From Vitrella brassicaformis CCMP3155 (lineage: Eukaryota > Protista > Chromerida), in assembly GCA_001179505.1 (NCBI GenBank), contig CDMY01000262.1:62001-126000 (forward strand): a stretch of 64,000 nt of DNA. The letters run 5' to 3'. The position numbers were made by a program, and so were the translations under genes. The notes below the pieces were generated by a model that saw only the letters and a list, made by a program, of their open reading frames with translations, searched no databases and was not told the origin of the DNA. Shown here piece by piece: positions 1 through 64,000 of the stretch; within the stretch, counting starts at the first letter, position 1, and each line of letters starts with the position of its first letter.

Positions 1-79
1 AAGAACGAAGACGTTAAAGGCCAAACAACGACCACAAACAGACCGTGACCAACACGTTACCATAAGAATGCTCACTCAC

Positions 80-238
80 CTGACAGAGGCGCTTCCAACG
101 CGAGAAACAAGCCTTGAGTGACGCAGTGCGCTCGTCAGCTGCTCGGCATTTGGCACCAGGCAGGCACCAGAAGGCTCGGCAGATGGCGAGGCGCAATGGA
201 TGCGGCTTACGTCGGTAGAAAAAAGTGGCGGCCGCCAT
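80..238 (-). CDS. Possible first exon of a gene running off the left edge (hypothetical protein)
   Basis: ATG at 238 opens MAAATFFYRRKPHPLRLAIC...RWKRLCQ, ending at a strong donor CAG|GTGAGT at 80/79. No homology recognised. Confidence 0.3.
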
Positions 239-1134
239 TTGCTGATGCAGGGTGGGCTAGGCGCATAGCCCAAGCGCCAGGCAAAAGGATCAAGAACTGA
301 AGGAGATACGGGCAGAAGAATGCCGAAAAAGCTGATGCGCGGCGAAACTGGCGATAAATTACTAGCTTTTCGAATTCCGGGGCTGTCTCGGCCATCGCGG
401 AATTCTCGCCGTCTCCGGACGCGAATCTCGAAGCATTCCGAGCCCAGGGGCGGAGAAGGGTTGCTGCGAACGGCACAGAAATGCAAATGCGGACATATGT
501 CACACACAAATGTTGCACAAACGAGCCATGGCAAACGAGTCAGCTCTCGTGGCCTTCTTGCTCTTGGATGGGGCTGAAAATGCTGGATTTGAGCAAAGCA
601 GCCCCTGAGCATCCTCCATCATCCTCCGCGACTTGAGAGTGGCTCGTGGGCTTGTACAACAATCAGCAGTGTGGGCTTCTACAACACTCAGCAGTCAGCA
701 GTGGAATCAGCTCGTCCCTATTTGCTTGCTTTACTCAGACTTGCTGGACGCAATTGCTGGACAGGGGACGCCTGGTGCAGCGTGACCGTTGATTCTGCGT
801 GCTCGCATATACTGCACCCAAGCTAGGATAACAGCGACATGGGGTCTGCTGTCGGACAGGATGCGAACGGCCGCCATGTGTTCGCTGGACATGTTGTCTG
901 CCAGCACAGAGTCATTCGTTCAAGGGACCATGCACACCATCGTGTTAACAAATGCACACACAGCGATGGTCAGCCAATTGGTCAGCCATCAGTCCAGCTC
1001 TGCAATTCGGCAACTAGATGTCCATTGCAGCATTGTCTGTCTGTCTGTTCGAACTTTCGAGAACTGAAAAACGGCACCAAGCTCACTGAAGATACACACT
1101 ATACACACCCACACCCACACCCACGCCGCTGTCC

Positions 1135-2495
1135 TCACAGGACCACCTCCAGCAGCCCACATGCGCCGCATTTGATGAACAGCGCCTCGTAGTCCTCATT
1201 CAGCTCAAACTGAGCCGTGGCCATGCAGTATTGACTGCACACAGAGAGAGGGAGAAACGGTGCAGCCAAGGAAGACCATGTGTGGGAGTCTATCTGATCT
1301 CACCTGTGTTCCTTGACGGCCGCGTCGAGGCGCTCCCGGACTGCGTCGCGATCCAGGCCTCATCCTGACCACACACAGACAAGGAGCAATCGGTGTGCCC
1401 ACCGGCTCTGTGTCCGTGAGTGTGTGGGTGTGTGGGTGTCCCTGCACCCACCTGCACACAGAGCCTGAAGCCGCAGCCGCCGACCTTGCACATGACGGTG
1501 CCATAGCGCACATCGACAGTCTGCCGACCGCACAGTGGACACACAACTGCACACAACCAGGCATCCACACCAACAACCGTGCACAGCATTTCTGTCGGTC
1601 GGGGTGAGCTTACTGTTGTCTTGTTCCCGCAGCCGCCATTCCTCCTCGAGTGCGGCCGACTCCTCGTCCAGATCAGCGTCCTCGCGAGCCAAATACTCCT
1701 CCCCCTCTGAACCAACACACACCAACCACCAACACACTCACGGATGCTCTCGTGTCAGGCAGCTTTCGTGCCCGCCCACCGACCCTGTATTTGCATTTCC
1801 TCCTTGATCGATTGCTCGATGAACAGCAGCAGGTCGATGTACTCATCATCCGCCAGCGTAATGGCCACATCGGCATCGTCCTCGCGCATGCTGATGTCCA
1901 GGGGCTCACGGACGGCTCGTCTGGCCTCTCGCACAGACGGCAGGGAGGGCGAGGGCGGCAGGGCAGATGACGGCCGCTCCTGTTGGTAGGGCGCCTGGGG
2001 TGTGGTCGACGCCTCTGCGATGCTATCGTTGTAGACATCGAGGCAGCTTCAGCGATCTGGTGAGCCACGTCACGGACCTGTGGACACACACAGAGCACCC
2101 AGATGCATGATGCGCCCTCCTCCCTGATCCCTCCTCTCTCCCCACTGACCCAGTTGCCCGTCACCGCATCCGATTGTGTGAGCTCAACTCTGCTAGCAAA
2201 ACAACAAAAACTGGTGGCTCTGGACGTATTGTGTGCTGAATGCGATGAGTGCGTTGTGCTGCTGACCTTCTGTAGTCGTCGAGCAGCCGCTGCCTGTCTT
2301 GCTTGAGCCGCTCCAGGCAGATCCGCCGCAGCTCTTGCTTGGCGCGGGGCGTCCAGTCCCTCTTGACGCCCTGCCGCACGCCAACACGGGGACCATCGCC
2401 AGCAAGCGACATGAGCCGACGAACAGTCCGCAGATCGAAGCAGATTGGATTCACTGAGGGACTACTGGCATCATGGTGATGCTATGCTCCTTCAT
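1135..2495 (-). CDS. RPAIN: RPA-interacting protein (RPAIN/RIP-like), multi-exon
   Basis: The spliced exons give N-terminal GVKRDWTPRAKQELRRICLERLKQDRQRLLDDYR (RPA_interact_N-like) and an acidic middle DEYIDLLLFIEQSIKEE. The C-terminal Zn-finger reads VVCPLCG..CKVGGCG..EH..C..F..LFIKCGACGLLEVVL, with TGA at 1135-1137. The start codon (2495) is uncertain. Confidence 0.8.
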
Positions 2496-2597
2496 GGGCC
2501 TCTCCTTTTGCAGCCAAAGCATTGCGAGCTGCAGAGATGCTCTGCAGCTCAGCTCGCAAGTGGGCAAAGCGGATGATTTTGCGCTTCTGATGGGGCC
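2496..2597. promoter_or_regulatory. Putative bidirectional promoter (RPAIN / DusA) with inverted AGCTCGCA pair
   Basis: About 100 nt separate the divergent starts. TGCGAGCT at 2523-2530 and AGCTCGCA at 2551-2558 flank the inverted repeat ctgcagag-atg-ctctgcag. Confidence 0.5.
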
Positions 2598-3928
2598 ATG
2601 CTACTGGCACTCCTACTGATCTATCAACTACAGCTCTGCACAAGCTTTATTCGACCACAGGACATCCGCCATGTCGGCAGCAGACACCGAATGCTCGGCA
2701 GATTGGCACCCAGAGCGGCCGCAGGGGATATGCACCGCTTCTCAGTGGCTCCCATGATGGACTACACCGACAAACACTTCCGCTTCCTCATGAGGCTGCT
2801 CACACGCAACGCGACGCTGTACACAGAGATGGTCGCCGCCAACGCCCTCTACTACACCAACCGCCATGCAGCAGCTGACGCCACAGCCGATTCCATGATT
2901 CCGCGATCTCTGGCGACGAACGCCGAGAGCATCGAGTCGCCTTGTGTGCTGCAGCTGGGCGGATCTGACCCTGATGTCCTCGCAGAAGCGTCGCGGATGG
3001 CATCGACATATCATCCTTTCACAGAGATGAATCTCAACTGTGGCTGCCCGTCGGAACGAGTCGCTGGCAAAGGGGCTTTCGGTGCGGCACTGATGCGAGA
3101 GCCAGCTCTCGTTGCCGAGCTGTGCAAAGCGATGCGGCAGGGCGGGGGGCGGCCGACCACCGTCAAGTGCCGCATCGGCGTGGATGACCATGACTCGTTT
3201 GAGGAGCTGCAGCGGTTCATCGCTACCGTGGCTGAGAGGGCGCATGTGTCCCACTTCATCATCCACAGCCGCAAGGCCATCCTCAGCGGCCTCTCGCCAG
3301 AGCAGAACCGCAAGATCCCGCCACTGATATACGAGTACGTCTATCGGCTGGTGGAGGGCTTCCCGGGTCTCCGGTTCACGCTGAATGGCGGCGTGCTGAC
3401 CTATGAGGACATCGACACGCACTTTGAGAGGTGCCCGACACTGACTGGGGTGATGGTGGGGCGAGCGGTGTTGGACAGGCCCTTCTACTGGAGCGAGGTC
3501 GACTCGCGCCTCCACGGCAGAGACAACCCGGGGCTCAATCGACGAGAGGTACACTGCAGAAGATACTAGGACCTTCTGACCTCCCAAACACTCTTGTGTG
3601 TGTTTGTGTGTGGTGTGTGTAGGTGTTGGCTGCGTACGGCAGCTACTGCGATGCAGAAATGGAGCGCACCGACCCGTCACGGCAGAGGTCTCTCCGCAAT
3701 CTGCTGCTCAAGCACGCTCTCAACCTGTTTGCTGGCGAGCCCATGAGCAGGAAATACAAGCAGCGAGTCGAGGCGTTGCGGCAGCGGGGTGACGTGTCTG
3801 TGTCGGCCATCCTGAGTGAGGCGGGGGAGCAGCTGCACGAGGGTGTGCTCGAGAGGCGGCCTGGGAGTGAGGGGCAGGTTGCCGCTGACTGCAGTGACAG
3901 TGTGTTGATAGGGAGAGAGATGGGTTGA
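2598..3928 (+). CDS. dusA: tRNA-dihydrouridine synthase, DusA type, with N-terminal signal + transit-like extension
   Basis: Motifs FSVAPMMDYTD, YTEMV, LQLGGSDP, NLNCGCPS, GAALM, TVKCRIGVDD, IIHSRKAIL.GLSPEQNRKIPPL, NGG, GVMVGRA are present. One intron at ~3549-3622. Confidence 0.93.
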
Positions 3929-5439
3929 TGTGTTGTGAGTCGTGTGTTTCTGCGACATGGTCGTTGATTGCATCACTGTGCCTCCTGTATGGCGTGGAGG
4001 ATCTCCTCTCTTGTCTTGTCGATGCTGGCAACACAAGAGTGGAGAGCCTGGACGTGGCTCAGGAGGCACAGTGTGTCCATTGTGCATCTCGGTCGAGACA
4101 AGTTGAGTGACATTCTGTCCATGTAATGGCTGTGTCAGGTTTGGGCCGGCTAATCTGTCACGTTCACGCACACGTCCAAAGAGGGCACCAAATACCAGTA
4201 GTGGTCGCTGTGGTCGCTAACCATACTGACACTCGAAACCAACACCGCATGTGCGATGTGATCCATGTGATGTCTACTTAGCAATCTATCAGTCGAGTCC
4301 AGTCGAGTCGGTCTGTCTGCCCGCCTGCCTGCTGGTCGAGTGAAACCAAATCGAGTGAGAGTTACAGTCTCACTGCTGGCAAGAAATGCATCTCAAATGG
4401 CGGACCATCCATCCACCTACTCACATGCACTGCCTGCACGGGCAAACGCTTTGCTATCAGGTTACAGGACCACTGCAGTACTCAACGCTACGCTAATACA
4501 CGGCACTCTATCAGCCAGTCAAGTTGGTCTACCTATCTTCCTGCAAGTCAGTGGCACAACATCCATCCATCCAGCCATCTGAGCGCAGTGAGTGAGCGCG
4601 GCGGCACTCACTGCACTGCACTGCATGACGCACAAACTGGGAGGGCAGCTCGTTAGTGTCAGCAGCAGCAGCGGAGTCCGTCTGCCACGGAGGTCATGTC
4701 ATTCGTGTAAGTCAGTCACACACGCACCACAGACCAAGCCAGCACATACACCAAGGACATCCATCCAGCTGACCAACACACACGGGCAAAAGACATCCAC
4801 ACGAACCCAGCCCTCAAGAGGCGTACGGAGCGTCTCATCGGGCAGCACGCACGACAGAACGAAACACGGACGGACAAATGGACCTGCGCATCGCATCCAC
4901 ATCACTCGCTGCCTCCCTTTTTTTGTTGTATGTGTGCGGCACAAAAAATAGTAAGTCAGCAAGGACAAGAACCCCACGCTCACGTGTAACGTCACGTGTA
5001 CACCACACCAGCCATGCACCCACCCCTCCTGCCAGCCAGCCAGCCAGGCTGCCAGGCTGGACACTCGAGCCTCTTGGTACCAACCAAAAATATGTATCAT
5101 GTATAGCCATACTCACGAGCCATCGCCGTTGGTTCGTATGCAGCGTGGGCTGCCTGCCTGCCTGCCTTCATGTCAGAGCCAACCCACCCACACGCACTGA
5201 TGAGAGGCGACCCGCCGACACTCTCCAGATGCTCCCCCTCGGTGGATTGCGGCCTTAGGCCGCTCCGCCACGACACCATGGCTTTTGACAGTATGGCTCG
5301 TGACCACGATAAGCGTGGGTCGACTGAATCAGACACCAAGTCCACTCCTGCACCACAACCACAGCAACCGATCGATACATGAACGTCATCCATCCATCAA
5401 TGCATTTGTGCGCATGGACTCTTCTGCTGTGGTCAATCG

Positions 5440-8068
5440 CTCACCGACTAGGGATCTGAGGCTGTACAAATGGCTGCATAGTTCTCAGGGATGTGATCCT
5501 CCCGATGCCGATGTCGGGCCGCTCCGCAACGAACGCACCTGCCCCTCCGACCGCTCCAGCTGACGGTAGTGCAGTGCCCTGGCTCCTCAGTCAGGTGACC
5601 TGCCCGGCGACCACCCTCGCCCCCTCCACCTCCGCCGGCACGCCACGCATGTCCATGGTGCCCCTGCGGTGGACAGCGTCGCCCTCACCGGGCTGCTGCT
5701 GCTGGAGTGGTAGGGCCACCGATCGTGTGGCGGCGGGCATGGCAAAGTCGGGGCCGGTGACCTGCTCCTGGCGCGACGGACGGTGGAAGAGGGGAGTCTG
5801 TGCGCCAGAGGAGCTTGGTGGTGCTGGGCGTGCCGTTCACGGCACCTGAAGGCATTCGTAAACACATCGCACACACAGACAGACAGACAGACAGATGCAC
5901 CCGTCCATTCATCCAAGATGCAGGTAGGTCCGTCTTTCTGTCTGTCTGTCTGCCTGTGCGTGCTGTGTTTCACTTACCGGGGATGGAGTGGTGGCGAAGA
6001 AGGGCTGCCGTCCAGCCGAACTCTAAAGGCACGCACTCCCGGAGGAATGACTTGCCGATGAAGGCACGCACTCCCGAAGGAATGACTTGCCCGAGCCAGC
6101 CAGACAGACAGCCAATCGCCTCCACCTACACACACAGACACAGACACACACAAACAGATACACACACAGACAGAGACACACAAGTATGTGCACACGCGAG
6201 ATGAGCACATTTTCGCGTACGGTCATACGCGCCTACCTCCCGAAGCGCCAAAGATGACCGACATGTTGACTCCTCGAGTGTTTTCCGGGCGGAAGGCCGC
6301 GAAGAGGGGCCGGAAGCCGGTTGAGTGGAGCTGCACGTTGATGCCGCGGCGGGACTTGCCTGTGGCGACCGCCAGTCGGACACCACATGGCGCCTGCTGG
6401 TGGGGCCGTGGGCGAGACGGTCTCCTCCAGCTGCTGCTCGGGATTTTGCTCTTCTTCTGTCAGTGTTTCTCTCTCGCCCTCCCCCTCAGCTGGTGGCAGC
6501 AGCAGTGGTAATGCCGACGCGGGAAGGTGGCCCGCAGGAGGGAAGGGACGTCCTCAGGGCGAGGGCGGGGTAGTTCCACCCACAGCCGAGAAAACACGGC
6601 CGACGGATCGCTGCACACACACACACACACACAGCGCATGCACTGGTATGACTCAATGGTCGCGATGCCCATTCTCTTGGGTCACCTTTGCAATGCTGTG
6701 CGGTGGTCCACGAAAACTTCCTGACGGCCCGTAGGTAGGTCTCCCGCACCTGGATGTCACATCGCACTCACTCGACTCACCGCTGCCCTCCGCCGCCCCT
6801 CCCCTGTGCTCCAGGAAGGCCTTCACGACAGCTAGGGTGCCGTTGGAAGGCTGTTTATCGCCCTCTGTTGGTCTGGCGGGGTGGCTTCGCCGGTCGGAGA
6901 CAAAGAGGTAGGTCTCGCCGGGTAGGTCTGCCTCCATGGACACCACCACCGGGCCAGGTGACCGGCCGACGGGCTGGATGACCACCCCGGCCCTGAGCGA
7001 CTACCTCGCTCGATGACCGCTTGCGCTTGAGGACCAACCTGAACCAACAAGAGAACAGACACATGCAGACAGACTTGTGTGTGTGGTTGTGTGGTGTCGT
7101 GTCGCCTTCGCTTACCCATGCAAGATGGACGTTTGTGAGAGGAAGCAGACGTTGTTTCTTCTTTCGGCCCTCTTTTGGGGGCCTCTCTCTGTTTTGGCCT
7201 TCTTGTCGCGGGCATACCCGATGTCTTGCTGGAAGATGGTGTGAATGATGCGCTTGCACTGGCTGTCCCGTGCCTGCTGCGGCAGACGGTCATAGTAGGC
7301 GACGACCCTGCCGCGCTTCTGACGACAACACTAACAAACCATGACAGACACACATTTGGTTCCATCCATCCATCCATCCATGTGTGTGTTTGGCGCACTT
7401 GGTGTTCTCTCAGTGCGGCGATGCACAGCTCCTGGAAGAGCTGGCACCGCGACGCCACCACAGAGTCCAAGTCGAAGGGGGCCCGTATACTCATAGTTCA
7501 CCAGGCGCCTCTTGACGCCCACTTGAGGCGCTTCCGGGTGTGCCGCTGTGTGCTCATTCAGCAGTCCGTAGTGCTCGTTGAGTGCGTCCACGGCTGCGTA
7601 CACGTCCGCCCTTTTGCTGAGGTACTTGCGCAGACGAGTGATGGATACGCTGGTCTGCTTCTGGCCGTGCTTGATAATGAGCTCGATGAGGCCGGTGGCA
7701 TCCAGCCCGAAGCCTCCATTCAACGCCACGGCGACCAGGTGCTCGTCGTACTCGCGGATATTGCGGACGTCCTCTGCGGAAGATGCGGCAGTGGCGGCAC
7801 GTGCAGCATGATGCTGATGCTGGGATGAGGCGGACACGCCCATGGCTGGTCTCCCATGGCTCAGATCTCTGGTGCAGGCTGTCTGTAGCTACCCCTCTGG
7901 CCCTTCCTGGGCCGCCCCCGCCCCCTCTTGACAGGCACCTCCTCGACCACCACGTGATCGTCTTGCTCCATGTCCTCATCGCTGTCTTGATAGAGGTCGG
8001 GGTCATCGAGGTCCAGACCCTGCGACTAGCCATCGCCATTCTCATACACCGACTCGCTCTCGCCATCG
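5440..8068 (-). pseudogene. Degraded multi-exon gene with acidic tract and AT-hook (KRGRGRPRK)
   Basis: Coding-like segments (DLDDPDLYQDSDEDMEQDD..VKRGRGRPRKGQ; EDVRNIREYDEHLVAVALNGGFGLDATGLIELIIKH; RVVAYYDRLPQQARD..; GTMDMRGVPAEVEGARVV) have splice signals but are interrupted by in-frame stops and frame changes. Confidence 0.5.
6026..6091. repeat. Two-copy tandem repeat, period 35 nt
   Basis: aaggcacgcactcccg(g/a)aggaatgacttgcc at 6026-6056 and 6061-6091. Confidence 0.85.
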
Positions 8069-8536
8069 TTAGAGTGCATGTCGGCGTCCGAGCTGGTCTT
8101 CCGGCCCCACCGGTCGCCGTCGCGCGGCCCCTGCTTGCGACGGTCGCCCTCTGTCCGCCCCTCCTCCTTTGCTGCCCGGCTTGAACTCGTCCCACTCGCC
8201 CCCGCCCCCTCTTGACTCGTAAACACACGCCCACGCACACGCAAGCTTGCCGCCCTTGCCAGCCTCCGGTGGAGCGTCGGTGACGGTGAGGGAGAAGTTT
8301 GCCTCGCGCCACTCGCAGTCCTTGAGGCCCCTCGACGGCGGATCGAAGACGCCCACGAAAGCAAACAGATGCCGCGGGAATGCGCTGTGGCTGACCACCA
8401 CCACCACCACAGGGTCCTCTCCCACCGCCTTTTTCTCGTCCAGCAGCCGCTCAAACGTCTCCAGATCCTCCCTCACACTCCACCTCCTTCTACCCAGCCC
8501 ATCTCGCCCTCCCCCTCGCCCTGCGATAGTGCCCAC
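8069..8536 (-). pseudogene. Fragment resembling the C-terminal half of a histidine phosphatase (PGM superfamily)
   Basis: EDLETFERLL..VVVVSHSAFPRHLF..GLKDCEWR resembles the 'vVsHg..r.l..l.Nce' segment. No RHG motif lies upstream. It is in frame with the kinase ORF after a TAG. Confidence 0.4.
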
Positions 8537-8542
8537 CCCCCC

Positions 8543-11215
8543 CTATAGTAGGGAGGGGTAGGTCTGTGCGATGAGGCCCTTGATCTCCTCGATGAGCGGG
8601 CCCAGCGATGTGTTGGCAGGTGGGTCGATGGTGGGGGGGGTGGAAGCGAAGCACGCCTTGGCCATCTTCAGGTCCAGCAGCTCGTCGGGCGGCCCGTTGT
8701 GGCTCCTGATGTCGCAATCAATGTCCTCCAGCAGCTTGCTGTGCAGCTTCTCCGCGTCGGCCAGGGCGTCCACCGCGCAGCCCCGCTGTGGCCACTGGGT
8801 GACCAGACGATGGAAAATCCTCTCCTCGACCTTCTCGACCTTCTCGACCTTCTCGACCAGCCCGCCGGCAAACCCCCGGAAGCGCTTCCCCCACGCAGGG
8901 TGGCCGGCCAGTGCGCAGAGGCCGACCGTCACGGCCACGCCGTACGTGTCGGTGTACTGGTCGGTGATCCTCCGCCAATGCTTTGCGCGATGGCGGTGCA
9001 GGTAGCAGAAGGGGAGGAAGGGCATGGCGGTGAGGAGCTCGAGCTTCTCGTGGGGCTCCTCCTTGTGGGGCTCCTCCTTGGGCAGCTCTCTGGCCATCTC
9101 GTGGTCAATTACGACCACGTCCACGCCCCCCCTCCCCTCTGCCGCCTCCGTCTCCTCCCTCCCGTCCGCCATCAGCAGGTTGCCGCCGTGGGCGTCGCCG
9201 TGCAAGAGGGACACCTCACCGCCCGCTCGGCTCCACACTCACGGCAGGTTGGTGCCGACGCCCCTGGCCTTCTTCCGCCAGTCGGCGGTGAGCTCGGCGA
9301 CGTCCCAGTACGCCTCGCTGAGCATGTCAGAGTAGGGCTCAAGCTTGGGAGGGTAGCCGGCCTCTTCGGTGTGCTCTTTCTTGAGCTCGTGCAGGGCCTT
9401 GGGGGCGTGGTAGTGGTGCATGGCGGTCAGCGCCTTGAGCAGCGCCACGTGGATGGTGGTACGGGCAAGGGCCTGGACGGCTGTGACGATGACGGGCTTG
9501 AGTGGCTTGCCACGCGACAGGCTGAAGCAGGGCGGCACGGTTACGGTGGGGGTGATGGCCTGGCCCTGGCTGGTGAGGGTGGCGATGGCGGCCCGGGCGA
9601 GGGTGACCTCCACCAGGTTGGGCGCGTCGATGCCACGGAACTCTGCAGCCAATAGGGACACACAAAAGACAACAGAGATACACCGTGGCTGGAGAGTGAG
9701 TGTGTCATGCTGTCTGCGTGCTGTCTTCTTACTCATGATCTCTATGGCGTAGAAGGGACCGCTCAGCATCAGCGTCATCCATCCCGTCCCCTCTCCGTCA
9801 CACCGCCATCGCTCGTTGGGTGCGGGCAGGCGGACCGCCACGGCCTCGCTGGGGTCGACGTAGCCCCTTGACAGCAGGCGGGGCGCGCCGAGCTGGCCTT
9901 CGAGGCGATGCAGCAGCTGTGCTTCGTCCTCGATGCCCATAAGCCGCTGCACCTTCTCCATCTCGTCGGCGATGAGGGCCTCTGGCACCTGGAGGGCCCG
10001 CAGCAGGCGATCTGGGGCCACGAACTTCACCAGGACCTCCGTCCCTCTCAGTGTCGCCCTCAGCGACACCGACCGGTCGTTAAAGAAGTAGGTGGTGGTG
10101 AAGTGGTGCTCCCCGAGGGCGATCTTCTTGCTGCTGCGGGGCTGCTGGACGGGTGCGGGTGTGGTTGCTGGCTGCGCGGGCTGGCTGGCGTGCTGCTGCT
10201 CCTCCTCCCTGCCCTCGTCGTCCTCTGCGTCCTCCTGCTGTGGGGTAGGCGGTGCAGCAACCGCCTCCATGCGGCCCTCCTCCTCTTCGTTGTCCTCTGC
10301 CCTCTCCCTGTCCTCTCCCTCCTGCTGCGGCGATGGCGCCAGTCCTCCTCGTCCAGCAGCCGGCTCCTCGGCGTCCTCTCCTGTCGGCTCGTGAACGGCC
10401 TCCTCGCCCCGAACGTCCTTATCCTCCTCCCTGCCCTCGGCGTCCTTATCCTCCTCCTGCAGCTGGCTGGGTGGGGCGCGGTCGTCCTCCTCCTCGTCCT
10501 CCTCTGCCCTCTCCTGTTCCTCCTGCTGCCGCTGGTGGCTCATGGCTGGCATGGTGCGGCATCTGTCCTCCTCCGCCTCCTCTCCTTCCCTCTCCCTCTC
10601 CTCCTCACGCTCCCTCCTCTCCTCCACCCTCCCCTCTCCCTCCCTGGCATTCGACGCAGCCGGCACCTCTGTGGTGGCCATCAGGATGGCGGCGATGTTG
10701 GGGCGGGCGGCCACGGCGTGGCGCTGCGGTGCTGCTGCTGTTTGTGGGGCACGGTGGGGCGCCATGGCGGCGGCGGGCGGAACGAAACCCCAGCCAGGGG
10801 CATGCACGGCCGACGCACCCGATGCAGCGATGGGAGGCGGCTGGCGGATGTGCTGCTGCATCAAATGGGGCGGGGCCGGCATGGCTGGTGGCGCATGCGC
10901 GCCGATGGGCGCCGCTGTCGCACCATACTGGTCCTGCCGAGCCCGAAGGCAAGGCGGACACACGAATGGGTTGACGCGCGTGCGCCAGGGGGCGCCACGT
11001 GTGTGCTGTGGGCGTGGCGGCTTCCGTGCTGGCGGCTTGCACCGCCTGTGAGCGGGATGCCGCTCGATTGGCCTGATGGGCACTGGGGGAGGCGTCGGCC
11101 ACATGCAAGGGGGATGTTGCTGTGGATGCTGGTGCCGGTGGAAGGGCTGCGGCATGTTGAGGGCGGGTGCCGCTCCATAGACGAAGACCTGCTGCTCGCG
11201 CGCGAAAGACGGCAT
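8543..11215 (-). pseudogene. Protein-kinase-like gene (long Pro/Gln and acidic N-terminus) interrupted by an in-frame TGA
   Basis: VLVKF (VAIK-like), LLHGDAHGGNLLM catalytic loop and VVIDHEMAR (DFG-like) are present. An in-frame TGA at 9239-9241 separates the lobes. There is one probable intron at ~9650-9730. Confidence 0.65.
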
Positions 11216-11379
11216 CGTCGTCGTCTTCGATGTCTTTGTGAGCAGCAGGTAAAGAAGAAAAGCTCGCAGATAAGCTCGCAAGAGGAAGGAGGAGAAGAAG
11301 AGGAAGGTCTAGATATGTAGCTGGGACCAGCTCATATTTTGAGGCTGATGACCAGGGACTGCAGGTACAAAATGCCAGG

Positions 11380-11800
11380 ACGAGAGATCCATGCACGACG
11401 TCATTGATGCATTCATGGGTGCCGTGTGTGTCTGTGTGCAGGCAGCCGCCAGCACACGAGCTTTGAAGAGATGCTCTGACACAGGTGAAGGAAGCGACAC
11501 TCACAGAGGCTCCCGTACTGGGCCATGGGTTGTGGCTGCGTGTCGTGCTCAGATGGAGGATGGTCTGGCGACGATTGAGGGCCGGCGCATAGCCGCCGAC
11601 GTCGCTCCCCGGGTCAGAGATTCGTCCGATCACCACTGCAGAAATGACACTCCTTCTCTGTCTGTCTGTCTGTCTGTCCATGTCTATGGCCTCAGGTGCC
11701 GTCCGGCTCCTCTCACCTGTCCACTCCCACGAGCGGCACCGCGGCGGCTTCCAGTGGGTGGCCTTGAGGGTCATCACACGCCTGGCGGAGCTGTCGCCGC
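11380..11800 (+). pseudogene. Relic of the N-terminal exons of the lineage-specific family seen at 30526-32366
   Basis: MEDGLATIEGRRIAADVAPR|VPSGSSHLST matches VECDVTTIEGSFIANVAPK|VPSVASHWST, with a homologous intron (gtcagaga...atggcctcag). Confidence 0.55.
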
Positions 11801-12599
11801 ATCTAAATCTGTGGATGGGTAGTGGCGACAGGAGCTCTTCACTACCCGGGCGGCTGTGTGTCGGCTTCCCATCGCTGCCTGGGCGGCTTTCCCATTTGGT
11901 CGGATCGATCTGTGCCCTTTTCAGTCCGGCAAATCTGCGGCGCTGCTTATCGTCGTTTGGCTGATCTGTCGTCAAGTAGAGTATTTCCGTGCTAGACTTC
12001 CGTGTGAGTAGTCGCCTGCGTGAGTGTACACAGTGATGGAGAGATGAACAGCTAGAAGCGTCTTTGCGCTCTCTTGCTGGCCATCCTCGCAATTGGTCTG
12101 GACACCGTCCACACAAGTAAGAGGAGACGGGCACCACACACAGCACACAGGCCTGCACGCGCCTTTCTACTCCACTGCTGTCTTCCTGTGTGCAGGTTCG
12201 TCATCTGTCGTCGCAGCCCCACTCTTTTTCTGACCTGCCGTGACGACACCAGCAGCGGCTCATCAGCACTGCCTGCGTCGGCCATCAGTGCGCGTGTCCA
12301 TCTGAAGGGCGGCAGCAGAGGGAGACTGATCTGACAGACACACCGCATGGACGGCTGTCTGGAGTCTGGCTGCAGTGACCGACGCCTCAGCCTCCGCCTG
12401 ATGTCGGTCTTGGCGAGGCGTCTCGTGTGATGTTTGGGGCCGTGCTGGCCGAGCGGTGAGTGGATGAGCGATGTGGGCATCGACGACGTGAAGGAAATGA
12501 TAAAGCCGCTCACAAGGACAAGAAGGGAAGGAGACAGACGGGAGTGTGGGAGTCATTCATCGGCTGTGCTGATACCTGACCAAGATGGCCTTACGGTCT

Positions 12600-13300
12600 G
12601 GAATTGAGCTGCAGCAGGTACGCAAAGGCAGAGATCCGTATGGATGCGACATTCATGGCGAAACGTCCTGTGGGCTTCTGAATTGGCTTTTGGTGTCAGA
12701 TCCCATGAAGATCAGTGCCATCCCGTCGTGGCCGATGGATGTCATCCCGTCGTGGCGACCAGACGGTGGGCGGACTCGCTGGGACTGCGCGATGAGTGTG
12801 GACGCATGTGTGCCGCGTGGCTGCCAGTAGGGTGAGCTCTGAGGAGATGCAGCGACGCTTCTCGATCCCGCAAACAACAGCTGACACAGGTCAGGCAGGC
12901 GACGATTGAGAGGCCTCGGTACCACACACAGCTCGGCCATCGGATTTTTCTGGTTGCGTGTTGTGCTCAGATGGGGTGTGGTCTTGAAGACGATTGAAGG
13001 GCTCATTCGGTGCTGCATGGCGGCCACTCGACCCTGCCCCGCCCCTCCCAGCCAGCTGCCCATGCCACCCCCTCACACCGCACACACTCGAGGAGCTGTT
13101 GCCGATGGCGGCACTGCGGCTCGTCGGCCGGAGAGAAGTGCCTGCCGTCGCACCGTGTCAACAACATTCTACGGCACCGGCCTCGTTGATGGGACACGGA
13201 TGTCACTCGCCGGTCGCCGCGGGGCCTCATCGACGTGCACCACGGCGCCGGGTGGTGAAGTGATTCGAGCTGGAAAGGGTTTCATCGATCGAGGGATGGT
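12600..13300 (+). pseudogene. Second, more decayed relic of the same family
   Basis: EEMQRRFS..(gacacag|gt) matches EELQRRFSVLLTQVTQ|gt. The segment gtgctcagatgg..gacgattgaagg repeats the 11546-11581 exon start. Confidence 0.45.
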
Positions 13301-14246
13301 AGTGGCAGACGGGCAGTAGTGAGCAAGGAAGATGCAGGGACGGGTGGACTGGTCCTCGGGGTCTGCCTGAGGTGCACGGTGTTTGTATGGTTGAGTTCTC
13401 GGTTGCTGGGGGATTGGCGGCCTGGGTTGGTATCATAGCAGTGTGGGACACCAGGCAGTTGGTAGCCGCCTTGACCGACTCATTGCTGGAGGGATGCGCA
13501 TACGTGTGTATACTCAATTCTGTCATTCCATCTAACTGAAGATGCTTGAGATTGCCATGGCGACTGCTGTCGGTTGATGATACTCGTTCGTTCAGTTGTC
13601 CGCAACACCATGCATTACTACCGGCCCACATGGTGGCCACACCAAAAGTAATGGAATGCAATACAGAGTCTGATATGGTGTGTGGGTGGCTGAGTGTATG
13701 TTGGGGGGTGGGGGGCGAAGAGAGCCAGCCAGGGGGGGCAGCCAGGGGCGAGGAAGTACAACCGGGCTGCGTCCCTCTCTGTGTGCGGTGTGTCAAGTGC
13801 CAGAGACACAGCAGAGTCCACTCCCCTCTCCCGCTGTCACGACCCGCAAAGAAAACTGGACTCCCCATATCACACATCCATGTATGAATCGTCTCAGCCC
13901 CTTCAGCCAGCCTACACGCCACTCCGCACAATCCCAAACGGTACGCACACACACACACAGGCACATAGGCACATAGGCACGCAGTCAGGCAGCTGGCTAG
14001 GGTAACGGCTGTGTGTATGTCAGTGTGCACACCCATGTATGTGTTGATGTGTTGATGTGTGAATGGTGTGTGTGTGTGTGTTGGGGTGCGTTGGTATGGT
14101 CAGACGGGCGGTCATTGTGTGCCGCCGTAGGAATCGCTGTAGACAAGAAACACACACATGGAGCATAACACGCACGTCGTCGTGAGCGGCCCTCACCAGT
14201 CAGTATGTGTGTGTATTGTCTATTCGTTTTTCTTTTTCTTCTTGGC

Positions 14247-17200
14247 CTACATTAGCGCTATGCGGCTGGCGTTGCGCTCCTCCCTCTCACGCCGCTCCTC
14301 CTCTTTCTTCTCCTCGTCCGCCACTGAGTCTCCGAACGACTCCGCCTGGCGGAGTATGGTATCGATACCCGGCTCCTCGCTTGCAGCAACTGACGTCGAG
14401 CCCGACGCCGAAGCTGGAGACAGCACAACACAGTGCAAGAGAGAGGCAGGCAGGCAGGCAGGCGATGAGCAGACATGCCTTGACTTACCTGCGCCGTCTG
14501 TGTTGAGTCCTGTGTTGGTGATGGTGGTGTTGCCTGCGGCCGTTGCTGGCACGACAGTAGCAGCTGACATGAATGAAGAGAGACACGTGCCCATGTGTGT
14601 GTGCGAGAATGCAGGTAGGTGTATGTGTGGCTCTCGTGACGGGAACTCCCTGAGTGCAATGCGTAGACATGTGTGGTGGGTGCATGGGATGGGGAGCGCT
14701 TTGGAAAGGCCGGCTGCTCACCTTGTTGGTGAACTCGTCCAGCACATGGTTGATTACGCTCTGAAAGGTCCAAGACAAAGCAGTGGGTTGTTCTCTCTTC
14801 CCTCTTCATCTGTGTGTGTGTGTGTGTGTGTCTACCGGGTCGAATGGTTTGATGATCTGGTGAAACGCGTTCTTGTTGATTGTGTAGGTGATCTCGATGC
14901 CACTGCAGCAGCCGAACAGACAGGAAAAAAGACAAGGAGGCGGTTCGGCCACACCTGAACACATCCATCCATCCATCCGTCCACAGTCGCTTACAAGCCC
15001 TGAGAGTGGACTTCTGTGACGGTGGAGTAGTTGATGAAGGCGAATACGTCGTTAGCGATGGGCTCGTTAGCTGGGAAGGACAGCAAGGAGAGGGAAAAGG
15101 CCAGCAATCGACGGCCTCTGTTTTTGTTTGCCCACTGTCTTCGTCGTAGAATGTGAATTTGAGGCCGTCACGCAGCATCTGAACTCTTCCCTGTGGGAAC
15201 GCAAAGGTAGGCAGTGATGTGGTGTAGCGAGAACCAGTGAGTGTGCCTTGGCTGCTCACGTAGCTGTCAGCACCGTCAACAGTGACCCACGACGCAAATC
15301 TCTGGTTCTTGGGTGGCGATTTCTTTTGCGCTGAGAGAGAGAGAGAGAGAGAGAGAGACGGAGGGTGGGGGCGTGGGAGTGGGGTGCTTACCATCAGAGG
15401 ACATGCTCCAACCACGGCGCTCTGACATACGGGAGCAAGAAGAAGGAAGGACCGCATCCACCGATACAGAAATCCATGAGACATCTCCTACCGCCACCAG
15501 TGGATGTCGCATGGTTTTTGTTGTCGGTAGTCTCGGCAATCATGTCGGCGATCCCCTGAGGTGAACATTCCAAGGATAAATGGCAGCGAGTACATGATGT
15601 CTCGTGGTCTTCTCGTCTCACCACGATGCGCAGCTTGGAATAGCTCAACTCGTCGAGCAGAATGGCTGCACTGCACATGTCGCTCTGCACACACAGGGAA
15701 GGGCCGCATCATTCTTACTCTATGTGTCTGTTTGTATGTGTGTCTGCGTGTATGTGTATCGACCTTGGCCTTGAATGCGATTTCGATCTCTGCCTCCGTG
15801 CGAGGCTCGCCAATCTCCCAAAAACGAATCGTCACGAACCTGACACGCACCAGGCACCACACACCACACACAGCATCCAATGGACACCGGAGGAGTCCTT
15901 ACTGTTCGTATCCGTTCCAGGAGTCGAAACGATCGTAGTCCACACTGAGCGAGATGCCTCCGGCTGCACAGACACACCCGAGGAGGAGAGAGAGAGGGAG
16001 GGAGGGAGGGAGAGATCAATCACTCAGTCATCGTTTCCTCGTCACCTGCAGATTTCACGGTCAGACGTGTCTGCGAGATCTCGAGCATGCCCTGCACGCA
16101 GAACGAGGGACAAGACAGCCACACATCAGGTCATGACCGCGACGAATTGGTAGGTACGCACCGAGGAGATGGAGCCACCCGACTGGAATTCGATGTCAGG
16201 GTACGTGGCCACGAATGGGGTAGAGCGTGCCAGCTTGAGGATGTTGTGTGCGGCCTTGCCCGCGTCAGCCTGAGATGAGACACACAGGGGTGGAGAGAGA
16301 GGTGCATTTCGTGTTTCCTGTCGTGCGTGGTGTGTGTGAAGGGACCGACGTTCGCCACGAATTCGAAGGTGCTGCCAGCACACCTGCCGTCGCCACACTT
16401 CCACGACACGGTCACCATGCTGACACCCAACACCACACCACACCACACCACACCACACAATGCTGTCCGCACCGACATGTACATTGTATTATGTCGTGTC
16501 CTTACTTCTGCGTCACGCTCCAGTCAGCCATGCTGTCATACGGTATCGTCATGTCAGCACCGCCACCTGTCGCACAACACAGGGAAAACCGTATCGGTCG
16601 CGTCGCTATCCGCTCTGCTGCTCTGCGTGCGATTGGCATTACCGACAGCAGTGAAGGACAGCTTGGTTTGCAGCAGCTCAAGCCTGCCCTGCACACACAG
16701 CGGAAGACACAGAGTGTGCCACACATCACACCTATTAATGAAGAACAGTGGCTATCTATCGTGCGGTGCAACGAGCTCACCGAGCCCCCATGATGGCCCT
16801 CCACGTGGTGCTGCACGTTGTTGAATGTCGCAACGGCTGAGTGAAGAATGCGGCGCATGACATCCATGAGTCTCTTAGCAATGCCTTTCTTTGCCCACGC
16901 TGGAAGAAGATGCTATGGAATCGCGAGTATCCTGCAGCCACCAATGAGTGAGAGACATGCGGGTGTGAGAGGGAGAGGCGGTGAAGCTGGCCACGTGTGG
17001 TGTCTTGTGGGCGCCCCAAATGCTTACTGAGGTCGGGTTCGTCGGCGCCATCACCACCAACACCACTGGCACCGTCAGATGCACCTACATCGAACAAGAA
17101 GACGGACAATGCAGAGGCCGACACACGAGTGATGGTGAGGCGTCGTGTTCTGTACCCACGACTTCGAGTTCCTTGACCTTCGAGTGGCCACCTGCAGACA

Positions 17201-18339
17201 AACAGCAGCACAGAGCAAGAAGGCACGGAGGGCGTTTGGTCAGCGTCGCGGTTCTTTGTCTTTTGCTGTGGCTGTGTGTCAGTGGCGGGTTGTTACTCTT
17301 GGTGTCCACCGCCGCCGCACGCATCTGTAGGCGACCAGAAATGTGAGGGGGTTGTGTAACGTGTTTGCAGTGTATTGTGTAACGTGTTTTGTCTTTTGTG
17401 TACCTACCTCACTGACACCGAACAGGCCTCCACCAAACACATCGCCACCAAACACAGCACCACCACCGCCACCACCACCACCACCGCCACCTCCTGCACA
17501 CAGAAAGAAGAGAGTGTAGGTAGGTACATGCGACTTCAAGTATGTCAGCCAGCCGTGACTTCACCTACCCATGAGCTGGTGCGACATCAGCGTGCTGCTG
17601 CCGCCGCCAGACTGTGGGGGAGAGGCCCGCGACATGCCTGATACACAGAAGGACAGCAGCCATACAGACAGACAGACAGACGTGCTCGGAGCCTTGCTCA
17701 TTCCCTCACCTATCATGGCAGCCAAGTTGAAGTTGCCTACACGGACAAACGCGCATGGATTGGATCCACAGCACACATGAATGCATTCATTGATGTGGCG
17801 GCATGTTCGGTGCCCCTCACTCATGTGCGTACCGGGGCTTGTGTATTTCTCCTGTGCTCCCTTCTTGGTCAGACTCTGCAGGCCGACGAGGGGCGACTTG
17901 GTCTTGGTCTCTGCAGCACAAGAACAAGGGACGATGTATTCTGGACGGGTGTCCTCCCATCCCTCCCGACTCATCCCGTTCACCTTCCTTGCCGTGAGCC
18001 ACAGTGTCATCGCCTTCTGTGGGTGGGATGGCCGCCGGGGCGCTCGCGCTCCTCTTGAGAGCGACGAACTCCTCTCCTGAACCCGCATCGCACAAACGGC
18101 ATCAGGGCATCCAGTTCTCTGTCGTGTTGGTCTCACCGGCGTTCATCAGCCCCACACTCGAGAGATCGTCCTCACCTACGCGGCATTTGCACTGCATCCA
18201 TCCATGCATCGGTGACGAACTTCAGGCATCTCTTACCACCACGACCGACAGCAGATCCCTGGTCCACCTTGAGCACAGCCGGCTGGTCGACCGCCTTTGT
18301 AGCCGGGTGCTCAACCGCCTTTGCCTTATTGCCCTCCAT
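14247..18339 (-). CDS. Hypothetical multi-exon protein with three tandem beta-rich (PH/GRAM-like) repeats and Gly-rich N-terminal part
   Basis: About 20 small exons with GT-AG sites splice into coherent sequence: GRLELLQTKLSFTAVGGGADMTIPYDSMADWSVTQNMVTVSW; GMLEISQTRLTVKSAAGGISLSVDYDRFDSWNGYEQFVTIRFW; GRVQMLRDGLKFTFYD..FINYSTVTEVHSQ. The start is uncertain. Confidence 0.6.
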
Positions 18340-18486
18340 CACGATCAAGCCGTCCCTGAGGGGCTTCGGCGTTTTCGTTTACGCGAGGGTAGGGTATGGG
18401 GGGGGGTCTCAGTCTCACTTTTTGTAGACACATCGAATTATCGACACCCACGGCGTGGCATGACACAGCACTGGTTCCTCGCTGCG

Positions 18487-18720
18487 TCATGCAAACAATG
18501 CCTCAACCTGCTCGAGGGACTTGCCCTTGGTCTCGGGCACGCAGCGACACACGAACACAATGCCCAAGGCACACATGGTGGCATAAAACATATGCACACC
18601 GCCCTGCGTCAGCGCACTCTGCAGGCTCAGGTAGGTGATGGCCACAAGGGACGATACCAACCTGAGAGAACCGACACGACACAACACAACATACACAGCA
18701 TGAGATCCGCCCACTGCCTG

Positions 18721-18752
<32 letters not shown>

Positions 18753-21197
18753 TTTGTGTGTCTGACCTGCAGACGAGCATAGCCATGCTCATGCCCTTCC
18801 CCCGCAGGCGCATTGGAAAGACCTCTGCCGGGATGATGTAGGCCATCGGACCAACACCCAGCGAGAACGACGAAACGAAGCCCATGAACGCTGCCACCTT
18901 CAGATAAGGGGCGTGGGCGAAGAACCACGCAGCTACGGCGAATGTGTAGAGGCAGGCACTCATCATCAGACAGCTGATCAGCAGCAGGGGGCGCCTGCGA
19001 GCAAACCATTAACAGTCGGGGCGTCTGTCTGCCTTGGTCTCTGACCTGCCCATTTTGTCCACGAGGTATGCGGCGACGACAACGAAAGAGACCTTGACGA
19101 TGCCGATGAGGATGGTGCCGATGAACACCTCCTGCTGGGTCGACAGGCCCACCTGCATCAGGATGATGTCGCTGTAGTAGGTCGCCGCCTCCACGCCCGT
19201 GATCTGGGACAGCAGAGCCACACCAAGACCTGTTCAACACCAGACACACACATGGAAAGAGGTCAAGTCAAGGGAGGGCTCCTTCCATTTCGTATGTACC
19301 TGTGAAGACCATTCTTCGCGCCTTTCCGTCTTGTGGGCACAAGACGTCAAGCCATGAAGCCCCCTGCTGGCTCTCCTGCTTTTGCGCCTCATGGATCTCA
19401 TTCATGGCCTGAGGCAGGACGAGACACACACGCACAGGACGAGAATGGACTTCTGCCTCTGCTGCACGTAGCTGATCACGTCCTTCCCCCACCCATTCAC
19501 CTTATTGATCTCTGATGCGCGCGTGACTTGCATGAGGACGGCGGCAGCCTCCTCATCACGGCCGCGTGACATCAACCAGCGTGGCGGCTCGGGAAGACCA
19601 GACACACCTGCACAAAACACAAAACACAAAACGCAGCCGTGCGCACGGCCATGGATGGCGACATTCGTCTGCGTTGTTCTTCTTGTTCTGCATGTACCTA
19701 ATAAAATGACGACAGGAGGGATCAGCCCCATTCCAATCATGAAGCGCCAGTTGACGGTCGGCGGCAGGTCCACATACACGTAGTTCATGACGTAGCCCAA
19801 CACGATGCCCACGTTGATGGAGATCTCACACATGGTCGTCAGGCCGCCCCTCAGCTGCGCGGGGCTTATCTCCGCGGCATACAGGGGTGTGATGACCAGA
19901 CCCGCACCCACACCCAGCCCCGTGATCATTCTCCCGAGCAACAAGTACTCGAACGTCGGCGTAAAGGTCATGAGAAGCCCGCCAGCGATGAAGGTGAGCG
20001 AGGTGTACATGACGCAGGCGCGACGGCCGTAGGAATCAGCGATCTGCACGAAGAACACACAGACAGGAATGGGAATGAGGCGTGTTGTCTTTGTGTGGCA
20101 TGCATGGGATTGACCGACTGACCGACCATTCCAGCCAAGATGACACCGCCAGTGGCCACCAAGTTCAGAATCCCTATCGTCACCTCCGTCATGAAATCAC
20201 TCAGTCCGAAGGACGATTTGACAAAGACAATAGCCCCCGCCATGACGCCGATGTCATAGCCCAAGAGTGCAGACGTCAAACAAACGAACCCAACGCAAAG
20301 CACCACGAAACACGCAGGCGGCACCCGACACCTGCTCACAGACGGTGGCCCCTGATGGCCGCGGTGCTTGGGTGGCGACCTCCTCTTGGTGGCATAGCCG
20401 TGTTCTCTGAGCTTTGTCCGCTCGCCGAGTGACGTTGACGATGTGTGTGTGGAGGTGGGGGACGCATCGGTGCTGATGGGGGGCGGGGGGAGGGGGGTGA
20501 GCGTGATGCTCGGAGGGGGCAGACAGATGTGGGGAACAGCAGATCTGGCAGACATGGATGGACACGAGAAGAGAAGTGTGCCGGGTAGCGGTTGACGGTT
20601 GCTTGGTTGGGTCGCACGTACCCGTAAATGGTCGGTACAGGGCCATCTGTCGGCCTCGGTGTCAGCACTATCTCCCTGACGAAGCATACAGATGCAGGCA
20701 GGCCTCAAGTGTGCGCCATATGGAGCCTCTGTTTGCTGCGCACCGGAACTCGGCCTCGTGTGATGAGTGCGTGACGATACTGACGTTGGACTCGCGCCGC
20801 AGATAACGCGGAGAGGATCTCCGAGTGACGCCCCTGAACCAAACGGGCCAGACGCACACATCACACACTCAGAGCATCTCGCTCTCCGTCGTGCTCTTCA
20901 CCTGGGCGTCAGGTCAAGGTCATCGTCTTCCTGAAGGCACTCGTGCAGCACCGTGAACCCATTGATGAGCGAAGGTGAACAGGGAGGCGACACACTTGGC
21001 GAGATCTTCTGCAGATGTAGCAACGAAACGAGCACATGAAGATGAAGATGCCTGCAGTGGCTCGTGACGCGCACCTGTTTGTGATTCTCTGCCACATCTT
21101 CCCATGAGGTTTCGGACACAAACCCGTCATCGGTGTTTTCCTCAGAAAGTGGCAAATATCGCTGCCCCGGCGCTCTGCCTCTTCCTTCAGCCCTCAT
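18487..21197 (-). CDS. MFS sugar/polyol porter (SP family) with long N-terminal cytosolic extension
   Basis: Motifs LLGYDIGVMAGA, ADSYGRR, GRMITGLGVG, PLYAAEISP..LRG, WRFMIG, PEPPRWL, QITGVEAATYYS, DKMGRRPLLL, GVGPMAYIIPAEVFP..LRGKG, VPETKGKSLEQ. TGA at 18487. The start is 21197 or 21305. Confidence 0.93.
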
Positions 21198-21303
21198 CTG
21201 GTCCTCCCCTCCTCCGCTTCCCCTTTCTGTGACCTTAGCTCGCAGAGATCTAAGCTCGCAGAGATCTGCTGGCCTTTCGGTTGCCTCTGTGCTCTGATTC
21301 GTC
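21198..21303. promoter_or_regulatory. Putative bidirectional promoter with tandem AGCTCGCAGAGATCT
   Basis: Direct repeat agctcgcagagatct at 21237 and 21253, lying between the divergent transporter and NSDHL starts. Confidence 0.5.
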
Positions 21304-22840
21304 ATGGCGAAGAGTGCCCTGGCGATAGGAGGGTGCGGTTTCCTCGGCCGCTGCCTCGTACCGATGCTCCGGGAATGGGGCTACCGCGTCGCTGTCATGG
21401 ACCTGGCGCCCAACTGCTATGAAGCACACACGGTGGGGAGAAACGTTGCAAGCAAGAGAGAGATGGGCAGGTGTGGTGCATGTCGATCTGTGCTTTGCGC
21501 TGTGCAGGATGTGTCGTATGTGCACGGTGATCTGACGTCGGCTGCTGACCTCGACAGGGCGATGGGCGGCATCGATGTGGTCCTGCACGTGGCGTCGCCC
21601 AATCCGCAGAAGCTCGACAGGGCCCTCTTCCAAAAAGTCAATGTGGACGGCACTCAGGTGAGTGAGTGAGTCCAACAATACACACAGATAGACATCTGGG
21701 CCAGGCCATCTGCATGACGAACGAGTGTGTCGTGTGGTCCAGGCCATCATCGCTGCCTGCGTCCGCAATGGCGTGCCGTGCCTCGTGTACACCAGCTCGG
21801 CCAGTGTGGTGTTCGGCACTACGGGCCTGGAGGGGGCGGACGAGTCCATCCCCTACCCTGCATACCAGCCAGACGACTACAGCCACTCCAAGATGCGGGC
21901 AGAAAAGGTCAAGCAGGCAGGCACACACACGCACACTCTTTTTGTACATCGCTGTCATAGGGTTTGTGTGTGTGGTGGGGTGCATCCGTCAGATGGTGCT
22001 GGATGCTCACAGCGTGGGCGGTCTGCACACGGTGGCGTTGCGGCCCCACGGCATCTTTGGCATCGACGACCCTGGCTGCATGGGCGGCTTCCTAGAGGCA
22101 GGCCGCAAAGGCAAACTCAAGACCATACTCGGCAATGGAGACAATGTCGTCGACTTCACGTAAACGAAGTCACACTCGCGCTGTGTGACAAGACAATGTC
22201 GTCGACTTCCTTGCTGTGTGTATGCAGGTGTGTGGAGAATGTCGCTCATGGTCACGTGTTGGCTGCGGATGCGCTGCTCAAGGATGGCGGGGCGTCGAGG
22301 GTGGGCGGCAAGGCATACAATCTCACCAATGCCGAGCCCATTCGCTTCTGGAGCTTCGCTGCCAAGATATGCGGAGAGATGGGGTGCGTGAATGACACAC
22401 ATCTGCAGCCAGTCACATGCATGTGCTGTTTGGGTGGTGTCAGGTTCGATGTGCCTCGTTACAAGATCCCCTACTGGCTTGCACTGGTGGCTGCCAACGT
22501 CTCCGAGGCACTCATCGGCGAAGACGCCCACCTTACAGTCAAAAAGTACACACAGACACCACCGCAACACCACACACACGACCGTGCCACATTCACTTCC
22601 TCTCCTGTGCTGTGTGTGAGCAGGGTGCGTCTGGCCGGTCTGCCCCACTGGTACCGTTGTGATGCGGCACAGAGGGACTTCGGTTATGCGCCGATTCTGT
22701 CGCTCGAGGACGGCCTCAAGAAGGCGTGCGCAGCCGCAAGGGAGGCGCAGGCACAGAAGGGCGAGACAGCCAAAGTGCCACCGAGAGCACCGCCACCGAG
22801 TGAGGAGGCAACAAGAAAAGAGAGGAGGAAGGACACGTGA
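21304..22840 (+). CDS. NSDHL: Sterol-4-alpha-carboxylate 3-dehydrogenase (3beta-HSD/decarboxylase, NSDHL/ERG26); probably the N-terminal half of a fusion with CYP51
   Basis: Rossmann GGCGFLG, VLHVASP, VNVDGT, LVYTSSASVVF, catalytic YSHSK, LRPHGIFG, GNGDNVVDFT.VENVAHGH, AYNLTN.EP..FW, H(W)Y.CD.A.RDFGYAP. Seven exons. Confidence 0.92.
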
Positions 22841-22861
22841 GCGGCGTCTGTTGCTTCGTGT

Positions 22862-25711
22862 ATGGGGTGTCCGTCAGGCTGGCTGCGGTTTGGCGGTTTT
22901 GGTGTGTCGCTTCTCGGCCAGGTGGTCAGGCTGGTTGCCGCTGTGTCGCTCGTGTGCCGCCTGGGGGGCATCCCACTGTCCATCACGCTGCCCTTTGGCC
23001 TGGGGGCCGTGCTTGCCTGGTCATCTTGGTCACTTGCTGGGGTGATCCTCGGCACATCCCTGGCCGTCATGGCCATATCCATCGTCACAGGGTGAGCAAA
23101 GGAAGCCACAAGAGGTGCTGTTGGAGTGCGTATGCCCGGTTGTTTCCCCTCAGAGCGGACCCCATCCCCGAGATCAGTCCCTATCCGATTATCGGAGTGA
23201 TTCCCGACTTCGCCAAGAGTCCCCTGGCAGTGCTCAAGAGGGCGTCGAGGGAGTACAGGGATGTGTTTCGGCTCAACCTGGGTGGCATGCGCATCACATT
23301 CTTCACGGGCACCGACGGCCTGGACGTCTTCTTCAAGAGTAGAGACACACAACTCAGCCAAAAGGAGGTCTACAAGGTAACTAGACGAAGCGAGAACAGT
23401 GGCCATCGTGTGCATGAGGCTTCATGTGTGTGTTGTGTGTGGCCATCCATCCATCCCATCAGCTGACGGTGCCCGTGTTTGGCAAGGGTGTGGTGTACGA
23501 CGCCGATCTGGATGTGCGTCTGGAGCAGTTCCACATGCTGACGACGGGGCTGTCTGAGCGACACATGAAGAGATACGTCGGATACATGGTCAAGGTATCC
23601 ATCCACACCGAGGGATGGCACCATCACACACACACACAGCCTCATGTTGTGATGCGGCTGTCCGTGTGTGTCGGATATAGGAGTGTGAGATGTACTTCAG
23701 CCGCTGGGGCGACTCGGGGGAGGTCGACATCGGCGAGGCGTTCGCGGAGCTCATCATACTCACCGTACACATACCAGCCACCACACATGGATGGAGGGAA
23801 GCATTATGTAGCGGCACGGCCTCTCGCTTTGTCTCCTTCTGCAGGCGAGTCGCTGTCTGATGGGTCGTGAGGTGCGCGAGCAGATGTTCGAGGAGGTGGC
23901 CAAGCTCTACCACGCTCTCGAGGAGGGCATCACGCACATCGGCTTCATCGCACCCTGGCTGCCCATACCCAAACACCTCAAGAGGGACAAGGCGCGCAGG
24001 CAACTCGTCGACCTCTACTCTAGGGTGGGCAAGCAATGCAGCCAGACAACACAATGAATGCGCTTGACCCGATGTGTGTGCAGGTGTTGCGGGCTCGGCG
24101 TGCAGCAATGGCTGAGAAGGATGCGTCGCTGTCGACCGAGACGCAGTCGACCACACAATCGCAGGAGGACAAGACAGACGATGAGGACCTGGAGCACGAC
24201 GTCATTGAGGTGAGTGGGCAAGACAGACGGAGGGGATCACCTCACGGGCAGGCACTTTTGGTGGCGTGTGTATGTGTGCAGGTGTTGCTCAAGAGTCGTT
24301 ACCGTGACGGCCGTGCCCTGACCGATGATGAGCTGTGCGGCATGCTGATTGTCCTCCTCTTCGCCGGGCAGCACACCTCATCTGTTACATCACTTTGGCT
24401 GGTCGGCCACACACACACACCCCCCCCCCCCANNNNNNNNNNNNNNNNNNNNNNNNNNNNNNNNNNNNNNNNNNNNNNNNNNNNNNNNNNNNNNNNNNNN
24501 NNNNNNNNNNNNNNNNNNNNNNNNNNNNNNNNNNNNNNNNNNNNNNNNNNNNNNNNNNNNNNNNNNNNNNNNNNNNNNNNNNNNNNNNNNNNNNNNNNNN
24601 NNNNNNNNNNNNNNNNNNNNNNNNNNNNNNNNNNNNNNNNNNNNNNNNNNNNNNNNNNNNNNNNNNNNNNNNNNNNNNNNNNNNNNNNNNNNNNNNNNNN
24701 NNNNNNNNNNNNNNNNNNNNNNNNNNNNNNNNCCCCCCCCCCCCAACACACACACAGATATCGATGTGTGGTCATAGCTCTTGCTGTCCCTGTCTGGCTG
24801 GGTGTGTGTCAGAGCGTGAACCTGTTGTCAAATGCGTCTCGTGTGATGCCCAGCCTGGTGAAGGAGCAGGAAAGTGCCGGGCCGGTTGACTTCGACATGA
24901 TCAGCAAATCGCTCCCAAAACTCACGGCAGCCATCATCGGTAACCACAGACACACACATGCACGCGCATTGGCTCGCTCTCACCCCCACGAACGCCCCTA
25001 TGTGTGTGTCGTTCGACCAGAGAGTCTGCGTATGTACCCGCCGCTGTTCTTTCTGTTCCGCTACGTCAAGGAGCCTCTGGTGTTCAAGGGCCGGGTCATC
25101 CCCACCAACAGCACGGTGGCCATGTCGCCAGCCGAGACGGGCAGGAACCCCGACATATTCGACCAGCCCGACTTCTACCAACCTGCACGATGGCTCACGG
25201 TGCGCACACTCAGACAGGCAGGAAGGGCAAGGGACCTCATCCTTGTCTGTCTGTGTGTGTGTGTGTTCAGAATGACTGGGACGAGTGGCGCAAGGTGTCC
25301 AAGTATGTGTCGTTCGGCTCTGGCGGCCACACGTGCATGGGGCGGCGGTTCGCACTCCTCCAGATCCGCACCATCTTCTCTCTGCTCATGAGGAACTTCG
25401 TACTCGAGCAAGCGTATGCACACCCACACACGCCCGACCAGGACAAAAGACACAGCAACCACCATCCTCCCTCTCTCTCTGTCTGTGTCGTGTTGTCGCC
25501 TTGCCGTTGCTGTGCCAGTTCGCCGGTGCCAGCAGTGGACGAGACGGCCATGGTGGCCGGCCCCAAGACGCCCTTCCGCGTTAAGTACAGGAAGATCCAC
25601 ACCGGGACGGCAGCACTCATGGGCATCGACGGACAGTGCGGCGACCTCATGGACGCGTGGGGATTCGACGAGAAGAGCCAGAAGGTCGCTGATGCGATGC
25701 GGGCGTTTTGA
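22862..25711 (+). CDS. CYP51: Sterol 14-alpha-demethylase (cytochrome P450 family 51)
   Basis: [17 protein letters not shown] (B' helix), [16 protein letters not shown]-helix [18 protein letters not shown], heme motif [10 protein letters not shown]. The N gap lies inside an intron. Confidence 0.95.
24433..24731. other. Assembly gap (N run) inside a CYP51 intron, flanked by poly-C
   Basis: Run of N. Confidence 0.99.
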
Positions 25712-26696
25712 CTGAGAGATCTCTCGTGCTGCATCCGGGTTCTTGTGTTGTCTTGTGTGTATGTGAGAAATGCAGTCGAGCGTGTGAGAGTGCTAGCGGG
25801 GGAGAAAGGCTGCTGATCCATTCATCTGCGGCCGACATTTTTGTCGAGTGAGTGAGGGGCTCTCTGCTGAGCTGTTGAGGGCGGCTGCACGTTTGCATAA
25901 CACGCCCCATTTTGCATTGTTTTCGTTGCTGCTGTGTAGTTTTGCGCACGATAGATATGTTGAAGTGTTGGTTGTCTTGGTCGGGGTGTCATCAGATGCG
26001 ACGTCGCGTCGGCCCCGGGCCTTTGTGGAAGAAGGTCGGTCGGGGGCCGTGTGCGGTGCGTTTTGTGACACACCGACCGAGGCCGACGAATGCCTACTCG
26101 CCTGTCTGTATGCGAGCTCGAGTTGTGTGCGCAGTGAGGCTGGTTATGTTTCAGTGAGACGGAGCTCTGTGCTAGTGCCTTGGTGTGCTGCCATTCTTGA
26201 AAAGAGGTGACATTCATGGTCAGTCCTCCCTCAGCAGTGAGGGGGGCAGCACGGAGGCAGGCCACAGGTGTGCAGGGAGCGATGGGATGGGATGTACGTC
26301 TCACGTCAATGCATAACACTTCTATAAGATTGACGATTCTTGATCTGTTTATCGACACTGCCACACACACGTCGCTAGCCCTGACTAGCTCCCTTCCTCC
26401 CTCCCTCCCTCCCTCCCTCCCCACATACTTACACCCCTGCTCACGGTCCTAAAGTACACACACGGCACGAACGCCTTAAACCACAACGTCACTGCATGAC
26501 GAGTAGGGCCTAGGACCTTAGACAACAAAGTAGGTGAGCGTATCAACTCACTCACGTGCACCAGCGCACCAACCAACCCACTGACTGCACTCACTGTCTG
26601 CCCACATCACATCACCACACCACACATCGCTGCTGGGAACGACTCATTGCGCAACACTGTCCAGCCAAACGGGGCTGCGGGCGAGAGGGAGGCCCG

Positions 26697-29600
26697 TCAG
26701 GAGAACTCCACCTCCACCAGGTAACGGAGGCAGATCTGCGCCACATCCTGATGATCCACACACACACACACACACACGAGGGGGAGCGCACACACACACA
26801 AAGAATTCTCCTTGCCACCCATCCATCCATCGCTCGCTCGCTCCTCACGTAGACGATAAACTCATTGTAGTTGAGGGATCTGTACGATTTCGTTGACTCG
26901 ATGGCATTGGCGGCGGGCACCCTCACGCCACTGGGCAGCGTCACCGTCTTGGCGGGGTCGGGGAACATGCGACCCATCCCCTTGGTGCTCAGCTTGCCCT
27001 CGGGCAGCTTCTTGAGCGACAGCGAACAGTCGCCAGAATTCAGCTCGTTCATCTTGCCAAGGGCCACCTCAGCCAGCAGAAGCAGACCTGGACACGTTCG
27101 CACACAGACAACACCGCGAAGAGAGAGACAGCCAGGGATGTGTGTGTGTGTGTGTTGGTTGGTTGCGAGGGCGTGTGTTGACTGACCGATGTTTTCGTTG
27201 CCGCGTCTGTGTCCCCCCCACGAGTAGACATTGCAGTACTGTGCCGACTTGCTGACCATGTCGGCGAAGTACACGCCCTTGCCGAACATGTAACCCGTAG
27301 AGGGAGCTGCACACACATACCCAACGACCCGTTGAAGAGCACTTTCTGTGCATGTCAGTCAGTACTGACCTTCTGGTGGAGCGATTCGCAAGCCCTAGGA
27401 TGAGACAAAGACAGGTGCACGAAAGGCGCCCCTCATCAGTCAGCACATTCATTCATCACGTGTGTACTGTATATGATGCATGCGCACCTGTGAGAGGATT
27501 CCCACATAGTTGGTCAGGCGGCTCCCGTGCCACAGCAGCAGCCTGACGTGAATGCACACACCAACAGACAAGCGAGAGGGCATCCGTTGATCAGACGCAT
27601 AATGGTGGGTAGATTCCTGACCTGTTGTCGTTGTCTTTGTGTTTAGAGAATCGTTGTTCCTCCCCCTCCCTGTGGATCTCATAGACATTCTTGGTCTTGA
27701 GCTTCCAGTACGAGTGGGTCTTGCCGTGAGTCCTGGACACGTAACTCGCGATCAACTGACCGACAACAGGAAAGGAATGGAACGGAATATTTGACCAGAC
27801 AGACGTGCCTGTCGGTGTGTGTCGTGCGTGGGGTCACTGACTTTGTACATGTCCTCTGTGGACTTGAGAGGCCTGATGTCGCACCGCAGGCTCCTGCAGA
27901 CAAGACAAGACAAGAAAGACACCGTCACCGGTAACGCAGCTGCCTTGGGGCCAGTGTGCATGTGCCTACCTGTATTTCGCATCTGCTGGGTGCTCACTGA
28001 CGTCAGACCGCTCCTTGAGCAGCTTGGTGGCGATCTCTGCGACGGATATCAGCACATGACAGGCGCGTGTGCACGTGTATGTGGGCCCTTCCAGTGGTCC
28101 GTTGACCGACCTATGTCTGCGAGTGCTTCGAGCATCCTCAGCTTCTCCCTCACTTTGCTTGGGCTATCCAGGATGTAACTGGCCAAATTGCGCATCCTGA
28201 AACACGTCCAGCCAGCAACATCAGGCAGGTAGTATGTGTGTGCAGTGGGCGTGTGCATTGGATGCCGACCCGAAGTCGTGCGGGATGATGGTGTAGAATT
28301 GGGAAGACAGATCCATCAGCTGCTCCCTGCAGCAGGGAGAACACGCAGACCGTATTGCCGGGGTGTGTGTGTGTGTGTGTGTGTGTGCGTCTGTGGTACC
28401 TGTTACCGCCCTGGTTGAGCGCATCATCGATCTGTTTGAGTACTTCATAGGCACGTTGGATCATCCCTTTCGATATCTTCCCTAGGGGCAGCTTCTTGCT
28501 ATCATACCCTATCAGACGCTGTCAGACAGAAAGAGGAAAGAAACACCTGCCTGCCGAATGAATATGGACCAGCGTGGCCACGTGCAGGTGTACATGTCCC
28601 TACCATAGAGTCGTCCATCATCTTCATGTCGGATATCCGCTCCACCAGCGCCAGCACCTTCGCATGCAGCTTGCTTTTGGCCTTGTGCGGCTGATCGATC
28701 GGCAAACACACACAGAACAGATGAAAGGAATGGATGTACTGGACTGCGACGGCTAAGCTTTGGCGTACGTCCTTGGCAGGTTTGGGTTTGTATGAAGGGT
28801 CTCTGAGCCTCTTGCTGATCTTCTGCTCCTCTTCCTCGGTCGACGACGAGTAGTCCATCTCGATCAAGGTATACTGGTTGGTATGACACGCACGCCAACA
28901 TGTGGCGAGTGAGTGATGGGTCGTTGGTGTGCCTGCCTGCCTGCCTGCATACCCTGTCGGTGGCCGGCTGGAAGTCCTTGACCGTCTCAGCGCCGCTGCC
29001 CTTCCTGCACACCACCCAGACAGCCACACTTGTAGGCTTCCTTCGGACAAACAGTACCATGCGTTTTTGGTCTTGTCCCTGAATTTCCTCCGGAACGCAC
29101 TCTTGGCAGCGCCCTGCAGACAAAGGGATCGTTGACAAACACGACACAGACATGCACGGCTGCCTCCTCTGCTGAGCATCCGTACGATGTCTTGAAAATG
29201 GTCGCAGTGGCTGTTGCCGCTGTAGCCGACGCGGCCCCAGCGATTCCAACACACATAGTCATTTGGGTTGGTGTCGTGCTCCAACAACTGCACACACACC
29301 ACAAACCACAAACCACACAGCAGGACATGAACCACTATGTTCTATATCGCATGTTTTGTTTGAGTGCCTGCCTGTATGATGTAGTATTTGTTGTTGTTGG
29401 AGCCCAGCTTGGCCAGGTTGAGGTTGGCGTCCCACAGCTCGTCCTCATTCTGGTACACCTGGCAAGCAAAGCAACACACGAACCCACAAGACACACACAG
29501 ACCGCCTCATTCACCGCTGGGGCGGGCTCTTGTCGGTACGTGATAGCTGTCCTTCTCGCTGAAGTAGCGATCGACCTGAACTCCAAGGAAGATGCAACGA

Positions 29601-30188
29601 AGCCACTTATCGGTCTGTCCATATTGACACAAGAGACTAATGCCCACTCACTCACCATAGCGATTCCCTTGGCGACACCCTCGACCATCTTCTTGTCATC
29701 GTCGTCGGATCTCTTCCGAGGCCGACCCGCCCGCCTTTTCTTCTGAAGCACGCACGCCACAGACCCATCCACACACCACAAACCCACACAATCGATGAAG
29801 GACCTGCACCGACGGATCTTTCTATTTGCTTGCCTGCGTCCCGCTGTCACCATCAGCCGTGGCAACGGCGACCTTGGCATCGGTGGCTGCTGCACACAAA
29901 CACACACAGACAAGCAGACAAGGAGGATAGTGTTTGCACACCGCCCACGACACAGACATCTCGTTTTCAAATCCCACCTTGTGTAGAGTTTCCATCTCCG
30001 TCGCCATCTGCAGCCGGCAACAGCAGCAGGGGAGGTGTGGGAGGCCGCAGAGGCAGACGCTTTGTGAAATGCAGCCGTGGTTGAAGGGCTGGCGCGAGAG
30101 AAGGAAGGAACGCAGAGTCTGCCCGTCGGCGAGATGCGACCAATGAAACAGCAGGCGCGACAAGCAATCCAACAAGCAGTACCAACAT
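26697..30188 (-). CDS. PARP: Poly(ADP-ribose) polymerase (PARP2-like: WGR + regulatory + catalytic) with N-terminal signal/transit-like presequence
   Basis: WGR domain VYQNEDELWDANLN..SNNNKYYIIQLLEHD..VCWNRWGRVG; regulatory KLPLGKISK..AYEVL..LSSQFYTIIPHDFG; catalytic [64 protein letters not shown]. TGA at 26697-26699. Confidence 0.93.
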
Positions 30189-30525
30189 GAAAACACCGAT
30201 GAATCAAACTGCTGGTTCCTTCAGTCAGACCGAACCCTGGACTCCAGACCCTAACCCTGCATTGGGCGAAGGTCAGGGTCTGTGTGCCAGTGGGCGTGAT
30301 GGGGGCAGGAAACGATTGCTGATATACACCTCTCATGCAAGTCAGCTAACAATCGATAGGCCGTCCATCCATCCATCCATCTAGCCATGTGTCCAGCTGT
30401 CTGCGTGAGAGATCTCAGCCAGCACCTCCAACACATCAGCCTGCACACCATCAAACACACACACACAGACCAACATGCCTGGCACTGCCGGATGTTCTCC
30501 CCCGGGCTCACCTGTGTGGTCGTCT

Positions 30526-32366
30526 CTACTGTGGTATGAGGTGGGCGAGTCGGTATTTGGTCAGCAGAGGGCGGACCAAGGACATCGCGATGGGGTAGCG
30601 GTCAGGCAGCCGCTCCTGGCCCTCGATGGCCGCCTCGGTCGTGTAGAGGACGATGTTAACATCGGTCAGCCACAGATAGGCGGCGACGGTGTCGCCCTCC
30701 TTCATGCCCTTGAGGACGATGTATCGCTCCCGCCCGTCGTCGTTTACCCACCCGATGCAGTCGATGGTGGTGCGGCCGTCGATGGCGTCGCTCAGCAGTC
30801 GCTGATAGCGCTTATCGCCATCGGCCACTGTTGCGTCGAATACCTCCTTCTCGTCCACCCCCTCTTGGTCACACCACTCCACCAACACCATCCTCTTCAC
30901 GAAGGCCGCGAATGAGGGGAGGAGGAAGTCATGGTAGCGGATGGGCGGGTTGTGGGGGTCGTATGTGCGGCGGTAAGGGTGACGGGGACGGAGGGCGGAC
31001 AGCGGCACCGTTTCGAAGCGCCACTGGTGCTCGCCGTTTCCGATGGTATACTGCTGCCGCGTCACCCCACCGTCCCCCTCCATCGGCTCGTCCATCTGCC
31101 CGATCCCACCGGCCTCTCCTTCGCTGTCTTCTTCTCCGTCCCCATCGCCCTTTCCCTCCATCGCCTCTTCCTTAGCCTTCTTGCCATCCTGGGCCTCATC
31201 CACCTTGTCGAGCGCCAGGTTGATCCCCTGGTAGTTGAGGAGGTGGCCGAATGTGCTGTACTGGCGAAGGGCGAGGGGCATGGTGTGGAAGTGGGCCTTG
31301 GTGGGCAGGTGGGCCGCCATCCACTGGGGCGACATGATCAGCGGCAGACCAGTCGAGGGCGTCAGCTTGTAGATGTCAGCCAGCCGGATGAAGCCGGCCC
31401 ACTCCTCACACCACAGCGCCCCGCCATGCTCCAGTGCATAGCAGCACTTGGTGTAGTACTGAAACGGCCTCTCCACGTCCATGAGGCCCCGCAGAGACCG
31501 GCGGCTGAGGTCCGTGTCGATGCGGGTGAGCATGAAGGTTTCACCGACGAGGTCGATGCCGCAGGTTTTGTTGGCCGCCCGTGCTGAGCTGACGGCCACG
31601 TCCAGGAATCGAGTCACGACGTCACGGTACAGATCCTCAGACAGGGTGCTGGGCATGCCATTGTCCATGTCGGCTGTGGTGTGTTCGGTGTGAGTGGGGG
31701 CGGCATGGGCAGCTGGTAGGGAGGAATGGGGGTGTGAGGGAGGAGGGGGGGAGGGGCTCGTCGCCGCCATGCCTTGTGTGATGGGGGTGAGGGCGTCAGA
31801 GGTCGCCGAGATGCTGCTCTTGAGGGTGGACCAATGAGAGGCAACAGACGGGACCTGAGGCCATCAGAGAGGAATGAGTCATGGCGGCGGTGGTGATGGG
31901 ATAACCTCTCTGACCTTGGGAGCGACATTGGCGATGAACGAGCCTTCAATGGTCGTCACATCACACTCCACCTGACCAACACAAGGCCGAGCTGTGTGTG
32001 TGGATGTGTGTCGTCATCGCGTCCTTACCTGTGTCACTTGTGTCAGCAGCACTGAGAAGCGCCGCTGCAGCTCCTCAAAACTAAGACTACCGCCGGCCAC
32101 CTGCACACGGACGCACAACACACACAGAGCTGTGATGGCGCACAGAGGGCGGTCAAATGTGTATGGGACAGGCCGCCCACCGATGCGTCATGGGCAACAT
32201 CCATCCCGTCCTGCGATAATGCTCCACTCATCTCGTGATCTGACAATGCACAGCACATCATCTGTCCATATGCCTCGCTTCGCCCCATCCTCTCCATCTC
32301 TCTCGGCTTACCTGCGGCAGCCGGACCGTCGATGCGCTGGCGCTTGGAGCTGTCAGCATCAGACAT
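30526..32366 (-). CDS. Lineage-specific hypothetical protein (small N-terminal exons + >1.2 kb terminal exon)
   Basis: MSDADSSKRQRIDGPAAA exon, a coiled-coil-like exon SFEELQRRFSVLL, then in-frame splicing into the 414-aa ORF (LSEDLYRDVVTRFLD...). Confidence 0.7.
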
Positions 32367-32722
32367 CTCAAACACACGCTAATTAATGATCAACAGGCGC
32401 CACGAAGCGGAAACGGCGCCTGACGCGTCGCTGAAGGGCAAGAGGGCGATACTCTATCCATCACCAGGGCCGATTAGCGGCTCCTTCCGCCAATGCGCAC
32501 CGACGCCATCCTTCCGTCGCCCTCTTTGTCCTCTTTTCTCCTTCACCGCCGATTCGATCGCGGTGCGAGCTACTAAATGCGGAGAGCGACTCTCCGCCTT
32601 TCTCACCGACGGAGAGAGAGCACATGGGAGACCATCTGATGAACGACTGAGAATCAAGAAAGATCCTATGTGATGTGATCTTGACGCTCGGTCAACTGCG
32701 GCAGCAGCAGGAGGCCGTGCCC

Positions 32723-35700
32723 ATGAGCCGCTGTTTCCCCTTCACCTCCTTGATAGTGACCGCCGCTAATGACGCGCAAGCATCGGCCTTCGAGCGAGAG
32801 GTGGCCTTCAGACGGGCCACCGGCAGCATCCCGCCGTCCTGCAAGACGCATGTCATCTCAGATCCCAAGGGCGCACGAATCGGTACGTAGGCGGATCAGC
32901 ACATCAAGCACAAAAAGGCCGCATCAACGATGACGTTTTCTGCTCTCATTGCAGGGTCCGGCGGTGCGACTCTGAACGCGTTAGTGCGATGTGCGCCCGG
33001 CGGTCCTCCTGCCGACGAGCTGCTGCTCATCATCCACTCAGGCGGCGACAGCCAGCGATCGCCCGTCCAGTCGGTCTGCGGCAAGGCGTTCGCCACACTC
33101 AATTGCCAGCAGCAAGGAGGGACCGGGCCGTTCCTCAGCGCGCCCTTCGACCTGCTGCTAGAGTCCCTCTGTCGCCTATTTGCCGGCGTGAAGAAGGGCG
33201 GGCTGGTGGTGTCGTGCTCGGACGTGGTCCTGGCTGTCCCACATGCGGATGAGGGCATGTGGGGCGGCAGTGGGGTGGTCGGTGTGGCAGCGGAGGTCGA
33301 CGCGAGATATGGCCCGAGGCACGGCGTGTATGTGCCGACGACCGAGGGGCGCGTGGCGCAATTCCTGCAGAAGCCGACGGAGGCCGTTATGACGAGTGAG
33401 GGCGCCTCCCTCCCTCCAGGCAAGATCGCCGTCGACACGGGGGTGGTCTACTTCGACACGACCACCACACAGAGGCTCGTCGAGATGGCCCAGTCGCCCG
33501 TGCTGGCCGGCTGCACCGAAGCGGGTCTGAAGGAGGGGCAGCCGCCCCTGAGGACAGAGCTGTATAGCGACATCATGCTGGCCCTCAGTGGCGCCTCGAC
33601 CGACCAGGAGGGCTATCTGCGGCATGACGGGGGCTCCCCGCCGGAGGCGCTGGTGCGTGCGCGAGAGATGCTGTGGAAGGAGCTGCAGACGGTGGGGTTC
33701 TCTGTGGCAATGCCTTCAGAGATGGACTTCCTGCACCTGGGAACAACGAAAGAGGTAAGTAGGAGAAAGGCTGACCCATGCACGCGCGATGCGTTTCCCC
33801 GTCCATCATCTGTCCTTCCCCATGTGTGTGTGGGTCAGCTGATGGACTTCATGTGTGGGGCCAAGGCGTCCTTCACGGCAGCCCACTCCCTCAGGCCAGT
33901 CGTGGCCTCGTACCTGCCGCCGTTCCACCCCCTCACCCGCCCCCCTCCCCTCCCCACACAGACACACCCATGGACCGTCGTCTCGAACAGCATCCTCCTC
34001 CCGGTAGACAGCAGCGGCGCATCAGATGTAGCGGGATGTCTTAGCGGTGCCGTCATCGAGCACTCGGTGCTCGAGGGCCGCTATCATGTCGGGCATCGGG
34101 CGTTTGTGAGCGGCGTGCGGTCGGGGTATCGGGACGGCCTGTGTGTGGGTGACGAGATGGTGGTGCAGGAGACGGCTGTGGGTGGGGGCATGCACGTGGT
34201 GGCCGTGTACTGCCTGGGGGATGACATCAAGAGGCCGGCTGCTGACCAGCAGGCCACTGTGTGTGGCGTGCCCTGGGAGACACTGTATGACGCTGCCCAG
34301 GTGAGTGGTCTGGAGAGGGTGAGGCTTTGTATGGCTGTCTTTGATTTCTTCTTGCGTCTGTTGCCATGTGTGTGGTCAGGTGACTGCCGATGACATCTGG
34401 CCATCGGATGTGGCCGCGTCGAAGCGAACCCTCTGGACAGCGCGGCTCTTCCCACCTTTCCCTGCCGCATCGCCTCAGGCAAGAAGGCCCCTCTCCCTCT
34501 GGCTGATGCAGCTGCGCGACAAGAGGGCAACTATCACCAGCGATGACAGGTGAGACAACTGACCTGTGTGGGTGCCTGCTTCTATCTGCTTCTGCATGTG
34601 TGTTGATCGTGTGTGCACCGTGTAGGCTGGCGGGTGTGATCCAGGAGTGGCGACGCGCGCACCGTCTGTCGCTCAAGGACATCCTGCGACAGGCCGACGC
34701 CTCACAGGAGTTCCACTGGCGCAAAAACGAGCTGCCAAGACTCATCACCGAAGCCCACAAGGTGACGTCAAACACACACAGCCACATTCTCGCGTGGCAC
34801 CCGGTCACACATCACAAATCTGTCCCGCCTCCCCCCCTCCCCCCCCTCAGGCCACATCCATATCGCTTCCAGCCATCCAGACCGACCCAGCAACAGCCGC
34901 CCTGTCCATCGCCGCTGGCCCCTCTCCCCAGCTCGACATCGTCTGCCTCGTCGCGTCCACCGATGACAAGGCCAAGGCACTCGAGGGCACTCTGCACAAG
35001 GCACAGCAGAGAGGGCGGCTTCCGGCAGGGGCGGAGATCATGACGGTGGTCGACCCGTGTGGCGGCGGCCAGTGCGGGTCGGACCGGTCGGGGAGCATTG
35101 TGCTCAACGCGCTGCTTGTCATCGCCGAAAAACTGAGCGGACGAAACGTGAGAATCCCGCGGAAAGGCAGAGGGGGAGAGAGGGAGAGAGAGAGTGGATG
35201 ATGGTCTCTCTCTCTCTCTCTGCGTGTGCTGTGGTGTGGTGTCAGAGTGCGACGTATTTGGATTTGGATGTGCTGTGTGGGCTGCGGATAGTGGTCATCT
35301 ACGTAGAGGACGGCAGCCCACTGCCCCCATTCACCACCCTACTCCCACTGGTAAGGGCCCCCGCCCACCACACACCACAGGCATTTTAAAATGACACCCG
35401 TATACCCGCCCTGCGCAGGTGTCTGGTGACCTTCAGAAGTGGCCCCTGAGCAGTCTCGATGTCACGTTGGGCTCCCTCGTCCCACTTGCTGCATCGATGA
35501 GGCCTGGTGTGTTGGCGTGTTCGGCACATACCATCGTGCAGGGCAGCATTGCGCAGCTCCACACGGCCAGCGATAGCGACGGGGAGATCGTTGTATTTGC
35601 CTCACGAAGCCGAGACGAAGAGCGGTCCGATACAGGTCAGCAGGAAGCCGAGGAAAACTTGGTCACTTATCGGCCGACCCTCTTTCTGTGCTTGCAGGCC

Positions 35701-38700
35701 TCTTGCACGTGGATGTGGCTACTCGAGACGTGGTGGGGATGGGTGGTGGTGGTGATGGTGGCGAGTCGACGAGCAGCAGCGGCAGCACCGTTGTGTTGCC
35801 CATTGGGCTAATTGATTTCGACACCAGGGCCGCACAGATGTTCCTGGCCCTCCACACCACAAGCCCGCTCGACAGATGCACATACCTGGGTGAGAAGTAC
35901 CAAGGACTCAACACACATCCACACACACACACACACACACGTGTGGGCTTCCCAATATATCTGTGTGCAGGTGTCGACACCGGCAGCACCAGCCCCCTCC
36001 CCTTGTCGCTCACCACCCACCTGCTGCCATCCCTCATCCAGCCCCCCCTCCACAAGCAGGAGGGGCCCTCTCTGCCCCTCCCTCTCCCGAGCTCCTCTCC
36101 ACCCCATTCGTCCACCGAGTCGTCGCCCCACCTGCGGGCAGCCACGGGAGGCGGCACATCTTTCACTGGTCAGGGCAGCGGCAGCGACGTCGAGCTGGAG
36201 GGCGACATGGGACAGATGAAACCACCTTGTAGACGCACACCACAGCCCCAACAGCTGCATATGGGCACTGGTGGCCAGGCAGTGGCGGCCGACGAGGAGA
36301 GGATGGTCGAGGTCATGCGGAGAGAGCTGGGGGGCAAGATAGCTGTCAGGGCCGCTATTGTGGAGTTGACGGGGCAGGGGCCGAGGGATAGCGACAGAGG
36401 GCAGATTAGGTGAAAAGGGGGAAAAAGGCGCGAACCGCCCCGAACCGCCGACGGATGGGATGGATGTTTGTCTCTGCAGGCCATGTGTAGCGCTCCGCAC
36501 GGTGCCCGAGTACGTCAAGTATGTGAATAGCGACCTGGTCCACTCAACGCCGCCAGCTACGCGCCGGAGCGATGCCGCCCACTCACACGTCGCCCACACG
36601 GTAAGCGGCAATCCGCTGTGGGTCGCCTTACCACATCACGTTCACATACATCTGTCTGGTCGGTCCATCCATCCATCCATCCAGGTGTCAGTGGTGACCC
36701 CCTGGTCGACGTCCCTCCAGTCGCCGCCCACCAAGCCGCTGCTCGTCAACTCCTGCCTGCAGGGGAAGGGATTCCTCCACCCCTCGTGTGTGGCCGTCAA
36801 CTGCCGTCTCGATGGCGAGTTCAGCCTCGGCGAGGGGGCAGTGTGCGTCGGTGTGCGGTCTGTCAAGGGCATCAGCGTGGCAGGTGGGAGGGAGGGAGGG
36901 GTATGGGTGCGTTGCGTTGCGTTGCGGTGTTCGTCTTGGATGGCCGGTGTGGTTTTCGTCGCTGCCCTTCCACAAATTCGCCGCCATATGCATGTGCTTC
37001 CTTCGTGTTGGTCCCGTCTTGTCTTGCGTGACACACGAATGACATACATAGGCGGGACTGATGATCCGGACGCTATACACATACACTTCATCGTTTCTTT
37101 CTTTCTTTCTTTCTTTGTCGTCTCTCTCTCTCTCTCTGTGTCTGTGGTGACTGCAGCTAATGTGGTGGTGCAAGAGATTGAGATGCGGACGGGTGCGGAC
37201 GGTGGTAGCCCTCGCTCCCCTGTGGTCGTCTTCTACGGCATCCAGGACGACTTGCGAGCGGCCTTCCGAGACCCGTCGGCCACCTTCAGGAACCGCCCGT
37301 GGAGCGACCTCTTCACGTCGACCGCCATCACCCCAACAGACCTCTGGCCGCCCCCCCACGACGACACGCAACAGCAGCAATGCACCCTGGCCAACGCCAA
37401 GCTCTTCCCCATCCACGCGCCGTCCCTCTCCCCGCCCCTCTGGCTGATGCAGATGCACGGGCCACCAGCAGCGGGAGCGGGCAGGGCCCAGATGATGAGT
37501 GCTGAGCTGCTGTATGCGGTGGACGAGTGGCGGCGGGCCAAGCGGGTCTCACTGGAGGAGGCCGTGATGGCGATGGACGTGTGTGCGGAGATGCGCAAGG
37601 TGGATGACGTTGGGTGGGAGGTTGATAGGCACCGGATGGAGGCCGTGCTGACCGGGCGGATGGACGACGACCTCACCGAAGTCTACACGGCTTGTGCGGC
37701 GGACGGGCGAAAGGGGGTGAGACAAATGAGGCAGGGCAGCCATTCGACCATGCCATGTACTCCCTCTCTGTCTGTGTGGATATGTGTGTCAGGTGTTCGC
37801 CGCCCTCGACTCCATCATGACTGCATCTGTGTCTGAGCTGGACGTCCTCTGCCGAGCCCTCATACACACCTCTGAAGCACTAGCAGCCTTCGCCACACAA
37901 GAGGTACCTGCCTGCACCCACACACACCTTGCTCGCTCCACCCAGCCAAACCCATCTGTGGGAATGGGGGTGTCTTCATTCACAGGGTGGAGTCCGCAGC
38001 GGCCCAGCCCACCATCCTGAGTGGGCCGAGGCGATGGCCGGTCTCAGAGACGTCAACCAGGTCGATGCCGTGCGACGGAGCCTACGGGACATGGCGGCCG
38101 TGAGGGACCGTTGGATGCATACAGTATGCCAGCCAGCAGCCGATGAAAGACCAGACCACCAGACCACACGAGACCAGACCAGACCACACGACATGACGGA
38201 CATCGGCCAGACCATGTGTGTGTCGGTCTGCAGGGTCGTCCGGACCTGTTGATTCGATCCGCCCGGCACTATGAGAGCGCGGCCTTTCTCGTCATCCAGC
38301 AGGCAGTGGCCACGTGCAACCGGTTCGTGCACTTCTCCCTCTCGCCCACAGCCCGCCTGCCACTCCATGTGTGGGCGCAAGCAGTCGCACCGGCACGGCT
38401 CGACCTGGGCGGAGGATGGAGGTACGAAACTCTCAGGAAGTCAAGCCATCTGCTGCTCATGTGAACTCTGTGCTGTGGTGGTTTTGTTTTGTTGTGTGTT
38501 TGTTGCAGTGACACGCCGCCCATGAGCTACGAGTATGGCGGCAAGGTGACGACAGTGGCCATCAAAGTCGACGGCGAGAAGCCCATCGGCGCCCGTGCGT
38601 GTCGCACTGAGCAGTTGGAGGTGGTCTTGGCGCCTCAGTCAGGCGGGCGAGATACGGCGGACAAGGCCGTGTGCCTGTGTCGGAGCCTGGAGGACCTGTG

Positions 38701-40051
38701 CGACTACAACAAACCCGGCGCCCCGTGCGCACTGCTCAAGGTGGGTGGGGGGATGGGAGAGAGAGAGAGAGAGAGTAATCCTTTCAATCATCACACTCGT
38801 GATTCAGGCCGCCCTTGTGTGCTGCCGCATCATCGACCCACACGACAGTAGCCGCTCTCTCCAGCAACAGCTCCAAGACACAGTGGGCGGCGGCCTCCGC
38901 ATCGAGTCGTGGGCCCACCTGCCCGTCGGCTCGGGCCTGGGCACGTCCAGCATCCTAGCGGGTGTGGTGCTGGCTGCTGTCGGCGTAGCGTGCGGCCGGC
39001 CATATAGCGACACAAGCAGCGTGTGTCACGCTGTCCTGATGGTGGAGCAGATGATGACCACTGGAGGCGGGTGGCAGGACCAGGTGAGTGGGACTGACTG
39101 ACGGGAGTGGGGGAGGGGAGGGAGGGGCATTGCATCCCATCTCTTCGCCCCAATGTGTTTTGTGTGTGCAGGTTGGTGGGCTGAATGGCGGCGCAAGGCT
39201 GGGTCAGTCGGGGAAAGGGCTGCCCCTGAGAGTGGAAGCGACGGCCATCCCTCTCGAGCCAGCCGTGGTAGATCGCCTCAACAGACACCTGCTGCTCATT
39301 TACACGGGTGCTGCACCCACAGAGCCATGCAGACAGACCAGACCCCATTGCACCGCACCTGACCTTGCAGTGCATCATGATGATATGTCTGTGCTGTGCA
39401 GGTCGATCGCGGCTGGCCAAGTGCATTCTGCAGCAGGTGGTGAGGCGGTGGTCCTTGAGAGGCCGACCCACACTCACAGGTGGGTGACGTGAGTGACAGC
39501 GAACCATCCATGGAGGGCATGTGGCCATGTGCGCGCCTCTCTCTCGTGCTGTCCATGCAATGCCGTCACATACATCAGACATGGAGAGCAACCACCAGTA
39601 CGCCACCACTGCCGCCGAGGCCCTGAGGAAAGGCGACCTGCAGGCCCTCGGTGGCGTCATGTGCGCCTATTGGGAGCTGAAGCGCCGCATGGCCGTCGAT
39701 GCCGAGCCACCCATCGTGACGCTCCTCAACGACACCATGCGGCCTCACTCTCACGGCATGACGCTCGCCGGTGCGGGGGGCGGGGGCTTCTGGGTCGGCG
39801 TCACCAAACAAGACAAGCAGACCACTCTTGAGGCGGTCAGCCAGCAGCTGGGCCTCTCAGGTGCGCATGAGGGTGCGGCCGATGGTGTGTCGTTGGCGAA
39901 GAGAGGCAGTGCTGAGGACATGGGGGAGCAGCTGGTGCTGCCCGGGGGGGAGACGGTGTTCGTCAGAGATGTGGAGGTGGACACCGAGGGCATGGTGATC
40001 ACTGTCGAGGGGCGGAGGGACAAGGGGAGCGCGGCTGGCTGTGTAGCTTGA
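32723..40051 (+). CDS. FCSK: Fucose-salvage fusion enzyme: fucose-1-phosphate guanylyltransferase (FPGT-like) + full fucokinase (FCSK-like) with GHMP kinase domain
   Basis: Module 1: LIVTAA..DPKGARIGSGGATL..IHSGGDSQR..GKAF. Module 2: VLNALLVIAEKLSGRN..DVL..LRIVVIY..PGVLACS. Kinase: APARLDLGGGWSDTPP, LPVGSGLGTSSIL, EQMMTTGGGWQDQ, LAGAGGGGF. Confidence 0.88.
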
Positions 40052-40753
40052 CATACATAGAACAGACATTGATAGATCTGCGAGGGAACTGTGCAAAGGC
40101 TGGTTAGTCTAGTCCAATTCGCCGCTGTGTTTAGGACTTCGTGTAGTAGGTCAGAGCTCACAATGAATCTTTGTGGTCAACGCCATTTTGTGCAGTGGTC
40201 CTGTTGATCTTTGCGGGGGGTAGGGGTCGCACATCGCCCTGCCCTCCGCATCAGACCATCCAACCGAGAAAGTGCAGACCTCTGCTTCGGTGTGCCCTCT
40301 GTACGGTGTGCCAACGGTCAAACGATTTTTCTTAGCTCGCAGCAAAACGAGCCGGAAAGGACTGATCTGTGAGCCCAACAGAAGGCAGCCGACCGACGAC
40401 CGAAGCACAAAAGGCGTGGGCACCTTCGCAAAAGCGTTCCCTCGCGCCGCCGTGAAACGGTGCAGCTCGCGGATCTCTCCTCGCGAAAAAAAAAACAGAG
40501 AGTGAGAAGACAGAGCGGAGCGGCACGGCTGTCGTGACCCCCCGCCACACAGCGCACCACAGCAGCCGCCATCCACCACACAGCACAGCAGCTTCAGTCC
40601 ATCTGCAGCCCGTTCTCCTCTCTCAAGACTGCTTGTGTCAGCCAGAGATCGATACCCTTTGTCAGCGAGAGAGCCTGCTGCTGTGCTGCTGAGTCCCTCC
40701 CTTCTCATCACAGCTGTCTTCGCGTGAGCCGCTGACTCGGACGAACGGCAGAC

Positions 40754-43700
40754 ATGTCAAGTGTGCAGCACCCTGGCCTCTACTTCTTCGGACTGGTGAG
40801 CCAAGAGAGACACTCAGAGAGATACGTACGTGGAGAGCTGCAGACAGACGTTCTGTTGTCTGGTGGTGTGTTGTGTGTTGGCCCTTCCTCGTTTTCTTTG
40901 CAGGCGCTGTTTGCGTCGATATGGTTGCTGATGGCCCTCATCGGCGGCCAGTGGTCATGCATTATGGAGGGCAAGTGCGGGGCGTCCCCCGGGATGAGCC
41001 AGGCAAAGGCCGTGCCAGTGATCACCACACCGACCATCCCAGATGACCGCAACTCGACGGCCACGGCCCAAGTGCAGTCGGCCCTCGATGACGCCAAGGA
41101 CTTCTTCGCCATCGTGCAGATCTTGTGGATCGTTTCGCTGGCGCCGTTCGTTGTCTTTCTGCTGCTGGGGATGATTAACCCGCGGGGCTTCGAGTGGCGG
41201 CGAAAGGCCAAGACCTTGGCCAATGAGGACAGCGAGGCGCGGCGAGTGCATCTGCAAAGCGATGGGACCAAGATCAGCTACCGAGTGGTGACTAGAGGCA
41301 CCAATCCATCGCTTGTGGCCGATGTGGCCAAGCGGAACATCCCGCTGCTGAGAGAAAAGGCCACGATGCCCTTCATCTACGAGGTCGCCACCGACAGGTG
41401 AGGTGCGCTCACACACAGAGAGAGGAGGCAGGCCAGCCACAGAGAGAGAGCCAATGCACTGCCATGGGGGCGTCAGTCACCTGTCTGTCGGTGTCCTATT
41501 ATTACTTCAGGCCTCTGAATTTGGCCTGCCATTTGTCTGAGTTGGGTATCGGTGCGGGGGGCCACGACGCCGAGGGCGGCCTGGCGGTCAATGAGATCGT
41601 GGTGCCCGACTCGTATAAGCCCCCAGGCGGCGCTGTGTGGAAGGCGCGGGCCCTCAACTTCGCCAATGAGCCCAACCTCTGACGGTGAGAGAGTCAGTGA
41701 GGATTGCCGGGACGCCATGGCCTCTCACTCATTGCTGTGCTGTGCTGTGCTGTGGTGCTGTGTGTTCAGGAAGGGGACATTGTGGTGCATTTGGACGAGG
41801 AGACCCTCCTGACGCACAGCTGTGTGGCGGGCATCGAAGAGTTCGTCAGGGCCGATGCGTCGCGAGTGGGCAGCGGCACCATTGCCTACGGGCAGGACGT
41901 CATCGTCAACCCATGGCTGACCATGGCCGACAGCCTCCGAGTCACCGACGACTACTGCAAAATGCGACTCTTCTTCTCCTCCTTCAAACCCCTCATCGGC
42001 ATGAAAGGTGACAGCAGAGCAGACACACACACGGCTTCTCAGCTGACTGACCCCCTGCCCTGCACACCACACACACGGATCTGTCTGTCTGTCTGCTTTT
42101 TGGTCCACAGGCTCGTTTGTGGTCTGCCCCGTGGCCGTCGAGCGGCGCGTGACGTGGGACCACGGCCGCGACGGGTCGATCACCGAGGACACGACCTTTG
42201 CCCTCAAGGCGGTGGGCGAGGGCGTGCGGTTCGGGTGGGTCAAGGGCGTCATGCGGGAGAAGAGCCCCTTCGGCATCGTTGACTTCATGAAGCAGCGGCG
42301 GCGGTGGTTCCAGGGGCTCTGGCGGGACGCCGTCAAGAAGGAGCTCAAGCTGCACACACGACTGAGTAAGCACAGCACACAGACAAGGATGAAGAGAGAG
42401 AGAGAGCTCATTCCTCTCTCTCTGTGTTTGGTTCGTTCAGTGTTNNNNNNNNNNNNNNNNNNNNNNNNNNNNNNNNNNNNNNNNNNNNNNNNNNNNNNNN
42501 NNNNNNNNNNNNNNNNNNNNNNNNNNNNNNNNNNNNNNNNNNNNNNNNNNNNNNNNNNNNNNNNNNNNNNNNNNNNNNNNNNNNNNNNNNNNNNNNNNNN
42601 NNNNNNNNNNNNNNNNNNNNNNNNNNNNNNNNNNNNNNNNNNNNNNNNNNNNNNNNNNNNNNNNNNNNNNNNNNNNNNNNNNNNNNNNNNNNNNNNNNNN
42701 NNNNNNNNNNNNNNNNNNNNNNNNNNNNNNNNNNNNNNNNNNNNACGGTGAGAGAGTCAGTGAGGATTGCCGGGACGCCATGGCCTCTCACTCATTGCTG
42801 TGCTGTGCTGTGCTGTGGTGCTGTGTGTTCAGGAAGGGGACATTGTGGTGCATTTGGACGAGGAGACCCTCCTGACGCACAGCTGTGTGGCGGGCATCGA
42901 AGAGTTCGTCAGGGCCGATGCGTCGCGAGTGGGCAGCGGCACCATTGCCTACGGGCAGGACGTCATCGTCAACCCATGGCTGACCATGGCCGACAGCCTC
43001 CGAGTCACCGACGACTACTGCAAAATGCGACTCTTCTTCTCCTCCTTCAAACCCCTCATCGGCATGAAAGGTGACAGCAGAGCAGACACACACACGGCTT
43101 CTCAGCTGACTGACCCCCTGCCCTGCACACCACACACACGGATCTGTCTGTCTGTCTGCTTTTTGGTCCACAGGCTCGTTTGTGGTCTGCCCCGTGGCCG
43201 TCGAGCGGCGCGTGACGTGGGACCACGGCCGCGACGGGTCGATCACCGAGGACACGACCTTTGCCCTCAAGGCGGTGGGCGAGGGCGTGCGGTTCGGGTG
43301 GGTCAAGGGCGTCATGCGGGAGAAGAGCCCCTTCGGCATCGTTGACTTCATGAAGCAGCGGCGGCGGTGGTTCCAGGGGCTCTGGCGGGACGCCGTCAAG
43401 AAGGAGCTCAAGCTGCACACACGACTGAGTAAGCACAGCACACAGACACACAGACAAAGATAAGGAGGAAAGAGCTCATTCCTCTCTCTCTGTGTTTGGT
43501 TCGTTCAGTGTTGGGTTACTGTCTGGCGATGTGGTCGTTCATTCCGCTGTGGAATCTGCTGATGCTGCTCGAGCTCACCTGCGAGCATGGGCTGGGCCAC
43601 CCCATCCCCTACCCCGCGACGCCCCTCCTCATGGCCATCAAGACCACCTGGATGGTCAGCCCAGCCAGCACACACACACAAGTGCTCAGGCAGGCCGTGT

Positions 43701-44301
43701 GTGGTGTGGATTTGCCGGTGTGGTGCCTTGATTGGTTTAATTACTTGTGCAGACGGCCTTTGTGTGGGGCTACCTGTTCGGTGCCATGATGAACTTCTCG
43801 CCTGCGCAGCCCTTCTCGTACCTGCTGTACGTCGCTGCCACAGTGCCGCTGATGCCCTTGTGGGCCGTGTGTGAGGGCCTGGCGGTGCTCTACGCCATGC
43901 TGACCAAGACGGCCGGCTTCCACATCGTGCAAAAGGAGCACCCCGGGATCGCCGCTGTCGCCCAGCCCGCCGACCACCCCAGCACGTCGATGTGCGTCAA
44001 GAGGGACTCTGTGGGCGGCAGCGAGACGGCCGCCCTCATCCCCAAGACCACCAGTGCCCAGCAGTGCCTGCCAGTGGCCCGTCATTGCCTTGCGGTGCCA
44101 GTGGCCCGTCTGAGCCCCGAGCAGCGGAGCGACACGTCCCCCGTCCTCAGCAGTGTGTCGTCCGACCCCATCGGCCGCCGCAGAGCTGAGAGCTTCGACC
44201 TCGACGCGCTCATCGACACGACGTCATGCTCGAGCGACAACAATGATGCAGAGGGCGACGGGGAGGGGTCGACCAGCAACGGGGAGGGCAGCGATAAGTA
44301 A
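40754..44301 (+). CDS. egh: GT2 family glycosyltransferase, egghead/BRE-3-like (beta-1,4-mannosyltransferase-like)
   Basis: YRVVTRG, EVATD, VVPDSY....KARAL, VHLDEET, G.IAYG, LTMADSLRVTDD, GSFVVC..VE..VTWD.G..GSITED..FAL, EKSPF..DFMKQRRRWFQG, C-terminal TM helices, GFHIVQK. Confidence 0.85.
41682..43512 (+). repeat. Tandem duplicate of two egh exons on either side of an N gap (41682-42444 and 42745-43512)
   Basis: The copies look identical by eye in exons and first introns. They differ only in the last intron (aggatgaagagagagag vs acagacaaagataaggaggaa). Probably an assembly overlap or a misplaced paralog. Confidence 0.9.
42445..42744. other. Assembly gap (300 N)
   Basis: Run of N. Confidence 0.99.
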
Positions 44302-45608
44302 GGAAATGAGAGAGACTGAGGCCGGCTGGCTGAGTGGGTGTGTGTGTCTGCTGGCAGCTGGGCCATGTGTCAGTCAGTGTATAGCTGTGCGTTTGTGTGA
44401 AGGGGCGAGGGCGAGGGGGGAGAGAGGGAGACAGCTTAGGCAGCCTGGCCGTGGGGCAAGATGTAGCAGAGGGGGGCGGTGCGGTGACTGCGGCGCAGGC
44501 GAGTCGGCCGACAGGTTTTGTGTTCATCCCATCCACGTGTTGGTTTGTCGCCTGCCGGCCCTTTTTGCCACGATCAGTCTTTTTGTTTGGGGGGTGCGTG
44601 TGTGTGTGTGTGTGTGACGTTGTGGACGGAATGCCGGCGGCCAGTCGTGTTGAGCCTTCCCTGACCGACTTTGTCCATACCGACCGACTGACTTACCGAG
44701 TTAGCTGGCTGCCGTCCTGCCGTTCACTCACTCCCCGTTCGCCTGGCCTGCCCTTCTCTCTCTGTCTGGCCGGCTGTGCATACAAACATCTACTGGCAAT
44801 GACCCCCCCCCCTCCGTCTGTCTGTCTGTTTGTCTATAACTCACGCGAGAGCCAACCGATTCTTTGTCAACCGATACAAAGGGTACACGGTGTTTTTCTG
44901 CGAGTGCGTGTGTGTCGATACGGACGTGTGAGCTGGTCGGTGGAAATGCCCTCCCCTGCCTGCTGTATGCCTGTACCATGATGGTGTACCTGTACACGTC
45001 TGTCTGTCTGTCTGTGGGGAGCGGTATTTGTCAGTGCATCAGAGAATGCACTTGTGCCTTTCTACAGCTCCTGCTTGGCTTGGCGCTTTCGAGCTTTTTT
45101 TTGACTCATTCATCGACACTTGACGTCCATGCTTGCGAATAACGCGCAGATGCATGACATGAAGTCACGAGTCAAGTGTGCACCCCGGTCAGAGCGACAA
45201 ACCGCATCATCCATCCAGAGTGCACAAACCATTCTGTCTGCATTCGACAGACGCGAAGGCACAATTTGTTGCTATCCACAGTGAGCCTATCACCCAGCAC
45301 AGTACCGGATTGCACACACAAGGAGCGTAGTCAGCTAAACGAGTCGATATCTGCTCTGCAAGCTGGCCGACAGCGCCCCCAGCTTGAGCGTCGGCAGCGA
45401 TGCGACGTGACTCATCCCCGCCCCCGCCCCTTCTGCTGCGTGTTCTCTCTCCATCCTAACCTCCTCTCTCGGCGGAAATGTCTCCTCTGGTGCGTGAGAC
45501 GGGCGGGGCAGCCCATAACGCACCGGGCTGCACACATAAACGCCACGTATGAAGGCGAAGACAGGCATGTTGCAATCCGTATCGCTTTCTCCGTGTCCGT
45601 CGGTATTC

Positions 45609-48600
45609 TCACGTCGAGGGGAAGATACGGCTGCGGCGGCCCTTGAGTGAGAGGTCCACGACGAATGTCTCAGGCACAGGGGGCGACGACGGTGGCGTGA
45701 GGGCATCGTCCACTGCCCTTGGGGGGTGGTCCTCCGCCCCGTCCTGTGTCGACTGCAGGGCGTCCCTCAGCGTCCCCTGGAAGCCCTTGCTTCCTCCTTG
45801 TGTCTCATCGCCTTCCCGTCGGCCCACGCTGGTCTTCCTGGCACGCCACCCGGCAGCCCTCGACCGCCGGTAGCGTGTCTGGGGCGAGGAGTCCGAGAGT
45901 TCTTCGCCCGAGCTGCCGGACCACGTGTACCCCGCCCCTGCCACAGGCGACCACTCCTCGCTGTCTTCCTCCATATCAAGTGTGAGCGTCATGGGCTTCA
46001 GAGGCCGGCGTCGCGGCTTACGACGAGAAGGTTTTCTGGCCGGCTTCGGTGATGGCCCACTCTCCTCTCGGCGCGTGTCGACTGCGAGGGTCTGATATTC
46101 ATCCTGTCTCGTCTCGGCTTCTTTTTTGATGCCTCTCAGCAGCACTTGTAAGGCGTCTTCCATCCCCACTTCCCCATCGTCAAACTGAACCGGCTTCCGT
46201 GCAGCCCTCGCCCTTTGCCGCCTCCTGTTCTTGCTGATGAGCTTCACAGGCCGGGGCTCAATCTCCATCTCGTCTGCGCCCTCCACGTGTCTCGCCTGCG
46301 TCTGCCCCACACCGCCGACCACAGGCAGGTCGGAATCACTGCCCGAGCCCTCTGCGCCCTTCTTCGCCTTGGCTGCTTTGCCGAGCGCACCCACTGACCG
46401 CGCAGATGGCGGCCCAGGACGAGCGGGGGGGCTCTCGTCGGCCAGCTGGGACATCATCTGCGGCGAGGGGGCTGCCGAGGGCATGATGCCTTGCATGGAA
46501 GGGGGGTTGAGCAGCTGCACGCTTCTGGGGTGCATGCCACCCCACCGTAGAGGCGTCCCCGACTTCCAGCTGGCGTCGCTCGTCAAGACCACGCTGCCGC
46601 TCTTCTGCTCGGGCGGCACTGCAGAGGGCGCCAGGAAGGACTCCACCTGGGGGCTGATTCTGGTGGCTCCAGTGGCCCCATCGCTCTCTGTGACAGCCAC
46701 CACAGATACCGATGGCCAGTCCTCCAAAGCCAGCGGGCGAGACTCGTCACGAAGAATCGACGGCTCAGCTGGTATGATCTCCGGCCCTGCCTGGGGTTGC
46801 GCAGGTAGTTCTGGCCGACGTGGTCTCTTTGCCTCTGTGACCGCTGGTAGGGAAGCTGTCGCCTCGAGCAGCTCCCGTGATCGGCCTTGCACAAGAAGCT
46901 GAACAGGCTTTCTTGTGGGAGACGTGACTGGACGGCTGGTCGTCCGCGGCAGGGACATTTGCGTCAGGAAGAGGCCGCCATCGCCCTCATCGGCGGAGGA
47001 GTCCTCTGCTGCTGCTGCTTCCTCTCCCTCCTCGTATTCCGCCCTGGCGGCTGCCGCTGCGGCTGCTGCAGCCTCCTCTAGCGCCAGGGCCTCTTGCAAG
47101 AGGATGGACTCCGTACGGTCGGTGGCCGCTTCCTGCGATCTGCCGTATAGCGAGCTCAGCGGCTGCGGGACCTCCCTCAACCTCGGCGCCGGCATGACCC
47201 TGGCCGCCTCAGACCTCTCCCGGCTCCTTATCGGTCTCTCTGCGATAAGTGTTTCCTCTTCCTTGCGATCGACTGACGGTCTGTCCTCGAAGAGCTTGTC
47301 GAGGTTCTTCAGTCCTCCCAGGTCAGACCGCCGCCTCTCTTCCAGCCGGACGGACATCCCCAGCACGCCCTCCCCCGCCGCCACTGCCTTCTTGTCCTCC
47401 TGCTCCCCCAGTATCGTTCCCAATGTAGCCCGTCTTGCGACCTTCGACCCGGGCAGCTGTGTTGGGCTGACGGGAGGCAGATCGGCCGCAATCACCTTTT
47501 GCGACAGACCCGGCTTGGCCCGTCCGCTTTCATAGTCGAGCAACGGCTGCAGCAGGGACTTGCCCCTCTGCAAGTCCCGTTTCTGAGGTGATCTGTCCGG
47601 CGACTGGAGCGAAGGAGGTCTTTGCCTTCTCTCGCCAAAGGACAGCTGCTGCACGAACTCAGGGATACGGGCCTCACCAGCGACCTCCAGTGATGTCTCC
47701 TCTGCCTCAGGGGCCACTGGGACGGCTGCTGCTGAAGGGGAAGGTGGTTCGCCAGGTAGAATCGCAGAACGGTCCTGGGTCGCACTGAAGTCGTCAAATC
47801 CGACTCGACGTCGCTCACGGGAGTCTAGCCGCTCAGGCCTGGATAATTCACCAGGCATTTGATCGGCAGCAAACCTCAGCTCTGCCTCTGATCGTGACCG
47901 TCGACGCAGCCGGCGGTCTTCCTTGTCCGTGTCCACAAGATCCACAGGCAGCCCCTCCCGCGTCCCTTGTCTCACTGCTGACCTTAGGGTGCCGTCGTAG
48001 CCGCCCCGCAGCGTACCTTGGTACACTCGAGCCTCCACATCGCCGCCCAATATCTTCCCATCTTCCTTCTTGACTTGCCGTGCGCTTGCCAGAATGCTCG
48101 TTCGGGACTTGCGCACCGGTGTCCTTGCAAGGCGGTCCAGAGGTGACATAACCTCCTGCTCTGAGGTATCCACCGTCCCTTTGAACTCCACCCGTGACCG
48201 TCCTGCCCTCAGGCTGGGTCGAGGTATCCGCTGCTCCGACTCAGGTGAGAGTGTGTCCACCGCACTCCGGGGGGAAGTCACGTCGCTGCGAGCTGATGGA
48301 AGCCGTTGCGGTGCTGCAGGCGTGCTCCGCAACGACGGTGTGCCAATGTGTGCAGGCACCGACACGCTGAGAAGGTCGCCCGATATGTCCGTCTGGACTC
48401 CCTTGCTGCGGACCGACACGGGACGAGGGGGCACAGGCAGAGCTACCGGTACGGCAGGTGGCGCGAGACGCACGACTCGACTCCCAGAAGGGGTCTCTCG
48501 CCGCACACGGCCGCCTTGGGGAGTAGGCAGCTGCTCAGTCGCCTCTGGTTGGACAAAGGCCGTGCCACCCGTTGGAGATCGACTGCAAGAAGGAGACGAG

Positions 48601-51600
48601 ACACTCTTAATCTCGATGCCAGATGAGTACAATGATGCTCACCTCACCCTCTTATTTCGAATAGGTGGCCGCTGGGCGGCGACTCCGGCCTGGTCCCAAC
48701 CGTCAGCATCGACGTCCGAGACCTTTTCATGGCTTTGCTGACATCTGCTGGAGATGCCGGCTGAGTGCGGGCGGTTGCCGGGGGACTCACGAGGCCCTGG
48801 AAGGAATCCATTACACAGGAGGTGATGGCATTCGTTCGTCATGTCCACTCCGTCAATGACTCACTATTGTCACGGTTTCCGCTGGTGGTCCCGTCGGCGT
48901 GAGGGGGCGGCTGCCCGGCATGGATGCAGGCAGTGACCTGCTGGCAAGCTCTCCGGGAGAGACTGGAGGTGCCAGTGTCTCGGGGCTGAGCGGCCGCTTG
49001 GGGCTTCTGCGGGCACTTGGAGAGAACAAATCCTCGAAATCTCCCGTCCTTCGGCCACTTGGAGACACGATCGCACCTGTGGCACAGCCAAGACAGACGT
49101 GCATTCAGTAGATGCCGGCTTGCACCCGAGGCTTCACCCGATGGTTGCGATCGAAGCATGGAACCTCCTCCCATGAAGGTCGTTGTTGCTCGGTAGAGTG
49201 ACGGTCTACCCTCCTCACCCTCTGCTTCGCCGAGTGCTGTGGATGAGCCGAATTCGCCGGAGAGCATGCGCATGACACCGGGAGTCGACGGAGAATACAG
49301 AGGCCGATCGTCACTCCAGTCGTTCTGCCGTGCGGCGACAGTCACCAAGACCGCCAATTCATTACTACTTTACTTTGTTGCGCTTACCACTCGGTCCGGC
49401 CTGCTGGTGAGGTCGGCCTGCTTGAGCCATTTGTAGAAAGCAATTGCGATGAGCGATCGTGCTGTGGCGTCCGCGTGGAGAGTCTCGTCCATCCCACATT
49501 TCTCCGCCCGTCGGATGAGCCGCTTCTCCACCGACACCAGTCCCAGCTGCAGGCGAAACTCGGCTGGGTTGCGATATGTCAGGCCCACGGGGCGGCCACC
49601 AGCCTTCCTCTTAGCCTGTGCATGAGTAGCACACGTCAATAAGTATATGGCAGGAGGGGCTGTGTTCCGTGTCGGTCAGCATTCATAGCTCACGAGAAAC
49701 TTGGTGAGGCGAAACAGGTGCGATCGCATAAGTCTGCAAGGGCACGAGAGACCAGGCAAGCAGATGTCTCTCCACTGGTTGGCTGCCTGCCGGCGATCTC
49801 ACTGGTTGGCTGCCTGCCGGCGATCTCACCTCTTGAAGACATCGGCTTGCATGAGGGCCTCCATCCGCAGACGCATCAGCTCCTCAATGTCCATGCCCTG
49901 CAGCTCCTCTGCGCTCATGTGTGTGAAAAGCAAACAGGCGAATGGGATAAAGCTTTATGGCAATCGAGTCGCACTTCTTACCGGGGCTAAACCTGAAGCG
50001 TTTTCTTTCTGTGCCGTCTGGTCGCCGCAGCATTCCGGCTTTTGCCGCCAGCTCCTGCTCTTCGGCAGCCGCTTCTCGCTCCCGTAGCCTCCGCTCATCG
50101 ACGGCAGTGAGAGACCGATCCAGCCTTGCCCCGACTGTTCGGCGGCGCTTCTCCGCCTCCCTGAAGGCTTCGAGGCCTTCTATGTCGCGATCGCGATCGG
50201 CTGATGTCTCCCGCAGGTCGGCCTCCCTCCGTTCCAGGGACATCTGCACGAAAGCAGTATCAAGATTATTCTCTCGCCTGATAGTGGTGCATTCTCCTGA
50301 CCTCCATAACACGCAGACGCGCCAACTCGTTATCGGCTTCGAGACCCTTCCTGAGCAGCTCCTCGATCTCTTTAGCACTCTTGCTGCGATCAGAGGAGAG
50401 GCAGTGCTGCTCGCTGCCTGACAGTGTAAGAGTCTGAGAGTCCTTCCATACCCCTCTAGTCCGAGCTTCTTCGCTAGCGCTCTACTGAGACCGGCCATCC
50501 CACCCTTCCCGAAGTCTTGCGGGCTGCATGACCAACAGGATAGTTGTCATTTTCCGCTTATCATCGATTGGACATATCGCGCTCACGCAATCTTCATCAT
50601 TGTCGCATTGGCCTTCTCAAATGTGCTGTGCAGGTCAACAAAGTTCCTCTGGCGGAAAGCCAAATTGGTTGTCTGACACAGCACAGCACAGTTCCGAAAA
50701 ACAAGAAACTTGCCAATAGTCGAGTCGGGCCGTCAGTGGCTTCTCACGTCTCTCAAGCTGTACGCCTCCCACCCTGGCAGGCTTCCTAGCGGCGGCAGGG
50801 CCTCCAGTGGCGGCAGCTCCACTAAACTCTGGAGGGCGTCGGGCAGATCGGATGCGTCCCCGCCTGCCGCCAGGTACTTGAGAATGAGGTTCTCCTTGCG
50901 CGTGACCTCAACCGTCGACTGCAGCTCGGTGATGGTATCGTAGGCATAGCCAAGCTGACAAAGAGAGAGGACGCGGATGGACCGTGTGTCGTCGAAGGCG
51001 TGTATCGAGATGCTCGTGTCTCACGTCATCTTGGAGGTTCTCATATGCTGTCTCCAGGGCCTTGGTGTTGGCCGTCAGAAGGTCCGTCTTGCCCGCCTTG
51101 AGAAGCAGATTCTCCTCTATCACTGTCTGCCGCAAAGAAGACCGATCGACAGTCACGACCATCATTCTTTGGTGTGCCTCCACATCTGCCTCTGTACCTG
51201 CAGTGCGGATTCCAGTCTTTGCATTCTGACGGCCATGGCCCTCTTGTGCGCCAAGAGCTCTTGCTCCATCTTGGCCCGCAGTTCTTCCACTGCTGCAAAG
51301 TACTCTACGGGCGTCTCGCCTCCAATGGGCGCTCCTCTGCATTTGTACACTCAGAGAAAAACCGATACGATTCGCCATCGATTAGCCATTTGCTCCGCCA
51401 TCGTTTGCCTTACGGGGTGGCCCGCAGCTGCTGCTGTCTCGTTTCGAGCACCTCCTTCTCAAGCTGTGTCCGTAAGAGGGAACTAGATGCGCAGAGGGGT
51501 TCGTTGGTGTCTCTTTGGCGATCAAGTCCCACCTTGATCATGTTGACTTCCATCGTCCTGAGTTTGCGTTCCCTCTCGTCGACCTCCTTCTTTAGCAGAG

Positions 51601-52568
51601 TGACCAGCTTTTGCAGCCGGTCGACCTCGCCCTGCAACTCAGCCTTCATCCGCTCTTGCTGCAGCTGAAACTCCGCATCGCTTACGTCCTCCACATCCTC
51701 AATCCCTGACACACCGCGACACACGCCGAAGGACATGTAAGTAAGAATGAAGCAGAACTCTTCAACGAGACACCCGACCTGCGTAGAAGTGCACCTTGAC
51801 CCCTTCTTGTGTGTACATCCGGATCAAGTTCATCAGGTGGCTCAGCTCCAGGAGATACTGCCGCCGCAGCTTCCTTATCTGCAGACGAAGCTCATCGATC
51901 CGCCCCTCCTGCCTATCGATGACGCCCATCTGCTCCTCAAACACGGTCAACACCACCTGGTAGTCGCTGTAACAGAATGACGGAGCGGCAGGCTCTGTCC
52001 CTCTTGCATAGCCATGCCCCCCGTCAGTGTTGCGAGCAGGGACTGACGCAGAGGACATCAGCTCTGGCATGGAGATCCGGCGGGCGCTGATGGCGTCGGT
52101 CGAGGTCTCTGCTTGGGTGAGAGGGAGAGGGGCAGGCACAGCAACAGGGGCAGGAGCAGGGGGCGGAGGGGCTTCCGACGGCATCGAACTAAGGAGTTGG
52201 CTGGCTGTCGATGTAGTCGCCGCCACGTCTTGCACTGCCCAAGCATGCCACTCCCTCAAATCACTCGAGAAGCGCGCCAAAGGCTGCAAGAGGTGTTCGA
52301 ACACTGTCATGAAGTTGTCCTTCATCGCCCGCCAGTCATAAGGGTTGCGTGTCCACAGGTAGCGCTGCTTCTTGAAGAGCCGGGTGACCTCACGATGGAA
52401 GGTCTGCCTGAGAAGGTCGAAGCACCGCAGATGGTTCCTGCGGAGCTGCGTGCGGAAGTTGATGACCGCTGCGTTGTCCTTGGCCGCCTGCCGCCTGGAC
52501 TTTCTGCTGTTGAGGATGACTCTGGCATCGGTCTTCCTGCTGGAGGGAAGGGGGCGGATGGATGTCAT
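45609..52568 (-). CDS. Very large hypothetical protein: N-terminal coiled coils, long Ser/Pro/Arg/Glu-rich disordered C-terminus
   Basis: The exon chain runs from MTSIRPLPSSRK (52568) through coiled-coil exons (EQMGVIDRQEGRIDELRLQIRKLRRQYLLEL; LQGEVDRLQKLVTLLKKEVDERERKL; ERRLREREAAAEEQEL) to a ~3-kb open terminal exon (45609-48632). Internal exon boundaries are only partly resolved. Confidence 0.7.
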
Positions 52569-52837
52569 TTGGAGGGTCGATCGCAGAAAGGTGGATCAGT
52601 CACTCTGCAGTCTCCATGCAGTACTCCAGTCGGTGTGTCGGCTGCTTTCTCTCGAGGGCCGGGGGGGGCTTAGCGAGCTGGGAAGCTGATGGTCGAAGGG
52701 AGGCCTGAAGCAGGCTGTGGAACGAAGAGCTTGTCAACATTCCTTGGCCACCGATTCTCTGCGTTTGCTTCTGGCATTTTCTTGCGAGCCGAGGATCGCC
52801 GCCGTGCAAGCTTAGCCTTGCGAATCTGGTGCGTGTG

Positions 52838-53284
52838 ATGGGCAATTGGAAGGTGGCGTCGGGCCGTTCCAAGAACTTCTTTCGAGTAGTGTGCGGCGGC
52901 TGCAGATATGAGACGACGACCGACGGCGCGGCGCAGCTCATCGTGCAGAAGCACTTCCCGCAGATGATGCGGGAAAACTACACGGGCACCGCCCCGTTTG
53001 TGGCCGCACGCTTCTGCGAAACCGTCAAGATCTTTGACAGAGCGCCCTCCTGGAAACAGGCGAGTGAATGCCACAAAGTAATTGAGCAATGCGCCAGGAT
53101 GCCGTTGGTCTTTTCTTTCTGTTGTATGGTTCAGCGAGTGGGTCAGCTCTATGGCATGAAGCCGCCTGCACTGGATTTCGTTCGGAAGCTGAATGGCGGC
53201 AAGATCCCCTGCCCCAAGTGTGGCGCTGTGGGGCAGTGGAAGGGCAACGCCGATACAGAGATGAGGACAGACATCCCAAGATAG
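52838..53284 (+). CDS. Small intronless hypothetical protein with two CxxC pairs (possible Zn-binding)
   Basis: MGNWKVASGRSKNFFRVVCGGCRYE...KIPCPKCGAVGQWKG. Balanced composition, unlike the GC shadow ORFs. Divergent from the 52568 gene. Confidence 0.55.
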   Translation: MGNWKVASGRSKNFFRVVCGGCRYETTTDGAAQLIVQKHFPQMMRENYTGTAPFVAARFCETVKIFDRAPSWKQASECHKVIEQCARMPLVFSFCCMVQRVGQLYGMKPPALDFVRKLNGGKIPCPKCGAVGQWKGNADTEMRTDIPR

Positions 53285-54261
53285 ATTGATGATAGCTGAA
53301 CCGGTCGACGGTCGTGTCGTGCAATCAAATGATCTGGACAATGTGTAGTGTACAGAATGCATGAAGGGACACGCCCGCCCGTCTATCATCTGGCCACACA
53401 GGACTGATATGCAGCACGTTACGGGTCATCATCCACTCACTCGACGTTTTTCGAGTTTTCATGTGAGCCATACGTACACGCAGCCACCAACTCACTGCAC
53501 AGGAGGGGAAATGAAAAACGGGATCCGACTGAAGGAAGGAAACATCGACACCGACGGCACTCGACGGCCGTCACGACAAATAAATGTGTGCATCCAGACA
53601 GCCATGTCACAGCTCTATGTACGCAGCTACACGTACAAAAAAACACCATCAGAACGTCATGTACCCTTTGTATCGGTTGACAAAGAATCGGTTGGCTCTC
53701 GTGAGGTATAGACAGACAGACAGACAGACAGACAGAGGGGGTCGGTGGATAAGGCGGGGTACCCGAGCCATTGCCAGTAGATGTTTGTATGCACAGACAG
53801 ACAGAGAGAGAAGGGCGGGCCAGGCGAACGGGGAGTGAGTGAACGGCAGGACGGCAGCCAGCTAACTCGGTAAGTCAGTCGGTCGGTATGGACAAAGTCG
53901 GTCAGGGAAGGCTCAACACGACTGGCCGCCGGCATTCCGTCCACAACGTCACACACACGCACACACACACACACCCCAAACAAAAAGACTGATCGTGGCA
54001 AAAAGGGCCGGCAGGCGACAAACCAACAGGTGGATGGGATGAACACAAAACTTGTCGGCCGACTCACCTGCGCCCCACTCACCGCAGCGGCGCCCTCAGC
54101 TACATCTTGCCCCACGGCTGGGCTGCCTAAGCTGTCTCCCTCTCTCCCCCCTCTCCCTCGTCCCTTCACACAAACGCACAGCTATACACTGACTGACACA
54201 TGGCCCAGCTGCCAGCAGACACACACACTCAGCCAGCTGAGCCTCAGCCTCTCTCATTTCC

Positions 54262-54795
54262 TTACTTATCGCTGCCCTCCCCGTTGCTGGTCGACCCCTC
54301 CCNNNNNNNNNNNNNNNNNNNNNNNNNNNNNNNNNNNNNNNNNNNNNNNNNNNNNNNNNNNNNNNNNNNNNNNNNNNNNNNNNNNNNNNNNNNNNNNNNN
54401 NNNNNNNNNNNNNNNNNNNNNNNNNNNNNNNNNNNNNNNNNNNNNNNNNNNNNNNNNNNNNNNNNNNNNNNNNNNNNNNNNNNNNNNNNNNNNNNNNNNN
54501 NNNNNNNNNNNNNNNNNNNNNNNNNNNNNNNNNNNNNNNNNNNNNNNNNNNNNNNNNNNNNNNNNNNNNNNNNNNNNNNNNNNNNNNNNNNNNNNNNNNN
54601 NNACTGGCCGCCGATGAGGGCCATCAGCAACCATATCGACGCAAACAGCGCCTGCAAACAAAGCGAGAGCCAACACAACACACCACCAGACAACAGAATG
54701 TCTGTCTGCAGCTCTCCACGTACGTATCTCTCTGTGTGTCTCTCTTGGCTCACCAGCCCGAAGAAGTAGAGGCCGGGGTGCTGCACGCCTGACAT
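54262..54795 (-). CDS. egh: Second egghead-like GT2 copy (only first exons and last codons visible)
   Basis: MSGVQHPGLYFFGL|ALFASIWLLMALIGGQ...(gap)...EGSTSNGEGSDK* matches both ends of the 40754-44301 protein. Confidence 0.75.
   Translation of the reverse strand: MSGVQHPGLYFFGLVSQERHTERYVRGELQTDILLSGGVLCWLSLCLQALFASIWLLMALIGGQXXXXXXXXXXXXXXXXXXXXXXXXXXXXXXXXXXXXXXXXXXXXXXXXXXXXXXXXXXXXXXXXXXXXXXXXXXXXXXXXXXXXXXXXXXXXXXXXXXXXXEGSTSNGEGSDK
54303..54602. other. Assembly gap (300 N), smaller than the ~3.3 kb expected from the paralog
   Basis: Run of N between sequence homologous to ~44260 and ~40930. Confidence 0.95.
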
Positions 54796-55334
54796 GTCTG
54801 CCGTTCGTCCGAGTCAGCGGCTCACGCGAAGACAGCTGTGATGAGAAGGGAGGGACTCAGCAGCACAGCAGCAGGCTCTCTCGCTGACAAAGGGTATCGA
54901 TCTCTGGCTGACACAAGCAGGCTTCGGGAGAACGGGCTGCAGATGGACTGAAGCTGCTGTGCTGTGTGGTGGATGGCGGCTGCTGTGGTGCGCTGTGTGG
55001 CGGGGGGTCACGACAGCCGTGCCGCTCCGCTCTGTCTTCTCACTCTCTGTTTTGTCTTCGCGAGGAGAGATGCGCGAGCTGCAACGTTTCACGGCGGCGC
55101 GAGGGCACGCTCTTTTGCGAAGGTGGCCGCGGCTCTTGTGCTTCGGTCGTCGGTCGGCTGCCTTCTGTTGGGCTCACAGATCAGTGCTTTCCGGCTCGTT
55201 TTGCTGCGAGCTAAGAAAAATCGCTTGACCGTTGGCACAGCGTACGAGAGGCACACCGAAGCAGAGGTCTGCACTCTCTCGGTTGGATGGTCTGATGCGG
55301 GGGGCCCGGCGATGTGCGACCCCTACCCCCCGCA

Positions 55335-58293
55335 ATGCTCAAGAGGACCAGACGACGGAAGCAACACTCCGGCATCCTCCTCCTCTTCCTCCACGCCATC
55401 ATGGCCTCACTCGTCCTCACCAGCGCGTCCTTCCTGCAGGACCAGCGCACCAGACGCGATGACAAAAGGCACCAGCACCAACAGCAGAAGCAGAAGCAGA
55501 AGCAGCAACCACAGGAGAAGAACCCCGCCCGGCAGCGGCTCAGGGACATACGGTCGTCGGCAGCGCACTGGCTGCACAAGAAGGGGGCGCCGAAGCGTCT
55601 GCCGCCACTGGCATGGTGCTCCGACAGGCGGATGACGGCGGCGGTGCCCGTGGGGTATGATCCAGCGCAGATCGGCAAGCGGAGGGGCGGGTTCGCCAAC
55701 TCGCCCACCATCAACGATGAGATCGTGAGCTGGAATGACACCGAGTGGCGGCCTGACGGGAAGGGCAACGGCACTGAGGACTGCCGGGCGGTGTATGCCT
55801 TCAACTTTTTCGGTCTCAAGGCCGACGCGCTGATGGCGTCGGCGGGGTACGATGAGTGCGGCACCACCGTGACGCGCACGGCCCTCTACACCTACTACAC
55901 CAACGTGCTGCGCCTCAACGGGCCCAACAACAATGTCATCGTCACGTGCGCATGCCCTGTCGACCTTCCCACAAACACCTCGCTCGACGACCCAGTGCCC
56001 AGTTGTCAGTCGACGGCCAAGTGGGAGCATGAGTCGACATCCAGACGCGCCTTTCATGGCCGCAACGTCACGAACCCGATGGTGGGTGCGGTGGGGCGGG
56101 GCCACCTGCTGTCGAGCGAGTGGATGGTGGGAGAGAACATGACCATGGCCGTGCAAAAACGAGACGAGTGAGTCAGTCAGGAAGGGGGGAGAGGGTATTG
56201 GCATGGTATCCATGTTGTGAATGTGTGTGTTTGTGTTGTGTGTCAGGGAGCTGGTTTTCGAGTCGGTGATCGAGGGAGAGGCAGCCCATCCGTGGCCGAT
56301 GGTGTGTGTGGCCCTCTGCAACGACACCAGTGGCCCAGCCGACCGGTCCAGTGACCGCTGCTCCCGCACCCTAATGCTTGAGGGCTGCCCCGTCGACGCC
56401 GACAATCGCTACAACTTCACGGTCCTCAACCAGACCGCCCACCGCATCGTCTTCTCCTTCTCCCGTGACGCCCTCCCCTCCCCCGCCCCCCCGTATAGCG
56501 ACGCCGTCAGCGTCCGCTGCATGATGGCCGCCTTCCCCCAGCCCCCCTCCAGCAAGGCCATGTGCGAGCTGCAGAAGACATACGCAGCCAAGAGGCGACG
56601 AAGGAAGCTTCAAGAGGACGATCCGGCAACAACAACAACAACAACAACGGCAGCGACAGAGGAGAGGAAGGAAGAGTTCCTTGCCAACGGGACCAGGAAA
56701 TGGGACGACCTCGCTGCAGATGCGGAGGGCACGGTGGAGGGTCACGTGTTGAACCCCCTCAACTTCCCTCTCACCGGGCTGCTGGGTGTGCCTGGTGCCC
56801 AGTTCCCCCGCTTCACGCCCTCGGCCGATCGGGTGGCCGTGGAGGTGGCCAACGAGATCGTCTACGACAACTGGCAGGTCAACTGGGGACGCGACTTCGC
56901 CGAGGCGGAGACGGCCGTCCAAGTGGGCAATGACCTGGCCTTCGTGGGCATCGGTATCGGGGTCGACCAGCGGGAGAGTGCCGTCAACGTGGGCTACGGC
57001 AAGACCACCGTGTCGTATTCGGCGCAAGAGACCGACCTCGAGGCAGGTGTCGGCGTGGCAATCGGGTCATACGGTGTGCGTGTCGATAACGACATCGACG
57101 ATCGGGCCGTGGCCGTCGAGGCGGTCGCCAGAGGCGTCGAATCGGGGACCAACGTCGACATACTCGATCGGTACATAGCTGACACGCATACATCGAAGAC
57201 AGACAGACTTAAGCGTGAGTGGCTTGTGGCTTCGTGTTGCAGGGATTACGGTCAGCGCGTCAAGGTCCGCAACTTCGAGTTTGCGGCGCGTCACGACTTC
57301 TTCGACGTGCAAGACCCCAGCACCTTCGACGACGACGAGCTGGCGACGGAGGTGTTCGTGGGCTACAAGACCACTGCCGTGGCCGTCGGCACCGACGTCG
57401 ACGACACCGAATACGGCGTCAGTGTGGGCACACTTGGGTACCAATTCTCAATCATTCGCGACTTCGACGAGCGGGAAACGGACTTCCAAGGTCAGCTAAG
57501 CGAACGGACGACAGGTTCCTGCCTCCACTCGGCGACTGTGGGCTCTGGTTCTCTATCTATCTGTAGGCAACTGGGGCGATGGCTACCAGCTTGTCTTGAA
57601 TGGTTGGAAGGGCCGATGGCCGTGATAGATACCGCCTGAACTTGTCGTGAGTGTGCATTAATTATGTCTGTCTGTGGCGGTTCCTGCAGGTGACTTCCCC
57701 GACTTCGCCGACACTGAGGTGTTCGGTCAGGTGGGGTTCGGCAAGCTGGGTGGCGTGTACGTGCAGATCGGTGCGGGTGTGGGTGGGGACGGCATTCCAC
57801 AGGGGTCGGCAGAAGTCGAGACCAGGGACATCGGCATTGGATTCGACTTCATCGATGACGGGGGCAGGCGCCTCTTTCTGCTATCAATCACCATCGGTGG
57901 GTGAGACAGACAGAAATGGATTGGGGAGCACTGGATGAGTGTGGCTTTGTCTTCTGTATGTGTGGTTGATTGGTGCAGGCAAGTTCACGTATGTGTGGGA
58001 AAGGTAAGGACAGACAAGCCACGTGGATTCGCTCGCTGGCCGACGCTCACTGTCCTGCTGTTTCCTTGTCCTTCTTCCCCCCGTGTATGTGTCCGCGCGA
58101 TCTTAGCATCGTTGTGCCAGGTAACGCTGCACGTGAGCCATGTCGAGCGTACAAGCGTCCTTATGTCTCTCTCTCTCCCTCTCTGCCTGTGTGTGTATGT
58201 GCAGACAATCTGGAGCTCCCCCTTATACTGGGTTCGGATTTGGGCCTTACCTCCGCCGAGTCGCAGAGCACCACTTTGTCACGCCCCCAATGA
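55335..58293 (+). CDS. Secreted protein with a zona pellucida (ZP-N + ZP-C)-like module, polybasic cleavage site and C-terminal 22-aa beta-repeat domain
   Basis: Signal-like MLKRTRRRKQHSGILLLFLHAIMASLVLTSA; WCSDRRMTAAV..DCRA..DECGTTV..YTNVL..VTCAC; CVAL..MLEGCPVD..IVFSF..SVRC..AMC; KRRRR. The 3' exons (end ~58293) are less certain. Confidence 0.7.
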
Positions 58294-59622
58294 TGGATGG
58301 ATGGATGGATGGATGGGCGGGTGGGTGAGTGGCGTATTCGACACATCTATATGGTAGAGAGATGTACGTCCATTATATACATCCGTCAACACGGGCAGGG
58401 GGACAGGCAGTGGGGCAGAAGAGCTGGTCGGTCGGGTCTTCTCTTCACACATACACACACGGGATGGAGGCGAGGCGCTCCGATGGTTTGTTTTTTTTCG
58501 TGCCTATCTCCTCCCTCCCTCCGTTCTGTCTACCGCCTCTCCAGCCACATCTGTCTGTTTTTGGTTCTCGGTCGGTCCAGGCATCGATTGATCGATCTAT
58601 CGAGGCACCTACCTTTCAATCAATGCTGTATGTGTGTGTGTATGTGTGTACAGACTTGTTGTCTTTGATTTGTTCCCGCTTCGCTGATCAGCGGTGACTA
58701 GTCTGTCTGTCTGTCTGTCTCCTTGCGTATTCGTATCGATACGTCAAGTCAGTCCAGCTGGGGATGAGGACGACATCATGATCCACACACGGGGTGTACA
58801 TACATACGGACGCACGCACACACACATACATACATACTTGAATCGACGAGTATACTGGAGGCCGGACGTCCGTGCATGGGCATACCGGGGGGCGGGGCGT
58901 GTGCGCCGTGTATGGTGTCTGTCTGCGGTGTGTGCGGCGCATGCCGCTAGTCGAATGAGTGAAGGTCATCCTAGGGTGGGGTGTGCGTGGATGATCATAT
59001 GCGATCGATGCGGCGGAGTCGAGTCGAGCCGAGTCGACCAGCAGTAATTCGGTGGGCACTGATTTGTTGTTGTGACGGGAGCTGGGACGGGACAATCATG
59101 CATGTGTTCTGTCTTAATTGCCGTGCGGAAAGCGAGCGTGGCATTCCATTCCCTTCATGTGTGTGCATCGAAGACCGTGATTCATTCATGTCTGCATGCC
59201 ATCTCATGTCAAGAAGGCTTGCTTCGCACAAACATTCTCGGACCTGCCTGGACCTGCGTGTTCGTGTGTGAGTGCGTGTTGGGGCCGGTTGACGATGAGG
59301 GCAACGCGCTGCTGGGGGGCGCCCAGCAATTTACGGCAGACTGGCTCGAGATATTCCACGTCATCGACACACACAGCTGGCTGGCTGACATCGTGTGTGT
59401 GTGTCGATGACGTGTTGCTAATGCTCATCAGAACAGTCGATTAGCAGGAGTGACACGACCTCCACAGGACAGGAGTGTACGTGACGTAATGAGCAACCTT
59501 GTTTCGATGGACCGCCCCGAGGGGACACCACCGTTGGACGACTCGACTCAATGTGTCAACCCACAAACTGTGAATATATCTTTCTGTACGTATGGATGTA
59601 TGTGCGCTGTCGTTGCCACGGA

Positions 59623-60087
59623 CTAGTTGATTGACATGGATGGAAAGAGGGACACCCACAGAGTGCATTCAATGAATTGACGTCTCCGTTGCACCAACAC
59701 GAAACGTCTGATTGGTTGACAATAATTTGACAGCAGGACGAGTGCAAAGCTTACAAAGCGGGAGTGAGAGTGCAATCTGCTTCCCTTGTGTGTTTCGTCC
59801 TCCAGCCGGTAGTCGTTCATCACCTCAGTCAGGGCGGACAGTATCCCAGGCTGCTTCTGGAGGTCAGCCATGTCCGCATGAATTTTCTGAATCCTCTGGC
59901 TGGCGATGCGGGACGCGTAATAGAGAGCGTCTTCATCCGGCGGAATCATATCACTATCGACATCGGCATCATGATCCATCTCGTCCCAACCCGGACTTGC
60001 CACACACTCTAAATCAGCCATGTCGGTGGAAGCCATCATTTGAATGTCTAAGCTCGCGAGAACGCGATCCAGGCATTTACAGGCCAT
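59623..60087 (-). CDS. Hypothetical protein (possibly first exon only)
   Basis: 154-aa ORF with protein-like composition (DEDALYYASRIASQRIQKIHADMADLQKQPGILSALTEVMNDYRL), divergent from the 60203 ORF. Confidence 0.45.
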   Translation of the reverse strand: MACKCLDRVLASLDIQMMASTDMADLECVASPGWDEMDHDADVDSDMIPPDEDALYYASRIASQRIQKIHADMADLQKQPGILSALTEVMNDYRLEDETHKGSRLHSHSRFVSFALVLLSNYCQPIRRFVLVQRRRQFIECTLWVSLFPSMSIN

Positions 60088-60202
60088 TTGGAGGAAAAAA
60101 TTGAGCCCGTCAGCCTGAAGTGATTGCCTGATTGACCTTTGTCCTGCGCACGGCTCACAGAGCGACTTGATTCATCCAGAATCGGACACGCAGCCAGGAG
60201 CG

Positions 60203-60355
60203 ATGGACAGCAGCAGCGCTGACGGCCGCCTCAAGCAGATCGAGAATTTGCTGGTGCGGATCATGGCGTCGTACCACAGCATGGAGATCACCCTCAATGC
60301 AGTCCTGGCCCGCAACAGACAGCTGGAGGCCGAGAATGCTGCATTGAAGCGGTGA
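60203..60355 (+). CDS. Short coiled-coil exon/ORF (hypothetical)
   Basis: MDSSSADGRLKQIENLLVRIMASYHSMEITLNAVLARNRQLEAENAALKR ends at a donor-like CG|GTGAGG, so it may continue. Confidence 0.4.
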   Translation: MDSSSADGRLKQIENLLVRIMASYHSMEITLNAVLARNRQLEAENAALKR

Positions 60356-60890
60356 GGCAAATCAGCGGAGTGAGTCATTGATTGATTCAATCTCATGCAG
60401 GCGAGTGAGAGACACCACGACGACATTCGACAGTGACGGACAGCCCGTCAACAAGTCTGCTAAGGTGCGCTGCCTCATCACACACAGACAAAGAGGCCGG
60501 CAGAAGACACCATCTGCGTGTTTTGATCAACAGATGAGTGTCTGAGTCAGAGTAGGAGCGGAGAGGAGGAGTGAAGAGGTCGAGGTGTACAGAGGAGTGA
60601 GTGAGTGAGTGACTCTGACTGAATGTGTGATCCACGGCCGTGTGGACTTCTGCGGACGGGTGGGGTGACTGGCTGAGTGATTGAGTGCGTGAGTGGAATG
60701 CGCAGAGGATGGTCGTCCAGACAAACGAGCTGATTGACTGACTGAGTGAGCGAGGAGATGATCCGCGAAGAACTGACAGAGCCTGTCTCTCTCAACCAAT
60801 CATGCATGATGTCGTGATCATCATGAAGACAACACTGACAATTGTCAGGGCAACAAGGCAAAGCTCGTCAGACTCTCGAACGCGCCGTGT

Positions 60891-63800
60891 TCACTCGTTT
60901 TGCTTTTTGCGCCCTTGGTACCAGAAGAAGATCAAAGCAATCAGGTTGAACCTACACAAAGCCAGAGAGACCCGCATCACATACACATGCACTCTCTCTC
61001 TCTCTTTGTATGCACTCACCCGACGACCATCGCAGCCAGGACGGGCACGTCCCGCTCCCACAGGTCATCCTTGCGCACCGCCAGGAACTTGAGCACGTCA
61101 TTGCCGTCACGGAAGCGACAGTCGGTACCACCGCATTCGATTGCCTGGTTCTCGGGGAACGTCCAAACCACCTGACACACGAGAGCAGAGCAGAGCAGTG
61201 TGGGTGGGTGGGTGGGTGTCTCTTCCTGTGATACTGTTGTTATGGGTGGGGACCGTTGCGAAGGCTGAGAAGCCGTATTTGAAGAAACTCAGGTACTCCA
61301 GCCACACCCAGCCGGGGCCAATGGTGTCTGCGTGGACAGACAGGCACGAGAAAGGGAGACATGATAATTTACTGGGTGGTGTCTTTGCCTGTGTTGACGA
61401 AGAAGCCCCCAAAAAGCATGAGAGGCATGGCGATCAGGGGGCCGAGCGCCAGCGCAACCGCCACCTGGAGGATTACGCGTGATCGATACACAACTGGCTA
61501 AGCTGTTTGTGGGCGTGCGCTTGCCGAGGTGCAGGCTGTTGAGACAAGGCTGAAGACACGCATGAAGGCAAGTCTCGCTGTTGTCTTCTGTGCGTGCCTG
61601 GCTCTTACTATCCGAGCGAGATGGCGGCATTGGCGGTGAGAATGATGATGAGCACCGAGAGGATGAACGTGACGCCATCTGCAGGAGATCGCAGACCACA
61701 TCAACAACAGCATCATTCAGACGTCCCGGTTGGCGAGCGGCAAGGACGCCAAGCGGTGCGAGGCGCACTACACCGCCAGATACCGGGATTCAAGCCCATC
61801 ATCCAGTAGGAGATCCTACACACCCAAAGAGAAATGGAGGCCAGTCTAAGGCGCAAAGCGGGCCGGATAGCTGTGCACTCACGAGCAGAATAGGGCAGGA
61901 AAGATGATCTACAGACGACAGAAAAGGTGATCTCAGCTTTTTCAGTAGACGTATCCGCTGTCCCACTGACTTGGAATGGGATGTTGCTCAGGATTTTGCA
62001 GAGGAAATAGGCAGTGGTACTGTACGACCCTGACTCGTGCTCGCGCATGGCGATAGGTCTTTCCATTGGGAACACTTGCAACACACCGAAGATGCCCATG
62101 ATGCTCTGGAGAGCGAGACATGACGTACCATCTTCCGGGATGCTACTGCAGGGACATGGACACCTGCTGACCTGGTTGGTGACTATGAAGAAAATCCCTC
62201 CATTCTTGTCCTGCACACTGCGTTGCCCGTCGCCGAGCCTGAACAGAGACCGATGGATAGAGGAAGCGGAACTGACACTGCCTGATGAACTACGCGCGTA
62301 CTGATAGAAGATGAGGCCCACAAGGAGGCCGAGGATGAGTGTCTGACCAAGGCGGGCCACCGTGAGCACGGGGTCGCGAGAGGTCATCTTCATTTCACGA
62401 TTCAACAACACCATAAACTGCATGGGCCTGGATGAGGCAAGCAACAGGCGGAGACAGACCGAGGACAGCTGAGTTGTTGCTGCCTGATCGATTGACTGCA
62501 TGGGGCTGACCAGCTGACGGCAAAGTGGCCTTTGATGTTGATGGCGGCGTTGTCAGTGGCTGGGTCACTGGTAAAGTCGCAAAAAAAAAGGGTGCAGAGC
62601 GCGGAAATGTTCGCTTGCACAATCGGCGCCGCCGAAAGCTGCTCACCCCTGCTCGCAAGCGAAATCCTCTTCGTCCTTCACGTGGGTCTTCACCTGGCCG
62701 AACGCGCACAAACACACACATCGAACGCACATTTGGAGGCTCAGTGGCTCACTTCATCCATGTGTCACCCATTCTGCATTGAAGGTCTCTCCCTTTTCCT
62801 TCCACTGTTTCGCCATGTTGTCAATTTCCGCCATTTTGACTGTGTCATCGGATCTCACAGCCAAAACTGAGAAAGAGACAGCATTGGTTCGTTTGCATTG
62901 GTGTGCCTGTGTGTCTCTGTCCTGATGGTTTCTGTACCACGAATGATGTAGTCAGCGGGGTTCGAAAACTGCACGCACCCCAAATCAAGCACGTAGAAGG
63001 AGAGATGGTGCCTTTCCTTACCTGTGGGCACTGGTACCCCAGTCTGCAAAATGGAAACCAGAAACAGCCTGCACTCGCTCTCTCTCGCCTTTTCCTGGCT
63101 CCATGTCTATCTTGCCTCACCGCGAGAAGTACGTAACAGCGCCCTCGAGTTCGCCATAGTAGACTATTTTGCCCTCCGCCATGTACATGACCTTGTCGAA
63201 CATGGCGTAGATCTCAGAACTCGGCTGATGAATCGTTGCAATCACCGTGCGACCTGAAGGTGGAAAGAAATGAATGCCTAGCCCACACTCAATGATCGGG
63301 ATTGGATGCGTGAAAACGCACCTGCACGGGCGAGATACTTCATTGTCTCGACAACCGACTGAGCCATAAAGGCGTCAAGTCCACTGGTCGGCTGCAGAGA
63401 CACATCCGATGTGCAAACACACGCGTCTTCGGCAGACAATCACGCTCGACGCAACGAATACGCTCAACGCAACAAGTTACCTCGTCAGCGAACAGGACGG
63501 AGGGGTTCGTGAGCACCTCTGTGCCGAACGCCAGACGCTTACGCTCTCCGCCACTGATGCCTCTGCAAGTTGCAAGGAGAGGCAGTCAGAAGACTGTGCT
63601 CTTCTTCACCCAGTGAGTGATGTGTCACAAGCACAAACCGTCCGTGTCCGGCCTGCACGTTTCCAATGAAGTGGTGCTGCGCCTTGGCCAAGTTGAGCAG
63701 CGCGATTACTTTGTCGACCTTTTGTTCTTTTTTGTCCAACGGGATGTGAGAAGGCAGCCGGAGGCGGGCCTGGTACATCAACTGCTCGCGAACTGTGAGA

Positions 63801-64000
63801 TTCCCAAAGAACATATCCTCCTGCATCGATTCATAAAATGCAGCCGTCATGAGATGTGCAATGGAATCGTCGGACGCTTCGCTTGCCTGCTGCACGAAGG
63901 CGCTGATGCGGGTGAAGTGTTCGTCACACTGCCGACCGTTGTACGTGACTTCGCCTCCGTGTGACGTGATGCGACGAGACAAGACTGCATATACACAAAG
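60891..64000 (-). CDS. ABCG: ABCG (white-like) half-transporter, 5' end outside window
   Basis: AFVQQ|[19 protein letters not shown], signature [12 protein letters not shown], Walker [34 protein letters not shown] part [31 protein letters not shown]...[19 protein letters not shown] at 60891. Confidence 0.93.

Follow-up and report, generated by a model that had tools for sequence, protein, structure and literature searches.

The 64,000-nucleotide window of Vitrella brassicaformis CCMP3155 DNA analyzed here (contig CDMY01000262.1; all positions are those of the window) harbors on its forward strand a gene whose mRNA spans 21269..26351, with 5′ ends at 21269/21273 and poly(A) near 26351. Transcripts align to it in 18 blocks with 100% identity, and 17 introns are removed in total. 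The start ATG at 21304 lies two codons downstream of an in-frame TGA, and the spliced coding sequence of 2766 nt translates into 921 aa (~101 kDa). Seven exons (21304-21432, 21508-21657, 21743-21907, 21993-22159, 22228-22383, 22444-22545, and 22624-22799) encode an NSDHL/ERG26-type 3β-hydroxysteroid dehydrogenase/C4-decarboxylase domain (21304..22799). A GT..AG intron of 78 nt at the domain junction (22800..22877) is followed by a linker exon (22878..23091), which encodes a hydrophobic region of ~70 aa (residues ~350-420) delimited by hydropathy and AlphaFold secondary structure. Ten further exons (23154-23376, 23463-23594, 23681-23764, 23845-24024, 24084-24209, 24282-24401, 24813-24939, 25021-25199, 25271-25413, and 25519-25711) encode a CYP51 (sterol 14α-demethylase) domain with a C-terminal tail of ~38 aa (23154..25711) and end with a TGA at 25709-25711. 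The 3′ UTR of ~640 nt (25712..26351) belongs to a last alignment block of 25519-26341/26351/26361; the 3′ end of assembly L004 is a run of A past ~26351, the sole poly(A) end detected. A sterol gene cluster around this gene was considered and rejected: the neighboring genes encode an MFS sugar transporter and a PARP.

The locus looks like two genes because the junction intron holds an in-frame TGA (22838-22840) and an ATG (22862-22864), with 21 nt between them. The sequence-only reading had given these positions exactly, and had proposed that splicing from a donor CCGA/GTGAGG (22799/22800) to an acceptor CCGTCAG/GC (22877/22878) removes both; the two sites are present as described, and the intron is indeed spliced out in RNA. 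The joint 22799→22878 was found in 4/4 RNA runs examined (X1, X2, X7, and X8; three studies) and in three full-length transcript assemblies, and it is therefore a real splice and no chance look-alike of splice sites. In runs X1, X7, and X8 the contigs over the fused gene measure 3252-3427 nt, while the full-length assemblies (L003, L004, and L005; 3427-3451 nt) align from ~21269 to ~26351, each with one unbroken 921-aa ORF identical to the spliced model. The intron length is a multiple of 3, and splicing joins the NSDHL part in frame to CYP51 (...APPPSWLRFGG...), as predicted. The junction intron is of a piece with the gene's 16 other introns, which measure 59-105 nt (gap-holding intron excluded), have a GC content of 0.50-0.60, and begin and end with GT..AG.

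It is extremely improbable that the locus instead comprises two ordinary adjacent genes, with NSDHL ending at TGA 22838, CYP51 starting at ATG 22862, and the spliced form being a minor read-through chimera or a contig-assembly artefact. Such an arrangement would suit the unspliced DNA, with its two complete ORFs 21 nt apart, and a very compact genome in which a head-to-head neighboring transcript begins only ~45 nt away; moreover, contigs spanning two genes do not by themselves prove a single transcript. However, the joint can arise only from a pre-mRNA extending over both parts, and no other form was seen in the four runs and three assemblies. No RNA contig from the four public runs covers 22800-22877, and the read depth over this intron is accounted for by the spliced contig alone. 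Neither a transcript end or poly(A) near 22840 nor a start near 22862 was found in the RNA contigs and the three full-length assemblies. In addition, orthologues are fused in four other organisms, one of them intronless across the junction. Single-polypeptide coding, as first read from the DNA, is thus borne out by one mRNA with one ORF. The RNA evidence consists of assembled contigs, from which rare isoforms drop out, and a small share of the mRNA may keep the intron and yield only a 362-aa NSDHL. The TGA and ATG that suggest two genes simply happen to lie within the intron. That they are relics of a recent two-gene join was rejected, as distant relatives are fused too and the Cardiosporidium intron lies elsewhere; nor is an open frame of 13 codons past the donor remarkable.

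A run of N at 24433-24732, flanked by poly-C and CA repeats, interrupts the assembly within the intron 24402..24812. RNA contigs ending at 24401 read on with the letters of 24813 onward, and in three full-length transcripts, which match at 100% identity, 24401 is followed directly by 24812/24813. Thus, the gap lies wholly within the intron, hides no exon, and leaves the reading frame continuous. The public Vitrella model CEL98090.1 (901 aa) is already fused, and so is the public Chromera model; the fusion is therefore not new as data. CEL98090.1 starts 20 residues late and is devoid of the NAD-binding motif, and a by-product of our analysis is a correction of its start that restores this region.

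Pfam identified 3Beta_HSD (PF01073, E 2.9e-50) and p450 (PF00067, residues 408-860 of P0001, E 8e-49) on the one protein, and the AlphaFold model places both domains at pLDDT >90. The N-terminal domain shows the extended-SDR features of NSDHL/ERG26, an N-terminal GxxGxxG and a catalytic YxxxK, as GGCGFLG at residues 9-15 and YSHSK at residues 139-143; Gly9, Gly12, Gly15, Tyr139, and Lys143 are invariant in four fusions. Its sole solved relative found was human NSDHL (6jkg, E 1e-50), and its closest named database relatives are called sterol-4alpha-carboxylate 3-dehydrogenase.

CYP51 proteins are recognized by the signatures YxxL/FxxPxFGxxVxY/FD in the B′-helix/B′C-loop and GQHTS in the I-helix. 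The C-terminal domain carries both, together with the FxxGxxxCxG heme motif. The B′-helix signature is present as [23 protein letters not shown], and within the B′-helix/B′C-loop motif [16 protein letters not shown] (residues 492-507), Tyr493, Phe500, Gly501, and Tyr506 are invariant in four fusions. The same holds for Gly697 to Ser702 of the I-helix AGQHTSS (696-702) and for Cys832 of the heme-thiolate motif [10 protein letters not shown] (825-834). The active-site motifs are accordingly as intact as the sequence-only reading had described them. The domain shares 40-44% identity with cryptophyte, red-algal, green-algal, and plant proteins named sterol 14-demethylase, its top PDB matches are all CYP51 (6q2c, E 3.7e-104; human 3jus, E 6e-88), and in the tree it falls among CYP51s.

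With intact catalytic motifs in both domains, both are predicted to be active. Were one of them inactive and a mere anchor or regulator of the other, the long branches in the fusion clade and an environmental relative with GGQHTT in place of AGQHTS could be accounted for. We nevertheless regard this as very unlikely, since Vitrella and three full-length orthologues retain the NAD glycines, the catalytic Tyr/Lys pair, the heme cysteine, and the signatures of CYP51, and no separate Vitrella NSDHL or CYP51 was found in non-exhaustive protein searches.

Full-length single proteins of the same architecture, for which the sequence-only reading had suggested a search, were found in Chromera velia (Cvel_1108, 998 aa), Cardiosporidium cionae (KAF8820568.1, 985 aa), and Rhytidocystis pertsovi (1024 aa), the last two being apicomplexan parasites. 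A fifth fusion lies on one environmental contig, where an unbroken ORF without an intron crosses the junction. These other fusions were found by exhaustive exon search and cluster look-up. Whole-protein and alignment homologue searches returned the Vitrella protein as the sole fusion; they missed Chromera, for which the cluster representative was a 496-aa CYP51 piece, as well as Cardiosporidium and Rhytidocystis, both of which were in the query alignment. Because known fusions were missed, this blank result is uninformative about the distribution of the fusion. Foldseek of AlphaFold DB clusters gave no further NSDHL–CYP51 fusions. Several CYP51-like fragments extended at the N-terminus by 85-150 aa (P0027, P0049, P0051, P0053, P0015, P0036, P0046, and P0017) were scanned and contain no NSDHL domain; P0057 alone was recognized as a fusion, in truncated form, and P0072 was rejected as a fusion, being in the tree a cryptophyte-type, unfused CYP51.

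By their CYP51 parts, the fusions group together in a single clade (100/100), which argues for a single, old origin of the fusion; the NSDHL parts group at 99/98 against those of other fusion types. In the Cardiosporidium gene, one exon encodes the NSDHL C-terminus together with linker helix 1 and the next encodes helix 2 and the CYP51 start, so that the intron falls between the two linker helices, a position different from that in Vitrella.

AlphaFold places two helices in the linker (360-377 and 382-419), and the basic, Pro-rich stretch ahead of them is predicted to be disordered (pLDDT <50 for residues 342-361). The linker region shows two hydrophobic segments with a basic N-terminal flank, and two are also seen in the linkers of Chromera, Cardiosporidium, and Rhytidocystis. 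This organization fits a hairpin that leaves both domains cytosolic, although hydropathy and the AlphaFold model, while fitting two helices, prove neither topology nor channelling. The Vitrella linker itself is one continuous hydrophobic block of ~69 aa and could hold three spans, in which case the NSDHL domain would be lumenal.

The disordered stretch and a linker whose length and sequence vary widely between species would both be expected of a precursor that is cut in the Pro-rich basic stretch or in the linker, the fusion then serving co-expression and co-targeting only. We consider such processing unlikely. No recognizable cleavage motif is conserved across the five linkers, whereas the two-segment hydrophobic organization is conserved, as expected of a functional linker; moreover, we know of no precedent for a cleaved precursor of this kind among sterol enzymes.

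NSDHL/ERG26 and CYP51 are normally separate proteins. Stand-alone eukaryotic CYP51s (6q2c, human 3jus, and those of plants and algae) belong to the same family as the Vitrella domain, share its signatures, and have a membrane helix directly upstream of the catalytic domain. In Vitrella, however, a whole NSDHL domain and a further hydrophobic helix lie ahead of this anchor, and the fusion clade adds a C-terminal tail with an invariant Trp (Trp905). Among the 120 best CYP51 relatives listed, 119 have the p450 domain alone, and P0086 also carries cytochrome b5. Stand-alone NSDHL/ERG26 (human 6jkg) is of the same extended-SDR family, with GxxGxxG and YxxxK. Plant 3βHSD/D members termed ‘Reticulon-like protein’, which align to model residues 1-401/403, have C-terminal membrane segments too, but there the segment ends the protein, whereas the Vitrella segment continues into the P450.

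As in natural P450 fusions, the P450 and its partner occupy one ORF on one mRNA. Known examples include the CYP51–ferredoxin of Methylococcus capsulatus, in which CYP51 is fused to an electron-transfer partner; the 551-aa ‘Cytochrome P450 51’ chain 6mcw may be this protein. We also found CYP51 joined to cytochrome b5 (P0009, P0086, and A0A6S8EEU3). These resemble the Vitrella protein in having CYP51 and another domain in one polypeptide, but their partners feed electrons to the heme, whereas NSDHL is a pathway enzyme acting at another sterol position. On the Vitrella fusion, Pfam detected none of the domains flavodoxin, FAD/NADPH-reductase, ferredoxin, and cytochrome b5, and the protein therefore stands outside the redox-partner type. 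NSDHL-type domains are fused elsewhere to adh_short (668-741 aa, P0060-P0071) and to cytochrome b5 (P0059 and P0069). In these, too, a sterol C4-decarboxylase-type domain is combined with a second one, but with different partners and with NSDHL parts from another clade. A full-text literature search found no paper describing an NSDHL–CYP51 fusion; papers on Chromera and Vitrella sterol genes were outside its reach. Leblond/Khadka are said to have treated the sterols and sterol genes of Chromera and Vitrella in J Eukaryot Microbiol in 2012 and 2015.

A functional parallel is the yeast ‘ergosome’, in which Erg11 associates with Erg25, Erg26, and Erg27 through Erg28. There, likewise, the C14-demethylase and the C4-demethylation enzymes are held together at the ER membrane; yet that association is non-covalent and scaffolded, whereas in Vitrella two of the members are covalently joined.

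We consider it highly likely that this one Vitrella gene produces a single bifunctional 921-residue NSDHL/ERG26–linker–CYP51 protein of sterol biosynthesis, a fusion that arose once. In the mechanism we propose, the N-terminal domain would act as an NAD-dependent 3β-hydroxysteroid dehydrogenase/C4-decarboxylase and the C-terminal domain as a sterol 14α-demethylase. The linker would form a two-helix membrane hairpin, with helix 1 serving as the C-terminal anchor of the NSDHL domain and helix 2 as the usual N-terminal CYP51 anchor, and this hairpin would therefore keep both catalytic domains at the ER's cytosolic face. Being joined, two members of the sterol demethylation machinery would be held at 1:1 stoichiometry and in permanent proximity, making the fusion a covalent version of the yeast sterol enzyme association. 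The protein may in this way form a metabolon, as the sequence-only reading had suggested. In known pathways, the NSDHL and CYP51 reactions are separated by other steps. Since the two reactions are non-consecutive, the gain would likely be co-localization or co-assembly, with no direct hand-over of product. The fusion would have arisen once, before chromerids and apicomplexans diverged.

Fusions of enzymes from the same pathway are natural evidence that the enzymes work together. The present one ties the C14-demethylase CYP51, an azole drug target, to an enzyme of the C4-demethylation complex; to our knowledge, interaction studies are the sole evidence in yeast and animals for a physical association of the C14 and C4 steps. 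CYP51 fusions with a partner other than an electron donor are rare, and this one also provides a ready-made single cDNA with which to ask whether tethering the two steps alters sterol flux. The fusion could further serve as a shared derived character of chromerids and apicomplexans. It also shows that enzymes of the sterol pathway persist in no fewer than two lineages of apicomplexans, a phylum from which sterol synthesis is described as lost (PMC4501334, PMC7737231). We suggest tentatively, at somewhat under an even chance, that the fusion is an ancient lineage-defining trait of the chromerid and apicomplexan stem and serves a C4/C14 sterol-demethylation complex as its covalent core, the central hairpin keeping both domains cytosolic; survival of the fusion in Cardiosporidium and Rhytidocystis would then mean that some apicomplexans still make or remodel sterols.

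The sequence-only reading had joined an NSDHL/ERG26-type sterol C4-decarboxylase domain and a CYP51 sterol 14α-demethylase domain in one gene (21304–25711, + strand). The sequence there reads as a eukaryotic gene of many exons, with short introns of the GT..AG type. The 3β-hydroxysteroid dehydrogenase family domain occupies seven exons (21304–22799, or to 22840 if unspliced; + strand), and the cytochrome P450 domain eleven (22862 or 22878 to 25711; + strand). All exon boundaries were placed by anchor strings, and the spliced product was then translated. The apparent stop of the first domain (TGA, 22838–22840), the apparent start of the second (ATG, 22862), and the donor (CCGA/GTGAGG, 22799/22800) and acceptor (CCGTCAG/GC, 22877/22878) between which both would be removed lie exactly where that reading had put them. 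The resulting 78-nt intron, 0.56 GC, cannot be told apart by size, base composition or end sequences from the gene's other introns, which span 59–105 nt with a GC content of 0.50–0.60 (excluding the intron holding an assembly gap). Because the intron is 78 nt long, the frame is kept, and splicing leads in frame into CYP51 as proposed, yielding a CDS of 2766 nt and a 921-aa protein with a computed mass of 101.1 kDa, in which the junction codon is Ser349 (...APPPSWLRFGG...). ATG 21304 is the first possible start, since an in-frame TGA lies two codons 5′ of it.

Nine sequencing runs were matched to the locus. All sampled words of 21300–24400, introns included, were present in two runs, and 0.98 and 0.87 of them in two further runs; about half were found in four runs, as expected for spliced RNA. 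RNA contigs of four public runs from three studies (X1, X2, X7 and X8) were compared with 20800–24430, where a GT..AG joint was seen for every model intron. The 22799^22878 joint was present in all four runs, and single contigs of 3382, 3427 and 3252 nt extend from ~21269 through the NSDHL exons and across this joint into the CYP51 exons. Moreover, three full-length transcript assemblies (two JGI/MMETSP assemblies and one Logan contig of SRR646408) encode the exact 921-aa model; each aligns to the window as 18 blocks of 100% identity that start at 21269/21273 and end at 26341–26361, and one carries poly(A) after ~26351. The transcripts and contigs have neither a 3′ end near 22840 nor a 5′ end near 22862, the ends that would speak against a fusion. 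Since the full-length transcripts and the joint-spanning contigs agree, it is as good as shown that the locus makes one mRNA with one ORF, which supports the proposed single-polypeptide fusion. Depth in the bin 22752–22873 equals the contribution of the spliced contig alone, and thus no RNA contig of the four runs covers the 78-nt intron; a minor intron-retaining isoform might still accompany the spliced form, because rare isoforms are dropped from contigs and could escape view. At introns 23377–23462 and 23595–23680 (sites 23460–23463 and 23639–23640), other contigs from several RNA runs match part of the sequence and then continue into unrelated sequence, which suggests short repeats common to other transcripts.

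The assembly gap, an N run at 24433–24732 flanked by poly-C and CA repeats, falls within an intron whose donor is 24401/24402 and whose acceptor is 24812/24813. RNA contigs that extend to 24401 run on with the letters of 24813 onward, the three transcripts join identically, and alignment with the orthologues revealed no missing protein segment at this position. The gap is purely intronic, and the reading frame is unaffected.

An exhaustive exon search matched one CYP51 exon at 100% to residues 401–474 of CEL98090.1 (UniProt A0A0G4EM83, 901 aa), the public V. brassicaformis CCMP3155 model, which is already fused with the same junction. CEL98090.1 is an exact suffix of the 921-aa model: its start, an internal Met (21364), leaves out residues 1–20 (21304–21363) and with them the Rossmann/NAD-binding GGCGFLG. 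ATG 21304 is backed by the transcripts and by an MMETSP ORF (P0054) identical to our model. Pfam detected 3Beta_HSD (E 2.9e-50) and p450 (E 8e-49) on the same protein; residues 2–236 match the human NSDHL structure 6jkg (1e-50), and residues ~420–886 match solved CYP51 enzymes (6q2c, 3.7e-104; human 3jus, 6e-88). The CYP51 part is 40–44% identical to cryptophyte, red-algal, green-algal and plant sterol 14-demethylases. A motif scan and the orthologue alignment bore out that both active sites are intact, with the catalytic motifs of both domains present and conserved. We infer that the fusion protein stays uncleaved and is bifunctional. Two positions after the conserved B′-helix Tyr, the fusion clade has L, I or V, and the plant-type F is absent. 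Work on trypanosomatid CYP51 is reported to link such a residue to preferred use of C4-dimethyl sterol substrates; the L/I/V may offer a lead to a similar preference. All fused proteins carry a C-terminal tail past the usual CYP51 end (residues 884–921 of P0054; 25598–25708), predicted as two short low-confidence helices. In this tail one Trp (Vitrella W905), set in an A/K-W context, is invariant.

A search for fused orthologues turned up four further sources with this architecture: Chromera velia (Cvel_1108, 998 aa); the apicomplexan Cardiosporidium cionae (gene at 1102–6235 of JADAQX010000352.1; 985-aa product KAF8820568.1, whose annotation reads only "putative lanosterol 14-alpha demethylase"); the apicomplexan Rhytidocystis pertsovi (P0056/P0010/P0055, a 1024-aa transcript ORF and shorter isoforms); and P0057, encoded on a 1914-nt environmental contig, whose uninterrupted ORF, aligning from residue 286 of the Vitrella protein, runs from the NSDHL C-terminus through the linker to the CYP51 end. 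The four full-length fusions align end to end at 40–45% identity. In maximum-likelihood trees, the CYP51 parts of all five form one clade (100/100) with the apicomplexans as sisters (98/94), and the NSDHL parts of the four full-length proteins group (99/98) with the two apicomplexans paired (93/92). One Cardiosporidium exon encodes the NSDHL C-terminus and linker helix 1, and the next encodes helix 2 and the CYP51 start; its junction intron is therefore placed differently from that of Vitrella, and the two species have no two-gene boundary in common. These sequence comparisons point to a single origin before the chromerid/apicomplexan divergence, under which the stop and ATG within the Vitrella intron would be incidental. 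Cardiosporidium and Rhytidocystis have an apparently intact NSDHL–CYP51 gene, which is not host contamination because it groups with the chromerid genes. Apicomplexans are described as having lost sterol biosynthesis (PMC4501334, PMC7737231).

Hydropathy analysis marked residues ~350–420 as hydrophobic. The Chromera and Cardiosporidium linkers have two hydrophobic segments of ~20–28 residues with a loop between, that of Rhytidocystis two longer blocks, and that of Vitrella a single uninterrupted block; in all fusions examined, the flank on the N-terminal side is basic. In the AlphaFold model, whose mean pLDDT is 87 (mostly >90 in both domains), residues 342–361 are disordered and helices occupy 360–377 and 382–419. 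The simplest reading is a helical hairpin in which the NSDHL domain would be anchored at its C-terminus by helix 1 and CYP51 at its N-terminus, as usual, by helix 2, placing both catalytic domains on the cytosolic side; the Vitrella linker could conceivably span the membrane three times instead. Plant NSDHL homologues ("Reticulon-like protein"), which align to residues 1–401/403, likewise run on into membrane segments. C14-demethylation and C4-decarboxylation are non-consecutive in known sterol pathways: in the fungal/animal order, delta-14 reductase and C4-methyl oxidase act between them, and plants interleave the steps differently. For this reason, we favour a role in fixing stoichiometry and in co-assembling the demethylation machinery, and consider direct channelling less likely.

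Upstream lies a minus-strand gene; it has introns at 20833–20900 and 21009–21074 and, farther along, MFS sugar-transporter exons. Between the ends of its transcript contigs (~21216–21227) and the 5′ terminus of the fusion transcript (21269/21273) there are only ~45 nt, an extremely short head-to-head promoter region (21216–21273). Within it, AGCTCGCAGAGATCT occurs twice as a ~16-nt tandem duplication (21236–21267) just 5′ of the transcript starts. After the stop codon comes a palindromic AGAGATCTCT (25715–25724). AGAGATCT is weakly enriched in the window (6 occurrences vs 2.07 expected; 2/100 shuffles reach 6).

Among the best 120 CYP51 relatives outside the fusion clade, 119 carry no domain besides p450, and the remaining one adds cytochrome b5. 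To our knowledge, natural CYP51 fusions otherwise involve electron-carrier partners, ferredoxin or cytochrome b5. In the other CYP51 fusions met in our searches the partner is likewise an electron carrier, whereas in Vitrella it is a sterol-pathway enzyme. The NSDHL domain is elsewhere joined to cytochrome b5 or a short-chain dehydrogenase. The CYP51–cytochrome b5 proteins are P0009, P0086 and AFDB A0A6S8EEU3, and the NSDHL-type–cytochrome b5 proteins P0059 and P0069; NSDHL-type–short-chain dehydrogenase proteins (P0060–P0071) measure 668–741 aa, some named sterol-4alpha-carboxylate 3-dehydrogenase. A 731-aa AFDB protein (A0A290XS85) aligns to both halves of our model at 20% identity. The full-text literature searched, which did not extend to subscription-journal papers on chromerid sterol genes, contained no description or discussion of an NSDHL–CYP51 fusion; the chromerid genome and Cardiosporidium papers mention sterol synthesis only as an apicomplexan loss (PMC4501334, PMC7737231). 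The data are not new: public databases already contain the fused proteins, and both domains can be detected in them. Made of well-known parts and already in annotation, the NSDHL–CYP51 protein is a neat, apparently undescribed pathway fusion whose evolutionary reach extends into Apicomplexa.
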